Part shown: positions 1 through 64,000 of the stretch, one piece after another
How the letters are laid out: the number at the start of each line of letters is the position of its first letter
Position numbering within the stretch: the first letter of the stretch is position 1
Source: Promethearchaeota archaeon
GTDB lineage: Archaea; Asgardarchaeota; Lokiarchaeia; Sigyniarchaeales; SOKP01
DNA: 64,000 bases
Assembly (NCBI GenBank): GCA_019057865.1
Contig: JAHLWP010000007.1
Span: forward strand, 1 to 64,000
Reading direction: 5' to 3'
The notes under the pieces: generated by a model
The model's database searches: none
The model's input: only the letters and a program-made list of their open reading frames with translations
What the model was told of the DNA's origin: nothing
Program-made: the position numbers and the translations under genes

Positions 1-2995
1 GACCTAGCAAACCAGAAGGAGCTAATTCTTTTTTCCTATGATTTCTCCAATTTTCCCCTCCTTTCTTTGCATACCCTACTAACCGATTTCGTAAAGTTGG
101 TATTATTTCAATTTCAATAATATTTTCTCCAATTTTAACATAATTTGAAATGTCAATTTCATAAGGGTGTACTAATATTGGCTTTAACTCATTGCCATTT
201 ATTTTAACTATTGCTACATCATGTACTCTTCCCAATGATAATACTAATTTTATATCTTCATGAACATGAATTTTTTTTATATTGAATTGTGAAGAGTATA
301 TACCTCTGCTGGAACAATATTTTAATTTAGGAATTTGACGCCAATCCCTCAATTCTGTTAATTCCATCTCAACAGATTCGATATTTCCTAAATAATCTCT
401 TAATTTTGTTTTTAGATGCCATTTATTAATAAAAATAGAAGATAATAATTTATCAGGGACTTCAATAATCCTTTTAGTATTATCACTTAGAACAGTCATA
501 ATAGCACCTGGAGTATCAATATATCCAATTATCTTTTTATCTTTTCTTTCCGTTTTTATTGGACTTTTTATTACATGAACTTTCTCACGGGATTTTTTGA
601 ATTCTATTATTTTTGACCCATATGCTTCAAAATATAAATCCATCTTAATACTATTTTCTGATTTTTCATATTGTGGCGCTTGTTTTACTTCTCCTGTCCA
701 AGGATCTAAAATAAAAGGTATTTTATTGTAAATAGGAAACTTTACTATTACTTTTTTAGGTTGATTAGTAGAATGGCGTAAAAAAAAATAATCACACTTC
801 TTTGTCTTTTTATGAATGTAATGTATTGTAGATTGTTCTTCTTCAAATACCAATCCTGGATTAACATTTAATTTTGTTCTTAAGAATTGTGGGACTTCAT
901 TAATATCCTTTAAATAATAAACATAACCAGATTTAACTAAATTATTAATAATTATTTCTATTTTTTTGTCATTCTCTCTATAGTTTAAAAAACCATTCTG
1001 TTTTAGTGGCAACTTTTTAAGAAATAGTATCCTTATTCCATCATTGGCAAGTTTTTGTAATTTGACTGCTAAACTAAGCGAGATCTTTTCAATATTTAGT
1101 AGAATTAAAACATCAAATTTTGATTGACCTATAATTAACTTATCATTTTTAGCAATACTCTCTAGAATACCTTCTTCATTAACATAGGTGTAATAATATC
1201 CTCTGGTTGTTAAGATATCAGTTAGGCTTAACATAAACAATGTCCATTTATCATTTAAATCAAGTTTTTCCCATTCTTTAAGATTACCTCCAACCTGATC
1301 TTTTTTAATTGGAATATTATTTTCATCCAAATACCCACCAACTAATTCTTCCTGCTTTAAGACTGAATCATTATAATTAAATAGAGGGTAAAAAAGTATT
1401 ATATTACTTATTGTTCTCCCACGTTGTAATACTAATTGGCATCTTGTAATATAATTATTTATAATAGGAAAAAACTCCCAAAATGGATTATTTCTGTTAA
1501 AATTTGATGAATAATTAAAAATTCTTGGTAAATATGATGTTGAAAACCCACAATAACCTGGATATGGAAAAGATGGATTATCATAAGGAAATCCATGGTA
1601 AATCAACTGATTGATCCCGGATATGAATAATCTATCAGCAGCAACTTTCATTTTAAGAGGCGTTGTCAAATAATCCCTTTGATTCCATTCTGAATATTCT
1701 GCTGTAATTAAAGGTTTTTCATAGATTAAACCTGCTGATCCTGCAAATTTTAGGAAATCAATTATACCTCCCGCATATAGCTGTTCAGTCTCAGGTATAT
1801 CTGAAATACTATATGCTTTTAGTGTATCTGCTCTTATACCGTAAGCTTGAATCCTATTTTTAAGTTTATTTTTAATAGTCCATTCAGTAATAGTCTGTAC
1901 ATATTCTTCTATAAATAAATCTGAAATTGTTAATTCTAAATCATATCTAATTCTTTCTCCACTCCCATCTTCAAAATCAAAAGCAGGAGTATCCCCTCCT
2001 AACCTAGCATTACGATATTTATTATCTCTATTCGGTACAAAACAAACCGGTAGAAATTTTTTAAGATCATAACCACGTTTTTTTTTGAACTGCTTGAAAA
2101 AATCATCTGTCCATAGCCAGTCAGAACTTAATTCTAAACTGTCAGTAAATATTGCTCTAAAGGTTTTACCAAAATGATTCTTAAAATATCTTTTTCCTTT
2201 CCCTATATGTAAATCCAAATGGTTTTTTAAAGATTTAGATGAAAGGTGGTCCAAAACTAAGCTATATTTCTCAGTTGAAGAATGGCAATCTGATATTGGA
2301 CGCGCTCCAGAAGGAGTACTATAAAATACAAAAATTTGCCATAATCCTATTGGGATATCCCATTCTAACATACCTTGTTTATTGACCATTTCAGTTAAAT
2401 CAATAATCGAATTTTCATCAATATATGTGGTTTGCACATTATTATAAGAAATTCTCCCAGGTTCTCCGATAGGTTTAGCGGCTATAACAGCTTCTATTTT
2501 TAAATTATTTTTGGAATTAGCAATTTTATAATGACCTAGATTGGGAGGTTTAGTGAATTTTGGTACAGCTCCTAAATAATGAAATGGACCTTCAATATTC
2601 TTCTCTCCAATTAATAAAGTTTTCAATGATTCTTCTTTGGATATGTGTGTACCACCAGCAGGCCAAGAAGATCCAATAGTTAAATCAATAATCATACCTC
2701 TCTTTGAAGCCTCTTCTAATACAGCTTTAACACAGGAATAGTAATATGGTTGCATGAATCTATGAGCACGTTTAGCTCTAGCTCTATCAATCTTTTCTAA
2801 ATTCTGCGGAGATCCTATCATAAAAACTTGTATTTCCGCTCCTAAAAACCCAGCTTCATCTAACTCTTGAATTTCTTTTATTAATTCCTCTTTCTCAACA
2901 TCTAGCCCTGTCCACCACCATCGAACCATAGCTCGAGCAGATTTAGGAGGATTTTTAAACTCATTCCATTTAATATCTTTTAAATTGAAAGACAT
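1..2995 (-). CDS. Glycoside hydrolase family 106 (alpha-L-rhamnosidase-like); 3' end runs off the window
   Basis: Not in the ORF track. Manual translation from ATG at 2995 gives MSFNLKDIKWNEFKNPPKSARAMVRWWWTG...ELDEAGFLGAEIQ (GH106 N-terminal motif). The same frame reads ...ELAPSGLLG at position 1, matching the typical C-terminal PSGLLGPV. Confidence 0.85.
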   Translation of the reverse strand, partial: MSFNLKDIKWNEFKNPPKSARAMVRWWWTGLDVEKEELIKEIQELDEAGFLGAEIQVFMIGSPQNLEKIDRARAKRAHRFMQPYYYSCVKAVLEEASKRGMIIDLTIGSSWPAGGTHISKEESLKTLLIGEKNIEGPFHYLGAVPKFTKPPNLGHYKIANSKNNLKIEAVIAAKPIGEPGRISYNNVQTTYIDENSIIDLTEMVNKQGMLEWDIPIGLWQIFVFYSTPSGARPISDCHSSTEKYSLVLDHLSSKSLKNHLDLHIGKGKRYFKNHFGKTFRAIFTDSLELSSDWLWTDDFFKQFKKKRGYDLKKFLPVCFVPNRDNKYRNARLGGDTPAFDFEDGSGERIRYDLELTISDLFIEEYVQTITEWTIKNKLKNRIQAYGIRADTLKAYSISDIPETEQLYAGGIIDFLKFAGSAGLIYEKPLITAEYSEWNQRDYLTTPLKMKVAADRLFISGINQLIYHGFPYDNPSFPYPGYCGFSTSYLPRIFNYSSNFNRNNPFWEFFPIINNYITRCQLVLQRGRTISNIILFYPLFNYNDSVLKQEELVGGYLDENNIPIKKDQVGGNLKEWEKLDLNDKWTLFMLSLTDILTTRGYYYTYVNEEGILESIAKNDKLIIGQSKFDVLILLNIEKISLSLAVKLQKLANDGIRILFLKKLPLKQNGFLNYRENDKKIEIIINNLVKSGYVYYLKDINEVPQFLRTKLNVNPGLVFEEEQSTIHYIHKKTKKCDYFFLRHSTNQPKKVIVKFPIYNKIPFILDPWTGEVKQAPQYEKSENSIKMDLYFEAYGSKIIEFKKSREKVHVIKSPIKTERKDKKIIGYIDTPGAIMTVLSDNTKRIIEVPDKLLSSIFINKWHLKTKLRDYLGNIESVEMELTELRDWRQIPKLKYCSSRGIYSSQFNIKKIHVHEDIKLVLSLGRVHDVAIVKINGNELKPILVHPYEIDISNYVKIGENIIEIEIIPTLRNRLVGYAKKGGENWRNHRKKELAPSGLLG

Positions 2996-3201
2996 GGAGA
3001 TATTGTAATAATTATTTCAAATATAATATTTTCTTCTCAGTAATTCTAAATATATTTTTTATTTTTCAAATATCTTTCATTCTTAACTTATTGTAGAAAT
3101 AAATAGGTTACTCAAAATTTTTCTTTTTTATAATTATAAATATTGTAAGAATTAATTACACATCATCTAATGAAAATTTTAAAGGAAGCTAATTAATTAT
3201 T

Positions 3202-4029
3202 ATGGGATTTACACCTTTCAAGGATTCCTATAGATATCTTAATTTTTTAATCATTTTTCTTCTAACACTATTGTTACTTTATCTGATTATCCCCCTGTTT
3301 ATTTCGGGCACTATAAAGATTTGGGTAAATATTAGTGAATTAGATGGAGCAGCAGGTTACTTCTCTCTAAAAATAGGAATGATAATGGAAATTATTTTAA
3401 TGGGTCCGGTGTTTGGAATCATTTATTATTTCCTTATGAAAAGTTTAATTAAAAATGTTGATGAAAACCAAGGAAGGAATAAATATGTGCTATATTTCTT
3501 AGAAATAGGGGTTCTATTATTCATCAATATTTCTGTCATGGGACATATAGTTCATTTACTATTTGATTATGGAAATTGGATTTATAGAGAATCAAATGTA
3601 ATGGATACTAGCCAACTTTATTTATTTCTATATTATTCTGACGAGTGGCTCGGGCATCATCTCATTCACATCGCTTTTTTTGGGTATATTACTTTAGCTT
3701 TAATAACTGAGTTTATAGGTCAAGAACATAGAAAATTAAATTCAGATGAGTTGATTTATACAATTGCTTCAGGTGTTGGTCTCAGCGTGGTTTTCAGTTA
3801 TTACACATATGAAGGTCAAGCTGCTTTTATGATCTTTATTTTATTTATTTTACTATTAATCATTGAAATTATTATTCTCTTTATAAAGAAAATAAATCCC
3901 TTAGAGCGACCGATACTGTTAGCTACAATAATTACTTCAATAGTAGTAATTATATTTTTTATATGTTGGATTATTCTATTTGGTATTAAGCCATATTATC
4001 CTTTTGTTTATCAACCATCTGAATTATAA
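3202..4029 (+). CDS. Multi-pass membrane protein with CLN6-like motifs
   Basis: About 7 hydrophobic segments; motifs MGHIVHLLFDYGN, LYYSDEWLGH, YEGQ and C-terminal YPFVYQP. Confidence 0.6.
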   Translation: MGFTPFKDSYRYLNFLIIFLLTLLLLYLIIPLFISGTIKIWVNISELDGAAGYFSLKIGMIMEIILMGPVFGIIYYFLMKSLIKNVDENQGRNKYVLYFLEIGVLLFINISVMGHIVHLLFDYGNWIYRESNVMDTSQLYLFLYYSDEWLGHHLIHIAFFGYITLALITEFIGQEHRKLNSDELIYTIASGVGLSVVFSYYTYEGQAAFMIFILFILLLIIEIIILFIKKINPLERPILLATIITSIVVIIFFICWIILFGIKPYYPFVYQPSEL

Positions 4030-4104
4030 TCTTTCTCTAGAAGAGATTATAATTTATATATAATTAGAAGAAAATTATTAAATTATAAGTTCTTTAATGA
4101 AATT

Positions 4105-4815
4105 ATGAGAAAGGAAGATCTATTTAACTCTTATAATTCTGAATTTCTAAAGAAAGCTGGAATTGAATTTAAAAAACCAGAAAAAACTGACATAAAAAAT
4201 ACAAATGTCTTTAAAACAGGAACTACTACTGTAGGATTGATATGTAAAGATGCTGTAATTCTAGGAACAGATAAAAGAGCATCAATGGCATATTTTGTTG
4301 CTAGTAAAATTGCTGAAAAATTATATAAAATTCAAGATCATCTTTATATGACAATTGCAGGTACTGTAGCTGATGCTCAATATCTTATAGATGTTTTACG
4401 TGCAGAAACCAATATATACCAATTAGTACATGACGGTAGGCCTATTTTAGTTAAATCTGCTGGGAAATTATTATCCAATATCTTATATCAAAACAAAATG
4501 TTTCCCTTTGAAGTGGGACTTATTCTAGGAGGTGTTACAGAAGAAGAAGGTCCTACTCTTCTGGATATTGGTGCTTATGGTTCAATTCTACCAGAGAAAT
4601 ATTGTGCTATTGGAAGTGGGCAAAATTTCTCATATGGTGTCTTAGAAGCAAAATATAAAGATAAATTATCTATCAAAGAAGGTAAAGAAATCATTATATC
4701 AGCAATATCAGCATCTATTATTAGAGATATGGCTAGTGGAAATGGTATAGATATTGCTGTTGTTAAAAAAAAGGGTTCAGCAAAAAGACAATTTATTCCA
4801 ATAAAGGAATCATAA
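4105..4815 (+). CDS. psmB: Proteasome subunit beta
   Basis: Propeptide followed by KTG|TTTVG, DKRAS, GSG, RDMASG. Confidence 0.95.
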   Translation: MRKEDLFNSYNSEFLKKAGIEFKKPEKTDIKNTNVFKTGTTTVGLICKDAVILGTDKRASMAYFVASKIAEKLYKIQDHLYMTIAGTVADAQYLIDVLRAETNIYQLVHDGRPILVKSAGKLLSNILYQNKMFPFEVGLILGGVTEEEGPTLLDIGAYGSILPEKYCAIGSGQNFSYGVLEAKYKDKLSIKEGKEIIISAISASIIRDMASGNGIDIAVVKKKGSAKRQFIPIKES

Positions 4816-5049
4816 TTAAACCTATTTTTCTGTATTATTTTGTTTTTATCTCTTCTCCTGCTATTTAAATATTATGTAAAATGAAACTTTAAATAGAAGC
4901 TTTATAAAAATCTTTATAAAAATAAATATCTTTATAAAAATAAATTACAAATTATAAAGTTAGAAGAAATAACTCGTTATAGAACTTAGATAGAACATTT
5001 ATAAACATTAAGAATTGAGCAAGAATTGAATCGTGGAGTGACGCCAAAA

Positions 5050-5778
5050 ATGAGCTACAAAATAATAGTAGACTTGTCTCATAAGGAACAGGTTGAAGAA
5101 TTTCCTGAGTTCTCTTTAGGAGAAAATGATTATGAAGTTGAGTATATAGACAAGAACGAGGGACCAATAGAATTTGATATACTTGAAGATTTTGACGTTT
5201 TATTTATTGGTAATATCAAAGCTACTCAAGATGGAAAAGCTGATAAGTTTACGCAAGCTGAATTACTTGCAATTAAGAAATTTATAGGGGAAGGTGGAGG
5301 GTTGTTTCTAACTAGTGGAGATGGAGGAGATAAAGATATCACTATGAAGCAAGGTTCAATTAGAGTCTTGTATAAAATAACAGGCGTACGAAGATTTTGG
5401 AATGGTATTATACATGAAGCTTCCTCAAATTTTCTGGTTAATCGAACTAATTTATTAGTTACAGAACTGTTTAACCATCTTATAACTAAAGGAGTAACAG
5501 AGGTAGTTCTTCCAAATTGTACTTTCTTTACAATTTCCGAAGAAGATGTGGAAGATATTATTCTAACCTCTGAAAAATCTGAATTTAAATATTATGTTGA
5601 TGATGATGTTGGCGTTCTTGGCCCAGTACCGGTATGTACGGTTTCAGAATTCTATAATGGTAGATGTGTTAGCATAGGATCCTCAGATTGGATGAGAGAA
5701 GATTCTGATTTTGGATTAGATGCAGGAGATAATTTGAAGTTCCTCTCTAATATCATTGAATGGTTATCTTTCGATTAA
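5050..5778 (+). CDS. GIFT (GldG/IFT52-like) class-I GATase-like domain protein
   Basis: IIVDLSHKE, FTQAELLAIKKFIGEGGGLFL, GRCVSIGSSD, DNLKFLSNIIEWL. ATG 5050 follows GGAGTGA (track uses TTG 5026). Confidence 0.65.
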   Translation: MSYKIIVDLSHKEQVEEFPEFSLGENDYEVEYIDKNEGPIEFDILEDFDVLFIGNIKATQDGKADKFTQAELLAIKKFIGEGGGLFLTSGDGGDKDITMKQGSIRVLYKITGVRRFWNGIIHEASSNFLVNRTNLLVTELFNHLITKGVTEVVLPNCTFFTISEEDVEDIILTSEKSEFKYYVDDDVGVLGPVPVCTVSEFYNGRCVSIGSSDWMREDSDFGLDAGDNLKFLSNIIEWLSFD

Positions 5779-5802
5779 TTATAATTAATCATTTGAATCA
5801 AT

Positions 5803-6915
5803 ATGGTTTTTAAACTTTTTCGTCCGGACTCGAATTCCGTTTGGGAAAATGAAGAAATTATTAAAAGATATTCAAAATATAAAGGTATTAAAGAAGGTAC
5901 AAATTTAGCAAGATATTTAATTGCTAAAAGTCTTGAATGTGAATTTAATTCTGATGATAGCATTGAAATTCTAGAAAAACTGTTAAAAGAAAAATCTAAG
6001 GAATTTAATGAATTAATAAAAAAAGATACAGAAGAATTAAAAAGTCGAAATATTGCTGCTATATCATATATTGATTTAGCTGAGAATATTGCAAGAAAGT
6101 ATCTTGAAAGTTGTATTTTCTGTGAACGTCAATGTAAAGTTAATAGAATTGATGGAGAAAAAGGATTTTGTTTAATAAATAAAGATTCATACGTTTCTTC
6201 AGCTTTTCTGCATATGGGTGAAGAAAGTGTATTGATACCAAGTGGTACAATTTTTTTTCAAGGATGCAATTTTGGATGTGTTTTTTGTCAAAATTATGAT
6301 ATTTCTCAAGCTTGGAAAGGTCAGAGAAATATTGAAGATGTTGCCCAAAAAGTTTCTATTAAAGAATTGGCTACTATTGCTGATAAGTTAGTAGATAAAG
6401 GCGCTATAAATATTAATTATGTAGGAGGCGATCCCATACCAAATATTCATACTATAATTGGAAGTCTAAAATATCAGCAATCTAATATCTGTCAGTTATG
6501 GAATTCTAATTTCTATCTAACTAATGAGTCATTATCATTAATTATAGATTTTATAGATTTCTGGCTTCCAGATTTTAAGTATGGGAACAGTAAATGTGCC
6601 AAGAAGTATTCTGGTATAGATAATTATTTCGATATCATTGCCAGAAATCATAATAGAGTCCATGATGAGGGAAGTGGAGAAATTTGTATAAGGCACCTTG
6701 TAATGCCCGGGCATATTGAGTGTTGTAGTAAGCCAATTTTGGACTATGCTAGAAAAGAATTACCGAAAGCGGTCTTCAATATTATGGGACAATATCGTCC
6801 ACAATATAAGGCTTTTCAATATGAAGAAATAAATAGAAGACCTACATCCCAAGAAATAAGAGAAGTAAAAAATTATGCTGATGCGTTAGGAATTCTTTAT
6901 AAGCCTGTCTCATAA
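5803..6915 (+). CDS. Radical SAM protein, PflX-like (PFL-activating enzyme related)
   Basis: CIFCERQC; GTIFFQGCNFGCVFCQNYDIS (CxxxCxxC); RHLVMPGH; MGQYRP. Confidence 0.9.
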   Translation: MVFKLFRPDSNSVWENEEIIKRYSKYKGIKEGTNLARYLIAKSLECEFNSDDSIEILEKLLKEKSKEFNELIKKDTEELKSRNIAAISYIDLAENIARKYLESCIFCERQCKVNRIDGEKGFCLINKDSYVSSAFLHMGEESVLIPSGTIFFQGCNFGCVFCQNYDISQAWKGQRNIEDVAQKVSIKELATIADKLVDKGAININYVGGDPIPNIHTIIGSLKYQQSNICQLWNSNFYLTNESLSLIIDFIDFWLPDFKYGNSKCAKKYSGIDNYFDIIARNHNRVHDEGSGEICIRHLVMPGHIECCSKPILDYARKELPKAVFNIMGQYRPQYKAFQYEEINRRPTSQEIREVKNYADALGILYKPVS

Positions 6916-7005
6916 AGCAGACTTAATTTTAGAAAAATCTTTAAGTAATCATTCATTCTAAAACTTAATTTCTATTGTCCAAGTAATTATATTTAATTGA
7001 TTTTA

Positions 7006-8133
7006 ATGTCTCTTGAACTAAACGATGTAAAAGGTATTGGGAAAAAAATCGATGTTTTAAAAGAAGCAGGAATTGATTCAGTTGAAAAATTAGCAGGAGC
7101 TAAATTAGAAGAGTTAACTGAAATAAAGGGAATTGGAAAAGCTACAGCAGAAAAAATAATTGATAGTGCAAAAGAGTTATTTAAAAGCTCAAAAAGTAGT
7201 TCAACAGAAATCATAAAAGAAGAAAAATCTGAATCAGTTGAATCTGAAGATGAAGAGAAAAAAGTTCTAGAGGAACTTAAAAAATTAGAAGAAAAGAAGA
7301 ATAAACTCCAAGATAAAAAGGTTGAAAAAGGCGATTTTATACTAGTTAAAATTACAGGTAAAACTCAAAGAGGTAAAGTTTTTAGAGTATCATCTGAAGA
7401 AGATGCAAAAACAGCAGGTATATATGATGAACAAAAAGCAAAACAAGGATTTTATTCTCCAGACTTTGTTATTGTCAGTAAACCAGGTTTTCTAAATGAG
7501 GGACTTACTGAAACAATAGAGAATATGAATTATTTTGAGAAAAAATCTGTAAGAATACCTCCAACAAAAGCATTTGGAAAAAGAGATCCAAAAAAAATTG
7601 AAAGAATAGGAATTGCTAAATTTAGAAAATTAAATGAAGGTAAAAATCCTGAAATTGGACAAGATTTTACTAAACAAACTCAAGGACAAGTGCAAAGGGG
7701 GACAGTAACGAGTGTTGTACAAGGAAGAGTTATTGTTGATTATAATCATCCATTAGCAGGTCAACTTTTAGATTACAACATAGAAGTTATTGATAAAATT
7801 GAAGATTTTAATGAAAAAATAGAATATTTTATGATTAGTAAAGGAATTCCAAAAGAAGATGTTGAAAATTTTGAAGTGAGTCATGACATAACAAATAAAA
7901 CTCTTGAGATAGTAATTCCAAAAAGTTTTCTATTTCAGAATTTAACTTATTTAAAATTTGGTTTGGCTATGGATATTCAAACTTATATGTCTGATGAAAT
8001 TGGCGATGTGAAGTTTATCGAGATTTTTGAAAAAATTCCAATTCCCCCAACTCCTTCAGAATCAGTAAAGCAAAAAATTGATGATTATAATAAAGAGAAA
8101 GAAAAAGAGAATAATGACGAATCTAAAATTTAA
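7006..8133 (+). CDS. Helix-hairpin-helix domain fused to long-type archaeal FKBP peptidyl-prolyl isomerase
   Basis: VKGIGKK and IKGIGKATAEKI HhH motifs; IPPTKAFGKRD and VDYNHPLAGQ FKBP/SlyD motifs. Confidence 0.85.
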   Translation: MSLELNDVKGIGKKIDVLKEAGIDSVEKLAGAKLEELTEIKGIGKATAEKIIDSAKELFKSSKSSSTEIIKEEKSESVESEDEEKKVLEELKKLEEKKNKLQDKKVEKGDFILVKITGKTQRGKVFRVSSEEDAKTAGIYDEQKAKQGFYSPDFVIVSKPGFLNEGLTETIENMNYFEKKSVRIPPTKAFGKRDPKKIERIGIAKFRKLNEGKNPEIGQDFTKQTQGQVQRGTVTSVVQGRVIVDYNHPLAGQLLDYNIEVIDKIEDFNEKIEYFMISKGIPKEDVENFEVSHDITNKTLEIVIPKSFLFQNLTYLKFGLAMDIQTYMSDEIGDVKFIEIFEKIPIPPTPSESVKQKIDDYNKEKEKENNDESKI

Positions 8134-8159
8134 AAATCTATTCCAATAAATCTTCTAAT

Positions 8160-9128
8160 TTAAGTAATTTTAACTTTTGTTACTAATTCTTGTTTTTTCT
8201 TTGCCTTTTCCTTTTTATATTCCTCTTTCTTTTTCTGATAAAAAGCTCGCTTACGTTGAAATTCCAGTCTTCTTCTTAGGGATTTTTTCTTCTTTTTTAG
8301 ATATTCCTTTTTCGCTTTTTTATATTCTTTTTTTGCCTTTTTATATTCTTTTTTTTTGGTTTTATATTCCTTATATTGTTTCTTAATCTTGTGACGAAGA
8401 TCCTTACTGATTTCTCCTATTCCTAATTCTTTCAACTGTCTTTTAAACTTTTCAAATGATTCAAATCTTAAAACTATAATACCTAATTCCCTTGCAGGAA
8501 CTAAATTTTGAATTTTATCATCAATAAATATACATTTTTTAGGAGATGTATCTAATTTTTTTAAAACATATTTATATTTATCCATATCGGGTTTAATTAA
8601 GCCAATTTCATTAGATAAAAACATGTGATCAAAAATATCATAAAAACCTTTTAATAAATTTGATTTAGCATGAATATCAAAGGTATTTGACATTAAACTA
8701 ATAGTATAATCTGCCTGATGTAAGCGTTCTATTACTTCTGCCATTTCGGACGAAATATTAGTAACTTGAGAATATAGATCAAACCATAACTCAACATAAT
8801 ATTCGGCATTTACCTTTTTTGGAGGTAGAGCACCATCTTGTTTTTGAGAAGGATAATAATATTTCTCGAAAATTTTTTCTAAAAACTCTCTCGCAGAAAT
8901 CCTTCCAGAACTAAGATTTCGCCTAATTTTTCGCAAATATGAATCCCCAGACCGTTTAATAGTAATATTTAAATCAGATTGTATTATATCAAATAAATTT
9001 TTTAAAACAAAGGTTTTTTCAATCATTACACCCCCAAAATCAAATATAAAATGCTTAATTTTATAAAGTCTAACCTTTTGAGTTTTTCCAAATATCTTAT
9101 AAGTTTTTAATTCTTCTGGTGTACTCAT
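8160..9128 (-). CDS. HAD-family phosphatase with Lys-rich C-terminal tail
   Basis: FDFGGV motif I, MSNT, KPD, FIDD; about 80-aa KKEYKKA-repeat tail. Confidence 0.85.
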   Translation of the reverse strand: MSTPEELKTYKIFGKTQKVRLYKIKHFIFDFGGVMIEKTFVLKNLFDIIQSDLNITIKRSGDSYLRKIRRNLSSGRISAREFLEKIFEKYYYPSQKQDGALPPKKVNAEYYVELWFDLYSQVTNISSEMAEVIERLHQADYTISLMSNTFDIHAKSNLLKGFYDIFDHMFLSNEIGLIKPDMDKYKYVLKKLDTSPKKCIFIDDKIQNLVPARELGIIVLRFESFEKFKRQLKELGIGEISKDLRHKIKKQYKEYKTKKKEYKKAKKEYKKAKKEYLKKKKKSLRRRLEFQRKRAFYQKKKEEYKKEKAKKKQELVTKVKIT

Positions 9129-9206
9129 TTTCTATAGGATTCTTTTTTTAACATAATTAATTAATCCTTAAAGATAAAAGTTATATTTATTCTACTAAAA
9201 ACTTAC

Positions 9207-10007
9207 TCAAATATTATGAAAATCTCTGAACTTTTTTAAAATTAGATTACATATTGCTTCGACCGGAGAAATATTATCCAACTGCCACTGACTAAATTCT
9301 GGGAAACTCCCGACATCTACGGCATATAGTTGATTAGTTGATTCTTCTCTAACAATATCAATATGACCAAATAGAGCATTTCCTTCTAAATATTTTCTCC
9401 ATTTTTCAATAAAGTCTTTCACATCAAGAGGAGTGCTTATTTTTTCCATATCAACATGTTCATGGGATAAAGGAGGTTTAATTAATGTACAAATCTCATC
9501 ATCAATAAAATATACATTATAATGTTCCCCTTCAATATACTTCTCTAAATATAATATTCTTTTATTATCATTGTCGCTAAAATCCTTAAAAGAATTAATA
9601 AGTTTAACCCCTTTACTTCCAGATCCCATAATTGGTTTTAAAATTAAAGGAAAATCATTATTATTAAGTTCTTTTTTCAATGTTTCTACAGTACTTAAAT
9701 ATATGTGAGGAGGTGAAAGTCCAGCTCTTTTCATTAATAAATGTGAATGTACTCTATTTTTCTGCTTAAATGAAGTTTCTGGATCAGGGATAACCGGTAT
9801 TTTATTTGCTTTTAAGTATTGGCCAGCATATATAAAAAAAATATTTTTTGATTTTAAAACAAAAAAATCGTTTGATAAAAGTGTGTCATTGATACTAAGA
9901 TTGTCTAAAGTATAGACTTTAACATTAAAACCTTTATTATTTACAAAAAATTGTTTCATTTTACCCGTAAACATTGTTTTTCTTTTAGATAAAATTCCTA
10001 TATTCAA
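9207..10007 (-). CDS. ATP-grasp protein (RimK/ITPK1-like)
   Basis: PLILKPIMGSGSKGV, LEKYIEG, AVDVGSFPEF. Confidence 0.75.
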   Translation of the reverse strand: MNIGILSKRKTMFTGKMKQFFVNNKGFNVKVYTLDNLSINDTLLSNDFFVLKSKNIFFIYAGQYLKANKIPVIPDPETSFKQKNRVHSHLLMKRAGLSPPHIYLSTVETLKKELNNNDFPLILKPIMGSGSKGVKLINSFKDFSDNDNKRILYLEKYIEGEHYNVYFIDDEICTLIKPPLSHEHVDMEKISTPLDVKDFIEKWRKYLEGNALFGHIDIVREESTNQLYAVDVGSFPEFSQWQLDNISPVEAICNLILKKFRDFHNI

Positions 10008-10019
10008 TTTAAACCCCTT

Positions 10020-10835
10020 TTAATTTTTTGCTTGTTCTAATAAAAAATCTGCTACGATCTTTGGACCATTTTTGATATAATTAAAATTTGGAGTGCAATT
10101 AATATCAGTTAAATAAAATTGACCTTTTGATTTTAAAAAATCAAGGGAAGTTAACTTCAAATCCATAATTTCCATAGCCTTATAACAGTATTCTTTTAAT
10201 TCAGGAATTTCATCGATCTGATGTCGTGATTCCATTTTGTTAGAGTTAACTAAAATTGGTAGTTGTTTATAATAATATACTTTATCACCAATACCGTAGA
10301 TTTTATATTCCCATTTGCTTTTTATGAATTTCTGATAATAGAGATAATTATATCTAGGGTCTTTAGTATCAACTTCGAGTAAAGCTCTTTCATCAGCTAC
10401 TTGTAAATGTCCATTTTCTCTCTTTACTATAGGTTTAAATTTGTAAATCTTCTGATCAATAATATTCTTTATAATAAACTCCTTAAAATGAGGTAATATC
10501 CCTTTAGGATTTAATGTGAAATCTGGTATAGGAATTCCAGCCTCTTTTAAATAAACACTATTTAAAAATCTATTAATGGCTAACCAGCATCCCTTATAGG
10601 AGTTAATAACAGGTATTGAGGTTTCTTCTTCAATGAATTTTACTAATCCTAAGATAAGATCACCTTTACCTTTAACAAAAAAGATATCTTCATCAAATTT
10701 CAAATTTGAACTATCTACGAGAAATGATTCTTCAATATACAATTTAACTTCTGCTTTTGAATTTAGATATTTCAAGAAATCAGTAACTTTATATTCCAAG
10801 TGGTATTTGTCAATAATTATTCCTACTTTTTTCAA
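10020..10835 (-). CDS. ATP-grasp protein (ITPK1-like)
   Basis: YQKFI...EYKIYGIGD, LDFL, TDINCTPNF. Confidence 0.75.
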   Translation of the reverse strand: MKKVGIIIDKYHLEYKVTDFLKYLNSKAEVKLYIEESFLVDSSNLKFDEDIFFVKGKGDLILGLVKFIEEETSIPVINSYKGCWLAINRFLNSVYLKEAGIPIPDFTLNPKGILPHFKEFIIKNIIDQKIYKFKPIVKRENGHLQVADERALLEVDTKDPRYNYLYYQKFIKSKWEYKIYGIGDKVYYYKQLPILVNSNKMESRHQIDEIPELKEYCYKAMEIMDLKLTSLDFLKSKGQFYLTDINCTPNFNYIKNGPKIVADFLLEQAKN

Positions 10836-11053
10836 ATAATTACCCTAAGCAGCCTTTTATCTATAATATAGAACTTTTTCTTTAATATTTAATAAATAAT
10901 ATTTATCTAATTTAAATAAACTCAAAATAATTGTGTTTTAGTCAATTAAACTTGGAAATATATAGAGTTATTATACTAATTACTTAACTTAATATCAAAA
11001 TATTTATATAACATTATTTACTCATAATTTATCAAAATAATAGGGTTTTTTAA

Positions 11054-11968
11054 GTGTCAAATAAGCTTAATAGAATCTATATAGGAGTTATTTGCAATCG
11101 CGATCTTGAAGTTTTCGAACAGATCAAGAAATTCTTAAGTAAAAATTACAATATCTCAATTGTGAACCTATATAGAAATGGCACTGAAGCTTCTATTGCC
11201 AAGTATATTAAAAAAAAGCTAAATAAATACCCTATTTCATTGATCATAATTAAATTATTATCAGAGGATTCTAATCAAGTAATATACAATGCACTTGATA
11301 AAATTGCTCCAAAGATTCCATTATTAAATAGTCTTAAATCGGTTAAAACTTGTGAAAGTAGAAGAGAAACATTTAGATTAATTGAGCAAAAATGTAAGAA
11401 ATTAAAAATTCCACAGTTTTTTCAATCTACTTATGATGCTTATAAGGCTTGTTCTAATGGGAAAAAAATAATAATCAAATTAGACACTCATAACATACCT
11501 TATTTACCAAAGAATGATAGAATTATAGGAGTTGCTAAAAATCCAATACAACTCAAAAATTTAATAAATGATTATAAAGAATCTTCGTTATTTTTCCAAG
11601 AGTATTTAGGTAAACCTGATATAATTTATAAAATATATGTAGTAGATCGCTGGGCTGTTTCTATTACCTCACATAATCGATTACAACGAAATGAAAACTT
11701 ATCTCCATTAGATTTAATACATATTAGGGTTCCCATTGAAAAACAGCTGAAAAGAGGAATATTAAGATTAGGGAGAACCTTTAGAATGCCAATTTTTGGC
11801 ATAGATTACATAATAAATAAAGATGGTGAACCTTATGTTGTTGATGTTAATGATTTTCCAAGTTTTAGAAACATTCCTGAAGCAGTAAGCTTAATTTCAG
11901 ACTATATTTATAATGTTATAGTAACAAGACCACAACTGTTAAAAGTTCCAGTAAAAGTGAAGGGATAA
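11054..11968 (+). CDS. ATP-grasp inositol phosphate kinase (ITPK1-like)
   Basis: FQEYL...YKIYVV, FGIDYI, VDVNDFPSF; adjacent to MIPS. Confidence 0.75.
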   Translation: MSNKLNRIYIGVICNRDLEVFEQIKKFLSKNYNISIVNLYRNGTEASIAKYIKKKLNKYPISLIIIKLLSEDSNQVIYNALDKIAPKIPLLNSLKSVKTCESRRETFRLIEQKCKKLKIPQFFQSTYDAYKACSNGKKIIIKLDTHNIPYLPKNDRIIGVAKNPIQLKNLINDYKESSLFFQEYLGKPDIIYKIYVVDRWAVSITSHNRLQRNENLSPLDLIHIRVPIEKQLKRGILRLGRTFRMPIFGIDYIINKDGEPYVVDVNDFPSFRNIPEAVSLISDYIYNVIVTRPQLLKVPVKVKG

Positions 11969-12012
11969 GATTAGAATTTAAGAATTAGTAAAATTTAAGT
12001 TATTTTACTATT

Positions 12013-13107
12013 TTATCGCTCCCTTTTATTTTCAATAAACTCTACTAAGCGTTCTTTAGCGATAAAATCTTCTAATTGTTCTGGTGGATGTTTCATAAAG
12101 AAAGAACAAGCAGTTTCTAGCACACCACTAATATTCCTATCTCTGGCGATTTTTGAAATTCTTATGCAATCAGCTATGACTCCAGCAGAATTGTTTCCAT
12201 CTTCAACAAACATCGTAAGATCAACTCTCACAGGAGCACCACCAAATATTCGTCCTTCAAGTCTCATATAAGCTTCTTTTTGATTTTTTAAAAAGGGGAT
12301 ATAATCAACAGCAGATATTTGACATTCAATGGTATCTTTATTTTGGAGTTTTGCTATAACAGCTTCTGTTTTTGATTGACGTTTTCCTTCTTCATATACT
12401 AATTCACCATCTGGTTTACGAGTTAAAAGATTGCAAAAATCACTACAACCACCCCAATCTAATTGAATAGTGCGATCTAATATTGCACCCCGCATGGGAA
12501 AAAGATTTGCTAAAGAACGATGGATGATTGTTGCACCAATTTGAGATTTCACATCATCTCCTATTATTGTTAGATTTAAGCCTTCTGCCTTTTTAACTAT
12601 TTCTGGATTTTTTGCAACATATGAAGGCATACCATTAACTACACATACCCCTGCTTCAAGAGCTGACATGGCATAAAATTTAACAGCTTTATGTGCTCCA
12701 GTGGGAAGGATTATAACTGCTATATCAACATCTCGATCTTTCATTTCTCTTACAACATCAACAGGTTCTTGACTATTGGATACTGGAACAATATTTTTAA
12801 TATTACTATCTAAACCATCCATTATAGGACCCTTTAGTATTGGAGCCTCCAAGAAATCAGGTTGGTAAAGTTTCATATTACAATTAGGCTCTGCAAAAAT
12901 TGCTTCACTCATGTCTTTTCCTACTTTATTTGAATTTACATCAAATCCAAGTACAAAATTAATATCATTTATATTATATTCCTTTATTTCAGGTATTAAT
13001 CCGATAATTTTGTCAGGATTTTTTTTGTAGTTTTCTGTTCCTTGCACTAACGCACTAGCAACATCCCCAAAACCAATGATACATATGTTTATTTTTTTAT
13101 TCGCCAT
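12013..13107 (-). CDS. ino1: myo-inositol-1-phosphate synthase
   Basis: GFGDVASALVQG, GDDVKSQIGATIIHR, SKTEAV, VEDGNNSAGV, FMKHPP. Confidence 0.92.
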   Translation of the reverse strand: MANKKINICIIGFGDVASALVQGTENYKKNPDKIIGLIPEIKEYNINDINFVLGFDVNSNKVGKDMSEAIFAEPNCNMKLYQPDFLEAPILKGPIMDGLDSNIKNIVPVSNSQEPVDVVREMKDRDVDIAVIILPTGAHKAVKFYAMSALEAGVCVVNGMPSYVAKNPEIVKKAEGLNLTIIGDDVKSQIGATIIHRSLANLFPMRGAILDRTIQLDWGGCSDFCNLLTRKPDGELVYEEGKRQSKTEAVIAKLQNKDTIECQISAVDYIPFLKNQKEAYMRLEGRIFGGAPVRVDLTMFVEDGNNSAGVIADCIRISKIARDRNISGVLETACSFFMKHPPEQLEDFIAKERLVEFIENKRER

Positions 13108-13250
13108 GATATTCTTAATATAAAATTATTATATTTAAATCATTTTAAATTGAAGCGATCTCTATATATGTTATAAGTAGTTGAATGACGTTTACAGCTT
13201 ATCAATTTCAACAAGATTTAAGAAGATTTCTTACAAATACAATATAAAAA

Positions 13251-14144
13251 ATGACTAAAAAATTAATTTTTTCAGCAGTTAAGGACCATGAAGTTATCAA
13301 AAAGGTTATTAAAAACTTAAGAAATGAATATGAAATTTCATTAAAGTTACATGATCCAACAGAAGACTTTCTTGATTTAGAGAAAATTTCTGATTTATTC
13401 GAAGATATTGATTTATTAATTGTAAAAGTAAGAAGTGAATGTTCAATAGATTTACTCCATCTTGCTAAATTATATAAAATACCTACTTTGCATGATATTG
13501 ATACTGTTTTGATGTGTAAGAATAAAATCGCTCTTGATTTTGCAATAAGAAAGGTTTTAAAAGAAAATTCAGATGTCTTAAATAACTTTTTAGTTCCCAA
13601 ATCATGGACACATTCCCTCAAAAATATAAATAAATTTAAAGAATGGGCTTTACCAAAATTGCCTATTGTTATAAAAAGTCATTATCAACATGATAAATAT
13701 AACAGATTTAACTTTTTGGTTCAAAAAATTGGAGAAGTCGAAAAATTTTGTGAAAGATATAAAATTTTCTTATTTTATGATGTATATATTCAGGAGTTTA
13801 TTGAATGCGACGGTATGGAATATAAAATCTACGTTATTGGAGATAAAATTTATGGAATTGAAAGGGAAAATCCAATATATATTTATTTGAGAGATAAGTC
13901 GGAAGATATCGATGTGGAAAAGTTGAAAAGAAAACAATTTGAAATTTCTGATGATATAAGAATTTTAGTTGAAATCCTTTCAAAAGAATTAAATTTAAAA
14001 ATTTTCGGATTTGATTTAATTAAGCCAATTAATCTTGAAAAATATTATATTATTGACCTAAATGATTTTCCGAGCTTTAAAGGAATTCAGAATGTAGAAA
14101 ATACTATAGTAGCCTATATTAAAAATTATTTATTCAAGAATTAA
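13251..14144 (+). CDS. ATP-grasp inositol phosphate kinase (ITPK1-like)
   Basis: IQEFIECDGMEYKIYVIGD, FGFDLI, IIDLNDFPSF. Confidence 0.78.
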   Translation: MTKKLIFSAVKDHEVIKKVIKNLRNEYEISLKLHDPTEDFLDLEKISDLFEDIDLLIVKVRSECSIDLLHLAKLYKIPTLHDIDTVLMCKNKIALDFAIRKVLKENSDVLNNFLVPKSWTHSLKNINKFKEWALPKLPIVIKSHYQHDKYNRFNFLVQKIGEVEKFCERYKIFLFYDVYIQEFIECDGMEYKIYVIGDKIYGIERENPIYIYLRDKSEDIDVEKLKRKQFEISDDIRILVEILSKELNLKIFGFDLIKPINLEKYYIIDLNDFPSFKGIQNVENTIVAYIKNYLFKN

Positions 14145-14995
14145 GCTATTGAAGTTATTATTAAAATTGGTAATACTATAGCATAAGTAATTATTCCATA
14201 TAAGACACAGAAATATCCAAATTCTATTTTATTCGCAATTTTAAGCAATATTTCAATAGAAAAATAACCTACTACAAAACTAATTAATGTAATAAGAAAT
14301 ATTGTAAGGATATCTAAAGTACCAAATACAGAACCTTCGCCAAAAATAATATCTACACCAATAGACGCAAAAACAACAGGAACTGACATTAAAAAACTTA
14401 ATTTCAAAGCATTTTCTTGGTTGTATTTTTCATATATTATCGTTGAGACCGTAACTCCTGAACGTGAAATCCCAGGCAGTATGGATACTCCTTGAGTTAA
14501 ACCTGATAAAAAGCTATCTTTTATGATTTGATCTTTTGAAATATCAGTAATCGCATTATCACCAAAAGTTTTTTTAACTTTTAGCAAAATTACTCCAGTA
14601 ACAATTAATAAGCCAGAAATTACCAAAGTAATTATATCTCCTTGGAAAGCAGTAAAATTAGCAATAATTAAAACTTTAAATAAGAAATACAGAGGTATTG
14701 CGGTAATTGCCGTACCAATTGTTGCATAAATAAGCCAATTTCTTTTTTTTATATCGATATCGTCTATGTTATTGGTTTTAGGCATAAATGATTCGAGAAT
14801 ACTTATAAAATCTACTCTAAATTTAAATATAACAGCTAATGCTGTTCCTAGATGTAACCATATGGCAAGACTAAACGCTTCTTCAGGAGTAATATTAAAT
14901 AAAGTAGTAGAAAAGATCATAACTTGTCCTGAGGATGATATGGGAATCCATTCAAATAGACCTTGCAAAATTGCGATAATTATATATTCAATCAT
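14141..14995 (-). CDS. uppP: Undecaprenyl-diphosphate phosphatase (BacA family)
   Basis: QGLFEWIPISSSG, LHLGT, LPGISRSGVT. Confidence 0.9.
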   Translation of the reverse strand: MIEYIIIAILQGLFEWIPISSSGQVMIFSTTLFNITPEEAFSLAIWLHLGTALAVIFKFRVDFISILESFMPKTNNIDDIDIKKRNWLIYATIGTAITAIPLYFLFKVLIIANFTAFQGDIITLVISGLLIVTGVILLKVKKTFGDNAITDISKDQIIKDSFLSGLTQGVSILPGISRSGVTVSTIIYEKYNQENALKLSFLMSVPVVFASIGVDIIFGEGSVFGTLDILTIFLITLISFVVGYFSIEILLKIANKIEFGYFCVLYGIITYAIVLPILIITSIA

Positions 14996-14998
14996 GGT

Positions 14999-15478
14999 TT
15001 AAAATGAATACTTGTTTAATCCTTTCAATAAAGAATCAAGAATCTCATCACGAGCAATTCTAAATCCCTCAATTTCTTTCATTGAGGGATCTTTTATATC
15101 CCCACTTGACCCCGCGAATTCTTTTAATGTAAAAATTTCCTTATAATTAACATTTATAAATTTCATAAGTTCAGTTTTATGCTTCTCTGTCAAAGTGAGA
15201 ATTAAATCTACATCAATAATGAATTCTGGATGTTTTTTCAAATCGATTGATGCAGAATTATCGGGTAATTTAATTCCAATCTCTTCCATAACTAATTTCG
15301 CATCCATTGAAATAAGCATTCCATCTCGAGCATGAGAAGAAATGCCTCCTGATTTAACTACAACATTTAAATTATGTCTAGAAAAGAAATCTTTCAAAAA
15401 ACCTTCAGCCATTCTGCTTCTAGCAGTGTTTACACTACATACAACTAAAATTGATTTATAAGGAAATTTTTTAACCAT
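14999..15478 (-). CDS. Low-molecular-weight protein tyrosine phosphatase family
   Basis: VCSVNTARSRMAE P-loop and DIKDP; start likely ATG 15478. Confidence 0.85.
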   Translation of the reverse strand: MVKKFPYKSILVVCSVNTARSRMAEGFLKDFFSRHNLNVVVKSGGISSHARDGMLISMDAKLVMEEIGIKLPDNSASIDLKKHPEFIIDVDLILTLTEKHKTELMKFINVNYKEIFTLKEFAGSSGDIKDPSMKEIEGFRIARDEILDSLLKGLNKYSF

Positions 15479-15514
15479 TATTTGAATTAAAAGAAAGATG
15501 TAAAAAAACAATTA

Positions 15515-16189
15515 TTATTTGAAACTCTCTTTATTTATGAAATTTATTCCTCTATTCTTCATGATTTTTAATGAATTTGATATGTTTCCAGGGGGGAGAT
15601 CAACACCTCTTGTTAAATCAACTAAAAAGTATACATCATATCCAAAATCTACTCCATCAACAGCAGTGAAATAACAACAATAATCTAGTGCTAATCCACA
15701 GATAAAAATTCGCTTGATATTCAATGAATTTAAATATTTTCTTAATCCAGTTTCAGATTTTTTATCATTATCTTGAAAACCAGAATAACTATCAACATTG
15801 GGCTTCATTCCTTTTTGTATTATTTTGTCAGCTAAATCTATTTTCAAATCTTTATAGAATTCAGCACTTTCAGTGTCTTGCACACAATGATCAGGCCATA
15901 AAATAGGCCCGATAGCACCATCTTCAGATGTAAACTCATCTCCAGGATTTTTCCCAGGGTGATTGCTAGCAAATGATAAATGATTAAGCGGGTGCCAATC
16001 TTGAGTTAATACAACTATAGCTTTCTTATTTTTGAATATCTTAGCAACTAAATTAATACCCTCTATTATTAGATCTCCTTCCTCAACCGGTAATGATCCT
16101 CCAGGAATAAAGTCATTTTGCATATCAATAATTAGTAGTGCATCTTTTTTATCAATCTTAATATTTTTTTTAAATTCCAGCTCTTCTAT
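15515..16189 (-). CDS. pncA: Nicotinamidase/pyrazinamidase
   Basis: ALLIIDMQNDF (the catalytic Asp lies upstream of the track ATG), QDWHP, WPDHCVQ, SYSGF, GLALDYC. Start coordinate is inferred (ATA/ATT/CTG). Confidence 0.88.
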   Translation of the reverse strand: MEELEFKKNIKIDKKDALLIIDMQNDFIPGGSLPVEEGDLIIEGINLVAKIFKNKKAIVVLTQDWHPLNHLSFASNHPGKNPGDEFTSEDGAIGPILWPDHCVQDTESAEFYKDLKIDLADKIIQKGMKPNVDSYSGFQDNDKKSETGLRKYLNSLNIKRIFICGLALDYCCYFTAVDGVDFGYDVYFLVDLTRGVDLPPGNISNSLKIMKNRGINFINKESFK

Positions 16190-16241
16190 AATAATCGCCT
16201 TAAATAAAAATTCTTTGAGTTCTAAAACACTCTAGTAATAA

Positions 16242-16913
16242 TTAAATTTTCTTATATAACAAATAGCTTGAATTGAATAGAACCCAAAATAACATGGAAA
16301 ACATCACAATCCACTCTGTTGTTGGTAAGATTGTATATACCGCTCTCCCGAAGTCCTCGCATAAATCAGCGTAATAATTACATATATTTGTAATGAAGAA
16401 TGGGATTAAGAAAAAAATAAATATTCCTGCAACAATAAAACCTATATTTATTTGGAGCTTTGAGAATTTTGAATTTTTCAACATTGAGAAACTAAAAAGA
16501 AGGCAAAAAGCAGCTCCACCTAACCAACTAAAAAGAGCAAATAATCCATGTATATCTGATAATTTTCCCCCCGAAAAAATCCCAGCGCATGATGCTGACA
16601 CAGAAGAAATAATCCCTCCTATGACAGCACTTTTTCTTAGATATTCATCTACATTTTCATCTTTGATAACTCTCCCGAAATAGACCATAAAAGGAATTGC
16701 CAAGAATCCTGATACAATTAATCCAATTCTTAAATAAATTCCCCCAGTTTGATGTCCTAGTAAACTTATTGATTGGTCCCACATCACATATTCAGGAGAT
16801 AGTGATAGTGCTAAAATATCACCTAATAATCCAACAAAAACAGATAAAAATCCAAATATGTATCCAGGTATAATATCAAAAAGACTATCAAAAATCTCGT
16901 TTACTTTTTTCAT
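16242..16913 (-). CDS. DUF998 / Frag1-DRAM-like membrane protein
   Basis: About 6 TM segments; SISLLG, IHGLFA, EW motif; paralogue of the next gene. Confidence 0.65.
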   Translation of the reverse strand: MKKVNEIFDSLFDIIPGYIFGFLSVFVGLLGDILALSLSPEYVMWDQSISLLGHQTGGIYLRIGLIVSGFLAIPFMVYFGRVIKDENVDEYLRKSAVIGGIISSVSASCAGIFSGGKLSDIHGLFALFSWLGGAAFCLLFSFSMLKNSKFSKLQINIGFIVAGIFIFFLIPFFITNICNYYADLCEDFGRAVYTILPTTEWIVMFSMLFWVLFNSSYLLYKKI

Positions 16914-16992
16914 ATTTAATACCCTAAACTTTATAATTTAAAAAAATTTTTATAAAAAATTAAAACTGGTATTAGATAGAGTATTCTTAGAA

Positions 16993-17643
16993 TTAAATTT
17001 TTTTATAAATCATATAAGTCGATATAATAAAATACCAAAAAATAATAGCAAAAGTATCTATCCACTCTATAGAAGGTAAAATTATTACTAGAAACTGTGT
17101 TGCCTTAAAAAAATGCAAAATAAAAATGATTAGTAACACCAATAGAAGAAATGATACAATAAACCCTAAATATGCTAAATTCTTGGAAAATTTTAAATCC
17201 TTCATGATAAATAGACTAAAAAGTGAAATATATATCAACCCAGAAAGCCAACAAATAAAAGCAAAACTGCCATGTATTAGCGCAACTATAGGATTTGAAC
17301 CACAGAAAGCACCTAAAATTACTAAACTCACACAAGAAACCAGTGCCATATATATAGAGTTTTTCCGGAGTTTTTCATTAATTCCATCTTCATCAAACGT
17401 TCTCCCTAAAGCAATAACAAAAAATATCGCGAATATCCCAGAAAATACTGTTCCAATTTGAAAATAAAGGCCTCCAGGACTTTCACATAAATAACTTACT
17501 GCATTTTTCGTAAAATCAAAACCTGGAAAAAGTAAAAGTGCAATAATATCACCAGTAATTCCAAAAATAATTGATAATATACCAAATACCCCTCCTGAAA
17601 CAGGTTGTAGAATTTTATTAATGATTGAATTTAGTCCTTTCAA
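16993..17643 (-). CDS. DUF998 / Frag1-DRAM-like membrane protein (tandem paralogue)
   Basis: AVSYL, IHGSFA, IEWI; same architecture as 16242..16913. Confidence 0.65.
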   Translation of the reverse strand: MKGLNSIINKILQPVSGGVFGILSIIFGITGDIIALLLFPGFDFTKNAVSYLCESPGGLYFQIGTVFSGIFAIFFVIALGRTFDEDGINEKLRKNSIYMALVSCVSLVILGAFCGSNPIVALIHGSFAFICWLSGLIYISLFSLFIMKDLKFSKNLAYLGFIVSFLLLVLLIIFILHFFKATQFLVIILPSIEWIDTFAIIFWYFIISTYMIYKKI

Positions 17644-17800
17644 TATAAATCATTTTGATAAATATTTTAAATTTAAAAAACTAATCGAATCATTTTCTAG
17701 AAAAATGTCAAATTAAACCAGATTAGGGGATCATGCATGAATCCAAAAAGATTAAATTTAACACTCTAATTATATTTATTAAACTATTGATACTAAATTT

Positions 17801-17896
17801 GCGCTCGTAGTATAGATTCTGTGAAAAATCAGAAGTATAATGGTAGAATCTCGGATTCCCATTCCGAGGACCCGGGTTCAATTCCCGGCGGGCGCA
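17801..17896 (+). tRNA. tRNA-Gly(CCC) with a 25-nt intron at position 15/16 (17816-17840)
   Basis: Acceptor stem GCGCTCG/CGGGCGC; anticodon arm TCGGA-TTCCCAT-TCCGA; T arm CCGGG-TTCAATT-CCCGG; BHB-like motif around the D-loop insert. Confidence 0.9.
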
Positions 17897-17908
17897 CTTA
17901 TAACTATT

Positions 17909-20095
17909 TTACCATGATAATCCTTTTATAAAGCGTAAATTATCAATGATTTTTTTTGCTTTATGGATAGGTACTTCCATAAAAGCATAAAATTCATTTT
18001 GCCAGAATGCCTTTCCAGAAGTAGTTGATCGTATATCTTCGGCGAATTTTATTGAATTCCTAACAGGAATTAATATCTCGATAATAGCTTGATAATCCTT
18101 TTCCTGATCCAAACTTTTTATTTTAGCAGAAAATTTTGAAAGTAAGGTAGTTACAACTTTAATATAATCTGGAGGAAGTTGTATAATGGAGTGATATATG
18201 GGTTCTAATAGAATTATTTCAGCTTCATTTAAACCGTTTTTAATTGCATCATAGAACATGGCAGATAATTCAGAAAAAGCATTTTCTTCACTAATTTTCT
18301 CAATTATTAGATCAGTAATAGTAATTTTAGTTTCTGCTAGCTTTTCTCCGCATAAGGGACCATTTAAGCTTATTTTTTCAATGATTTCAAGAATTAAATT
18401 TTTGTAAAACTCGTTTAGTTCAGATTCACATTGATATATTAAAACATTTTGGTCGTCATCGCATTTCCAAAATTTATTAATCTCAACATCAGATAATTGA
18501 GTTTTTTCTTTTAAGATTTCTTTTAATTTATTAAAAGGCTTTATTGTTTTATAATCAATATTTTGAAAAAACCTAACTGTTCTATTATCTAATCTTTCAA
18601 TTATTAATTCTAAGGAACATTGACCATTAGGAGAAATTGCTTTAATTAGAGAGGAATTGTATCTACAGGACTCCTTAAAAACAGCCCTAGGCTCGGATAT
18701 TGAAACATTTACTCCTCGCTTCTCTATTTCATGAGCAGTAACTTCAAGATGTAATGGGCCCACTCCAGATAGTAAAAATTCTCCATTTTCTTCGTTAATC
18801 TCGAATTTCAAATTAGGATCTTCTATTAATAAATTTTCAATAAGTCTTTTCATCTCATCTAAATCTCTCAAGTACTCCGATTCAATGGATACGGTAACAA
18901 CTGGAGTAGTTACATACTTAACACTCTCAAATGGGACCATATTGTCGATAGAATCGCTTTCTATAATAGTTTCACCGCTTTTTATTTTCTTAAGCCCTTC
19001 AATAGCTACTATATTTCCGACCGGTATTCTATCTACTTGTTCTCTTCGCTGACCCATAAAGATAGCAATTCTTTGTATTGTTCCATAGTTATTCTCTCCT
19101 AATAAGAAAACTTCATTCTTTTTTAAGCAATTTCCAGAAAAAATTCTTCCTGTTGCAACTAAACCGTGCTTATCAGCCTGAACTTTACTTAGACATATAA
19201 TTAAAGGACCTTCAGGATCACAATTAAACATTTTCTGACCTAACTTGGAATTAATATCACCATCCCAAATTTTAGCAATCCTATATTTCTGCGCATCTAT
19301 AGGATTAGGTAGATGGTCAATAACCATTTTCAATATAGCTTTATGAATTGGAAAATAAATAGCTAAATCGGCATAACTCTCCTTAGAATAAGTATCTTTA
19401 TTATATCTTACTCTAATATCTTTAAACTTAATATCACTCTTTTCTAAAATACTTAGGGTAAAACCCCATTTATGAAGAGCTGAACCAAATGCGACATTTC
19501 CAGCTAAAGGTGAAACTTTCCATCTTTTATTATAAGGATGTTCAGCATGTCTTTCAATAAGAGTATTAAAACTTTTAATTATTCTAATGTATTTTTTTTT
19601 AATTTCTTCATCTGAAAGTTTTAACTCCCGAATGAGTCTGTCTACTTTATTGATAAAGAGAACTGGTCTTACACCCTCTTGTAATGCTTGTTTAATTACT
19701 GTTTCAGATTGGGTAATTATTTCTTCAACAGCATCCACAACTACTACAACTCCATCTATTAACCTTAAAGCACGAGTTACTTTTCCACTAAAGTCTAAAT
19801 GACCGGGAGTATCTACTAAATTTATCAGGAAAGGTTCATATCCTTCAAGAGATTCATAATACAAGGAAATATTAGCAGATTTCATCGTAATTCCACGTCT
19901 CTGTTCTTCTTCCAAAAAATCTAAGGCTCTAGCTTCACCAGCCAAATCTGGTGATAAAAATCCAGCTTCGCTTAGAAGGGAATCGGATAATGTGGTTTTA
20001 CCATGATCTATGTGACCAACTAATCCTATATTACGAATATTTTGAGGTTTTTCCATTAAACCCAGAATTTCTACAATCTCCTTTCGGCGTGGCAT
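17909..20095 (-). CDS. Elongation factor 2 paralogue lacking the diphthamide loop (aEF-2p-like)
   Basis: GHIDHGKTT, RGIT, DTPGH and NKVD intact; domain IV reads DLIIEKISEENAFSEL where EF-2 has the HRG motif. Confidence 0.88.
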   Translation of the reverse strand: MPRRKEIVEILGLMEKPQNIRNIGLVGHIDHGKTTLSDSLLSEAGFLSPDLAGEARALDFLEEEQRRGITMKSANISLYYESLEGYEPFLINLVDTPGHLDFSGKVTRALRLIDGVVVVVDAVEEIITQSETVIKQALQEGVRPVLFINKVDRLIRELKLSDEEIKKKYIRIIKSFNTLIERHAEHPYNKRWKVSPLAGNVAFGSALHKWGFTLSILEKSDIKFKDIRVRYNKDTYSKESYADLAIYFPIHKAILKMVIDHLPNPIDAQKYRIAKIWDGDINSKLGQKMFNCDPEGPLIICLSKVQADKHGLVATGRIFSGNCLKKNEVFLLGENNYGTIQRIAIFMGQRREQVDRIPVGNIVAIEGLKKIKSGETIIESDSIDNMVPFESVKYVTTPVVTVSIESEYLRDLDEMKRLIENLLIEDPNLKFEINEENGEFLLSGVGPLHLEVTAHEIEKRGVNVSISEPRAVFKESCRYNSSLIKAISPNGQCSLELIIERLDNRTVRFFQNIDYKTIKPFNKLKEILKEKTQLSDVEINKFWKCDDDQNVLIYQCESELNEFYKNLILEIIEKISLNGPLCGEKLAETKITITDLIIEKISEENAFSELSAMFYDAIKNGLNEAEIILLEPIYHSIIQLPPDYIKVVTTLLSKFSAKIKSLDQEKDYQAIIEILIPVRNSIKFAEDIRSTTSGKAFWQNEFYAFMEVPIHKAKKIIDNLRFIKGLSW

Positions 20096-20297
20096 CTTCC
20101 ATGAACAATTTTTCTTATCTTTTATATAGGATTATAATTGATTTGATTAAAATTTTGGTATTATAAATTCAGAAAGTAAGCGGGAAATGACTTCTCATAA
20201 CTCAAGATCTTCTTCATCTTATTGGTTTTGAAATACCAAAATCAGTTGGGTCAGAGTATTCAAAAAAGTCATCTCCCTAATAATATTTAATTCATAG

Positions 20298-20933
20298 TTA
20301 TAAATTAACTTCTCCATCAATTCTTACAAGTCTTCCAACAACATGCAATCTTTTATCACAAAATAGTTCGATTGCCTTCGGAAAAATTTTATGTTCCCAT
20401 TCAAGAACTCTTGGTCCAAGAGTATCTTCTGTATCGGTATCATAGACAGGTACACATTTTTGGATAATAATTGGTCCATGATCAGCTTTCATATCCACAA
20501 AATGAACTGTACACCCAGATACTTTAACACCATATTCTAAAGCATCTCTGTGAACATGCATCCCTCTAAAAGAGGGTAATAATGCGGGGTGAATATTCAT
20601 AACATTTCCATTAAAGGCATCGATGAATTTTTGGCTTACTAATCTCATGTAGCCAACTAAAGCAATTAATTCACACTCATATTTTTTTAATACACTAATT
20701 ATTTTTTGATCAAATTCTTCTCTTGGGACATGGAGATCCTTATCAGATTCTATTAAAACATAAGGTATATTATGATTTTTAGCACGTTCCATGCAAAATG
20801 CTCCTGCTTTATTGCAAATCAGTACTTCTACTTTAGCTTTATTCTTTAAGATTCCATTTTCACATGCTTTGACGATTGCTTCAAAATTACTCCCCGATCC
20901 GGAAGCTATTGCTCCTATTTTTATTTTTGGCAT
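20298..20933 (-). CDS. purN: Phosphoribosylglycinamide formyltransferase
   Basis: SGSGSN, GYMRL, NIHPALLP, GCTVHFV, DHGPII. Confidence 0.95.
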   Translation of the reverse strand: MPKIKIGAIASGSGSNFEAIVKACENGILKNKAKVEVLICNKAGAFCMERAKNHNIPYVLIESDKDLHVPREEFDQKIISVLKKYECELIALVGYMRLVSQKFIDAFNGNVMNIHPALLPSFRGMHVHRDALEYGVKVSGCTVHFVDMKADHGPIIIQKCVPVYDTDTEDTLGPRVLEWEHKIFPKAIELFCDKRLHVVGRLVRIDGEVNL

Positions 20934-21344
20934 AGATCTTCTTAATCATCTTTTTTAAAAAAATTTTACTCAAATAGAGCATATTGAGAACTATTCACAT
21001 CTAAATTATAATATTAAGACATCGAAGTTCTCCTATTTTACATAATAAAAAGGTTTTTATTTGATTAACTTATATATTAATTAGAAATTAGAAGTAATTT
21101 ATTCTAAAATTAAGTCTCTTTTATTATTTTATATAATATTTGAGAGAAAACAATTCTATTTGTAAAAACATCATTTAAAAATAAAATTTGAAAAATTCGG
21201 ATATATAAATTCTTAAAATCAAATTGAATTAAGATTTTTAAATAGATCCTAAGCAAAAATAACAGTATTTTAAAAATAGAGATATTATTAAAGATTTTAC
21301 TTCTAAATAAAATTTATGTGAATTATTCAAAAAACTGAAGATTT

Positions 21345-23258
21345 ATGAGTTTTGAAGGAGAATTACAAAAAATCAAGAATGAAATAATAGAAAATCTTCC
21401 TCCAGAAATTACTGTTAAAAAAATTGAATTCGAGGGTCCTGAAATTGCAGTATATTCTGAAAATTCTGATGTTGAAGCGACTGAAAACTCAACAGTCCTA
21501 AAAGATCTGGCAAAGACTATGCGAAAACGCGTTGTTTTTCGCTGGAATGTAGAAAAACGTAAAGACCCTTCCGAAACTGAAAGTTATATAAGAAATTTAG
21601 TTGGTGAGGATGCAGAAATTACTGTTATTGAATTCGATCATACTCGAGGTGAAGTTATAATTGAATCGGGAAAGCCTGGTTTAGTTATAGGTAAAAAAGG
21701 AGTTAATTTAAAAGAAATAAGAACCAATACATTTTGGCAGCCTAAGACAATTAGAACTCCACCATTAGCCTCGAGAACAATTCAATTAATAAGAGGAATG
21801 TTGACAAAAGAACGGCAAACTCAAAAAGATATTTTACTATCAATAGGAAAAAGAATACATAGACCAACTATATTTAAAGATTTAAATATTAGATTAACTG
21901 CTTTAGGTGGATTTCGTGAAGTTGGGAGATCTTGTATTTTAATGCAAACTAGAGATAGTAATATCTTACTAGATGTGGGATTAAATGTAGGAAATCCTAT
22001 TGATAGATTCCCTTTTTTTGATATTCCTGAATTCTCAATTAGAGATCTGGATGCTGTTATCATTTCACATGCCCATCTAGATCACTGTGGTCTTGTGCCA
22101 TTTCTTTATAAATATGGTTATCGTGGACCAGTCTATTGTACATTACCTACTCGTAATCTATCTACAATGTTACAATTGGATTTTATACAAATCTGTGAAA
22201 AAGAAGGAAATCCACCACCTTATTCTAAAAGAGATGTTAAACAAACAGTACTTCATACAATTCCACTTTCTTGGGGAAAAGTAACAGATATCGCTCCTGA
22301 TATTAAATTAACACTCCACAATTCAGGTCATATTTTAGGTTCTTCCATGGTACATTTACATTTTGGTAAAGGAGGATATAATTTTGTATACACAGGAGAT
22401 TTTAAATTTCAAAAGACACGTTTACTTGAAAAAGCTAATGTCAAGTTTCCTAGAGTAGAAAGTTTACTTATCGAATCTACTTACGGTGGACCACAAGATC
22501 GCATCCCAAGCAGACAAGAATCTGAAAGAGAACTCAGACAAATTTTAAATACAACACTTAAAAGGGGAGGAAAAGTTCTAATTCCTGTTTTAGCAGTTGG
22601 ACGAGCACAAGAACTAATTATCGTTTTAGAAGAATATGTTTCTAAAGGATTAATTGATAAGGTACCAATATTTCTTGATGGGCTGATTTCAGAAGCAACA
22701 GCAATACATACTGCAAATCCTGATTTTCTTAGTTCAGATTTGAAAGAAAAAATCTTACATCAAGGAAAAAATCCTTTCTTATCTGACTATTTTTCGACCG
22801 TCAGTTCTCAAGATGAAAGATTAGATATTGTACAAGGTGGTCCTTGTATAATCTTGGCAACTAGTGGCATGTTAATCGGAGGTCCTTCAGTGCAATATCT
22901 TAGAGCTTTGGCAGAAGATAGCAACAATTCGTTAATCTTTGTATCTTATCAAGTACAGAAAACTTTAGGCTCGAGACTTCAAAAAGGCTTCAGAGAATTT
23001 CAGTATGTAGATGCCAAAGGCAGAACACAACTCGTAAAAGTTAACTTAAAAATCTTTACGCTTGAAGGATTTAGCGGTCACTCATCACGGAGCCAAATAT
23101 CTCAATTTTTACGGAGAATCCAACCAAGACCTAAACTAGTTATTGTAAATCACGGAGAAGAATCAAAATGTGTAAGTCTGTCGACAATGATACATAAAAA
23201 ATTACGTAAAAGCACAAAATCACCGAAGAACTTAGAAACTATTCTTCTCAAGAACTAA
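21345..23258 (+). CDS. fttA: Archaeal CPSF1 / FttA beta-CASP ribonuclease with KH domains
   Basis: EFEGPE, KPGLVIGK, LGGFREVGRS, SHAHLDH, GFSGHS, NHGE. Confidence 0.93.
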   Translation: MSFEGELQKIKNEIIENLPPEITVKKIEFEGPEIAVYSENSDVEATENSTVLKDLAKTMRKRVVFRWNVEKRKDPSETESYIRNLVGEDAEITVIEFDHTRGEVIIESGKPGLVIGKKGVNLKEIRTNTFWQPKTIRTPPLASRTIQLIRGMLTKERQTQKDILLSIGKRIHRPTIFKDLNIRLTALGGFREVGRSCILMQTRDSNILLDVGLNVGNPIDRFPFFDIPEFSIRDLDAVIISHAHLDHCGLVPFLYKYGYRGPVYCTLPTRNLSTMLQLDFIQICEKEGNPPPYSKRDVKQTVLHTIPLSWGKVTDIAPDIKLTLHNSGHILGSSMVHLHFGKGGYNFVYTGDFKFQKTRLLEKANVKFPRVESLLIESTYGGPQDRIPSRQESERELRQILNTTLKRGGKVLIPVLAVGRAQELIIVLEEYVSKGLIDKVPIFLDGLISEATAIHTANPDFLSSDLKEKILHQGKNPFLSDYFSTVSSQDERLDIVQGGPCIILATSGMLIGGPSVQYLRALAEDSNNSLIFVSYQVQKTLGSRLQKGFREFQYVDAKGRTQLVKVNLKIFTLEGFSGHSSRSQISQFLRRIQPRPKLVIVNHGEESKCVSLSTMIHKKLRKSTKSPKNLETILLKN

Positions 23259-23427
23259 TATCTTTAAGGAGAATAAGGTATTAACGGATTTGAGATAAAC
23301 TTGAGAATATAATGACGTATTACTACGCGTTCTGAAAGTTTAGATATTAAATTTAATTCTAGTTCTAAAAATTAATTTTTTTAAATAGTATTAATTACTA
23401 TGTCTAAATAGAATTTAGTGGTATTAT

Positions 23428-24369
23428 TTGAATATTAAAATCTCGAGACTAAAAAATCGATCAATTACAATATTTAGACATATTGTTCAAATTATTGCTT
23501 TCTTATTGATAAATTATATTATTTTAGAAGTAATCTTCTCTATAAATTTACTACGTTTAGAGGAGATATTAAAATTTCTACCTGTTTTAAACTCTCCCAG
23601 AAACCCAATTTCAACAGGGGCCGGTATTCTTGAATATATCTTTTTCTTTCTCGCAGAAGGAATATTTCCATTCCTACTTTTAGGGATTCTTATTTTAATA
23701 ACCTTATTTACTAATAGATTTTTTTGCGGGTGGATATGCCCCATTGGGACAATTCAGGATGCATGTTCAGCAGTACCAACAAAAAAAAGAACAATCAAAA
23801 TAGATACTCACAATAGCTTATTAAGAATCAAATATTTAATTGTCATTTTTATGTTATTAATCCTTCTTCCTTTAGGTATCTCAAGACTAACCAACTACTC
23901 ATTTTATCTACAATTTAAAGAAAATTTAGGTGACCTATCCAACAAACCTTTAGGATATTTCTCTCTATCTGAATATATTTTTGTCTTTCTCCCTAATATG
24001 ATTAAAGATATATTTACTTATGGAAGTTTAGCACCATTATTTGCTACTCTATTATCTTTTTTTATCTTCTTCTTCTATTTAATCCTCATAATTTTTTCAA
24101 TATGGTATCCAAGAGTATATTGTAGATATTTTTGCCCATTTGGAGCTGTTGCTTCTACTATAAGTGAATATTCATTTTTGAAACTTTCAAGAAGCCCTGT
24201 AAGATGTGTAGGAAGATCGGACTGTGGAATCTGTGAAAAAGTTTGTCCAAAACAAATAAGAATCTTAGATGAACCTTTTGAATTTTTTACAGGTAAAGGT
24301 GAATGCAATTTATGCTTAAAGTGCAAGGAAGAATGTCCATACAAGGCAATAACTTTAAAATTTGGATAA
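23428..24369 (+). CDS. Membrane 4Fe-4S protein (NapH/MauN/YccM-like)
   Basis: RFFCGWICPIG, YCRYFCPFG, two ferredoxin Cys clusters, TM helices. Confidence 0.85.
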   Translation: MNIKISRLKNRSITIFRHIVQIIAFLLINYIILEVIFSINLLRLEEILKFLPVLNSPRNPISTGAGILEYIFFFLAEGIFPFLLLGILILITLFTNRFFCGWICPIGTIQDACSAVPTKKRTIKIDTHNSLLRIKYLIVIFMLLILLPLGISRLTNYSFYLQFKENLGDLSNKPLGYFSLSEYIFVFLPNMIKDIFTYGSLAPLFATLLSFFIFFFYLILIIFSIWYPRVYCRYFCPFGAVASTISEYSFLKLSRSPVRCVGRSDCGICEKVCPKQIRILDEPFEFFTGKGECNLCLKCKEECPYKAITLKFG

Positions 24370-24543
24370 GTTTGCCAAAGTTTGGAAAGAAAATATAGAA
24401 TAAAAAATAAAATCACTTCCTTATTTAATATAAAATTTTTCAATTTTTTATGTCATATTACAAAAATCTAAATGATAGATTTTCTAATCTTTTATCAAAA
24501 GCTATGATGCATAATAAGTCAAATTTTATATCACAATAAAGCA

Positions 24544-25746
24544 ATGGATCCAAAAACAATTAAACAATTAGGAAACCGGATGAAAAGAGATGTAAATGTA
24601 GGTATCCATGGAATATTAGACTCAGAAGCTATAAGATATTATGAAGAAGAAAGTGAAGATATTAGACCACCCTTTTTTAGAGATGTTGACCGAATTGTCC
24701 ATTCAAAAGCCTTCAGCCGTTATATCGATAAATCTCAAGTTTTCTTTGATGTAAATAACGCAAATATAACTCATAGGTCTCTGCATGTAACTTTAGTCTC
24801 AAGAGTTAGCAGACAAATAGGACGTGTTCTAAGACTAAATACTGATTTAATTGAAGCAATAGCTCTAGGACACGACATAGGACATAGTCCTTTTGGTCAT
24901 ATAGGTGAAGAAATACTAAATGAAATCAGCAAAAGATATAACATGGGAAATTTTAGCCATAATGCTCAAGGTATAAGATGGCTTTCTTATCTTGAAAAAA
25001 GATATCCTAAAAAACCGGCTAAGGGTCTTAACTTAACTTTGCAGGTTCTTGATGGTATTCTTTGCCATGATGGTGAAGTGAATGAGCAAAAATTAAAACC
25101 GCTTAAAAGAAATGGAAAAACTTGGGAAGAACATCTAAGAGAATATGAAGATTGCTTTAATGAAAATAAAATAGAAAGAATCCCAATGTCTTATGAAGGC
25201 ATTACTGTAAGATTTGCTGATACTATTTCATATATTGGGAGAGATATTGAAGATGCTATCTTGTTAGGTCTATTAAGTCGAAATGATCTACCTGACTCCT
25301 GTAAAAAAATTCTAGGAGATACAAATCCTAAGATAATTAATACTTTAATAACAGATTTATTAAACTTTAGTTTAGATAATGATGTAATCGGCTACAGTGA
25401 TGATATTTTTCAAGCTTTAAAAGAATTAAAAACATTTAATTACAGAAAAATCTATATTAGACGAGATTTATTAAAAAAAAACTCTTTGGATAAAACTTTC
25501 ATCGATAAGTTAAAAGAAAGATTTGAATCAATTTTTAAAAGTTGTTTAAAGGATTTAGAAGAAGATAATTACAATTCACAGATCTTTAAGGACCACATAG
25601 AATATATCGATAATGAAAATTTTACTACTTATTTTTACACTCTTAAAGATCAAAATAAATTACCCTTAATTGTGAGAGACTATATTGCGGGAATGTCTGA
25701 TAGATATTTTAGTGAAATCTATATAAAATTTCAAAAACACCATTAG
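24544..25746 (+). CDS. dNTP triphosphohydrolase (dGTPase-like HD protein)
   Basis: FFRDVDRIVHSKAF, LGHDIGHSPFGHIGE, ADTISY, DYIAGMSD. Confidence 0.9.
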   Translation: MDPKTIKQLGNRMKRDVNVGIHGILDSEAIRYYEEESEDIRPPFFRDVDRIVHSKAFSRYIDKSQVFFDVNNANITHRSLHVTLVSRVSRQIGRVLRLNTDLIEAIALGHDIGHSPFGHIGEEILNEISKRYNMGNFSHNAQGIRWLSYLEKRYPKKPAKGLNLTLQVLDGILCHDGEVNEQKLKPLKRNGKTWEEHLREYEDCFNENKIERIPMSYEGITVRFADTISYIGRDIEDAILLGLLSRNDLPDSCKKILGDTNPKIINTLITDLLNFSLDNDVIGYSDDIFQALKELKTFNYRKIYIRRDLLKKNSLDKTFIDKLKERFESIFKSCLKDLEEDNYNSQIFKDHIEYIDNENFTTYFYTLKDQNKLPLIVRDYIAGMSDRYFSEIYIKFQKHH

Positions 25747-26289
25747 ATTAAAGAATTTTAATATATACAATTGATAACTCCTAATTTAATTACCAATTTA
25801 AAAATAAAACATAATATGTTAATCTTATATGGATTTATGTAAGTAAAAATGGATTACACAATTGAGGATATTTTACAAAAAGCTATTTCAGTTCTACGGG
25901 GTTTTTTTTTCAGTCACACGGGGTTTTAATAAAATTAGTTTTTTTTAAACTGATATCTTTTTTTATCCTCCAGTCTAAATGTATGTGTAATCCAAGTTAA
26001 ATAATATAGATCTTAGTAAATAAATCTATCTTTTTTGACAAAAAAATAGTCAAGAAACATAAAATATATTTTACAAGTCCTCTTTGAATATTCTTTTAGT
26101 TTTAGACAATTGAGAAAGGTTTTTTAGAGTTTTCGGATTATTAATATTCAAATAAACAAATTAACAATTCTTACATCTGGTTATAACACTTCAGCGTAGA
26201 TGTATCGCAAAAGAATTTAACCGTAGGCTCCATGTCTAAGCTCTTTTACAATACATAAGAGAATTGCGCATAATTGGGTGTTGTATGTT

Positions 26290-26391
26290 AGCCCAGTGGT
26301 GTAGAGGTCAAGCATCGGGGGCCCTGAACCCCTGGACCACGGTTCGAAAAATTGACGAACTTATCGTTTATCGAAATTCCGTGCTGGGCTA
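26290..26391 (+). tRNA. tRNA-Gln(CTG) with a 29-nt intron at position 59/60 (26349-26377)
   Basis: AGCCCAG/CTGGGCT acceptor stem; GGGGG-CCCTGAA-CCCCT anticodon arm; T stem CACGG/CCGTG; central helix TTCG/CGAA with AAA and ATT bulges. Confidence 0.88.
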
Positions 26392-27627
26392 TATCTTCTT
26401 TTTTAAACTTTGTTCTAAATAGCGAGCATATTGTGTATCTTGTAAAATATTATTTATTCTATTATTCGCCTTAGCTGTCAATCTTAAGAACTGTTTATCA
26501 CCATTTTTTATGATTTTAATTAAATCTCTTTTTTTTAAGTTATCAATAACTCGTTTTAAATGTCGTTTTGAAATTTCTAGGTTATTCATTAATTTTATGG
26601 GCAAAATCATATTGGTTCCTTCGTTTAAGTTTATTTTATGAATTTGGAGAATGTATTTTTTCCAAGCTTCGCCTTGTTTAAATAAGATACGTAGAGGGTC
26701 TTTGCCATCTATCCTTTGTAATTTAAAGTTATAAATATTTCTTAATATTTCCTTAAAAAAAGACTTAAATTTATTTGAATAATTGATTTCTAAAATTTCA
26801 TCAACAACATTCCTAAATTGTATAGAATGAATTAGAGTATGGCAATTTGAACATAAGCAAACACAATTTTGCCTTATAAGCATATTAATAATTTCTTCTA
26901 TCTCATATTTTTTTATTTTAGTCCATCTCAATTTATTAATATTATCTGCTTTAGTAATATGGTGAAATTCAAGGGCAGGTAAATTATTATATATATTTAT
27001 TTTTCCACATCCTATACATTTACTGCCATATAACTTTTCTATTACAAACCTCTTTTTTACCCATTCTACAACCCGAAACTTAAAATTTTTTGCATATTTG
27101 TTTACTCTCTGTTTAACATAATTATCGATAATTTGATGTATTTTTTCAGCAGAATATTCAAATAAATCCTCTTTTAAAATAATTTCTTTAAAATCTTTAA
27201 AATTTTCAGCATTCTGTAAAGAATGACAATTTCTACATAAAGGTACAACTCTTTCTTTTTCAAAAATCAACATCATCTCTTTCCAATATTTAAAACGGTT
27301 ATTGCGCCAATTGATTTGCTTTAATTTCCTATCTTGATGATGAAAATCAATTGTTGGAAGAAAACTGATATCAATATCGCAATTAGAACATTTTCTATCA
27401 AATTTACCATTATAAATATTAGTAAAAATTAGCGATTTGTTTTTAAAAGATTCCATAGCAACACTGAGTTTATTACATTCTTTACATATACTCCTTAAGC
27501 CGTCTTTTTTTGAATAAAATTCACTATAAGGTTTAATTTTATAGCATTTCCCACATTCTTTCCTTTTTCCATTGTTATATAAATGTCTTCTATTTTTACA
27601 TTCTCTGTTTTTACTATCATGAATCAT
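26389..27627 (-). CDS. Tandem Cys4-Zn HNH endonuclease-like protein with C-terminal winged helix
   Basis: Two repeats of CxxC...(D/E)FHH...LCxNCH, an N-terminal CGKC...CKEC finger and a MarR-like C-terminus. Confidence 0.7.
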   Translation of the reverse strand: MIHDSKNRECKNRRHLYNNGKRKECGKCYKIKPYSEFYSKKDGLRSICKECNKLSVAMESFKNKSLIFTNIYNGKFDRKCSNCDIDISFLPTIDFHHQDRKLKQINWRNNRFKYWKEMMLIFEKERVVPLCRNCHSLQNAENFKDFKEIILKEDLFEYSAEKIHQIIDNYVKQRVNKYAKNFKFRVVEWVKKRFVIEKLYGSKCIGCGKINIYNNLPALEFHHITKADNINKLRWTKIKKYEIEEIINMLIRQNCVCLCSNCHTLIHSIQFRNVVDEILEINYSNKFKSFFKEILRNIYNFKLQRIDGKDPLRILFKQGEAWKKYILQIHKINLNEGTNMILPIKLMNNLEISKRHLKRVIDNLKKRDLIKIIKNGDKQFLRLTAKANNRINNILQDTQYARYLEQSLKKKI

Positions 27628-27713
27628 GAGATAAAATTTAAAACGATAAAGAAAATATAAAAATAATAGGAGTATAAAGATATAGTAAATTAAAACAAAT
27701 TGACTGGTTAAAT

Positions 27714-28067
27714 TTAACCAGTTCGTTTAATAAGATGGTAACCAAATTGAGTTTTTATTGGTTGAGAGATTCCTCCTATTTTCAATTTAGTGCACGCATT
27801 CCAGAATTCAGGAACCATATCACCTTTGGAAAATTCCCCTAAATTTCCGCCCTTATTCTTACTAGAACAACTAGAATTTTGTCTTGCTAACTGTTCAAAA
27901 CTTTCTCCTGCTTTTAAATCCTCATAAAGTTCTTGTGCCTGACTATGTTTATTGACTAGAATATGACTTGCCTTAATTTTACCACTATGGATAGGCGCCC
28001 CACCAGTGCTTACACTAGAACCCTTTTTTTTCTTCTGATAATCTTTACCATATTTTGGTTTACCCAT
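27714..28067 (-). CDS. Parvulin-type peptidyl-prolyl isomerase with basic N-terminal extension
   Basis: ASHILV, FEQLARQNS, GGNLG, MVPEF, KTQFGYHLI. Confidence 0.92.
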   Translation of the reverse strand: MGKPKYGKDYQKKKKGSSVSTGGAPIHSGKIKASHILVNKHSQAQELYEDLKAGESFEQLARQNSSCSSKNKGGNLGEFSKGDMVPEFWNACTKLKIGGISQPIKTQFGYHLIKRTG

Positions 28068-28135
28068 AATTATCTCAAGAGAAATACTAAGTAAAATTTT
28101 AAAGAAAGAGAATAAAATTTCTTCTATAAAAGAGT

Positions 28136-28549
28136 TTAGTTTATTATTAAGTATCTAAAATTTTTGATTTCTTCAATTGAATTTATTTCTACACATATGC
28201 TTTGAAAATCTTGAATAGAACCTTCAAACATCATATAAATAATCGTTTTATGATCAATAAAATTTTGATTCTTACTTACAATCTGATCTTTATAAACATT
28301 TTCAATTCTATTTAATTTTTTTAGAACATTCCTGTCATTAGGTGCTACAATTATCATATTTCCGATAATGGTTTTACTTTTTGAAGTAAATTCACCATAT
28401 GTATCGACATCATATGTATCAACAGTTGACATTAATCGCAATAAGGCATCTCTAATTAATTTAGATTTGTTATCGTACTGATTCTTCGAAACTAATTTAT
28501 TTATAAATTTTTTAAGGCTTTCATTTATATTAAATGATACAATTGGAAT
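28136..28549 (-). CDS. Ribbon-helix-helix (CopG/NikR-like) regulator with ACT-like C-terminal domain
   Basis: Frame upstream of the track ORF reads IPIVSFNINESLKKFINKLVSKNQYDNKSKLIRDALLRL (RHH). In-frame TAA at 28553-28555 leaves ATT 28549 as the only plausible start. Confidence 0.75.
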   Translation of the reverse strand: MPIVSFNINESLKKFINKLVSKNQYDNKSKLIRDALLRLMSTVDTYDVDTYGEFTSKSKTIIGNMIIVAPNDRNVLKKLNRIENVYKDQIVSKNQNFIDHKTIIYMMFEGSIQDFQSICVEINSIEEIKNFRYLIIN

Positions 28550-28575
28550 ATTTTAACACCTTAAATATTAATAAT

Positions 28576-28615
28576 CGTATTAAAAAAACGTATTAAAATA
28601 TATATCGTACTAAAA
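28576..28615. promoter_or_regulatory. Three direct repeats CGTAYTAAAA upstream of the RHH regulator (putative operator)
   Basis: CGTATTAAAA at 28576 and 28589; CGTACTAAAA at 28606. Confidence 0.45.
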
Positions 28616-28643
28616 TATATAAATATTTTGAGGTAGAGATAAA

Positions 28644-31010
28644 TCACAATTTAATAGACCTAACAATTACATCCTTAAATTTCTCTACATCATTAACCAA
28701 TTTATCGGCTTCAGAATCGCTGATTTTGTCATCTTTTCCATACTTATTCAATTGTGTAAGCCAAAACTCAATTCTGTCAAGGATCGCTTTTTCTTTGTCT
28801 CCTAAAAGTTTTCTTAACCTAATAAAAGTATCATGGAGTTTATTTCTAATATTTTGTGCTTTCCATCTTAACATACAATAATCGGAAATTTCAGCTAAAT
28901 TCTGGGTGATTGCCATCAGATCTATTGTTTTTTCACGTTCTTCGCTTTTAATTTTCCTAATTAAATTGATCTCCTCAAATAGGAGCTCTATAACTTTGGC
29001 AAGGAATCCCGTTAGTTGTCCTGCGTGTGCTGTCCAGATTCTAACTTCTAATGATTGATTAGCTTCGGAAACATAAATCCGTGTTATAATACGTCCTCCA
29101 CCGATTTTGGCTTCACTACAATGCCAACTTTCTGCTTCATATTTTCCTTTGGCATCACTTCCCTCATGGGAAGTTACTGTACTTACTTCAAAACGTCTTA
29201 TAGTTCTCACTGCTGATCTAAATGCCAATCGAGAATCTAAGTCTGCGATTAAGAAAGCCCTAGCGTCATTCGGTAAATCTTGAATAGCCAACTGGATATC
29301 CTCGATTGTTGCCAGACAGGAAACGACTAAGGGACATTTTATTTGGATTTCACGTTTTTTTATGTGTATCGTGTTTTTTGCTCCTGAGGCTGTTTTATAA
29401 ATAACTGTTCCTCCGATTGAAGAAATACCGCATTCTTTTGGCTCTAAATAAAAATCGACACCTCTAGAATTTTTGGATTCTATAACAGGTATGCTTATTA
29501 AAGGTTGTTTTATTTTATAGCTACTAGGAACGTCTAAAATCACTTTAACAGAATGAATTGCCATATCAGTTTTATTCCTGACAGCTACTTTAAAGTGTAA
29601 TTGACCCCCGATAAAATCATAATCACGAACTACCTCAATTTTACCTTTATCTGAAGGTTTCGCAGCCTTCGGTTTTGCACGAGATTTTGCTTCTATTGGC
29701 ACACTATATGCTACAAATAATTTTTTATGCATGTCGATGTATCCATCAATATCTCCTTTACCAATTAAAATTGCTAAATTTTCTTCTATACTGGATTCTG
29801 TAACCCCTAATCTGCTTGAAAGTTCTCGTAAAGGCATAGTTCTATAAGCTCTCGCAAATCCTCTTATTTTGGTTTCAAGATATTTACTTGTCATAAATTC
29901 TCTTCGTTGAGTAAAAAGACCCTTCATAGAACCAGTCTTAATTAATTCATGAAGGCTTTTTCTTGCTAATTCTACAGCAATTTTTAATTTTTCAGCAAGT
30001 TTAGAAAGTTCAAATAATCCCTGTTCTTTCGAATAATTTTTAATTTCTTTAAAAATTTGACTTGACGTAATAATTTCATTTCCTCTATCGGCAAAAAACC
30101 CATTTATCTCTTTTGTTCTCATTAAATTAACACAAAAAGACTTTACAAGTTCACTAGGAATATTGAAGATTTTTGCCAGATCTTTAATTGATATTCTGCC
30201 CTTTTTATTGATTTCTTTTATTAAATTATCCATAATATACTGTTGTGTATAATAGTTTGCTTTATCACGTGAAAAAGAGCCTTTTATCTGAAATTGCTTA
30301 ATTAACTTGTATATTACTTTAATTGCTATTTCTGAGCTCATATCTAACATTATTGCTAAATCTGCAACTTTAATAATTCCCTCATTTTGAAATTTTGAAA
30401 GTAAAGTTTCTCTCATTTCAGACGATATGTAATAAAACATTTGACTTTTTTGATCAATAATTCCATAAATCCTTTCTTCATCCAAATATTTATTTATGAA
30501 TTTACTCAATTGTTCAGCTGAAATATTAAAAGAGTTCATTAAAGTTGAGAAATTAGTAGCTGGTCCTCTTTTCAAAAGATCTAGAAAGCAATTTGGGCAA
30601 ATTTCCTTTCCTACTATATGTCGTAATCTTTTATTACATAAAGTTAATCTATTTCCTTTAATAAGATCAAATCTTATAGCTTCTCTTGCGAGTTTCTCTT
30701 TTGATGGGAAGAATAGACCTGGTGTTTTTAAATAAGAATTCCATCCACACTTATTATTGGTACATTGTAAGTAGTACTGCCCAGAAGATAATCTTTCTAA
30801 TCTTAAAAGAGATTTACATTCGGGGCATTCACTATTTTCAACAACAGTACATTTATAATATGTTTCTATTGCTTTTGCTTTTGAATATATAAGGTTATGA
30901 TTTTTACATTCATGGATCTCTGTTGTAGCAATATGATTCATACAAAAACTAGATTTGCATTTCTCGCAAGTAAAATCGATTTTCTGGCTTTCACAGAATA
31001 AACATTTCAT
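28644..31010 (-). CDS. Multidomain protein: Zn fingers + tandem PCI/UFL1/DDRGK-like winged helices + appendage-like beta-sandwich/platform domain
   Basis: AN1-like CxxC..CxxC..FCxxH, Zn ribbons, about five repeats of the type GxIxxxDLAxxLx...GxIxGxxD, then HFKVAVRN...VDFYLEPKECG. Confidence 0.65.
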   Translation of the reverse strand: MKCLFCESQKIDFTCEKCKSSFCMNHIATTEIHECKNHNLIYSKAKAIETYYKCTVVENSECPECKSLLRLERLSSGQYYLQCTNNKCGWNSYLKTPGLFFPSKEKLAREAIRFDLIKGNRLTLCNKRLRHIVGKEICPNCFLDLLKRGPATNFSTLMNSFNISAEQLSKFINKYLDEERIYGIIDQKSQMFYYISSEMRETLLSKFQNEGIIKVADLAIMLDMSSEIAIKVIYKLIKQFQIKGSFSRDKANYYTQQYIMDNLIKEINKKGRISIKDLAKIFNIPSELVKSFCVNLMRTKEINGFFADRGNEIITSSQIFKEIKNYSKEQGLFELSKLAEKLKIAVELARKSLHELIKTGSMKGLFTQRREFMTSKYLETKIRGFARAYRTMPLRELSSRLGVTESSIEENLAILIGKGDIDGYIDMHKKLFVAYSVPIEAKSRAKPKAAKPSDKGKIEVVRDYDFIGGQLHFKVAVRNKTDMAIHSVKVILDVPSSYKIKQPLISIPVIESKNSRGVDFYLEPKECGISSIGGTVIYKTASGAKNTIHIKKREIQIKCPLVVSCLATIEDIQLAIQDLPNDARAFLIADLDSRLAFRSAVRTIRRFEVSTVTSHEGSDAKGKYEAESWHCSEAKIGGGRIITRIYVSEANQSLEVRIWTAHAGQLTGFLAKVIELLFEEINLIRKIKSEEREKTIDLMAITQNLAEISDYCMLRWKAQNIRNKLHDTFIRLRKLLGDKEKAILDRIEFWLTQLNKYGKDDKISDSEADKLVNDVEKFKDVIVRSIKL

Positions 31011-31235
31011 ATTACCTAATCATCCTTTATAAAAATTAAAAGTTATAAAATTTGTTATAATATATATAAAAATACTGGTATAAATTATTAACATAGACCA
31101 ACTGTTAATTTTGAATTATTAATAGATTTTTAATTTTTTGTTTTACCTAATTGAATCGCATCTGAAATAGCTAAAAAATTACTTTCAGAAAAAATAAAAT
31201 CTTATTCCTCAATAATAGAGTAGGTATATATTTCA

Positions 31236-31964
31236 TTAAAATTTAACTTCGGGGAAAACACGAATCTGTAGAAAAGATAAAATCATAACGATAGTATTGA
31301 AAACAATTATAATTAAAATCATAATTATTAAAATCTTATTTTTTCTAGAATAGTCCGGTTTTATAATCTGAGATGTTCCATGTTTTGCTAAAGCTAAAGG
31401 AAACAAACCTATAAACGTGCCTAGTGAAAAATAAAAAACAATAAAAAATCCATCAATAAACCCAAAATCGGCACTTAATGAATATTGCAAAATCTGGGAA
31501 TATATAATCAACTCAAAAATACATGGAGCAAATCCTGCTAAGATTCCAAAAAGATATGGTGTTTTCTTTTTCTCCCAATCAAACTGAAAAATCTCATCTT
31601 TGTATTTTGAATGAGGTATATAATCCCTTCTTATAATAAAAAATAATAAAATAAATCCTGCAAACATCGAGGTAACTGCTCCAAAAAAATTAATAGTATA
31701 AACATCAGGAATTATATCAGGAACAAAAATTTTAGGAATAAGAGTAATAGAAATTGTTATTGTCGCTATTATTAAATTGGAAGACATCAAACCTAATCCA
31801 TACAACACTAATATGAATAAACTTCTTTGAGGTGTTTTTGATATACCAAATGACCAAAAAAAGAAAATTGCCTTATCTTCACATGGTATTAAAGTATGCA
31901 ATATTCCTAAAAAGAATGCAGGTGTAAAAACTAAGATTAATGGAGGTGGATAAAATTCAAACAT
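31236..31964 (-). CDS. NicO/RcnA/DsbD_2-like membrane protein (possible metal transporter)
   Basis: LGILHTLIPCEDK and GFAPCIFE motifs; about 6 TM segments. Confidence 0.55.
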   Translation of the reverse strand: MFEFYPPPLILVFTPAFFLGILHTLIPCEDKAIFFFWSFGISKTPQRSLFILVLYGLGLMSSNLIIATITISITLIPKIFVPDIIPDVYTINFFGAVTSMFAGFILLFFIIRRDYIPHSKYKDEIFQFDWEKKKTPYLFGILAGFAPCIFELIIYSQILQYSLSADFGFIDGFFIVFYFSLGTFIGLFPLALAKHGTSQIIKPDYSRKNKILIIMILIIIVFNTIVMILSFLQIRVFPEVKF

Positions 31965-32083
31965 TTCTCTTATGAAGATTCAATTTTTCAATTTTTATAG
32001 CATTTTCTTTTCTGTGAATATATTTTCAAGGATCATATTTAGATTTTTTTATCATATTAAAAGGAAGTTCATAATCATAAATC

Positions 32084-33346
32084 TTAATCTCCTTTTAAGC
32101 ATTGTTTACTTATTCCATAAAATATTAAAATTAGGAATAAAGTGGGGACAAAATTAATTGGAAACCAATCTTGAGTAAAAAACCAAATTCCCATAAAAGC
32201 CAAATCAAAAAAAATTAAGAAAAAGAAACTAGGTTTAATAAAATTTTTTGTTATTTCAGAATGTCGTGGTAAATTAAATATTATTATAATTAAGATTGGC
32301 GTTAGAATTAAGAGGTGATGATCCCAGGAATCAAAATATACTAATAACATAATTAAAATACTAAACAAATAGCCATAAATGATAGAGAATTGGTTTTTTA
32401 TTCTTAAAATATAAATTAAAAAACCTAAACCACCAATAACAATAATCATAATTAATAGAATTAATATATGATTACAAGGAATGCTGTAAAAAACGCAGAA
32501 GTTATTAATTAATTTTGTTATACTAAATGAATGATTTAATAATTTTGCCTCGGAACCAGTAAGATTAATTGTTAAAAATGCTCCCCATAACTTTGGATAC
32601 AGTAAAAATATAATAGAATTCAGTAATATTGGAATTATTACTCCAATTAATCGAACTATAGTTGTTGAGAAATTAAAAACGATCTTTTTCCTTTTTAAAT
32701 CTAAACTTAAAACTATTAGAAATGGTATCATAAAAACCATTATAGGTTTTACTATAATACTTATTCCTAGTATAATGCTTGCTATTAAATCCCATTTAAT
32801 TTTATTATGCTTCAAAAAAATAAAAAGTGAAATTAAGATCATTAGAGCTATATACAAATTAATTTGACCTAAAATATAATTGAAGAGATTAGGTAGACTC
32901 ATTAGATATAAGCTAATATATAAAATTACTCTTTTTTCATCTTTTTCATCTTTTTCATGGTTTTCATCACGAATTAAAAGAATTAGCTTATACAGAATTA
33001 TACAGATTAAAATATTTAAAAATAAATTAATAATGTTAAAAAAAATGAACCCTAAGTCAAAACCAAGTAGATAAAAAGGTACAAATAAGATAGCAGATAA
33101 TGGTAAATACCGAAATGGCCACTTATAGTTTGCTGGATTATAAAGATCGTTTATATCATTAATAAATACTTTACCAACTTTATAATAAACTAAGAAATCA
33201 TTTTTATCTCTAAGAAAAATTAGGGTTAATATGATTGATAATATAAAGTAGAATCCATGAACAATTATTGCATATCTAAATATTTTATGTTGCCAAAGCT
33301 CTCTTAATCTTCTTTTTATTCTAAATAAATCCTCTTTTAAATTCAT
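32084..33346 (-). CDS. GT-C glycosyltransferase family 87 (DUF2029)
   Basis: DFLVYY, FRYLP, GQIN, IVKP, SWDHH; polytopic membrane protein. Confidence 0.8.
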   Translation of the reverse strand: MNLKEDLFRIKRRLRELWQHKIFRYAIIVHGFYFILSIILTLIFLRDKNDFLVYYKVGKVFINDINDLYNPANYKWPFRYLPLSAILFVPFYLLGFDLGFIFFNIINLFLNILICIILYKLILLIRDENHEKDEKDEKRVILYISLYLMSLPNLFNYILGQINLYIALMILISLFIFLKHNKIKWDLIASIILGISIIVKPIMVFMIPFLIVLSLDLKRKKIVFNFSTTIVRLIGVIIPILLNSIIFLLYPKLWGAFLTINLTGSEAKLLNHSFSITKLINNFCVFYSIPCNHILILLIMIIVIGGLGFLIYILRIKNQFSIIYGYLFSILIMLLVYFDSWDHHLLILTPILIIIIFNLPRHSEITKNFIKPSFFFLIFFDLAFMGIWFFTQDWFPINFVPTLFLILIFYGISKQCLKGD

Positions 33347-33367
33347 ATCTTAATTACCAGAAATTAA

Positions 33368-34117
33368 TTATGAATTAATCACGCGTTTTCTTTTTCTTAT
33401 TATGTAAAATATAATACCAAGAGAAAATATAACTGATAAAATTATTAATGTTGGAATTACATACCAAGGCAAGTAATCAAGGGAAATGTCAAGTATTACT
33501 ACATTATCCTTAATATATAGTTTATAGGAGTTTAACGCTCCATTATCATTATAAATAGCAATAATTTTAATATTTTTAGTTGGATTTCCTGGTGATATCT
33601 CATTCTTTCCTATTTCTACATTCAGCGTGGGTAATACCCTATTATCAACATCATACCATTTATATAGATTTAGTCCTCCCATATATTCACCAACAGGTGT
33701 AGGAAACCAGAATGGTACTAAAGATTTATAATTTGAGAAATTTAACTCTTCAGTGTAATCTTTTGGATTAGAAAGATAGACTATTGTAGAATTACTATCG
33801 ATAGTTCCCCAGTCTACTTCATTTGTCCACTTCCAAATACTAAATTCTATTTTTATATGCGTTTCATTAACCTCTGAATTATTTATCTCCCACCTCATTT
33901 TTGTACCTTTACTTATATTTTCAAATATCCCTGAATCATCCCAAAGATCAAAAGTAGCATCCATCTCAGATTTTTTACATACATTACATTTCCATACTAA
34001 TTTATCGTCTATTCCTATTCCAGTGCTAAATTTCTTAGCATTTACCATTGATATTATTGTAGTCATGCACAATAAAATTATTAATATTAAGCAGATGAGA
34101 GATAATTTTGGTTTCAA
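33368..34117 (-). CDS. Secreted protein with signal peptide and C-terminal membrane anchor
   Basis: N-terminal hydrophobic signal (..VNA|), several NxS/T sequons, C-terminal TM followed by RKRKR. Confidence 0.7.
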   Translation of the reverse strand: MKPKLSLICLILIILLCMTTIISMVNAKKFSTGIGIDDKLVWKCNVCKKSEMDATFDLWDDSGIFENISKGTKMRWEINNSEVNETHIKIEFSIWKWTNEVDWGTIDSNSTIVYLSNPKDYTEELNFSNYKSLVPFWFPTPVGEYMGGLNLYKWYDVDNRVLPTLNVEIGKNEISPGNPTKNIKIIAIYNDNGALNSYKLYIKDNVVILDISLDYLPWYVIPTLIILSVIFSLGIIFYIIRKRKRVINS

Positions 34118-34120
34118 ATC

Positions 34121-35386
34121 TTAGACTCCTCCATTTATATCAAAATCAAGATTCTCTCTTTTCTTTAACAAACAGAATTTACTTATTCCATAGAAAGTTA
34201 TCAACAAAAAGATGGTACATTCAAAATTATATGGAAATAATGGATATGTAAGATACCATATTCCAACGAAAGCTAAATCAAAAAAACTAAAGAAGAAAAA
34301 GCCAGGTTTAATAGAGTTAGTAATATGTGAATGTCTAGGTAAATTAAAAATAATTATTATTAATATTGGTGTTAAATTTAGAAGGTGATGATCCCACGAA
34401 TCAAAATATGAAAGTAACATGATTAAAATAGCAAATGTATAACCATAAATAATTGAATTTTCGTCAAATCTTCTAAATATGAAAATTAGGAAACCCAATG
34501 CACCTAAGAATCCAACAATGCTTATTAATATAATTAATTGACTAAATGGAATGTTGTAAAAATAGCAAAAATTAGTTATAAGTTTGGAAATACTATATGA
34601 GAAATTTAAGGCTATAGGATTACTTCCTGTAAAGTTAGTCTCTAAAAAGCCTTTCCATAATTTTGGGTACATAAAAAAAACTATAAAATTCAATGACAGT
34701 GGTAATAATACACCTAATAATCTTACCATACTCTTAATAAAATCAAAATTAATCTGTTTTTTGGCTAAATCAAAACTAAATATAATTAAAAATGGAATTA
34801 AGAAAAATGCTGTAGGTTTTATAATAATACTGATTCCTAAAATAACACTTCCTATAAATTGCCACTTAATATTTTTAAATTTAATAAAAATATAAAGAGA
34901 TATTAATATAAATAAGGTTATATATAAATTTATTTGACCATAGATATAATTCAAGACATGTGGTAAGCTCATTAAATATAAACTAATATATAAAATAACC
35001 CTTTTATCATCTTTTTCATGATCCTCATTTCTAACGATAATTATGATTTTGTAAAGAACTACACAAATCAAAATATTTAGGAATAGATTAAATAGATTAA
35101 AAATTATGAAACTAACTTTAAAATCTAAAAAGCCAAAAGGAATAAAAAATAGTGCGGAAAGTGGAAAATAACGAAAATCCCATAAATAATTCGATTGATT
35201 ATACAAATTTTCAGTATCATTCAGAAATATTTCTCCAACTCTATAGAAGATTATGAAATCATTTTTTTCTTGAAAAAACATAAAAAATAAAATAATTGAC
35301 AGAATGAAATAAAAACTATGAAGTACAATAGCATATCGGAAAATATTATACTTACAAAGCTCTTTAATTCTATTTAATATTTTCAA
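34121..35386 (-). CDS. GT-C glycosyltransferase family 87 (paralogue)
   Basis: DFIIFY, FRYFP, GQIN, IIKP, SWDHH. Confidence 0.8.
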   Translation of the reverse strand: MKILNRIKELCKYNIFRYAIVLHSFYFILSIILFFMFFQEKNDFIIFYRVGEIFLNDTENLYNQSNYLWDFRYFPLSALFFIPFGFLDFKVSFIIFNLFNLFLNILICVVLYKIIIIVRNEDHEKDDKRVILYISLYLMSLPHVLNYIYGQINLYITLFILISLYIFIKFKNIKWQFIGSVILGISIIIKPTAFFLIPFLIIFSFDLAKKQINFDFIKSMVRLLGVLLPLSLNFIVFFMYPKLWKGFLETNFTGSNPIALNFSYSISKLITNFCYFYNIPFSQLIILISIVGFLGALGFLIFIFRRFDENSIIYGYTFAILIMLLSYFDSWDHHLLNLTPILIIIIFNLPRHSHITNSIKPGFFFFSFFDLAFVGIWYLTYPLFPYNFECTIFLLITFYGISKFCLLKKRENLDFDINGGV

Positions 35387-35471
35387 ATTAACAAATAATT
35401 ATTTTGATTTTAAATTCTTAAATTAAATTATTAAAATAAAATTATATGATTTCAAATAACTGTTGATATAA

Positions 35472-36908
35472 ATGTCTTTTGTAAGAAAAAATGATACTGA
35501 TAAAAAAACGTCTTTCGGAGTAATAGTTGGAAATAGAGATGTCTTTCCTGATCATTTAGTAAAGGAAGGTAGAAAAGATATTATAGACGTAATGAACGAA
35601 TTAGAATATAAATTTGTTATTCTAGATGAAGAAGATACTCCTCTAGGAGCGGTTGAGACATATTCAGATGCGAAGAAATGTGCAGAACTTTTTAAAAAGA
35701 ATTCTGATAAAATTTTAGGTATAATTTTATGTCTTTGTAATTTTGGAGATGAGAAAGCCGTAGCCAACACTATAAAATTATCAGAACTTGATGTTCCAAT
35801 CCTAATACAAGCATCATCAGATGATATAAACAAAATGGATAGGTCCTCTAGAAGAGATGCTTTCTGCGGAAAGATTTCAGTAACGAGTGTGTTATATCAA
35901 TATGGAATTCCTTTCACTCTTACTTCAAATCATACATGTGTAATTAAATCTGATGAATTTAAGAAGGATTTAATACGATTTGAGAAAATTTGTAAAGTTG
36001 TTAGGAAAATTAGAAGGGCTAGGTTCGGACAGATCGGTACTCGACCTAATGCATTTGAAACCGTGAGATATAGTGAAAAAATTCTTGCATTTAATGGAAT
36101 TTCTATCGAACTTATCGATTTATCTGAAATTTTAGCAGCAATTCAAAAATTAAAAGATGATGATCCTAAAGTTAAAGATAAAATTGAATTCATTAAAAAT
36201 TATACTCCCACTAAAGAATTCCCTAAGGATGGGTTATTAAAATTAGCTAAATTGGCTGTGATCGTTGAAACTTGGGTTCTTGAACTTGACTTAGATGGAT
36301 TCGCCTTTCAGTGTTGGCCTTCTATAGTTTCTAATTTCGGCATCGTCCCATGCGCGGTCATGAGCATGTTTAGTGAAGGGTTGGTACCTGCTGCTTGTGA
36401 AGTTGATATCTCAGGATTAATTGGCATGTATATTCTTCAAGTAGCTACTAATACCCCTTCTGCGATTGTCGACTGGAATAACAATTACGGAGATGATCCT
36501 AATAAAATGGTATTATTTCACTGTAGTAATTTACCCAAATCGTTCTTTCAAGATACCAAAATGACGGTCCATCCTATTATGGCAGAATACGATGGCGAAG
36601 AAAATACATTTGGCGCGATACAAGGAAAGATTAAGACGAAACCTTGTACAATGCTCAGAATAGAAACCGATGATATTTTTGGAGAAATAAAAGCAATAGT
36701 TGTAGAAGGAAAATTTACTGATGATCCTCTTGATACATATGGAGGATATGGTGTCATTGAGATTCCAAATTTACAAGAATTACTAAAGAAATTATGTCGT
36801 AGTGGATTTGCTCATCATGTAGCCGTTTCCCTAAATGAAGTTGGAGATATTGTTTATGAAGCTCTATTTACTTATCTCGGATGGGATATAGATTTCTTTA
36901 ATAAATAA
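35472..36908 (+). CDS. L-fucose/L-arabinose isomerase family protein (3' part probably element-derived)
   Basis: NFGDE, RRDAFCGKIS, FQCWP, AACEVD, FHCSN, GFAHHV. Confidence 0.88.
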   Translation: MSFVRKNDTDKKTSFGVIVGNRDVFPDHLVKEGRKDIIDVMNELEYKFVILDEEDTPLGAVETYSDAKKCAELFKKNSDKILGIILCLCNFGDEKAVANTIKLSELDVPILIQASSDDINKMDRSSRRDAFCGKISVTSVLYQYGIPFTLTSNHTCVIKSDEFKKDLIRFEKICKVVRKIRRARFGQIGTRPNAFETVRYSEKILAFNGISIELIDLSEILAAIQKLKDDDPKVKDKIEFIKNYTPTKEFPKDGLLKLAKLAVIVETWVLELDLDGFAFQCWPSIVSNFGIVPCAVMSMFSEGLVPAACEVDISGLIGMYILQVATNTPSAIVDWNNNYGDDPNKMVLFHCSNLPKSFFQDTKMTVHPIMAEYDGEENTFGAIQGKIKTKPCTMLRIETDDIFGEIKAIVVEGKFTDDPLDTYGGYGVIEIPNLQELLKKLCRSGFAHHVAVSLNEVGDIVYEALFTYLGWDIDFFNK

Positions 36909-36957
36909 ACCATTTTCATCTTCATTTTTCTAATTAAATAATGCAAGCTTGAATCTA

Positions 36958-39582
36958 TTAATCAGGATATATATTTTCTTTTAAATAATATCTAAAATAC
37001 CAATACCAAAATTCAGGCTTTTTACAGTTTGAATTTTTTTGCCTAAATAAATCCATATCTCTTAAAAGTAGCTTATAATGATAATTATAAAAATTCGGAT
37101 AAAAATTTTTATAGAACTCTTTATCTGATAAGATTTTACGTGCTTTCCATCTTTTAATCCACTCTTCGATTAATTTTTCAGGAAACTTATTCCATATCTT
37201 AATCTCTTGGCCATCAATCAATATAGTCTCCTTTTTAAATTCCGATTTAATTATATGATCATAATTTTTACGAATATTGTTAATATTTAGTATTCTATAA
37301 AGATGTTTCATTCGAGCATTCAACAACACTTTATTCTTGTTAAATTCCTCTTTATATGCATGAATCTTCCAATGAGATTTTGAAGCAAGAAGTATTATTT
37401 TAAATGTGAAATCCGAAGAATTGTAATCAAAGATTAAATAATATTTCTGATCTTCATCCAGATGATGGCGTGTTATATAAAGCACATATCGCCCCTTTAT
37501 AATTTGACCATCCTTAGTGACAAAAGGATGTGCATCCTCTATAAAATCTTTATCATAAACATCCAATCCTAAACTTAGATCTAATAGTTCTTTGCGCTGA
37601 ATACCTCTTAAATCAATAAAGTGTTTTTCATACACCCTCCAATGTGGATTATTGATATGTGTCTTAATCCTATATATAGCATTATGACATGCTCCAGGAG
37701 CTTTAAAGAATCCTTTTCTAATTTCTTTAATTAATCTTGTACCCTCAGTTTTAGCTAAAATATATCCATTTCTAAACTTGCCAGTAAGAAAATCTCGAGA
37801 ATTTGTTTTAGAAATCAATCTACTTAAATCTGTATAATCATAAACAAAATCACTATTCTTATTACTTCTTCCTCTTTCTATCTTAGTTAACGCTAATAAT
37901 GAATGGATTACAATATCAAACAATTCTCTATTATCAGTATTGACTATTCGCCTTGAATATTTCGACTCACATAATTCTTTTATCATATTCCTATTTTTCA
38001 TTTCCTTAAAAATAAGATTACGACATTCCGCTTTAAGATCGCTAATATTCACGCCATCTTTAAAATCAAATCTCTCCTTATTAATCAAATGTATACTAGT
38101 AAGCAAATTGAAATATTTTGCATAATGTTCAGGACCTCCTTCACCCCTTTCCCCTCTTCTATATTCTAAATCAAAAATATATGCACGGCTTTTTCCCAAT
38201 ATTTGTGAGAGCCAAGATTTTCCTCCTCCTCCTTTAATATACTTGTTAAAAACAGAGACTAAAATATTCAGAAAATCTTTATTGTACTTCTTTTCGTGGT
38301 AATCAGTTAAGACTCCCGAAAAAGAATTATAAATCTCAGGATGATTTGAGAAAATTTCTATGTGCTCACATATTTTTTTAAAAGTTGTTGGACGAACATT
38401 CATATCAAGAGGTTTATTCCTTGGTAATTCAAGTTGATACGACCATCTTTTTGCTGTATCTAAACTGATACCCAGAATCTTAGAAATATCAGTTGCGACA
38501 ATACGGTTTTTAAAACGGCGTAGACTTGTTCCTCCTGTGATATTAAGGTTAAGTTTATTTGTTGTGGTTTTCTCAAACTCCACAAGTTCAATCTCACACT
38601 CATAAATTAAATTTATTAAGCTCTTTATCAACTTAGTATCAAGATTATCATTTTTATTATAATTATATATCTTTTTTTTATTGCCGTTATATTTGTCTTT
38701 ATACAAAACTCTTATATCTTCACTTCTTTTTTCTTGTCTTTTAATATCAGATTTAGTAAATTTCATCGTTAATCCCTCAGTATAAAATTCATGATAAGAA
38801 GAAAACCGATCAAATGCAGTTATTTTAGCCTTCTTAATTTCTTTGCTTTCAGGATTCAATCCAAGAAGGCAACGGCATGTTCCAACATTTAGGATTTGAT
38901 CATAATTACTCTTGATTTCTTTTAAAGTCATTTCATACTTATTTTCTGGCGAATTTATGATCTCATTATGTTTTAATATATAGTTTTGCCAATCTCTCAA
39001 ATAATTCTGGAGGCTTTTAGATAGTGCTCGAAGATTTTGATGATCAGTGAGGACTTCAGAATGAGTTCTTAAATGCTTAAGTATCCTCGTATACTGGATT
39101 GTAATTTCATCCATTCCATTTTTAATTACCTTATTCACGAGATTTGGTTTGGAAGTTCCTCCTTTTTTAATTGCTTTAATCTGTTTCTTGGTCAATTGTT
39201 TAAGATACGTATTTGAAATCACATCCATATAACGTGAAACTATGGGCGCTCCCCTTCCCACTGTGATGCAATATACCCATCCTTCTATAAACAAGCTAAT
39301 TTCATCGGGGAATTTTGATTTTACTCCTTCGAGTAATGCACTTGGTGGGAGTCCTGCTTTATCAAACAAGCAAGCTAAGGCAGCATCAACAAAATCACCA
39401 ATCCTTTCATCAACATAGACTAAAGGAATGTGATGTATCTTACATTTTGGATATTTGTCAAAACCTAAGAACCTAAATTTAAGTGGCTTAACTCGTGTCA
39501 TATGTTCGCATCCAAAATTTGGGCAAATTGCTACTCGATCCTCTCCCACGGTTTTCCGTGATACGTTTGTGTATGCCTTCAT
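36958..39582 (-). CDS. 874-aa protein: Zn-binding N-terminal domain, HTH-like middle, HNH-like C-terminal motif
   Basis: CPNFGC...CKIHH; ATDISKILGISLDTAKRW and KSWLSQILGKSRAYI HTH-like segments; RHHLDED...IILLASKSHWKIH. Confidence 0.6.
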   Translation of the reverse strand: MKAYTNVSRKTVGEDRVAICPNFGCEHMTRVKPLKFRFLGFDKYPKCKIHHIPLVYVDERIGDFVDAALACLFDKAGLPPSALLEGVKSKFPDEISLFIEGWVYCITVGRGAPIVSRYMDVISNTYLKQLTKKQIKAIKKGGTSKPNLVNKVIKNGMDEITIQYTRILKHLRTHSEVLTDHQNLRALSKSLQNYLRDWQNYILKHNEIINSPENKYEMTLKEIKSNYDQILNVGTCRCLLGLNPESKEIKKAKITAFDRFSSYHEFYTEGLTMKFTKSDIKRQEKRSEDIRVLYKDKYNGNKKKIYNYNKNDNLDTKLIKSLINLIYECEIELVEFEKTTTNKLNLNITGGTSLRRFKNRIVATDISKILGISLDTAKRWSYQLELPRNKPLDMNVRPTTFKKICEHIEIFSNHPEIYNSFSGVLTDYHEKKYNKDFLNILVSVFNKYIKGGGGKSWLSQILGKSRAYIFDLEYRRGERGEGGPEHYAKYFNLLTSIHLINKERFDFKDGVNISDLKAECRNLIFKEMKNRNMIKELCESKYSRRIVNTDNRELFDIVIHSLLALTKIERGRSNKNSDFVYDYTDLSRLISKTNSRDFLTGKFRNGYILAKTEGTRLIKEIRKGFFKAPGACHNAIYRIKTHINNPHWRVYEKHFIDLRGIQRKELLDLSLGLDVYDKDFIEDAHPFVTKDGQIIKGRYVLYITRHHLDEDQKYYLIFDYNSSDFTFKIILLASKSHWKIHAYKEEFNKNKVLLNARMKHLYRILNINNIRKNYDHIIKSEFKKETILIDGQEIKIWNKFPEKLIEEWIKRWKARKILSDKEFYKNFYPNFYNYHYKLLLRDMDLFRQKNSNCKKPEFWYWYFRYYLKENIYPD

Positions 39583-39586
39583 GAAG

Positions 39587-40192
39587 TTAATCTATCCTCA
39601 AGTTGTTTTTTGATATTTTAATCTTCACTCTTGGTGTGTTTTCTAATAATCTCTCTAATTCCCTTTCTAAACTACTGTAGTTTATTTCAAGTTCCTTATA
39701 AAATTCACTGAATTGTGCGTTCAAGCACTTCTTCACTAAAAATATGTTTTGTGCTAATTTAACTATAAATTTGAGAAATTTTGAATGACGATGAAGGCTT
39801 TCTTCTGAAAAATAATGAAGTAACATGGATAGTTTCTCAGCTATTTCTGAGAGTCTATTCAAGGGAGTTCTACAATTGTTATAAAAGAGAGATTGAATTC
39901 CTTGTTCAAGTGATTGTCCGTTTTTCTTGATTTTACTTAACAAAGTCATGAATTCACGAGTTAATGATTCAATTTCTTGTTTTTGGGTATAAAATGTAGT
40001 GTTTATATCTTTTTCGGCAAAACTTAGAGTGGTTCCAAATCGGTATCTTATTACTTCATTCTTGTAATTGAAAAATGTTCGGAGTTGTCGTGAAAGTTCT
40101 TTTATTTTTCTTACTCCCTCAATCTCATACCAATTATTAAAAATATCATCATATTCTAATTCAATATAATATTCTTCATTATTATCCGTCAT
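39587..40192 (-). CDS. Hypothetical alpha-helical protein, likely co-transcribed with the 874-aa gene
   Basis: 201-aa ORF whose stop lies 4 nt before the next ATG. Confidence 0.7.
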   Translation of the reverse strand: MTDNNEEYYIELEYDDIFNNWYEIEGVRKIKELSRQLRTFFNYKNEVIRYRFGTTLSFAEKDINTTFYTQKQEIESLTREFMTLLSKIKKNGQSLEQGIQSLFYNNCRTPLNRLSEIAEKLSMLLHYFSEESLHRHSKFLKFIVKLAQNIFLVKKCLNAQFSEFYKELEINYSSLERELERLLENTPRVKIKISKNNLRID

Positions 40193-40323
40193 AATTTACT
40201 ATTTTAAACCTTTTACTAACTAATTAAAACATTTATATTTAAACAAAAAATGTTATTTCTAATAATTACAATTTAGAAAAAATACGATAAAATGTCTTAT
40301 ATCCCGCATAAAATATCATTTTC

Positions 40324-40908
40324 TCTAGTTTTGGGATAGTTCCATGTGCATTTCTAAGCATGTTTAGTGAAGGACTTGTTCCAGCGGCATGTGAAGTAGA
40401 TATTGCAGGATTAATTGGTATGTATATTTTACAGATTGCCACAAATACACCATCAGCAATATTGGATTGGAATAATAATTATGGGGATGATCCTAATAAA
40501 ATGGTATTGTTTCATTGCAGTAATCTCCCTAAATCATTCTTTAAAGATACTAAAATTACAATCCACCCAATTATTTCAGACCTCAAGGGTGGTGAAGTCA
40601 GCTATGGTGCTATACAAGGAAGAATAAAATCTGAACTTGTTACACTTTTAAGAATTGAAACTGATGATTTTATGGGTGAAATGAAGGCTATTATTGCAGA
40701 GGGGGAATACACCGATGATGCACTTGATACATTCGGAGGTTATGGTGTGGTTAAAATCCCTAATTTGCAATATTTATTAAAGAAATTGTGTTATGGGGGA
40801 TTTGCCCATCATGTTGCTGCTACACTGAATGAAGTAGGAATAATTGTTTATGAGGCTCTGTCTAGCTATCTTGGCTGGAATGTAGAATTTCACAATAAAG
40901 ATCAATAA
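40324..40908 (+). pseudogene. Orphaned 3' fragment of the fucose/arabinose isomerase gene
   Basis: Reads SSFGIVPCAFLSMFSEGLVPAACEVD...GFAHHV...LGWNVEFHNK. Homology stops abruptly about 40318-40324, with an in-frame TAA at 40309. Confidence 0.85.
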
Positions 40909-40911
40909 ATT

Positions 40912-42018
40912 CTATTTTTTTCTTCCTATTATTATTTCTTTTTCAAAAAAACCAGAATTAATTACTTTTTTATGCTCTTCAGTGAAATTTGTCAATATAT
41001 CAAAAGGTTTTATCTTTAAGGGTGTATAAATACTTTCATTATGGAAATTAAGAATTCTCCTTCTTGATAAATAAATAGAATATGCAGAAATATCGCAACC
41101 TATCCATTTTCGATTTAACTTATCAGCAACTAATAATGTAGTTCCAGAACCACAAAAAAAGTCTGCAATCAAGTTTTCTTCATTAGAACCTAATTTAATT
41201 ATTTTTTCTAGTAATTTATGGTGTTTCTGAGTCGGAAAACCACTCCATTCTTTTGAGGCAGGTTGCATACAAGGAATTCTCCACACATCATCCATTTTTT
41301 TATCGGTTACAATTCGATATTTTACATGTCCATTTTTATTTTTAACATTTTTCAAAACTCCGTTTATCATTTCTCTCATTAATTGTTTTTCTGGTTTTTT
41401 GCGAGGAATTCTTAGCTCATTAAACGTATATTTATTAGATTTGGAATATACTAATATATCATCGTGTGCACGAGGGAGGTTTCTTTTCCCTGCTGAATAT
41501 TTATTATAATAATACCAAATAATATTATTTATAAACCTCTCTTCTCCAAAAATTTCATCTAAGATTAATCTAACATAATGACTTGCATGCCAATCTAAAT
41601 GAATGAATAGTATACCCGTTTGAGATAATAATTCTTTAAAAAGAATTATCCTCTCATAAAGCATTTGCAAATATGAATCTAAATTCTTCTCCCAATGATC
41701 GAGGTATGCGATAGTATTATAAACATTATCATTATCTTTAATTTTAATCTGATAATTAGTGCCTGAAAAGAAAGGAGGATCTATATAGATCAAATCTACT
41801 TTACCTTTGAAGTTATTTAATAAATGATATAAAACTTCTATATTATTCCCCCAAAATAATTTGTTTCTCCATTCTTTCTTATGTAAATTATTTTGGATTT
41901 TTTTTTTATTAACTTCAGGGTGAACTTCAAAAATTTTATAATAATTCAGAAATTTATTTTTTAAATCTTTTAAATTGACTGGTTTTTCCGATTTTTCCTC
42001 CCAAATTAATTTTACCAT
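40912..42018 (-). CDS. N6-adenine/N4-cytosine DNA methyltransferase (beta class), no cognate endonuclease adjacent
   Basis: LIYIDPPF, FPTQKH, DFFCGSGTT. Confidence 0.9.
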   Translation of the reverse strand: MVKLIWEEKSEKPVNLKDLKNKFLNYYKIFEVHPEVNKKKIQNNLHKKEWRNKLFWGNNIEVLYHLLNNFKGKVDLIYIDPPFFSGTNYQIKIKDNDNVYNTIAYLDHWEKNLDSYLQMLYERIILFKELLSQTGILFIHLDWHASHYVRLILDEIFGEERFINNIIWYYYNKYSAGKRNLPRAHDDILVYSKSNKYTFNELRIPRKKPEKQLMREMINGVLKNVKNKNGHVKYRIVTDKKMDDVWRIPCMQPASKEWSGFPTQKHHKLLEKIIKLGSNEENLIADFFCGSGTTLLVADKLNRKWIGCDISAYSIYLSRRRILNFHNESIYTPLKIKPFDILTNFTEEHKKVINSGFFEKEIIIGRKK

Positions 42019-42162
42019 TCCTTTATCGAACTATATTTATATTTAGAATTTATATTTAAATTATATTTCAAATAAATCAGTTATTATAAAGTCTATATTA
42101 AATTTTTTATGATGTTGTTTCTGATTTATTAAAATTAGAAAAAAACAAATTTAAAAGTAAAA

Positions 42163-42840
42163 TTATTCAAGGCTTGTTCTTTCCAATAAATCCTCAAATT
42201 CTTTATCTGAAAGGAAACCTTTTTGCATCATAAGATCTTTAATTTCATCCATGAGTTGAGGAGCTCCTTTAGCTTCGGAGATTGTTTCTTCAAGTGCTTT
42301 TATCTTATCATTAAGCGCATCAACTTCTTTTACTTTTGATTCTTTTTCATCCTTAAGGCTTTCAACCTCTACATATTTATCTGAAATTGATTTTTGTAAA
42401 TCCTTTTTAAGACTTTCAATCTCATTATTTTTTTGTTCTAGTTCTGCTTTAAGATCATTTTTTTCATTTTCTAAAGCCTCTATTCTTTCAGATGATTTCT
42501 CTAATTCTATAATTTTTGAATTTGCTACAGATAATTTTTCCTCCAATTCAGTTATCGAAGATTTGAATTTATTGGTTTCGGCATCTACATAAAGTTTTTC
42601 TTCCTTGATTCTCTCAAAGTTTTTTTTCATTTCATCTAATTCGTCAATTTTTTTCTCTGATTCTAATAATTTTCCTTTAGTGGTTCTTAAATCTTCTGTT
42701 GTTTTTTCTAGGTCTTTTCTTTTCTGAGTTAATTGTCTTTCTAAATCATTAATTTTGGATCTAAGGTCTAATAAAAATCTTCCCTCAACTTTTTGTTTTG
42801 CCTCAGGCTTCTCTTTCGCCTTGGCCCAATCAAAAGAAAT
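42163..42840 (-). CDS. Coiled-coil protein (DWAKA N-terminus, KGFxxDKE C-terminus)
   Basis: Open frame extends 70 codons above the track ATG to ISFDWAKAKEKP...VEGRFLLDLR; GAGGTGA lies 7 nt before ATT 42840. Confidence 0.75.
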   Translation of the reverse strand: MSFDWAKAKEKPEAKQKVEGRFLLDLRSKINDLERQLTQKRKDLEKTTEDLRTTKGKLLESEKKIDELDEMKKNFERIKEEKLYVDAETNKFKSSITELEEKLSVANSKIIELEKSSERIEALENEKNDLKAELEQKNNEIESLKKDLQKSISDKYVEVESLKDEKESKVKEVDALNDKIKALEETISEAKGAPQLMDEIKDLMMQKGFLSDKEFEDLLERTSLE

Positions 42841-42988
42841 TTCAATTTCACCTCTATTCTGATATAAATTTAATTTATTTTGTATTAGTATATATTTAAT
42901 TTCTTTAGATTTATTATTTATAAAAATTTTATTAAATTATTTAAACTAATAAATAGTTATATTAATAAAAAATATGTTTCATATAAGG

Positions 42989-43654
42989 TTAATCTTCTAA
43001 TTCTTTTCTTAATTGTTCAAGCTCCTTATCAGTTATAAATCCTTTATGTTCCATTACTTCTCTAATTTTTATCATTATTTTTGGAGATGTTTTAGCCTCT
43101 AAAAACTGACTTTCAAGAACACTGATTCTATTAATTAGCTCATTTGTTTTAATATTTTTCGCTTCTAAGTTACTTTTAAGGCTTTCTAATTCTATATCTT
43201 TTTGTTTTAAATCATTTTTGAGATTTTGAACTTCCTTTTCTTTAAAATTGATTTTTTGTTCCATTTCGGATGCTTTCTCAGAGGTGAAATTTAATTGGTT
43301 CTCTAATGTAGTGATTTTCGCTACAGCTTCAGTTAAATTTTTTTCTAACTCTGATTTCGTTGATTTTAGTTTTGTTACTTCAATATCAGTATGAAGTTTA
43401 TCTTCCTGTACTTTATCTAAAGTCTTTTTCGCTGAAGATCTTTTCTCTGTTAACTCAAGTAAACTTTTTTCACGACCAGCTAATTTTTTTTTTATATTTT
43501 TTAGTTCATTATTTGCCTGTTCTAACTCCTTTTTACTTTGGATTAATTTTTGTTCAAGATCACTAATTTTAGTTCGAAGGTCTAAAAGATACCTTCCCTC
43601 CACAGGTAATTTCTTATCAGGTCTCTCCTCAGCTTTTGCCCAATCTATAATAAT
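42989..43654 (-). CDS. Coiled-coil protein, tandem paralogue
   Basis: IIIDWAKAEERP...VEGRYLLDLR; GAGGTGA lies 7 nt before ATT 43654; C-terminus MEHKGFITDKE. Confidence 0.75.
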   Translation of the reverse strand: MIIDWAKAEERPDKKLPVEGRYLLDLRTKISDLEQKLIQSKKELEQANNELKNIKKKLAGREKSLLELTEKRSSAKKTLDKVQEDKLHTDIEVTKLKSTKSELEKNLTEAVAKITTLENQLNFTSEKASEMEQKINFKEKEVQNLKNDLKQKDIELESLKSNLEAKNIKTNELINRISVLESQFLEAKTSPKIMIKIREVMEHKGFITDKELEQLRKELED

Positions 43655-43842
43655 TACTTTCTCACCTCATAATTTCTCTATACTAATTAGATCTATTATT
43701 TATTATTAAATTCGATCTCATATATTTTATATTTCTTTTTCTATATTAAAGCTTTAAAAAATATTAATTTATTATAAAGACCAATTTTATTAATATTATT
43801 TATTTGATATCTATAAGATAAATTAATTTTTACCTTCTTTTA

Positions 43843-44646
43843 ATGAATAAGATTTCTATAGGATGTGCTGGTTGGGATTATAAAGATTGGATCGGCCCAT
43901 TTTATCCTAAGAGCCTTGAGAGACAATATCATTTAGCGTATTATGCTAAATTTTTTAGGATTACTGAAGTCAACTCAACTTTTTATAATCTCCCCTCTAT
44001 AGATACTGTGAATAAATGGAATTCTCGAACTCCTCCAGACTTCCGTTTCATAATTAAAATGTGGCAAAAAATTACACATTACTTAAATGAACCAGAAGTG
44101 GTTTCTAGAATAAATGAATTTTTACTCCATATGGAGCCATTAAAAGCAAAGATAGTAGCATATCTACTACAATTTCCACCATGGTTTGAATACTCAGAGA
44201 AGCATTTGAATCAATTAAAATTTTTAATAAATGAGATACCCTCTACATTTAGCTTAATAATTGAACTACGACATAATTCTTGGTTAAAGTCAGAAATCCT
44301 TTCTGATTTTATTGATGGGACTCAAAAAATTTTGGGAACAACCTATATACCGAGTGTTTCTCCATTTTATATCCCAAATCAAAAATATTATTATATTAGA
44401 CTCATTGGTGACCGGGAGCTAACGGTTTTTAACCGAATTCAGAGAGATCAAGAAGAAACTATAAATCATCTTGACCAAAATATTCGGAAATTAATTACAA
44501 TGCCTAACGTCTATGAAATCTTTATTATTGTCAATAATCACTTCCAAGACAATGCTCCAACTAGTGTTAATATACTAAAAAAAAGACTAGGTTTAGAATT
44601 TCAAGATTTTGACAAACAGAAAAAATTTTTTGACTATTTAAAATAA
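43843..44646 (+). CDS. DUF72 (YecE-like) protein
   Basis: IGCAGWDYKDW, EVNSTFY, LLQFPP, ELRHNSW, YIRLIG, VNNH. Confidence 0.9.
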   Translation: MNKISIGCAGWDYKDWIGPFYPKSLERQYHLAYYAKFFRITEVNSTFYNLPSIDTVNKWNSRTPPDFRFIIKMWQKITHYLNEPEVVSRINEFLLHMEPLKAKIVAYLLQFPPWFEYSEKHLNQLKFLINEIPSTFSLIIELRHNSWLKSEILSDFIDGTQKILGTTYIPSVSPFYIPNQKYYYIRLIGDRELTVFNRIQRDQEETINHLDQNIRKLITMPNVYEIFIIVNNHFQDNAPTSVNILKKRLGLEFQDFDKQKKFFDYLK

Positions 44647-44866
44647 TATTTTTAAATTACTTACAAGCTCTTTTTCAGACGTTGAATTAACTGATGAAAA
44701 TATTGAAAATGAGGAATTCTAGTGTAGATTATATGAATCCTTAAGCTAAATAAAATAGATTTTTTTATTACTTTTTTATAAATTAAAAATTCCGCATAGA
44801 TTAATAGCTTAATAATTAGTTTTATTAAATCCTAATTCAAAAAGTGTCATACTTAATTGTATAATT

Positions 44867-45391
44867 GTGTTTAAAATGAGTAATAATACCAATGTTGAGG
44901 AATTATTTCTTGAAAAATTTGAGAAATTATCCTTAAAAGTTGAGCAATTGACAAATGAAATTTCTAAAATGAAAGAGAAATTAGATAAAAACTATAAAGT
45001 TAATAGAGTTTTTGGCCTTAAAACATTAAGAAATTCAACGCAATTAGAATTTGCTAAGGATGTATTTGGAATAGGGAGCCCAACAAAAAGATATCTTTTA
45101 TCAATAAGAGCTATAACTGAAGAATGGAAAGGAAGGAAAAATGACTTTCTGATATCAATAAGACAACAAGAAAAAGAAACTCAAATGGATTTAAAGGCTC
45201 TCGGAATTAGGATTCCGATTAATGATATTAAAAATATCCATCTTTTAACAAAACAGATCATTTCATTATTGTATATTTCATGTGAATTCAGAGGTCTTGC
45301 AGTTAATGATATATTAAGGGAAATTTTGACTCAAGTAAACAATGAAGGATATAATATGGTTCAAGAAATTAAACATAAAATGATCTTTTGA
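44867..45391 (+). CDS. Hypothetical protein; N-terminal coiled coil plus possible PC4-like domain
   Basis: EEWKGRK..FLISIRQ...LGIRIP pattern. Confidence 0.5.
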   Translation: MFKMSNNTNVEELFLEKFEKLSLKVEQLTNEISKMKEKLDKNYKVNRVFGLKTLRNSTQLEFAKDVFGIGSPTKRYLLSIRAITEEWKGRKNDFLISIRQQEKETQMDLKALGIRIPINDIKNIHLLTKQIISLLYISCEFRGLAVNDILREILTQVNNEGYNMVQEIKHKMIF

Positions 45392-45594
45392 TTCTTATGT
45401 AGATCGTGAAACTTTTAATTTTACGAAATTTTACATATAGAAATAATAATTTTATAAAATAAAGATTAACTAATAGAAGTTGTTTAGAAACAGATGTTAT
45501 AGAATATATAAATTATAGTAACAAAATTATAACTGTAAGAATAAAAACTTTAACCTAATTTGATATTAATTAAAATTCAAAAAAGGCTAATTAA

Positions 45595-46539
45595 ATGGAT
45601 GAATTTAAATGTGAAATTTTAATCATTGGTGCTGGACCCGCAGGATTAAGTGCAGGTGTTTATTGTGCTCGAGCAAACAGAGATGTCATTATTCTTGATG
45701 GAAAAGAATTATCTGCTTTAGCCAAAACGAAAGAAATACAAAATTGGTTAGGAGAAATAGATATTAAGGGAAAAAAACTATTAGAAAAGTTTAGGGCTCA
45801 TGCTTTAAGTTATTCTGAAAATCTAAAAATTATGAAAGGTGATGTAATCTCAATGATGCTTGGAATGGGTGTAAACATGATATCAACGCGAACATCTGAT
45901 ATAACTTCGGATGTTGTTATAATCGCAACAGGCAGTGGACATCGAAAAGAAATAATCAAGGGAGAAGGTGCTTTACTTGGATTTGGTGTTTCCTATAGTG
46001 CATTAAATGATGGACCTTTATATAAAGATAAAGTTGTGTTCTTATATGGTTCAGATGAAGAAGTATTCGAAGATGCATTAACTCTACATCAAATGGGAAG
46101 TAATGTACATATAATAACTAATGTAGGAATCGATGAATTACCTGAAAAGGTTTATGAGGTCAAAGAAAGGGGAATTGATGTCATAGAGAATATGGAAATC
46201 ATTGAAGCTGTACCAGATTCGGAAGGCATAATTCAAAAAATTATATGCAGATTTACTAAACCCGAATCAGAAGATTTTGAAGAATTAATAGAATTTGAGT
46301 TAGATTGCTTATTTATATTATCCCATATTGCATCAAATTCTATATTTAAAAAAGCTGGTGTAGAATTAGATGATATGGGAAATATTATAGTAGATGATGG
46401 ACAACAAACAAATCTTAAGGGAGTGTATGCCGCTGGTGATGTTACAGGTGGATTATTTCAAGTGGTTTTTGCCGCAGCAGAAGGTGCACGAGCGGGAATA
46501 AATGCATGCAAATATCTTCGGCAATTAAAGAAGGAATAA
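45595..46539 (+). CDS. Thioredoxin reductase-like flavoprotein lacking CxxC
   Basis: IIGAGPAG, IATG and GVYAAGD present; SYSALND in place of SYCATCD. Confidence 0.85.
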   Translation: MDEFKCEILIIGAGPAGLSAGVYCARANRDVIILDGKELSALAKTKEIQNWLGEIDIKGKKLLEKFRAHALSYSENLKIMKGDVISMMLGMGVNMISTRTSDITSDVVIIATGSGHRKEIIKGEGALLGFGVSYSALNDGPLYKDKVVFLYGSDEEVFEDALTLHQMGSNVHIITNVGIDELPEKVYEVKERGIDVIENMEIIEAVPDSEGIIQKIICRFTKPESEDFEELIEFELDCLFILSHIASNSIFKKAGVELDDMGNIIVDDGQQTNLKGVYAAGDVTGGLFQVVFAAAEGARAGINACKYLRQLKKE

Positions 46540-46890
46540 ACTTGATATTATGTTGACATTACACTCTATTATGTATTATTACGATAATTTCCAAGATTAT
46601 TTTATGGCAAGCATTTCAGACAGCTCAATTAATGTTTATGAGTTTAATAGTTTTAATTTTTCTTATTAATGTTAAAAGCGGGCAATGGAGGGATAGATTT
46701 AGAATTTATCTTTCCATCTTATTTTATGGTAAATTATATTACCTTGATGTTATATCTTAGTAATATCGAATAATATCATATTGAAATTGAATATATTTAA
46801 CCGAAAAAAAAAAATTTAAAAAAAATATAAACCATTATTAAGATTATTATGTGTAAATTTGAATAAAGCTACAAGGTATGGTGACTAAAA

Positions 46891-47835
46891 TTGTCTGATA
46901 AAAATGAAATAGATCTAGCAATTATTGGTGGTGGACCTGCAGGATTAACAGCGGCAATTTATGGTGGAAGAATGGGTTTAAAGACTGCTCTCTATGAAGG
47001 TAAAGGTTTTGGTGGTTTAGCTGGGACCGCTCCCAAGATTGAAAATTATCCAGGATTTGGTAGTATTAATGGTCTTGAGTTAACGGAAAAAATGAGGGAA
47101 CAAGCTGAAAAATGGGGAACTCCTTTTTATTTTAATGAAGTCTCAGAAATCAATCCGAAGGAAATGACAATAACTACTTATGAAGGAGACACAAAAGCCA
47201 AAGCGATTATAATTGCGACTGGTTCAAAACATCTAACACTTGGATTGCCTAATGAGTTTGAATTAGTAGGTAATGGAATATCTTACTGTGCTACTTGTGA
47301 TGGTCCTATATTTCGAGATCAAGTAGTTGCTACGGTTGGTGGTGGTAATGCCGCTGGTCTAGAAGTAATTTATCTTTCAGGTGTAGCAAGAAAAGTTTAT
47401 CTTATTCATAGACGTCACTGTATGCGAGCAGAAGCATGTATTGCAGATGAGGTCGTGTCATTAAATAATGTTATACCAATGTATAATTGCACTATTGAAG
47501 AAGCTATAACTAAGGATAACAAATTGGGAGCGTTAAAAATCAAAAATCATGAAACTGGCGAAATAACTAAAATAAATGTAAATGCTCTCTTCATTGCAAT
47601 AGGAGTTGAGCCACAGACCGAATTAGCGAAGAAAGCAGGGATAGAACTTGATAAGGATAATTATATTAAAGTCAATAGGAAACAAGAAACTAATATTCCT
47701 GGTATTTATGCAGCAGGAGATGTAACTGGTGGAATAAGACAGGTAGCAACGGCAGTTGGGGAAGCAACAACAGCAGCGATGAATGCGTATCTATTTATTA
47801 AAAAAGGATGGTATGGAGAAGGAGAGAAAAAATAA
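46891..47835 (+). CDS. trxB: Thioredoxin reductase
   Basis: GGGPAG, SYCATCDG, VGGGNAA, HRR, GIYAAGD. Confidence 0.93.
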   Translation: MSDKNEIDLAIIGGGPAGLTAAIYGGRMGLKTALYEGKGFGGLAGTAPKIENYPGFGSINGLELTEKMREQAEKWGTPFYFNEVSEINPKEMTITTYEGDTKAKAIIIATGSKHLTLGLPNEFELVGNGISYCATCDGPIFRDQVVATVGGGNAAGLEVIYLSGVARKVYLIHRRHCMRAEACIADEVVSLNNVIPMYNCTIEEAITKDNKLGALKIKNHETGEITKINVNALFIAIGVEPQTELAKKAGIELDKDNYIKVNRKQETNIPGIYAAGDVTGGIRQVATAVGEATTAAMNAYLFIKKGWYGEGEKK

Positions 47836-47935
47836 ACAAAATAAATACCTCTCTGAAATATATCAGACAATTGAAAAAAGAATAATTTAATCTAATTTTT
47901 TAGAATCCTTTTCTACTATTGCTTAAATGATACGC

Positions 47936-47963
47936 AGATATTACTTTATATTATGTAATATCT
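47936..47963. other. 28-bp 11-6-11 inverted repeat (dif/Xer-site-like) just upstream of xerA
   Basis: AGATATTACTT-TATATT-ATGTAATATCT; arms match at 10 of 11 positions. Confidence 0.45.
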
Positions 47964-47982
47964 CGATCATATTGTATGTATT

Positions 47983-48906
47983 ATGGTAAATAGCAAATTT
48001 TCAGATTTTACCGAGGATTTTTTAATTTCCAAAGAAGTAGAAGAAGGTTGTGCCTCCTCAACAATTAAAGCTTATAAATATGACCTTGATAAATTTATTA
48101 GTCTTGTAGGAGATCTTGATCTTAATTCTCCTATGCTTAGACAGAGAATAAGGTTATTTTTAAAAAAAATAAAGGATTTGGGGTATACAAAAAAAGGAAT
48201 CGGGAGAAAAATAGCATTATTACGATCATATTTTAAATTTTTAACTCTAAATGAATTTATAGAGAAAAATCCTATGAGTACTATAAAGTCTCCAAAGATA
48301 AAACTCGAAGAAAATCTGCCAAAATTCCTTAATGTTAACGACATTAAGCTGATTTTTAATAAATTAAAAGATAGACAAATTTTTAATTCCAAAAAAAGCC
48401 AACGATATTATTTAATGATAAGATTACTCTATTCTACAATGGCCAGAGTAAGTGAGTTATGTAATATTAAGATAAATGATGTAGATTTTAATAAAGGGTA
48501 TATTAGATTAAGAGGTAAAGGAAACAAAGAAAGAATAGTCCCTGTGGATCAAAAAACATTGGATATTTTTAAAGAATATCTGAAAAATAGAATTTCCTAT
48601 AGTTCTGAAGATTATTTATTAGTAAATACTAGAAACCTAAAATTAAATCCTCGAGTAGTTCAAGTAGATATTAAAACAATAAAAGAGAAATGTGGATTTC
48701 CAGACTCAAAAATTATTACTCCCCATATTTTTAGGCATACTGGAGCAACCCATCTTAGACGTTCAGGAATGGATATTAGTGAACTTCAGGATATTTTAGG
48801 GCATTCAAATCCAAATACTACAAGAATTTATGCTAAAAATGATATCACTAAATTAAAACAATCGTATACGATGATGCATCCCCTAAATAACTCAGAAAAA
48901 TTTTAA
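47983..48906 (+). CDS. xerA: Tyrosine recombinase XerA/XerC-like
   Basis: ARVSEL, GKGNKER, TPHIFRH, LGH, TTRIY (R-K-H-R-H-Y). Confidence 0.88.
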   Translation: MVNSKFSDFTEDFLISKEVEEGCASSTIKAYKYDLDKFISLVGDLDLNSPMLRQRIRLFLKKIKDLGYTKKGIGRKIALLRSYFKFLTLNEFIEKNPMSTIKSPKIKLEENLPKFLNVNDIKLIFNKLKDRQIFNSKKSQRYYLMIRLLYSTMARVSELCNIKINDVDFNKGYIRLRGKGNKERIVPVDQKTLDIFKEYLKNRISYSSEDYLLVNTRNLKLNPRVVQVDIKTIKEKCGFPDSKIITPHIFRHTGATHLRRSGMDISELQDILGHSNPNTTRIYAKNDITKLKQSYTMMHPLNNSEKF

Positions 48907-49028
48907 GAAGCTAATCTTTTTAAATTATTTGATTCTTATCAAAATTTAATAGGCATAAGAAATTTTAAACTTAAATCGTTTTATTAATACATATACATCA
49001 AAATAAAATTTGATAAACTGGAGTTATC

Positions 49029-50222
49029 ATGGATGAGGATGAGTTCAGGAAACAATTCATGAAGAGATCTGTATTTAAGCAAGCTAGCTCTCTTGATCAA
49101 AGCTACGTGCCAGAAAAATTACATTGCCGGGATGAGGCTATAAAAACCTTAATTTACAATTTTAGGAGGATTACAGAAGAAAGTGATCAACCTTCAATTA
49201 ATATCTTATTAATTGGAAAAGGAGGAGTAGGAAAGACAGTTACTGCGAAATATTTTGGAAGGAATTTCAAAAGTATCGCATTAGAACGAGATGTTAATTT
49301 GTTTCTTGAATATTACAATTGCATTAATTTCAATTCAAAAAGTAAAATTATACGAGAATTATTGTCAAAATACACCCACGGAAGCGGCAGAGGCTTTAGC
49401 GATGATGAGGCAATAAAATTAATACTTTCTCAACTAATAAGAGAAAAGGGTTATATGCTACTAATTATCGACGAAGTTTTTCGTTTAAAACCAGAGGATA
49501 TTTTAGCTTTTCTTGACATTGCCGAAACTTTTGGTCATCAAAATGCAAAATTATCATTAATAATAATTTCAAGAACTCATGATTGGATGACAGTTGAAAC
49601 TGAAAGAATTTTAAGCAGATTAAATCAAAAAATTGAACTTAAACCCTATAATTATGATGAAGCTAAGCAGATTTTAGATTATAGAAGTGAACTTGCTTTG
49701 AAGGAAAATATAATTAATGACGATCTTCTAGAAATGATTGCTGAAATAGTATCAGAACATCAAAATATGCGTCACGGTATTGAAATATTAAGGAAAAGCG
49801 GGTTATATTGTGATAAAGAGGGATTAGAACATTTCACTCCTGAGATAGTGAGAGAAGCATCCAATGAAGTGTATCCTACATTTAGAGGAGATGTTATTGA
49901 TCTACTAAAAGATCAAGAACTTTTAGCTTTATATGGAATAGTGAGAGCTTTGAAAAATACTGATGAACCATGTACATTGGTTGATGAAGCTTACGAGGAA
50001 TATCAAGTAATATGTGAAAACTATTCCATTGAACCTCATGTTAAAATGAGTTTTAGGAAATATGTTCGTCACCTTGATGAGCTAAAAATAATTACTTCCA
50101 AAACAGTAAGGATAGAAGAAGCTCAGAGAGGCAGACATAAAGAAATTGGATTATTGGATATACCCGCTGTGAAATTATCTGAATTATTAGAAGGTCTTTT
50201 TGAGAGAAAATTTTTGAATTAA
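49029..50222 (+). CDS. cdc6: Orc1/Cdc6 replication initiator
   Basis: YVPEKLHCRD, GKGGVGKT, IIDE, PYNYDE, C-terminal winged helix with RGR wing. Confidence 0.9.
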   Translation: MDEDEFRKQFMKRSVFKQASSLDQSYVPEKLHCRDEAIKTLIYNFRRITEESDQPSINILLIGKGGVGKTVTAKYFGRNFKSIALERDVNLFLEYYNCINFNSKSKIIRELLSKYTHGSGRGFSDDEAIKLILSQLIREKGYMLLIIDEVFRLKPEDILAFLDIAETFGHQNAKLSLIIISRTHDWMTVETERILSRLNQKIELKPYNYDEAKQILDYRSELALKENIINDDLLEMIAEIVSEHQNMRHGIEILRKSGLYCDKEGLEHFTPEIVREASNEVYPTFRGDVIDLLKDQELLALYGIVRALKNTDEPCTLVDEAYEEYQVICENYSIEPHVKMSFRKYVRHLDELKIITSKTVRIEEAQRGRHKEIGLLDIPAVKLSELLEGLFERKFLN

Positions 50223-50327
50223 TACTAATTATGTTCTAAATTGTTTATTACTCTTTGATTTTATTAATAATTCTATGTTTGAATTTAACTTAGATAATTT
50301 TATGGATTATATCTCAAACTTTAATTT

Positions 50328-50558
50328 TTAAAATCCTTCTTTCTCAGATTTGGATTTACTATACCACTCCAACCATTCTTTGCGACGATTTTTTCTTTGT
50401 TGCGATTCATCGGCCTCTATAAAATTCTCACTTCTTATTTTCTTCCAATAATTATCTAACTCAAACCGAGATAAGGATAATCCACATGATTGACAAACCA
50501 TTGCTTTGGTATTTGGAATGTACTTCATCTTTCCTCCACATTCTGGACAGCGACTCAT
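50328..50558 (-). CDS. Small zinc-ribbon protein
   Basis: CPECGG...CQSCG. Confidence 0.7.
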   Translation of the reverse strand: MSRCPECGGKMKYIPNTKAMVCQSCGLSLSRFELDNYWKKIRSENFIEADESQQRKNRRKEWLEWYSKSKSEKEGF

Positions 50559-50691
50559 AATTTTTCTACTTTTTTTTTAAATTATTTTTTCTCTCAAGTT
50601 AATTAATAGAGTTAAATAATGTTAAAATATTTTTTTGTCTTAAATTATAAATTTTATATATTACAACTAAATAAGTAGAAATTTTTATTAA

Positions 50692-51933
50692 GTGAAAAAT
50701 TTGAAATCAGATGTGTTTTATTTTACAGCCCGGACTCAAAGTCATGAAGAAAGCATGAGTAAGGTTAAAGGACCATTAGCATTAGAAAAACTTGGAATTA
50801 AGCAAAAAATTAAAAATGGAGATAAAATCGTTATTAAAACTCACTTTGGGGCACTTGACAACACGCGATATCTTCGTCCAAGTTACATTAGATTTTTATG
50901 TGATTATATAAAAGAGTTGGGTGGAATTCCTGCTGTAGCAGAATCATGCGGATGGGGATTACCCGAAAGCATCTCAGGAATTCATACAGAATATAGCGGT
51001 CGTGCAAATGAGAAAGAATACCTAAATGTGGCATTACAACATGGATTTACGGAAGAAACGATGGGTGCTCCAATATTAATGCTTGATGGTCCCATGGGAA
51101 TAGATTATGAACTTCAAAAGATTAATGGAAAACGATTTAAAGAGGTATTAGTAGCAGGACGTTTGAGAGAATTTGACTATATGGTTATGGCTACTCACTT
51201 TAAAGGACATCCCGGTGCAGGCTTCGGAGGTACTTTGAAGAACTTAGGTATAGGGTCTGTCGCCAAGGGTCAAAAAATCCGAGCTCATCTTGGTACAACC
51301 TTTGATTATGATTTAAGTAAATGTGTTAAAGACTGTGATAAATGTATAAAAGTTTGTCCTACTGGTGCTTTAAGTAAAGGACCAGATAAAATTCTTAAGA
51401 AGGATTGGAATAAATGTCGTTATTGTTATATGTGTAGATCAATATGTGATAAAGGTGTGATTAGTGCTGGATCATCTACAAGAGAGGATTTTATTACTAG
51501 ATTCATTGACAATGCCAAGGGAGTAGTGGATTATTTCGGAAAAGATAAAATATTCTATGTTAATTATGCTATAGATATAACGTATCAGTGTGATTGTTCA
51601 GGAGGGTCAGATGTCCCATTTGTTCCAGACATAGGGATTTTAGCTTCTTTGGATCCTGTTGCTTTGGACCAAGCAACGGCGGATTTAATTCATAAATCTT
51701 CAATTAGTCCTCAATCAGTTCTTTCTGATGTAAAAAATATTCCAACACAAGGACCTTTTGAGTGGCTTTCATACCTCCCTCGTTTTGATCCAGAATCAGG
51801 CGAATTTGACTTTAATCAAGATGGAAAAGAATCAAAACATTGGGAATTGCAACTAAAATTAGCTGAGGAAATTGACCTAGGTAATAGAAATTACAATTTA
51901 ATTAAAGTTAATATAGAAAAAAAAGAAAAGTAA
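50692..51933 (+). CDS. DUF362 protein with 4Fe-4S ferredoxin insert
   Basis: IKTHFG, THFKGH, GFGGTLKNLGIG, CDC, DPVALDQA. Confidence 0.88.
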   Translation: MKNLKSDVFYFTARTQSHEESMSKVKGPLALEKLGIKQKIKNGDKIVIKTHFGALDNTRYLRPSYIRFLCDYIKELGGIPAVAESCGWGLPESISGIHTEYSGRANEKEYLNVALQHGFTEETMGAPILMLDGPMGIDYELQKINGKRFKEVLVAGRLREFDYMVMATHFKGHPGAGFGGTLKNLGIGSVAKGQKIRAHLGTTFDYDLSKCVKDCDKCIKVCPTGALSKGPDKILKKDWNKCRYCYMCRSICDKGVISAGSSTREDFITRFIDNAKGVVDYFGKDKIFYVNYAIDITYQCDCSGGSDVPFVPDIGILASLDPVALDQATADLIHKSSISPQSVLSDVKNIPTQGPFEWLSYLPRFDPESGEFDFNQDGKESKHWELQLKLAEEIDLGNRNYNLIKVNIEKKEK

Positions 51934-51934
51934 T

Positions 51935-52411
51935 TTAAAGAAAAGCATTCCACGTGGAGAGGATATCATCTTTTCCAACTTCGAATTTCTTTTCAAATTT
52001 ATTAAAGTTAAGATGAGCAACCATTCCATCATCCCATATAGCATTGATATCTTTGGCAATTGCTCTTACATGATCTTCATTATTAGTATAAATATCTATT
52101 TTGTCAACATGATTATCTTCACTACGAAAATTTCTCCCAGATGTTTTATCAGCTACTTCGACGTAAATATTTATTCCAGGTGCTATATAATAATAGCCGC
52201 TACTTCTACCACTACCACTAAAAGATTCATCCATTTTGCTTGAAGGATCAATACTAGTCATCCAATTTTCTAATTCATATGCAATATCTGGTTTTATTTT
52301 TGAAAATTTCCATTTAATTTCTCTTGGTTGCGCATAAAAAGTATATTTTGGCAGATCAGTTAACCCTAATTTCTTAGCTTCTTTTTGAAGTTTTTTTCCC
52401 ATAGTTTTCAC
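51935..52411 (-). CDS. Hypothetical protein (tandem paralogue)
   Basis: 158 aa, highly similar to 52540..53016. Confidence 0.75.
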   Translation of the reverse strand: MKTMGKKLQKEAKKLGLTDLPKYTFYAQPREIKWKFSKIKPDIAYELENWMTSIDPSSKMDESFSGSGRSSGYYYIAPGINIYVEVADKTSGRNFRSEDNHVDKIDIYTNNEDHVRAIAKDINAIWDDGMVAHLNFNKFEKKFEVGKDDILSTWNAFL

Positions 52412-52539
52412 CCATTTAATTTATTTTTTAGTTAATTGGTGATTAATAATAAGTTATATGGAAATTTAAATCTCTTTTCATAAAAATTTAAAATACTAAA
52501 GAAGAAACTTGATTAAATTTAATATAAAAAAAAAATAAT

Positions 52540-53016
52540 TTAAAGAAAAGTATTCCAAGTGGACATGGCATCTTCTTTTCCAACTTTGAACTTCTTTTCA
52601 AGTTTTTCAAAGTTAAGATGAGGTATCATTCCATCATCCCATATAGCATTAATGTCTTTGGCAATTGCTCTTACATGCTCTTCGTTATTTGTATAAATAT
52701 CGAATTTGACGACTTGTTTATCTGCGTTATACATAGTAAACCGTGATTTAGCAAACAATCTACTAGTTACTTCGGCGAAGGTATTTATTCCAGGTGCTAG
52801 ATAAAAATATTCAGTAGTTCTACCAGAAGTATCATCCATTTTGGTTGAAGGATCAATACTAGTTATCCAATTTTCTACTACATATGCAATATCTGGTTTT
52901 ACTTTTGAAAATTGCGCTTTAACTTTTTTTGGTTGGCAATAAAATGTATATTTTGGGAGATTCATTAACCCTAATTGCATAGCTTCTTTTTTAGTTCCTT
53001 TTCCCATAGTTTTCAC
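52540..53016 (-). CDS. Hypothetical protein (tandem paralogue)
   Basis: 158 aa; shares LPKYTFY, APGIN and IYTNNE.HVRAIAKDINAIWDDGM. Confidence 0.75.
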   Translation of the reverse strand: MKTMGKGTKKEAMQLGLMNLPKYTFYCQPKKVKAQFSKVKPDIAYVVENWITSIDPSTKMDDTSGRTTEYFYLAPGINTFAEVTSRLFAKSRFTMYNADKQVVKFDIYTNNEEHVRAIAKDINAIWDDGMIPHLNFEKLEKKFKVGKEDAMSTWNTFL

Positions 53017-53160
53017 CCTTTTTATTTACTTTTTGAATTTGTTTTTCAATTAAAAGGTGATTAATATTAATTTATATAGGCTTATAAATTTCTTTTTATA
53101 TAAATCAAAATATTTAGATTATTTAAGAAATTAAAGTTAAAAAAAAACCAATAAAATTAT

Positions 53161-54501
53161 TTAGAAAGAAACAGTTAAATCTGAAAACACCATATATGGA
53201 AACAGCGAATTTGATGAAAATTCACGTTCTTTTGATATATATCGACAACTTTTAATCATTTCCAAAACATTTCCACTGACGTTTCCGAGTTTTATCGGGT
53301 TTTTGAATTCACCATTTTTTATATAATATCCATTTCTTATTTCCGCCCCGAAAAATCCTGATAATTCTTCAGGATTCAACCATGAAAATTTTTCTATATA
53401 ATAACCATCTTTTATATCCGAAATAATATCATCTAAAGACGTAGTTCCTGGCATAATTTGGAAATTACTGACTCCATTAATAACTGAGCCAGTTTCACTT
53501 CTTATTCCATTCCCAGTTGGCTCTTTGTCATTCAAAATTGCATATTTTTGATCATATAACCGTTTTTGGAATATACCGTTTTTTATCACTTCTGTTTTCT
53601 GATGAGGATTTCCTTCCCCATCCCAAGGGTTAGATTTTAATCCCCCTTCAAGTAATCCATCATCTATAATTGTGATTTCATCAGATGCCACCTTATCATT
53701 GATATTATAAGAAGAAACCTTCTCACTAAATGCTCTTCCTAATACTTGAAATCCAATTACAGGAATAATAGCTTCTCTTAAGACATGTGGTGGGAATATT
53801 ACAATTGCTTCTTTATTAGGTTTGGGTGGTTCTGCTATTAAAGTATCTTTTGCTATTTGAGCCCAATTCTCAACTCTTTTCTTAAAATTTAAATGTTCTT
53901 TTTCTTTGAAATATTCTGTAGTCCAATATTCAGATAATTTCCCATTTCCCTGTGCCTTCAATGAATGCTCTAGATAAAAGAATGTTTTTATAGAATCAAG
54001 ATTTACTCCATTACTATTTCTTAAGTAATTATTATTAATGTGTACTCTTAATCGACCAAAGGTGGGAACCACATTCTTTTGGTCTTCAACTAAACTCATT
54101 AATTCTTCACAAAGATCATTCTTTGTCCCTATTGGATCTTTTAATATCGTTTTATTAGCTATAACTGTACTTGATATTGGTTTCTCTTCTGGAAATTGAT
54201 ACCTCGAAGAAATATTATTTTTAGAAAGTAAATAGCAGGTATCTATATTTTTATTTATTTCTTTTGAATCCAAAGAATTTCCTTTAACAACACCTACTCC
54301 CGTCTGATCTCCTTTTTGAGTAAGGACTCGTATAAAATACTCAAAATCTTCAACTTCTCTCTCTGTTTCTGGCTTATTTTTTAAGAAAATTGTTTCATAG
54401 ATTTCTTTTTCGACAAAAAAGATTTCATATTCTTTAATATTTTTCGCTTTAAGATTTTTTTCAATCAAATCAATTTTTACATTTATCATCTTTAATATCA
54501 C
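53161..54501 (-). CDS. pmbA: TldE/PmbA family protein
   Basis: IIDDG...PWDGEG, PTGNG; overlaps tldD by 4 nt. Confidence 0.85.
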   Translation of the reverse strand: MILKMINVKIDLIEKNLKAKNIKEYEIFFVEKEIYETIFLKNKPETEREVEDFEYFIRVLTQKGDQTGVGVVKGNSLDSKEINKNIDTCYLLSKNNISSRYQFPEEKPISSTVIANKTILKDPIGTKNDLCEELMSLVEDQKNVVPTFGRLRVHINNNYLRNSNGVNLDSIKTFFYLEHSLKAQGNGKLSEYWTTEYFKEKEHLNFKKRVENWAQIAKDTLIAEPPKPNKEAIVIFPPHVLREAIIPVIGFQVLGRAFSEKVSSYNINDKVASDEITIIDDGLLEGGLKSNPWDGEGNPHQKTEVIKNGIFQKRLYDQKYAILNDKEPTGNGIRSETGSVINGVSNFQIMPGTTSLDDIISDIKDGYYIEKFSWLNPEELSGFFGAEIRNGYYIKNGEFKNPIKLGNVSGNVLEMIKSCRYISKEREFSSNSLFPYMVFSDLTVSF

Positions 54502-55880
54502 CCCGGACTAATTAATGCTTCTTTAATTCGAACGTATGTACCTCCACTCCCCACGGGAACGTGATCTTCGGCGCCTTTACCGCAGGTCCCCCCATCTATT
54601 TCTATAGATCCCTTACTAATGGCATCAATTTTAGGTAATGTTTCCAATACGGCGCCACTTAATAATACTGACTTTAGCAATTTGGTTTTTTCTCCATTTT
54701 CGATTAAATAACCCTTCTTAGAGCTATTCTGCATAGCTCCACCGAGTGGATCCTCCATACCGAAGTATCCATGGACCAACATCACTCCATATTTGATTTC
54801 CTTAATCATTTCATCAAGCGAGTAATCTCCGGGTTCAAAATAAGTATTTGTCATCCTTGGATGAACTGGATGAGCAAAACTTTCCCTTCTTCCGTTCCCC
54901 TTTGGAATGGCATTTAATGCGGAAGCAGTTCTTCTATCATATATGAAATCTTTCAATATTCCATTTTTAACCAATATATTTTCACCTGCTTTAATCCCCT
55001 CATCATCAAAAAAGTATGACCCAATAGTACCTTCAATTGTTGGTGAATCACAAATAGTACAAATTTCGGATGCAACTTTTTGATTTAATTTTTCTTTTAA
55101 ATAACTCCTTTCGCGTATAACTTGATCTGCTTCAAGACCATGTCCAAAACTTTCATGTGCTATCATTCCTGCCATAGTGGGATCTATAATAACAACATAT
55201 TTTCCCGAAGGAGCTAATTCTGCTTTTAGCATTTCCAAAGAATTTTGACAAATTTTATCTAACTTATTATTATCAATCTTATCAAAAATTTCAAAGCCTA
55301 TTTCACCAGAATCCTTATAATAATCAAAATCTGCAACAGGACCTTCTTTCGCAATAGGAATAATATAAAGGTTAGTCCTTGGAATTACTTGTCTTAATTG
55401 ACAGCCTTCGTTGTTAAAAAAAATCCGTTCTGTATATTGTTCCATGTATTTAAGTTGTGAATTAATTATTCGTTCATCAAATTTCATAACATAGTCATAG
55501 ATAAATCTGATTTTCTGGATTTTCTCATCAATGGGAACTTCAAGTGGATTGATTTTCGGTTTGACTTCTTTATTTAGTTTCCATCCTTCATATTCTTTAA
55601 GATCTTTACCTAGATTTGAAACTCTGGGTAATTTTTCTTCGATTTTTTCTATATCTGAAAATTCAGTTACAGTTGTCTCTTTCCATGTTCCTGTGAATGT
55701 TCTCGCTACTATCCCTGATTTTTTTGCATTAACAACAATATTTTCTGATGTACGCGTTTTTGTAATTAAAACAGATGATTTGGAATCATAAAGCACATCG
55801 AAATATTGATTACTTCTTTTATAGCTATTAGAGACCTCTTCAAAAATAGAAAATATCTCTTCGAATGATTTCTCACTCAT
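54498..55880 (-). CDS. tldD: TldD family metalloprotease
   Basis: HESFGHGLEAD, FFDDEG, GNGRRE, PRMTNTY, CGKG. Confidence 0.92.
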   Translation of the reverse strand: MSEKSFEEIFSIFEEVSNSYKRSNQYFDVLYDSKSSVLITKTRTSENIVVNAKKSGIVARTFTGTWKETTVTEFSDIEKIEEKLPRVSNLGKDLKEYEGWKLNKEVKPKINPLEVPIDEKIQKIRFIYDYVMKFDERIINSQLKYMEQYTERIFFNNEGCQLRQVIPRTNLYIIPIAKEGPVADFDYYKDSGEIGFEIFDKIDNNKLDKICQNSLEMLKAELAPSGKYVVIIDPTMAGMIAHESFGHGLEADQVIRERSYLKEKLNQKVASEICTICDSPTIEGTIGSYFFDDEGIKAGENILVKNGILKDFIYDRRTASALNAIPKGNGRRESFAHPVHPRMTNTYFEPGDYSLDEMIKEIKYGVMLVHGYFGMEDPLGGAMQNSSKKGYLIENGEKTKLLKSVLLSGAVLETLPKIDAISKGSIEIDGGTCGKGAEDHVPVGSGGTYVRIKEALISPG

Positions 55881-55964
55881 ATTTAACCAATTTAGAAAAG
55901 AAATTAATTATTTAATTTGGTTACAATTATGATATATTTAAAACCTTCTTATTTCACTTAAAAC

Positions 55965-57410
55965 TTATTCAATATCAAGAATTTTTTTTATAAGCTTTTT
56001 CTTTTCTTCTAAGTTTGCTTGACGCGAAATCATGATTCTTTGCGTCATGGGGCTACCTGCTCCATGCATAGATTCTGTTCTATAACTCACAGAGGCAACA
56101 CCCATAGTTAAATTTTCAATAAATCGTAAAAGCTTATAGCGATCATCAGGGCTTATCCCTTCACATGTAGAGAGATATTTGCTTATTAAGGGTCCAATTT
56201 CTTCAGATTTGAAGTCTGCCTCTGAAGGTAGTGTACAAATAATTCCTCCGGCAATATCTTCAGCTAATCGTCCAATTTCATAGGGAAAACGAGTTACATT
56301 TTGTTTACATACATTTGCTAATAGCATATCCATTTCATAATTTCCTGCCTCTCTTTGGAATCCTAAGGAGCTACATGCTATTCCACAACTATAAAGTGTT
56401 TCATTTAGGTGTACCATCTCAACTAACTTATCTCGAATATGAGAAGCTCTTTCTGTCCCATTATATTCTGATATTAGGGCTGATGCTCCAATTAACACGT
56501 CTCCGACTCCAACTTTACAGCCACCATATGATTGGCGATGGAATCCTGCAAAACGGTTAACTAGATCTCCTGAAAATTTGACTTCGCCTTTCATAAAGAT
56601 ATTTTCATTAGGTATAAAAACATTATCAAAAATTACGAATATCTCTTGTCCTCCATATTTATAATTTCCTATATCTAATTTTCCTTCCTCCATTTTACGA
56701 GTATCACATGATTGTCTTCCATAAACTAATGTTATTCCTTTTTCATTTGTGTCAACTCCAAAACTTATTGCATAATCCTCCTCACCTGGACGTAATGTAA
56801 GAGTAGGCATAATAATAGCTTTATGCGAATTTAAAAATCCTGTTTGATGTACTTTTGCTCCACGAACGATAATTCCTTCATCATTTTCATCTACGATACG
56901 TAAGTAAGCATCCGGATCAGGTTGTTGAGCAGGTCTTTTACTACGATCTCCCTTTGTGTCAGTCATAGCACCGTCAACCATTAAATCTTGGTTCTGAACC
57001 TCAATCCAATACTTTTTAAATCTTTCATGGTAATTAGTGCCTATATTCTCATCTATTTCATAAGTAACACTATATAATGCATTTGCGGCATCAAATCCCA
57101 CACATCGTTGAAAACAACAGGCCGTTTGTTGACCTAATAACCTTTGCATCTTAATTTTTTTGATTAAATCATCTACAGATTGATGAATATGAGTAAAACG
57201 ATTGATAATTTCACCAGTTAAATGAGAAGTTGCTGTCAATAAATCTTTATATTCCTCTTTTTGAGCTAGTTCATAAATTTTCATAACTGTATTAATTGAA
57301 GGTTGAATAATAGGATGATTCCAAAATTCTTTGATTTTTTCTCCAAACATATATAAATTTACTGGTCTTTTTATGCTTTCCAAATATTCTTCCGATGTTT
57401 TTAACGGCAA
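55965..57410 (-). CDS. abfD: 4-hydroxybutyryl-CoA dehydratase / vinylacetyl-CoA isomerase
   Basis: CFQRCVGFDA, MTDTKGDRS, GAKVHQTG, HRQSYGGCK, ESMHGAGSP. Confidence 0.9.
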   Translation of the reverse strand: MPLKTSEEYLESIKRPVNLYMFGEKIKEFWNHPIIQPSINTVMKIYELAQKEEYKDLLTATSHLTGEIINRFTHIHQSVDDLIKKIKMQRLLGQQTACCFQRCVGFDAANALYSVTYEIDENIGTNYHERFKKYWIEVQNQDLMVDGAMTDTKGDRSKRPAQQPDPDAYLRIVDENDEGIIVRGAKVHQTGFLNSHKAIIMPTLTLRPGEEDYAISFGVDTNEKGITLVYGRQSCDTRKMEEGKLDIGNYKYGGQEIFVIFDNVFIPNENIFMKGEVKFSGDLVNRFAGFHRQSYGGCKVGVGDVLIGASALISEYNGTERASHIRDKLVEMVHLNETLYSCGIACSSLGFQREAGNYEMDMLLANVCKQNVTRFPYEIGRLAEDIAGGIICTLPSEADFKSEEIGPLISKYLSTCEGISPDDRYKLLRFIENLTMGVASVSYRTESMHGAGSPMTQRIMISRQANLEEKKKLIKKILDIE

Positions 57411-57578
57411 TTTTCTTAATCACCAATTTAAAAATATGTATCTTAATTTAATTTAAGAAGTTAATATTAATTAAAAGTAATCTTAATAAATCTAAGGCTA
57501 AAATCAGAAAATATAAAGATTAATTAAGAAGAAATTTAAAACTGTTAATTTTTTCGGGGAATCAAGAACTAAAATAGG

Positions 57579-58529
57579 TTATTTTTCTTGACTAGATTTT
57601 TTATCAATGAATTCGTTAACATCTGGATTTTTTGTCAAAACATTTGATTTTTGTTCAATAACACTTATTCTTTTTTCTAAAATTGTCATTGATTCAATGA
57701 TATTGTCAATTTTTTTATTAATATTTTTCATTTCATTTTGGATTTCTCCTAATTGATTGAGGGTAAATTTAATCAACTCAGGTTCTTTTACGGGTTCAAT
57801 CAACCATTTAAATATATTAGTTATTAACAATTGATTATCTAGTTGATTCAAACCAATATTAGAATCGTTTGTAAATATATCTATATCTCCCAGTGCGACT
57901 ACTCTACCTTGACCATATTCAGTATATGCTCCTACAATTTTTTCTTCCTCTTCTTCCTCTCTAATCCATTTTTCATTAGAACTATTATATTTCTCTGACC
58001 ACACTTTTTTTTTATTTGTTAATAATAAAGGTTTAGCATCCCTACTCAAGGATAGGGAACAAGCTCCTCCAATTATAACTTCTCTTAACCCATTTCCTAT
58101 CTGTTTATTATTAAATCTTTGAATTTGTACTATACTTGTACTATTGTGGTTCACACTATTTAGTTCTTTTATTAAATTTTTCTGGAAATATATTCCAAAA
58201 TGCGTTCCTGATATATCATTAAGATTTGTTTTTTGTAAATAATCTGCTCCATATTCACTTAAAATTAGTAAATTACCACCAATTCGGACAAAATCAACAA
58301 TAGCTTTAATCTCAATATTCGAAAAATAATCATCTATAGGATTTCCTATAATTAAGATATCTATATCTTGTAATAATTCCTGAGATAAATCTCTATTCTC
58401 ATTTTTCGTAATTTTAGTATTAAATCTCTGGAGAAGTTTAAAGAATTCAGAAAATTCCTCCTCTTCAATATTTAACATCTCGTTATGACTCAAATCAATA
58501 AGTGTAGTAGTTTTTTTCAGAAAAGGCAT
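57579..58529 (-). CDS. GIFT (GldG/IFT52-like) domain protein with C-terminal coiled coil
   Basis: LIDLSHNE, FSNIEIKAIVDFVRIGGNLLILSEYG...TNLN, GRVVALGDIDIF, DNQLLITNIFKWL. Confidence 0.7.
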   Translation of the reverse strand: MPFLKKTTTLIDLSHNEMLNIEEEEFSEFFKLLQRFNTKITKNENRDLSQELLQDIDILIIGNPIDDYFSNIEIKAIVDFVRIGGNLLILSEYGADYLQKTNLNDISGTHFGIYFQKNLIKELNSVNHNSTSIVQIQRFNNKQIGNGLREVIIGGACSLSLSRDAKPLLLTNKKKVWSEKYNSSNEKWIREEEEEEKIVGAYTEYGQGRVVALGDIDIFTNDSNIGLNQLDNQLLITNIFKWLIEPVKEPELIKFTLNQLGEIQNEMKNINKKIDNIIESMTILEKRISVIEQKSNVLTKNPDVNEFIDKKSSQEK

Positions 58530-58729
58530 TTTTGATAATACTTAGTTTGTTAAAATAAGTCTAAAATCTTAAAGAAAATTCTAATATAAAAATTATTACA
58601 TATAAAGCCACTAACTAAAAACTTTTTAAATCTTAATGTATAATGATTTTTGGAACACACATTTAACAAATCTTTAGGAGACTTGGAATTTAGAATTTAA
58701 AATATCAAATCTTGATGTGAATTGCTGGA

Positions 58730-60052
58730 ATGAATGTTATGAGTGAGGATAATAATACAATTGCTTTAATTGGACTTTCTTGGGGGGACGAAGGGAAGGG
58801 CAAAATGACGGATTATTTTGCACAGAAAGCAGATATCGTTGTAAGATATAATGGAGGAAGCAACGCAGGACATACAATTAATGCTAATGGTATTAAGTAT
58901 AAATTTAAATTAATACCATCAGGAGCTCCATTAGAGAAGGAGGTCATTATTGCTAATGGATGTGTCATTGATCCTAAAATATTACTCGAAGAAATTGAAA
59001 ATTTAAAAAAATTAAAGAAAAAAGTTAATCTTAAGTTAAGTTCCACTGCCCATGTAATCTTTCCTTTCCATAAGATATTGGATGGACTTGAAGAAACTTC
59101 CAAGGGTGAATATAGAGCGGGGACCACTAAAAGAGGAATCGGTCCTACATATTCAGATAAAGCAGCACGTTGGGGAATTAGGATTTTTGATTTAATTCAT
59201 CCAGAAATATTAAAACCAAAATTAGAAAAACTATTTAAAATAAGGAAAGAATTAATTAGAGTTTATGATCCTAATTGGGATGCTGATTTCGAATCAATAT
59301 ATAATGAATATAAATCTTATGGAGAACAATTAAAATCTTATGTTATCGATACAGCATATTATTTGAACAGGGCTGTTGATTCTGGAAAAAAGATTGTATT
59401 TGAGGCTGCACAGGGAAACTTGTTAGGTATAGACCATGGTATGTATCCTTTTGGAACGAGTTCTAATGCTAATGCTTTAGGTATAAGTGCTGGGACAGGA
59501 ATTCCTCCTAAAAAAATTAAAAATGTGTTTGGAATCATCAAAGCTTATACTTCGAGGGTTGGAGAGGGTAAATTTCCAACTGAATTAGTCAATGAAACAG
59601 CTGAAAAAATTCGAGAACAAGGTCATGAATATGGTACGGTTACCGGACGACCTAGAAGAGTTGGATGGATTGATCTTTTCAATATGAAATATGGAATAAT
59701 GATCAATGGTATCGACAAGATTATTATAACGCTTTTAGATGCCTTACAAGGTGTAAATCCAGTTAAAATATGCACTACCTATGAATTAGAAGGCAAAATT
59801 TTAGAAAGTTGGCCTATTCAACATGAAATTATTGAAAAATGTGTCCCAATCTATAAAGAATTCAAAGGTTGGGATGAAAGAACAAGAGAAGATTGGTCAG
59901 AAATAGCGCGAGAGGGATATGATGCCTTACCAGAAAATATGAAAATATATATTAAAGCAATTCAAGAAGAATTGAAAACAGATGTTTCAATAATCTCTAT
60001 TGGTCCGGATCGTAATGATACCATTACATTATTTTCATCTAAACTGTTCTAA
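58730..60052 (+). CDS. purA: Adenylosuccinate synthetase
   Basis: WGDEGKGK, GGSNAGHT, GTTKRGIGPTY, GTVTGRPRRVGW. Confidence 0.96.
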   Translation: MNVMSEDNNTIALIGLSWGDEGKGKMTDYFAQKADIVVRYNGGSNAGHTINANGIKYKFKLIPSGAPLEKEVIIANGCVIDPKILLEEIENLKKLKKKVNLKLSSTAHVIFPFHKILDGLEETSKGEYRAGTTKRGIGPTYSDKAARWGIRIFDLIHPEILKPKLEKLFKIRKELIRVYDPNWDADFESIYNEYKSYGEQLKSYVIDTAYYLNRAVDSGKKIVFEAAQGNLLGIDHGMYPFGTSSNANALGISAGTGIPPKKIKNVFGIIKAYTSRVGEGKFPTELVNETAEKIREQGHEYGTVTGRPRRVGWIDLFNMKYGIMINGIDKIIITLLDALQGVNPVKICTTYELEGKILESWPIQHEIIEKCVPIYKEFKGWDERTREDWSEIAREGYDALPENMKIYIKAIQEELKTDVSIISIGPDRNDTITLFSSKLF

Positions 60053-60202
60053 ATTCACAATTTGGCTAAGGACTAATAAGAAGATAAGATTAAGTAATTT
60101 CATTCATATTATAAAGAAAGCTAGTAACGACCACTCAACAATAATAAAAATGATGAAAGATGCAAAACTTAGGAAGACGTCCCGTCCTTTATTTTACTAT
60201 GA

Positions 60203-60544
60203 CTATCTCCAATCATAACAATCTCTACAGAACCAAAATAAAGAACAGGGATCTTGTATCAAATCTTCCATACGGTTACCACACAAAGAGCAATTGATAG
60301 AATACTGACGGAAAGAAATATCCAAATTCTCTCTTTCTTTTATGAGCTTTTTTAATCTCTCTGTTCTACCATCAAAGCTAAGAGAACTATCAACTCGAAC
60401 TTCACCTAATTTTATATTTAATTCTCTTTTTCTTCTCTTATAAACTAGAAAGAACAATGTTCTCAACTCATACCTAATTTTTCTTAGCTTTAGGCTTTTT
60501 AAACTCCGAATCTTCTTCTTAACGATATGTCCTTGTGAATTCAT
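60203..60544 (-). CDS. Small basic hypothetical protein with C-terminal Zn finger
   Basis: CSLC...WFCRDCY. Confidence 0.5.
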   Translation of the reverse strand: MNSQGHIVKKKIRSLKSLKLRKIRYELRTLFFLVYKRRKRELNIKLGEVRVDSSLSFDGRTERLKKLIKERENLDISFRQYSINCSLCGNRMEDLIQDPCSLFWFCRDCYDWR

Positions 60545-60648
60545 TACTTAATCACTTAATTTATAACATACATAAACTTACACTATTTTAAAATTTAGGA
60601 GAAAAAAAGTTTTATAAATAAAAAATTAAGTGGAAGTGAATAAGAATA

Positions 60649-61017
60649 ATGTATGATGAGAAGTTTGACGAAAGAATGAAAAAATCATTGGTTTTAGATG
60701 AAGTTCAAAGGGCTATGAAGAAAAAGGATATATCTAGCGAAGATATGGAAATAGTAATAGAATCAGTTAAAGCTATGAGACAACGAGCAACTGAACAGAA
60801 TTATGTGGAAGAATATCCAGATGAGGAATTCTTCACTGTAATGATTGAAAAGGAAGCAGAAAAAATATCTCATTATAGAGAGCAGATGGATGATTTAGTT
60901 AAAGCGGGGGCAGTTATTCTATACGAGAGTACTCTAACCGATGGAAGACATTTGGTTATTATAGACAATAAAGAATGCAATTACGAAGAACTATATACTT
61001 GCAGACCAACAGTATGA
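60649..61017 (+). CDS. Hypothetical acidic protein
   Basis: 122-aa ORF with upstream TTTATAAA and purine-rich leader. Confidence 0.55.
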   Translation: MYDEKFDERMKKSLVLDEVQRAMKKKDISSEDMEIVIESVKAMRQRATEQNYVEEYPDEEFFTVMIEKEAEKISHYREQMDDLVKAGAVILYESTLTDGRHLVIIDNKECNYEELYTCRPTV

Positions 61018-61140
61018 AGAGATAATTGAAGTATGATACTGTACTTTTTTTAAATTTAACAAAAGAATAATAATTAAGTTTAAAATTTAATAAGGAACTC
61101 TTACAATTAAGTTTCATTTCTTTAATATTTTGATGAAATT

Positions 61141-61335
61141 ATGAGTTCTAATTCAGAAAAAGATGAGCTTCTTTTTAACTTCCTAAACGATTTTTTACAG
61201 AAAGAATGTAAATTAGGAAAGATTACAGCGACTAAAATCGCCACCCAATTTACAGATTTGGAAAATTTTGTAAAGTTTAGATTCAATTCATTTAAAAAAT
61301 TTCGGTCTGCTGATGGCAGTAAATTAATTTTATAA
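61141..61335 (+). CDS. Short HhH-like ORF, possibly a truncated gene
   Basis: KLGKITATKIATQFTDLENF resembles an HhH motif; only 64 aa. Confidence 0.35.
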   Translation: MSSNSEKDELLFNFLNDFLQKECKLGKITATKIATQFTDLENFVKFRFNSFKKFRSADGSKLIL

Positions 61336-61415
61336 AAAAAATGCTATAGCCTATTTAGAGTAAAATATGGTAATTTGCCTTCATTCACCATGATTTTTAT
61401 CAGGGAAGAGTAACA

Positions 61416-62204
61416 TTATTTGGTATCAAATTTTTTATCAAAGCCTCTTGAAGATAAGCTGAGCATACGCTTAGCAACAAAAGTCTTCAGTGGGTTCACC
61501 TTTGTTTCATAAAAGAAATATTCCTTGTCCTTATAGAAATTATAATCCGCAGGAAAATGATGTTTGTTCCTTTCCGATGTGGTTTTAAACGCTTGAAACC
61601 ACAAGACATTCCAAAACGTGGGTGGAAGCGGTTTGTCAGACTTGAGCGCTCTATAGAATTTACGGGACGCTTTTTGAATATCTCGAGTAATCCTTTCTTC
61701 ATATTTGGGCTTGTATTTAAATGGAGGTGTTTTTACGGCCAGTTTAGACACCAGATAACCACCTCCCATGGTATTAGAAAGGGCTTTAAGTGTTGGTTTA
61801 ATTCCAACTTCACCAGCTGTTACTAGCAACATGAGCTTTTGGTTGACGTATGTTGGACGGTGAAGTGTGTAAGCAAATCTATCCATAAAGTTTTTCATCA
61901 ACCATGTCACATTCATAGAGTAAACAGGTGAAACAAGAATAATGCCGTTAGAAGCAAGAATTCGATTCTCGATATCGGCCCGAGAATCCTTCAAGGGACA
62001 TTTTTCCTCGCCACGAGGAATACAAGCAAAACATCCCCTACACATTTCTAGATTGGCATCCTTCAGGAAGAGGTAATCGAATTCTAAATCCACTTTTCCC
62101 TTTTTATCACTATTGGCAAAAGATTTTAGGTGATTTTCTACCTGTTGAGTAATTCTGTAACTATTTCCTTTTTTCGGGCTACCGATTATGGCAAGAACTT
62201 TCAT
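61416..62204 (-). CDS. Flavodoxin-like / NADPH-dependent FMN reductase family (iron-sulfur flavoprotein-like)
   Basis: IIGSPKKGNS, CRGCFAC...CP, SPVY, KNFMDR. Confidence 0.88.
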   Translation of the reverse strand: MKVLAIIGSPKKGNSYRITQQVENHLKSFANSDKKGKVDLEFDYLFLKDANLEMCRGCFACIPRGEEKCPLKDSRADIENRILASNGIILVSPVYSMNVTWLMKNFMDRFAYTLHRPTYVNQKLMLLVTAGEVGIKPTLKALSNTMGGGYLVSKLAVKTPPFKYKPKYEERITRDIQKASRKFYRALKSDKPLPPTFWNVLWFQAFKTTSERNKHHFPADYNFYKDKEYFFYETKVNPLKTFVAKRMLSLSSRGFDKKFDTK

Positions 62205-62576
62205 TATCTACTCTCCTTTTTCATTTATTTTATTGTTTTAATTATACATTATATATATTTTATATAATATGAATTCATTTTGTCTTCAATAATTTGTCAA
62301 TCCAACAATCAAAATATCTAACATTTATGAACATATGAGGGATAATATTCTTAAAACCTTCAGTTTGTAGTTCTTCTAATCTTATCAAAATTATATATCA
62401 TAATTATTTGATTAAAAGATGACTACTTGTTTAACTATTTATATGTAAATGAAAAATATTTTTTTTCAGGTCAGTACCTGACAGGAGTTCAAATGAATTT
62501 TCCAGAATATTAGTTCTTTTTTATTTTTTCTCCTTTAATTTTATAAGTGTTTATTTCAAGGCAATAATGTTTTGTT

Positions 62577-63077
62577 TTAACTATTTCTTTTTTTCTTTAA
62601 AATCTTTTCCAATTCAATTTCATCTCGTATTTCTATATCATTTAATCCTCTTAATGCAATCTCTGGTTTTAATTTTCTTGATTCTTTTATAGCATCAGTA
62701 TAAATTGCTTTTATTCTAAAACCTTTCATTTGGTAGAACCGTAATGCATTTGTGTTATCATTCGTTGTAATAACCCATAAACGTTTACACCCTTTTGAAG
62801 TTGCGAAATTTTCAAGTTCTTCGAATAGAGCTGTTCCAATTCCTAAATTTTCCTTTAAGCTGTTTAAAGTAATAATTTCACATTCATCCTTAGAGATACT
62901 AAATGTTATTAATCCTACCTTTTCATTATCTTGTATGGCTACATATCCAGGTAACTTATCAATATGATGTACTTTTCCTCGAGTTACAACCTTGATTGAA
63001 GCCCACTCACTAATAATTAATCTTTTTAACCACTCTTTATCATTATCATCCAAGGAACGTATTTTAATATCTCCCAT
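62577..63077 (-). CDS. GNAT acetyltransferase
   Basis: ENLGIGTAL, ITTNDNTNALRFYQ. Confidence 0.9.
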   Translation of the reverse strand: MGDIKIRSLDDNDKEWLKRLIISEWASIKVVTRGKVHHIDKLPGYVAIQDNEKVGLITFSISKDECEIITLNSLKENLGIGTALFEELENFATSKGCKRLWVITTNDNTNALRFYQMKGFRIKAIYTDAIKESRKLKPEIALRGLNDIEIRDEIELEKILKKKRNS

Positions 63078-63141
63078 CTTCTTTCATATAATGAATTCTT
63101 AATAAAATATCATAGGTAATTATGGATAATAAATCATAATA

Positions 63142-63702
63142 TCATTTAAGGCAAATTAATCCAAATCTATATAAAAATTTTACAGGGGGCCACTCTAAAT
63201 TAAAATTCAATTTTCTAACAGATTTAGTTACATCAATCCCTACAGCTTCCATTGAATATCTTATTTTATTAGGATAACGACAAGGTTTACCACTATCATA
63301 AATACATCCTAATTCTTTGTCATTATAACATAACCGACAAAAGCCATCCCATAAAATAAGTCTATCTTCAAATTTTTCAGAATAATCTTTAATAAATCCC
63401 AAAATTTCATTCTCTAATTCATTTCGCAATAAATTTTTCATATATAGAGCATTCCTTATGCTATTTTCACTCTTTTTTGGGTGTCTAATTTGAATTTTCT
63501 TTACATATTTCTCTACATCAAATTTTACATATATAAGGAAGAATTTGCGGAACTGAGAAACTAATTCTTCTAAATAAGGAGCTTCAGGAGGACATGCCCA
63601 TGAATGAGCATAGTTAGGACATTGGAAATCAGAGTTGATACAATAAGAACGCACTTTTGGATTAAAAACTATATCTCCAAATTCTATCTCTACAAAGGGC
63701 AT
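63142..63702 (-). CDS. DUF2284 metal-binding protein
   Basis: CPNYAHSWACPP, CRLC, PCRYP, SMEAVGIDV. Confidence 0.85.
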   Translation of the reverse strand: MPFVEIEFGDIVFNPKVRSYCINSDFQCPNYAHSWACPPEAPYLEELVSQFRKFFLIYVKFDVEKYVKKIQIRHPKKSENSIRNALYMKNLLRNELENEILGFIKDYSEKFEDRLILWDGFCRLCYNDKELGCIYDSGKPCRYPNKIRYSMEAVGIDVTKSVRKLNFNLEWPPVKFLYRFGLICLK

Positions 63703-63901
63703 TGCATTATCTCAAATTAGTGTATGAGTAATTATTGCATATTTAAAAGGTCGCATTTTAATAAATTTGCTTGAAAAACTCCAGTAATGAAATCTATCGC
63801 GTTATTCATAATTTTTAAAAAACTTTTATGTAATTAAATCTTAATGATTAGTATTATATATCCTTGGAGAAAAAAAATAATTAATTCTTGATGTGAAAAG
63901 A

Positions 63902-64000
63902 ATGAAATTTAAAAAAGATAAAAGAAGTGAATTACTAAATGCTGCAAAAGATTTTCACACCGAAGTTTTGAAAGGTTCGGACTTGCTTTATGAATGCATT
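63902..64000 (+). CDS. 5' part of an ORF running off the window
   Basis: ATG 63902 opens MKFKKDKRSELLNAAKDFHTEVLKGSDLLYECI with no stop before the window end. Confidence 0.45.
   Translation, partial: MKFKKDKRSELLNAAKDFHTEVLKGSDLLYECI

Follow-up and report, generated by a model that had tools for sequence, protein, structure and literature searches.

Intronless homing is carried out by the free-standing homing endonucleases (Seg, Mob) of T4-like phages. Homing elements that are independent of both introns and inteins have been named a third category in yeasts only (2020, 2026), with older examples from mitochondria (PMC7282813; 10.64898/2026.08.13.744650; PMC3630166). WHO elements are known from Torulaspora and Lachancea yeasts (Coughlan et al. 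2020, PMC7282813; Osborne et al. 2026, bioRxiv 10.64898/2026.08.13.744650), and the mORFs of fungal mitochondria create hybrid genes, e.g., of atp6 in Allomyces and of atp6, atp9, cox2, and nad3 in Glomus (PMC3630166). Among the papers found, a homing strategy that replaces the end of a gene is described for yeasts and for the mitochondria of fungi, but for no other group. The locus described here belongs to a Promethearchaeota archaeon of the Lokiarchaeia (assembly GCA_019057865.1, labelled G000 in comparisons) and lies in a window of 64,000 nucleotides (positions 1 to 64,000 of contig JAHLWP010000007.1). Here, a FucI-like isomerase gene probably harbors a splicing-free homing genetic element that supplies it with a replacement 3' end and so preserves its function.

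Table 1. Features of the isomerase locus (positions within the window)
Feature	Position	Strand	Basis or remark
FucI-like isomerase ORF, complete	35472-36908	+	478 aa; Pfam Fucose_iso_C
Native 5' part of isomerase, codons 1-282	35472-36317	+	Grouping in 5' tree and nucleotide identity
Element-borne replacement 3' end of isomerase, codons ~283-478	36318-36908	+	Includes diagnostic V286-S287
Large gene, 874 aa	36958-39582	-	ORF antisense to isomerase
Putative homing endonuclease (C-module), residues 306-874 of 874-aa protein	36958-38667	-	
HNH-like core, residues about 685-770 of 874-aa protein	37273-37530	-	Conserved columns; weak fold matches
Lys/Asn-rich linker, residues 286-305, joining N-domain to nuclease module	38668-38727	-	
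Conserved N-domain, residues 1-285 of 874-aa protein	38728-39582	-	Part of shared chassis
Partner gene, 201 aa	39587-40192	-	Second half of chassis
Right-end noncoding region of element	40193-40319	-	Right edge of element at 40319/40320
Stranded (orphan) native isomerase 3' end	40320-40908	+	194 codons; headless (no start codon); no internal stop
Host N6/N4 DNA methyltransferase gene, right flank, outside element	40912-42018	-	Pfam N6_N4_Mtase

The original prediction described a complete isomerase ORF followed by two antisense genes and by a second, partial isomerase copy (40324-40908), and this architecture was recovered in full (Table 1). The partial copy repeats the last 194 codons of the isomerase on the plus strand and starts as abruptly as had been claimed, its first base lying immediately 3' of the CWPSI motif; stop codons are found directly upstream and none within its reading frame. 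The spacing of 3 nt between its stop and that of the convergent methyltransferase gene had been taken for native gene packing, and the empty alleles of related genomes are indeed equally tight. The whole element spans ~4.0 kb (about 36318-40319) at isomerase codons 283 to 287. A Pfam search of both proteins confirmed the predicted lack of an integrase or transposase in the cassette, terminal inverted repeats were not detected at the element ends, and no tRNA gene was found at the element. An intron or intein was rejected on the basis of an Rfam search of the element (no RNA match at E values up to 1), the lack of Intein_splicing in the 874-aa protein, and the antisense orientation of the genes relative to the isomerase. 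The right end of the element contains ~108 nt that are conserved among the elements at the isomerase site; the ~60 nt adjoining the partner gene (to about 40250), which are also kept where cassettes occupy other target genes, are the conserved chassis leader or promoter. The same layout is present in the independent public assembly GCA_019056755.1 (L119; 98% nucleotide identity), and a misassembly is therefore unlikely.

The orphan and the replacement 3' end share 75% protein identity (tblastx E value of 5e-107), and the DNA repeat, with a spacing of 3,994 nt between the copies, is 77% identical across its first 125 nt. With a pS of 0.70, a pN of 0.14, and a dN/dS of 0.07, the two copies are therefore old alleles rather than products of a local duplication; a tandem duplication in situ was rejected due to the saturation of synonymous sites between them. 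The replacement end is 86 to 91% identical at the amino acid level to the nuclease-adjacent ends of five other loci (L048, L049, L052, L116, and L118), whose isomerase 5' parts and methyltransferases are 68 to 71% and 62 to 67% identical, respectively. The 5' part of the isomerase (35742-36250) shows 88 to 98% nucleotide identity to G012, G030, and G033 and 58 to 80% to element-bearing loci of other lineages. In the 5' tree, the locus clusters with these three genomes of the same genus. In the 3' tree, the replacement end forms a clade with the ends from other element-bearing loci (support, 100/99), against the host 5' tree, as expected if it was carried by the element. The orphan pairs with the empty G033 allele (99/98), to which it is 93 to 98% identical over 40336-40630, and the claim that it represents the original 3' end is thus supported. 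Nucleotide similarity to element-bearing loci rises sharply at about 36290-36312, and the switch from native to element-type sequence is located at 36309-36327. The proposed comparison of trees for the 5' part and both 3' parts hence revealed strongly supported discordance: from host to host, the gene end follows the nuclease and not the remainder of the host gene.

The search for empty alleles in related genomes, which the original prediction had also proposed, was successful in at least eight genomes of the genus, all of which have the same gene order of GT87, isomerase, and methyltransferase. In G012, G033, G030, G023, G006, G026, G002, and G010, the methyltransferase gene directly abuts the isomerase stop. 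The N-domain family is present in 3 of the 41 genomes of the genus. Seven further assemblies carry a related nuclease at exactly the same isomerase codon, and the nuclease genes of these isomerase-site relatives are convergent to the isomerase stop (L048, L049-51, L052-53, L064, L116, L118, and L119). Relatives of the large protein at this site are 73 to 99% identical if full-length and 69 to 73% identical if they consist of the nuclease only. The junction reads CWPSI-QD-NFG in all 23 empty, unconverted alleles and contains VS or VF in all eight occupied ones, CWPSI-VS-NFG being the version of the window. The region of the QD codons is the presumed recognition site of the nuclease, where the element end differs from native alleles.

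The closest relative, G012, has an empty site but nevertheless contains a tract of ~390 nt of element-type gene end. Over about 36312-36700 it matches the element-type end at 98 to 100% identity, and it is native-like on both sides, where the neighboring sequence is 93 to 98% identical; its junction codons are of the VS/VF type, like those of occupied alleles. The tract is a scar of conversion or excision. A grouping of the replacement copy with an empty allele, which the original prediction had counted against itself, was accordingly found for G012, but this allele is a mosaic that groups so only over the tract. A 2.3-kb insert ahead of the G012 isomerase contains an FGE-sulfatase gene and no recognizable nuclease. 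A 515-aa ORF between the methyltransferase and isomerase genes of G005 is unrelated to the C-module and was set aside. With respect to the orphan, the occupied loci form a series of decay: it is intact in the window and in L119 and truncated at its 5' end in L053 and L116, whereas about 17 codons are left of it in L048 and L064 and nothing in L049. Between the window and L119, the element is 99 to 100% identical while the orphan and the downstream DNA differ, with 100% identity up to 40319 and 82% just past it. The element thus appears to have spread recently, and its near identity within differing flanks in two genomes indicates that DNA moves between species of Lokiarchaeia.

The functional core of the element would be the C-terminal nuclease module of ~570 aa together with the adjoining isomerase 3' end. 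This C-module comprises putative DNA-binding helices rich in helix-turn-helix motifs and an HNH-like core (AF2 model, pLDDT of 87). It also exists as free-standing proteins of 581 and 623 aa at the same isomerase site (L116 and L118), which begin to align at residue 306 of the 874-aa protein, and P0158 contains it as a fusion with the reverse transcriptase of a group II intron. In the region of the HNH-like motif that had been noted in the large protein, R705-H706-H707 is invariant and H737, R757, and H760 are near-invariant in an alignment of 29 sequences; the assignment itself, which draws on the motif and on weak fold matches, is putative. Strands and a helix are arranged in the core model in the order expected for HNH. 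Residues 320 to 481 of the model matched the HNH domains of McrA (6ghc_B; Z, 5.1; rmsd, 4.1; 92 aligned) and Cap5 (7rwk_B; Z, 4.8; rmsd, 2.7; 89 aligned), with further Cap5 matches to 7rwm and 8fm1 (Cap5 range, Z of 4.2 to 4.8), all of them weak and within the chance range of VIA-align. The 874-aa protein gave no Pfam match, nuclease and HNH models included. Sequence and profile searches of the PDB with the C-module returned nothing relevant, Foldseek found no PDB match at an E value of <0.1 for the models of the C-module or the N-domain, and a BFVD search with the C-module was negative. A comparison with HNH_3-bearing family members by hhalign revealed no HNH_3 homology of the C-module, but only a short matching HTH-like stretch. 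We infer that the C-module is the nuclease that cuts the QD allele. The locus thereby hints at a sizeable nuclease family that lacks annotation, with candidates for new sequence-specific nucleases.

Family conservation of the 874-aa protein stops at about residue 285. The N-domain consists of a Cys3-His zinc-ribbon-like site (C20, C25, C47, and H50) followed by a helical domain (AF2 model, pLDDT of 86) and occurs in more than 100 Promethearchaeota proteins (54 to 88% identical) with unrelated C-termini. Other C-termini of the family contain HNH_3, LAGLIDADG_3 (seven members), partly in combination with Intein_splicing (three members), or PD-(D/E)XK domains. Fold and family searches with the N-domain yielded no match, the wide VIA-align search returned generic helical matches only, a fold search of the ESM Atlas remained below a TM of 0.3, and Atlas feature searches gave no usable match; PADLOC had no match below an E value of 0.01, and nothing significant was found in PHROGs. 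In most of 52 loci, a homologue of the partner (198 to 232 aa) immediately precedes the large gene, mostly with an overlap of 4 nt. Comodeling of the partner with the N-domain resulted in an ipSAE of 0.83 in three runs (best of three controls, 0.01); of 80 solved complexes, 58 attain this mark, as do 2 of 110 mismatched pairs. The runs had at least 85% of contacts in common with a partner pLDDT of at least 78, and the two are predicted to bind as a heterodimer. At the isomerase site, a single nuclease lineage includes interleaved chassis-bearing and chassis-free forms and two chassis types; N-domain and partner are a separable, exchangeable module. They represent a new two-protein module without known relatives, whose role might be the regulation of the nuclease or help in repair. 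Tentatively, and as a possibility that we still regard as rather doubtful, the leader (~60 nt), the partner (~200 aa), and the N-domain (~285 aa) could be an autonomous, exchangeable chassis that was repeatedly fused to unrelated homing nucleases, i.e., to the HNH-like module, HNH_3, LAGLIDADG with or without a Hint domain, and PD-(D/E)XK. In that case, it would be a selfish module of second order that rides on homing nucleases, or else a heterodimeric helper, which would control the nuclease or direct the break toward repair by recombination. We know of no chassis-like counterpart among homing elements.

Homologues of the gene pair had been expected to recur between the duplicated ends of other target genes. 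Counting cassettes whose two ends each have a direct coding repeat no more than 300 nt away, this is the case for 5 of 36 cassettes, compared to none of 250 random controls, and for one more in this genome; the targets with duplicated ends include MFS and HD-domain genes and an ADH gene in this genome. Flanking duplications were not detectable for the other 31 family cassettes, and a further cassette of the same genome (L055) has no flanking repeat. The two hexapeptide-transferase genes that flank L056 are only 35% identical and were treated as paralogues and not as evidence.

The architecture, the empty sites, the co-inheritance of the gene end, the allele-specific junction codons, the conversion tracts, and the decay series of orphans are seen directly in the genomes. 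Homing by cleavage and recombination into a conserved coding sequence, the central proposal, is supported by the empty sites, the discordant trees, the junction codons, and the conversion tract, and on this comparative evidence it is the probable mode of spread. Element-bearing DNA and an empty allele would come together in one cell, where the nuclease would cleave the empty allele close to codons 283 to 287. In the donor-templated repair of the break, one end would pair within the isomerase 5' part and the other either with the stranded 3' fragment or with conserved genes further downstream. In this way, the recipient would acquire both genes of the element along with the resistant gene end, and its own 3' end would be displaced downstream as the orphan, to decay later.

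A very unlikely alternative is a site-specific integrative element, for which an unrecognized recombinase (the N-domain with its partner or the C-module) would integrate a circle with an attP site that bears the isomerase 3' end. Phage 21 and e14 integrate in the icd gene of E. coli in this way, and elements with an integrase likewise yield a replacement gene end and a displaced orphan. A recombinase-like role would also fit the N-domain and partner, which have no assigned function, but a tyrosine, serine, or DDE recombinase domain was not found by Pfam in either protein, and members of the N-domain family bear classical homing-nuclease domains. Exact matches of 17 to 23 nt inside the isomerase repeat would suit an attachment site; the repeats are 77% identical over the first 125 nt, and coding conservation can account for such short stretches. 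Furthermore, nuclease-only elements without N-domain and partner occupy this site too and carry the same gene end, and the element-type tract of G012, which lacks an element, together with mosaic orphans is typical of break repair or gene conversion.

The co-inheritance of the isomerase gene end with the nuclease, the perfect tracking of occupancy by the junction codons, and the association of one C-module type with one insertion codon across diverse hosts argue against a nonmobile polymorphic nuclease effector or defense module in a recombination-prone spot, whose duplicated isomerase end would be a by-product of unrelated recombination. The constant N-domain with its highly variable nuclease C-termini does resemble polymorphic toxins, and most cassettes (31 of 36) have no detectable flanking repeats. 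However, a candidate immunity gene is missing downstream of the 874-aa gene, where the isomerase gene follows, and PADLOC gave no match below an E value of 0.01. Such a module is very unlikely. Assemblies of metagenomic origin (MAGs) may misjoin repeats, but the recurrence of this structure in an independently made assembly and in further MAGs, and isomerase copies that have diverged at 70% of their synonymous sites and cluster with different genomes, render a local tandem duplication or an assembly artifact extremely improbable.

The homing element of the isomerase gene would be a well-controlled archaeal case of the third homing strategy, for which empty alleles, the scar of a conversion, codons diagnostic of the target, and stages of orphan decay are all available. 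Lokiarchaeia, which are related to the lineage of the eukaryotic host, appear to contain such elements commonly. Foreign alleles there replace portions of ordinary genes, which generates mosaic genes and discordant phylogenies. The element may also serve as a marker of DNA exchange between species of Lokiarchaeia.

Like the Loki element, the Seg and Mob nuclease genes are located between or beside genes, outside an intron or intein, and their spread by cleavage of the nuclease-less allele with coconversion of flanking markers resembles the mechanism proposed here. They are, however, normally intergenic and normally leave no duplicated, stranded gene end, and they belong to other hosts and other protein families. 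The original prediction had seen an intron- and intein-free way of parasitizing genes by a protein pair unlike those of described elements; the proteins do differ, but the strategy has a precedent in the yeast WHO elements and fungal mORFs. WHO and Loki elements have in common a nuclease gene downstream of the host gene, an insertion that swaps the 3' part of the host gene for the allele of the element, an old 3' end that is displaced downstream as a fragment and may decay, and conflicting trees of the host gene 5' and 3' parts. In both cases, sensitive alleles can be told from resistant ones by the sequence at the site of cleavage, which is presumed for the Loki element. Cleavage was demonstrated experimentally for WHO and is inferred for the Loki element, and the target is FBA1 in the former and the FucI-like isomerase gene in the latter. 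WHO proteins are HO-related, with an intein-like LAGLIDADG domain and a zinc finger, whereas the Loki nuclease is an HNH-like module without a Pfam family; the signature of the WHO/HO/VDE family (Hint, LAGLIDADG, and zinc finger) was not found in the 874-aa protein, which lacks any Pfam match. Unlike WHO proteins, the Loki nuclease bears a conserved N-domain as a fusion and is paired with a small protein, its locus contains no cluster of successive elements, and its host is an archaeon without known meiosis. The mORFs share with the Loki element the order of a foreign C-terminus, an endonuclease ORF, and the native C-terminus stranded downstream, and in both cases the native copy is closer to the gene of a relative than the inserted copy. 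While mORFs are organellar LAGLIDADG or GIY-YIG ORFs that are often in frame with the host gene, the Loki element is chromosomal and archaeal and comprises two genes, with its nuclease encoded antisense to the target.

The insertion of about 4.0 kb in the isomerase gene of genome G000 (36318-40319) is real and, taken as a whole, is probably a homing element with a putative nuclease.

Layout of the isomerase locus in G000
Feature	Position	Orientation	Family
FucI-like isomerase gene (478 aa)	35472-36908	+	Pfam Fucose_iso_C
874-aa gene	36958-39582	antisense to isomerase	
201-aa partner gene	39587-40192	antisense to isomerase	
Orphan (repeat of the final 194 codons of the isomerase)	40324-40908	+	

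The orphan reading frame has stops directly 5' and none inside, and its end and the stop of the DNA methyltransferase gene that converges on it are 3 nt apart. The two 3' copies share 75% protein identity (tblastx E value, 5e-107), and because they differ at 70% of the synonymous but only 14% of the non-synonymous sites, they are long-separated functional alleles and do not stem from a recent local duplication. Pfam, repeat, tRNA, and Rfam searches of the element locus found no recombinase domain, terminal inverted repeat, tRNA, or Rfam RNA, bearing out the original observation of a cassette without integrase, transposase, or terminal inverted repeats. The G000 partner gene stops 3 codons sooner than those of its relatives (201 versus 204 aa; 39583-39589), and therefore a gap of 4 nt precedes the large gene in place of the 4-nt overlap (ATGA) that is usual.

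Among 61 related genomes compared, the isomerase occurs commonly in members of the genus, and the conserved gene order is GT87, isomerase, methyltransferase, and two coiled-coil genes. The search for empty alleles proposed at the outset was successful: the stops of isomerase and methyltransferase lie immediately next to each other in G012, G033, G030, G023, G006, G026, G002, and G010, which therefore have empty sites. In two further genomes of the genus, the isomerase stop is separated from the methyltransferase by about 1.6 kb (L038, G005:C11, 7088-8635; L039, G031). The stretch in G005 contains a 515-aa ORF that runs convergent to the isomerase, belongs to no known family, and is unrelated to the putative nuclease; it might represent another kind of occupant at this gene end.

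Full-length relatives of the 874-aa protein (73 to 87% identical) with a 204-aa partner lie between methyltransferase and isomerase at L048, L049-51, and L052-53, and at L064, where the contig stops within the isomerase, a related 883-aa protein and partner adjoin an element-type isomerase 3' end. At the first three loci, the isomerase 5' part and the methyltransferase are only 69 to 70% and 62 to 65% identical to those of G000, whereas the isomerase 3' part is 86 to 91% identical to that of the full G000 gene; in a sliding comparison, nucleotide identity leaps at about 36290-36312. Accordingly split are the maximum-likelihood trees: the 5' part of G000 groups with G012, G030, and G033, with the element-bearing loci as a distant clade, and the 3' part of the full G000 copy forms one clade with L048, L049, L052, L064, and G012 (100/99). 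With 99/98 support, the orphan groups with the empty G033 allele, to which it is 93 to 98% identical in nucleotides over 40336-40630, the same level as in the native 5' core. The discordant trees and this pairing uphold the view that the orphan is the original 3' end and that 36330-36908 was carried in by the element.

The grouping of G012 with the replacement copy, even though its site is empty, is explained by a mosaic allele. Judged by its flanking genes (GT87, 96%; methyltransferase, 93%), G012 is closest to G000, and over about 36312-36700 it is 98 to 100% identical to the element-type end of G000, compared with 93 to 98% in neighboring native sequence; past about 36750 it turns native-like, with a tail closer to the orphan, and its junction codons are VS. 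This tract fits either break repair that used an element donor and copied a short stretch or loss of the element via recombination between the 3' copies, and under either history it accounts for the position of G012. At L035 (G012:C35, 3662-6235), a stranded isomerase 5' fragment (codons 1-94, 63% identical) adjoins GT87; next come 2.3 kb of inserted DNA containing an FGE-sulfatase gene and then the full isomerase. Over its initial ~60 nt, the gene is only 61 to 75% identical between G000 and G012. The arrangement resembles an independent replacement of the 5' end in which no nuclease is recognizable. Over 35532-35740, G012 is 92 to 93% but G033 and G030 only 55 to 77% identical to G000, and downstream all four agree at about 90 to 98%, which marks this block as an apparent further mosaic segment.

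All 23 unconverted empty alleles encode CWPSI-QD-NFGIVPC, whereas the QD position reads VS, or once VF, in 8/8 occupied alleles (G000, L048, L049, L052, L064, L116, L118, and L119). Orphan homology to native alleles sets in no more than a few bases away from this position. The recognition and cleavage site would thus cover roughly codons 282-290, and the change from QD to VS may shield occupied alleles from cleavage.

The putative nuclease occupies residues 306-874 (C-module), which gave no Pfam or PDB match. The module also occurs as free-standing proteins of ~580 aa, two of which, P0017 and P0020 (73% and 69% identical), lie at this isomerase site beside the element-type gene end, one of them together with an orphan; since neither locus has the N-domain or partner gene, it is the C-module that is linked to the target. 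In the group II intron reverse transcriptase P0158 (RVT_1 and GIIM), the C terminus, normally the place of the DNA-binding/endonuclease domain, is formed by this ~500-aa module. As to the HNH-like motif noted originally, RHH is invariant and H737, R757, and H760 are near-invariant, but the RHH region of a confident AF2 model (pLDDT 87) matches the McrA and Cap5 HNH domains weakly in fold (Z, 4.2 to 5.1), so that the predicted structure is HNH-like and not proven HNH.

Family-wide conservation of the large protein is confined to its first ~285 residues (N-domain), which are 54 to 88% identical in more than 100 Promethearchaeota proteins. Their C-terminal parts vary: Pfam detected HNH_3 in 9 of 83 proteins, LAGLIDADG_3 in 7, Intein_splicing in 3, and PD-(D/E)XK and RNase_T in 2 each. 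The N-domain model is confident (pLDDT 86) and was not recognized by any fold search. In most of 52 loci the partner gene lies directly upstream of the large gene, and ~60 nt of leader are conserved even among cassettes at different targets. The predicted complex of partner and N-domain reached an ipSAE of 0.83 in three runs (best of 3 controls, 0.01), a mark attained by 58/80 solved complexes and 2/110 mismatched pairs, which supports, but does not show, binding. In the C-module tree, forms with and without this chassis of N-domain and partner, of which there are two types, are interleaved, which implies repeated gain or loss of the chassis.

The N-domain family was found in only 3/41 genomes of the genus, with many copies in some MAGs, e.g., at least 10 cassettes in E44_bin85 and three within about 50 kb of contig JAHLWS010000078.1 (L070, L073, and L074). 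The expected association with duplicated ends of other genes was found for a minority: a direct coding repeat lies within 300 nt of both ends in 5/36 testable cassettes, including MFS-transporter and HD-domain targets, versus 0/250 random 3.2-kb intervals of the G000 genome, but was undetectable in most. A second G000 cassette (L054, G000:C60, 5327-10760) has a copy of the first ~65 alcohol dehydrogenase codons on either side, with a 75-aa stub upstream and a 72-aa ORF apart from the 322-aa body downstream, an arrangement that may be a 5'-end replacement.

Missing repeats fit orphan decay, without proving it. Across isomerase loci, the orphan is whole in G000 and L119, lacks its first ~47 to 60 codons in L116 and L053, retains about 17 terminal codons in L048 and L064, and is undetectable in L049. 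L119, an independent assembly 98% identical overall to the G000 locus, is 99 to 100% identical to the G000 element up to 40319, beyond which its orphan falls to 82 to 93% and then 63 to 70%; this drop fixes the right edge of the element and makes the element younger than its flanks. The DNA downstream of the orphan is variable too, with a 153-aa predicted membrane protein in place of the methyltransferase gene (L119 1-738 versus window 40899-42018).

Literature searches turned up no description of elements of this type in archaea. The proposed mechanism is the same as that of WHO elements (PMC7282813; bioRxiv 10.64898/2026.08.13.744650) and of fungal mitochondrial mORF hybrid genes (PMC3630166). 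The putative nuclease does not belong to the WHO protein family; it, the fused N-domain, and the partner are all different and undescribed. Some N-domain family members (P0051, P0063, P0065, and P0109) have Intein_splicing and LAGLIDADG_3 C termini, the domain pair of the yeast WHO, HO, and VDE proteins.

Follow-up and report, generated by a model that had tools for sequence, protein, structure and literature searches.

The window analysed here, 64,000 nt of a Promethearchaeota archaeon genome, carries two minus-strand genes just behind a fucose-isomerase-like gene, followed by a second copy of the isomerase 3' end (Table 1). The initial annotation had described the gene pair as a modular 874-aa protein with a coupled 201-aa partner, and both open reading frames were confirmed. 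They are separated by 4 nt in the window, and in the three further copies of the gene pair in this genome the two frames overlap by 4 nt. In three pairwise comparisons, dN/dS was 0.15–0.38 for every part. This purifying selection indicates that both frames are selected coding genes and not chance ORFs.

Table 1. Features of the cassette and its target gene (window coordinates)
Feature	Position	Strand	Evidence
Fucose-isomerase-like target gene, 478 aa, chimera (native 5' + cassette-borne 3')	35472..36908	+	Pfam Fucose_iso_C; 5'/3' groupings
Replacement 3' end ("A" tract, codons ~280–478), cassette-carried	36311..36908	+	identity, tree
Recoded core GTTTC, codons 286–287 (Val-Ser)	36327..36331	+	allele comparison
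Large modular protein, 874 aa	36958..39582	-	ORF, homologue and dN/dS evidence
HNH-like (putative beta-beta-alpha-metal) domain, aa 656–767, invariant R705/H707/H737/R757/H760	37282..37617	-	
Second HTH-like helical region, aa 436–534	37981..38277	-	
First HTH-like region, aa 314–389	38416..38643	-	
K/N-rich low-complexity linker, aa 286–312	38647..38727	-	sequence
Constant N-domain, aa 1–285: CCCH zinc ribbon + all-alpha domain	38728..39582	-	AF2 model, family survey
Partner protein, 201 aa, no family assigned	39587..40192	-	no family match; directly upstream of N-domain gene
Conserved region upstream of partner gene (likely promoter) + cassette right end	40193..40304	-	G102/G121 alignment
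Stranded native 3' end ("B" fragment, codons ~285–478 plus two)	40318..40908	+	homology, synteny

The 3' end attached to the isomerase gene and the stranded copy beyond the gene pair share 76% protein identity over 180 aa, with homology beginning at about 36326/40320. The stranded fragment adjoins a methylase gene, the next host gene, as the intact isomerase gene does in the closest relative, G012, where the site is empty, the two genes directly abut and synteny is conserved on both sides. The distal part of the fragment and the spacer that follows are 85–92% identical to G012. Presence and absence of the cassette at this specific site are matters of direct observation. An attached replacement end with the native end stranded beyond the element was found in G000, G076 and G138; in G102 and G121 the stranded end is reduced to a remnant of ~12 codons. 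On the right, the cassette region aligned with G102 and G121 up to about 40290–40304, where similarity ends. The adjacent methylase gene was considered as a part of the cassette and rejected, because its synteny is retained in genomes that lack the cassette. No convincing direct or inverted terminal repeats were seen at the cassette ends, and the 64,000-nt window contains no tRNA genes that could be integration targets.

The cassette belongs to Loki-type (Asgard) archaea. Its family is patchy and multi-copy: of 400 genomes of the phylum, 31 carry it, with 1 to at least 9 copies each. Full-length conservation in a stable single-copy context, part of what the initial annotation would have counted against its modular reading, was not seen. 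The C-terminal module of this copy lies behind the same isomerase gene in 6/6 genomes; the modules of the five others are 64–88% identical to it, and all are convergent with, and just behind, that gene. The closest relative of this copy (88% identity) is from another genus, with flanking host genes only 35–65% identical. The genomes compared are kin, so these counts overstate independence. The type of module is linked to the site of insertion. At the isomerase target, forms that lack the N-domain also persist. One other copy in this genome replaces the 5' end of a gene and not its 3' end, and a third copy (contig C58) showed no flanking gene duplication within 3.5 kb.

The cassette-attached 3' ends formed one clade across two genera (UFboot/SH-aLRT 98/95), while the isomerase 5' ends and the stranded ends followed their hosts. 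The stranded end of G076 was sister to G005 (99/97), as was its 5' part, and an AU test rejected placing the attached end of G076 with its host kin (p = 2e-7). Transfer of the 3' end together with the cassette is thus documented by the comparison itself. The G012 allele matches the 3' tract of the window over ~440 nt with one mismatch, between flanks 72–93% identical, and then switches to native-like sequence; as far as sequence alone can tell, this match reflects recent transfer. Both G012 and G120 have a resistant-type allele without the cassette, which fits either loss or short-tract conversion, neither of them proven.

The two classes of allele differ at the junction. At nt 856–860 (codons 286–287), all 8 cassette-type alleles (the six attached copies, G012 and G120) read GTTTC or GTTTT. 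At the same position 40 of the 41 other alleles read CARGA (CARGAY) and the remaining one GAAGA. The cassette-free alleles besides G012 (n = 41) come from two genera. Stranded fragments start at nt ~855, ~860 and ~890, at or just past the recoded point. The recoding itself is observed; we read GTTTC as making the allele cut-resistant, with the cutting inferred.

We consider it probable that the 201-aa and 874-aa genes and the final ~600 bases of the isomerase gene belong together as a single homing-type selfish cassette of ~4 kb, again with cutting inferred. The features of homing genes that it meets are a shared insertion site with empty sites, co-conversion of the flank and an allele difference at the target site. 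In the route we infer for cleavage and repair, the C-terminal half of the 874-aa protein, made up of two or three HTH-like domains and an HNH-like domain, would recognise the native isomerase allele at codons 285–290 (ATH CAR GAY AAY TTY GG) and cut around these codons. The break would be repaired by copying from a cassette-bearing allele, which would install the foreign 3' end followed by the two cassette genes. This end, recoded at the site (GTTTC), would therefore be immune, and the recipient's own 3' end would remain as a dead fragment or be trimmed away. Since the N-domain is the most conserved part and has no assigned role, the chemistry of cutting or joining may reside elsewhere.

The N-domain carries CPNFGC (aa 20–25) and CKIHH (aa 47–51), suggested in the initial annotation to be a Zn site, and C20, C25, C47 and H50 were invariant among the 55 family members compared. 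The segment singled out there as conserved-looking, GWVYCITVGRGAP (aa 101–113), merits that description, with W102, G109, R110 and G111 almost invariant in the same set. D74, K224 and Y263 were also invariant in the family alignment. The AF2 model of the domain (pLDDT 89.6, pTM 0.87) gave no match to any recognised fold in fold searches, and Pfam, NCBIfam, PADLOC and PHROGs returned nothing significant for either the 874-aa protein or the partner. Collecting homologues bore out the proposed constant module joined to an exchangeable DNA-recognition or nuclease module: aa 1–285 are common to ~100 clusters (100 representatives), N-terminal in all but partial entries, with C-termini that differ and include LAGLIDADG, HNH_3, GIY-YIG and HTH domains. 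Among 55 members, tails were of LAGLIDADG_3 (n = 5), HNH_3 (n = 4) and GIY-YIG (n = 4) type, and at least one sister tail matched only winged-helix families (Pfam). Modules have evidently been exchanged between cassettes; in the G102/G121 comparison, the first HTH-like region travelled with the constant module. In all 31 copies checked, the N-domain gene had the partner gene immediately upstream (4/4 in this genome, 27/27 in five others), and the partner co-varies with the N-domain and not with the variable tail.

The best explanation is that N-domain and partner are an accessory module common to the cassettes, which recombines onto different nuclease or DNA-binding tails and for which only a putative role can be given. 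Forms that lack them occupy the same site, so they are probably dispensable for choosing the target; that they form a complex controlling or assisting the nuclease is a guess. We put forward, tentatively and with more doubt than conviction, that they are a new homing accessory machine: a two-protein platform for any site-specific nuclease or DNA-binding tail, performing a generic task once the target has been recognised, such as end holding, steering repair towards copying, or even DNA joining. Such a platform would account for the sharing of N-domain and partner by three unrelated nuclease superfamilies and by at least one winged-helix-only tail. Alternatively, the cassette could be an integrative element with a new recombinase, in which N-domain and partner integrate a circular form and the tail only chooses the site. 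The two are the invariant and most conserved parts, Y263, K224 and D74 would be at hand, and a replaced gene end with a displaced native end is also typical of integrases at intragenic attachment sites. A recombinase domain was neither matched in Pfam or NCBIfam nor present among the fold matches of either model, an absence that does not exclude one; we judge this reading improbable.

The tail of this copy follows a K/N-rich stretch (about aa 293–316), the low-complexity linker expected from the initial annotation. The motifs RHHLDED (aa 705–711) and SKSHWKIH (aa 734–741), reported there as an HNH-type histidine pattern, are present. R705, H707, H737, R757 and H760 were invariant among 14 diverged C-terminal-domain homologues, and N720 and H741 were not conserved. 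The N-domain model yielded no fold match. In the model of the C-terminal half, aa 656–767 are predicted as a strand-strands-helix arrangement that aligned to the HNH domains of McrA, Cap5 and four Cas9 types, without profile support. The resemblance to His-Me finger nucleases (McrA, CBASS Cap5, Cas9 HNH) lies in the predicted local fold and in a His that closes the first strand; profiles show no similarity, and neither the canonical Asn nor the second metal His is conserved. In none of 31 homologues did an HNH family reach E ≤ 0.5. When the C-terminal half and the HNH-like domain were each compared as profiles with PDB sequences, nothing rose above chance level, hhalign showed no relation between the HNH-like domain and the HNH_3 tails of sister cassettes (probability 0.1), and Foldseek found no match for the whole 574-residue C-terminal model. 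With no LAGLIDADG, Hint or GIY-YIG signal in the 874-aa protein either, no nuclease family was detected by sequence for this particular tail. This lack, together with the sister tail that matches solely winged-helix families, leaves room for a tail that only binds DNA, the cut being made by the complex of N-domain and partner or by a recruited host nuclease. We give this little credence: R705, H707 and H737 are invariant in a region that aligns to known HNH domains, and forms that lack the N-domain are retained at this target.

A constant N-terminus, variable nuclease C-termini and a small linked gene also recall polymorphic toxin or defence systems, with a delivery or sensor domain, a nuclease toxin and an immunity factor. 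However, the small gene is the upstream one and tracks the constant domain rather than the variable tail, and PADLOC gave no matches beyond a chance-level E of 0.02. Moreover, a toxin would leave unexplained why module type is tied to insertion site and why gene ends are co-transferred, and we regard it as very improbable. An ordinary host gene pair with a regulatory or repair role, inherited vertically beside a locally duplicated gene, would agree with purifying selection in all parts but is practically untenable, already contradicted by the sparse, multi-copy distribution, by the nearest relative of this copy lying in another genus despite diverged flanking host genes and by the empty site in G012.

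The closest analogues of the homing-type cassette are the WHO elements and the fungal-mitochondrial mORFs; it works like these elements and is not a member by descent. WHO elements home into a housekeeping gene, FBA1, of Torulaspora and Lachancea yeasts, where a resistant 3' end replaces the old one and displaces it, as a fragment, further downstream (Coughlan et al. 2020, PMC7282813). Their unit is an endonuclease gene, encoding an intein-like LAGLIDADG protein fused to zinc fingers, plus the gene end that confers resistance, and their 5' and 3' trees conflict (PMC7282813). Replacement of the 3' end, a displaced old end and discordant 5'/3' trees recur in the archaeal cassette. It differs in being a two-gene unit on archaeal chromosomes that combines a constant 285-aa domain and a partner, both of unknown fold, with many kinds of nuclease tail, has many targets and in one copy replaces a 5' end; no sequence relation of its proteins to WHO proteins was seen. 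The mORFs make gene hybrids in Allomyces macrogynus (atp6) and Glomus (atp6, atp9, cox2, nad3) by inserting a foreign C-terminal gene part and an endonuclease ORF ahead of the native C-terminal part, which groups with close kin while the inserted part groups elsewhere (PMC3630166). The archaeal cassette likewise has an inserted foreign gene end with the native end beyond it. Unlike the cassette, mORFs are single LAGLIDADG or GIY-YIG ORFs of organelle genomes, often in frame with the host gene, and have neither an accessory domain in common nor a partner.

Free-standing homing endonucleases of phages (T4 seg/mob; modular enzymes of the I-TevI type) are encoded beside their targets and co-convert the flanks, and their nuclease domains are joined by linkers to separate DNA-binding domains. 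They are not known to share a constant non-catalytic N-domain among enzymes of three nuclease superfamilies, to come with an obligate partner gene or to leave a gene end stranded. What they share with the cassette is a stand-alone nuclease gene beside the target, co-conversion and modular domains. PMC2790892 provides part of this background. Aloposons were rejected as an identity for the element: they encode ~5,000-aa proteins, and the paper on them contains neither "partial duplication" nor "target site" (Wu et al. 2022, PMC8813620).

Homing elements that swap gene ends have been described from the nuclei of yeasts and the mitochondria of fungi (PMC7282813, PMC3630166). We found no archaeal report of them in the literature searched, and no description there of a constant, putatively zinc-binding domain with swappable DNA-cutting or DNA-binding modules. 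The joining of one conserved domain and its partner to LAGLIDADG, HNH, GIY-YIG or HTH tails is unusual for homing endonucleases. These tails are a natural set of long-site DNA-targeting modules whose targets are known, since each sits next to the gene it targets. In Asgard archaea the process yields chimeric housekeeping genes and carries pieces of genes across genus boundaries, which matters for gene trees and for the inference of gene flow among the prokaryotes most closely related to eukaryotes.

The 874-aa and 201-aa reading frames were found where the initial annotation had located them. They lie between a full-length fucose-isomerase-like gene and a fragmentary copy of it; DNA homology between gene and fragment begins at ~36326 and ~40320. 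In the closest relative, genome G012, the site is empty: the isomerase gene adjoins a DNA methylase gene, with conserved synteny on both flanks. The fragment in the window abuts the methylase gene as the intact gene does in G012, and its distal part and the following spacer are 85–92% identical to G012, so the fragment is the native 3′ end. It is stranded beyond a probable homing-type cassette of ~4 kb that carries the two genes and a replacement (attached) 3′ end. Five further genomes of the family, of which four belong to another genus, carry the same C-terminal module (64–88% identity), and in all five it lies convergent with, and directly behind, the isomerase gene. G076 and G138 likewise retain a stranded fragment; in G102 and G121 only about the last 12 codons are left. 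The two coiled-coil paralogues beside the methylase gene, whose synteny is kept in both genera, are 38–40% identical to each other's counterparts.

Features of the window around the two-gene cassette
Feature	Position	Strand	Remark
788-aa protein	28644–31010	−	PCI, UFM1-ligase-like, DDRGK and VPS28-like regions
Fucose-isomerase-like gene, full length	35472–36908	+	target gene flanking the pair
Large modular protein	36958–39582	−	874 aa
Small partner	39587–40192	−	201 aa
Inverted repeat AACATTT ... AAATGTT	40228–40254		7 nt
Fragment of fucose-isomerase-like gene	40318–40908		76% identical to residues 299–478 of full gene
Two coiled-coil paralogues	42163–42630 and 42989–43603	−	beside methylase gene

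Phylogenies of the two parts of the target gene gave different groupings. The tree of 5′ parts follows the hosts (support of 100 for the window genome G000 with G012, 94 for G076 with G005, and 97 for the other genus), while the attached 3′ ends form a single clade spanning genera (UFboot/SH-aLRT 98/95) and the stranded end of G076 is sister to G005 (99/97). Placing the attached end of G076 with its host kin was rejected by the AU test (p = 2e-7), for which the group was defined only after the first tree had been seen. Along the gene, identity of G076 to G005 falls from 82–100% to 63–83% at codons ~270–283, and the stranded end of G076 is 88–98% identical to G005 beyond the first interval of the comparison. 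G012, which lacks the cassette, matches the attached tract of the window over ~440 nt with one mismatch, compared with only 72–93% identity to the window genome just upstream; after this tract its mosaic allele (locus L037:7006–7668) continues as native-like sequence. The tract reflects either conversion without the cassette or loss of the cassette by recombination between the two copies. A cassette-type (GTTTCT) isomerase allele without a cassette was seen in two genomes, G012 and G120 (locus L065, C16:1745–3160).

Only one block of fixed differences emerged from the first 23 alleles, at nt 856–860 of the gene (codons 286–287), and the second genus bore it out (49 alleles overall). The cassette-type alleles, which are those of G012 and G120 and the six attached copies, have GTTTC or GTTTT there in 8/8 cases, encoding Val-Ser or Val-Leu; the remaining alleles read CARGA (Gln-Asp) in 40/41 and GAAGA in 1/41. 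These counts are not independent events, the genomes being kin. Stranded fragments start at nt ~855 (G000), ~860 (G076) and ~890 (G138). We take nt 856–860, without biochemical evidence, to be the site that is recognised and cut, and that the cassette has recoded in the copy it carries. Isomerase 5′-end fragments (48–66% identity) were also seen: in G012 (L037:3662–3943) and G076 (L063:5297–5440) unrelated ORFs (FGE-sulfatase-like and GNAT, respectively) separate them from the intact gene, which lies downstream, and in G010 (L035) and G020 (L027) they are on other contigs or alone. They could represent a second rearrangement or an element acting at the gene's other end.

The initial annotation had proposed a constant N-terminal module joined to exchangeable C-termini, and this was upheld. 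A word-based search returned 196 homologues, 10 of them full-length matches; for most of the others the match is confined to the first ~32% of the query (54–85% identity), in proteins of 562–1154 aa in total. Exhaustive phmmer with the N-domain (residues 1–285) against 1.84 billion representatives gave only 100 clusters, and the domain is N-terminal in all their entries except partial ones. Across 55 family members, C20, C25, C47 and H50 are invariant, in agreement with the proposed zinc site (CCCH), as are D74, P79, K224, L231 and Y263. Their tails contain LAGLIDADG_3 (5), HNH_3 (4), GIY-YIG (4), treble-clef zinc finger (2) or HTH_23 (2) domains, and, in single members, winged-helix families, RNase_T, an intein splicing domain or BRCT. 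The confident N-domain model (pLDDT 89.6, pTM 0.87) consists of a zinc ribbon (aa 16–55) and an all-alpha domain, a fold without a match above chance in any library searched. A distant N-domain (29% identity) begins ~1,920-aa proteins of another family in the same order (P0192, 1919 aa; G037:C436:5005–5775).

Within the phylum, 31 of 400 genomes carry the N-domain, at 1 to at least 9 copies per genome: 27/134 in the window's family (20/42 in one genus, 4/53 in the window's own genus), 2/14 in a second family, 1/3 in a third and none in the rest of the 400. The window's N-domain is closest to copies of the other genus (86–87% identity); the three sister copies that share its genome are only 42–46% identical to it. 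One contig of G113 (C78:122000–189000) carries four cassette copies within ~65 kb. At the second copy in the window genome (L005:5300–5560 and 9569–9761, contig C60) an alcohol-dehydrogenase gene has had its 5′ end replaced: the displaced first ~64 codons lie upstream of the partner, and the attached copy is cut off from the rest of the gene by a short insert that breaks the frame and could be a tRNA-type micro-intron. The third (L007:4720–5613 and 9269–10015, contig C23) is flanked by two hexapeptide-transferase paralogues, 34% identical, and may represent an end replacement that is old or has diverged strongly.

Every motif quoted in the initial annotation is present in the sequence. R705, H707, H737, R757 and H760 are invariant among 14 diverged homologues of the C-terminal domain, N720 and H741 are not, and no sequence profile supports HNH membership of this half. 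Its model has a mean pLDDT of 82 from a shallow alignment of 31 rows; a nuclease fold is likely but not demonstrated. Two helical regions (aa 307–389 and 436–534) have weak HTH-type matches. At L046 (G057:C9:42502–47214), a region 36% identical to the entire C-terminal module lies within a 5541-aa open frame, so that the module apparently forms part of a giant protein.

The host is a Loki-type Asgard archaeon; the window has a GC content of ~29% and encodes a 788-aa eukaryote-signature protein, and named homologues come from Promethearchaeota or Lokiarchaeota MAGs. The MAGs compared have 3–9% contamination. Neither cassette protein has a meaningful match in Pfam, NCBIfam, PADLOC or PHROGs. The dN/dS values of 0.15–0.38 against the G102 and G121 copies, in the partner, N-domain, middle and C-terminal part alike, indicate purifying selection on both genes. 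The inverted repeat, which lies in the conserved stretch ahead of the partner gene and is also present in G102 and G121, could be an operator.

The literature search found no account of this protein family or of gene-end-replacing homing in archaea; the papers checked on Asgard mobile elements deal with other matters. The mode of action resembles that of WHO elements at yeast FBA1 (PMC7282813) and of fungal mitochondrial mORFs (PMC3630166), with no sequence relation to either.

The partner gene is directly upstream in all four copies of the window genome, and a partner match directly precedes the N-domain in 27/27 matches listed from five other genomes. G102 and G121 are 96–100% identical over a stretch that begins upstream of the partner and ends at ~aa 380 of the large protein, and 62–86% thereafter; G000 and G102 are 81–92% identical before ~aa 380 and 93–99% over aa 383–710. 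These shifts near aa 380 indicate that cassettes recombine and swap tails. G076 carries, at the same insertion site and with attached and stranded ends, a 624-aa form with a different 52-residue start, no N-domain and no partner nearby. In the tail tree, N-domain-less forms are spread over at least two clades, although some of them may be gene calls that were split or truncated. Since such forms occur, one of them at the same site, the tail alone seems to suffice for choosing the target, and the N-domain and its partner seem to be accessory components.
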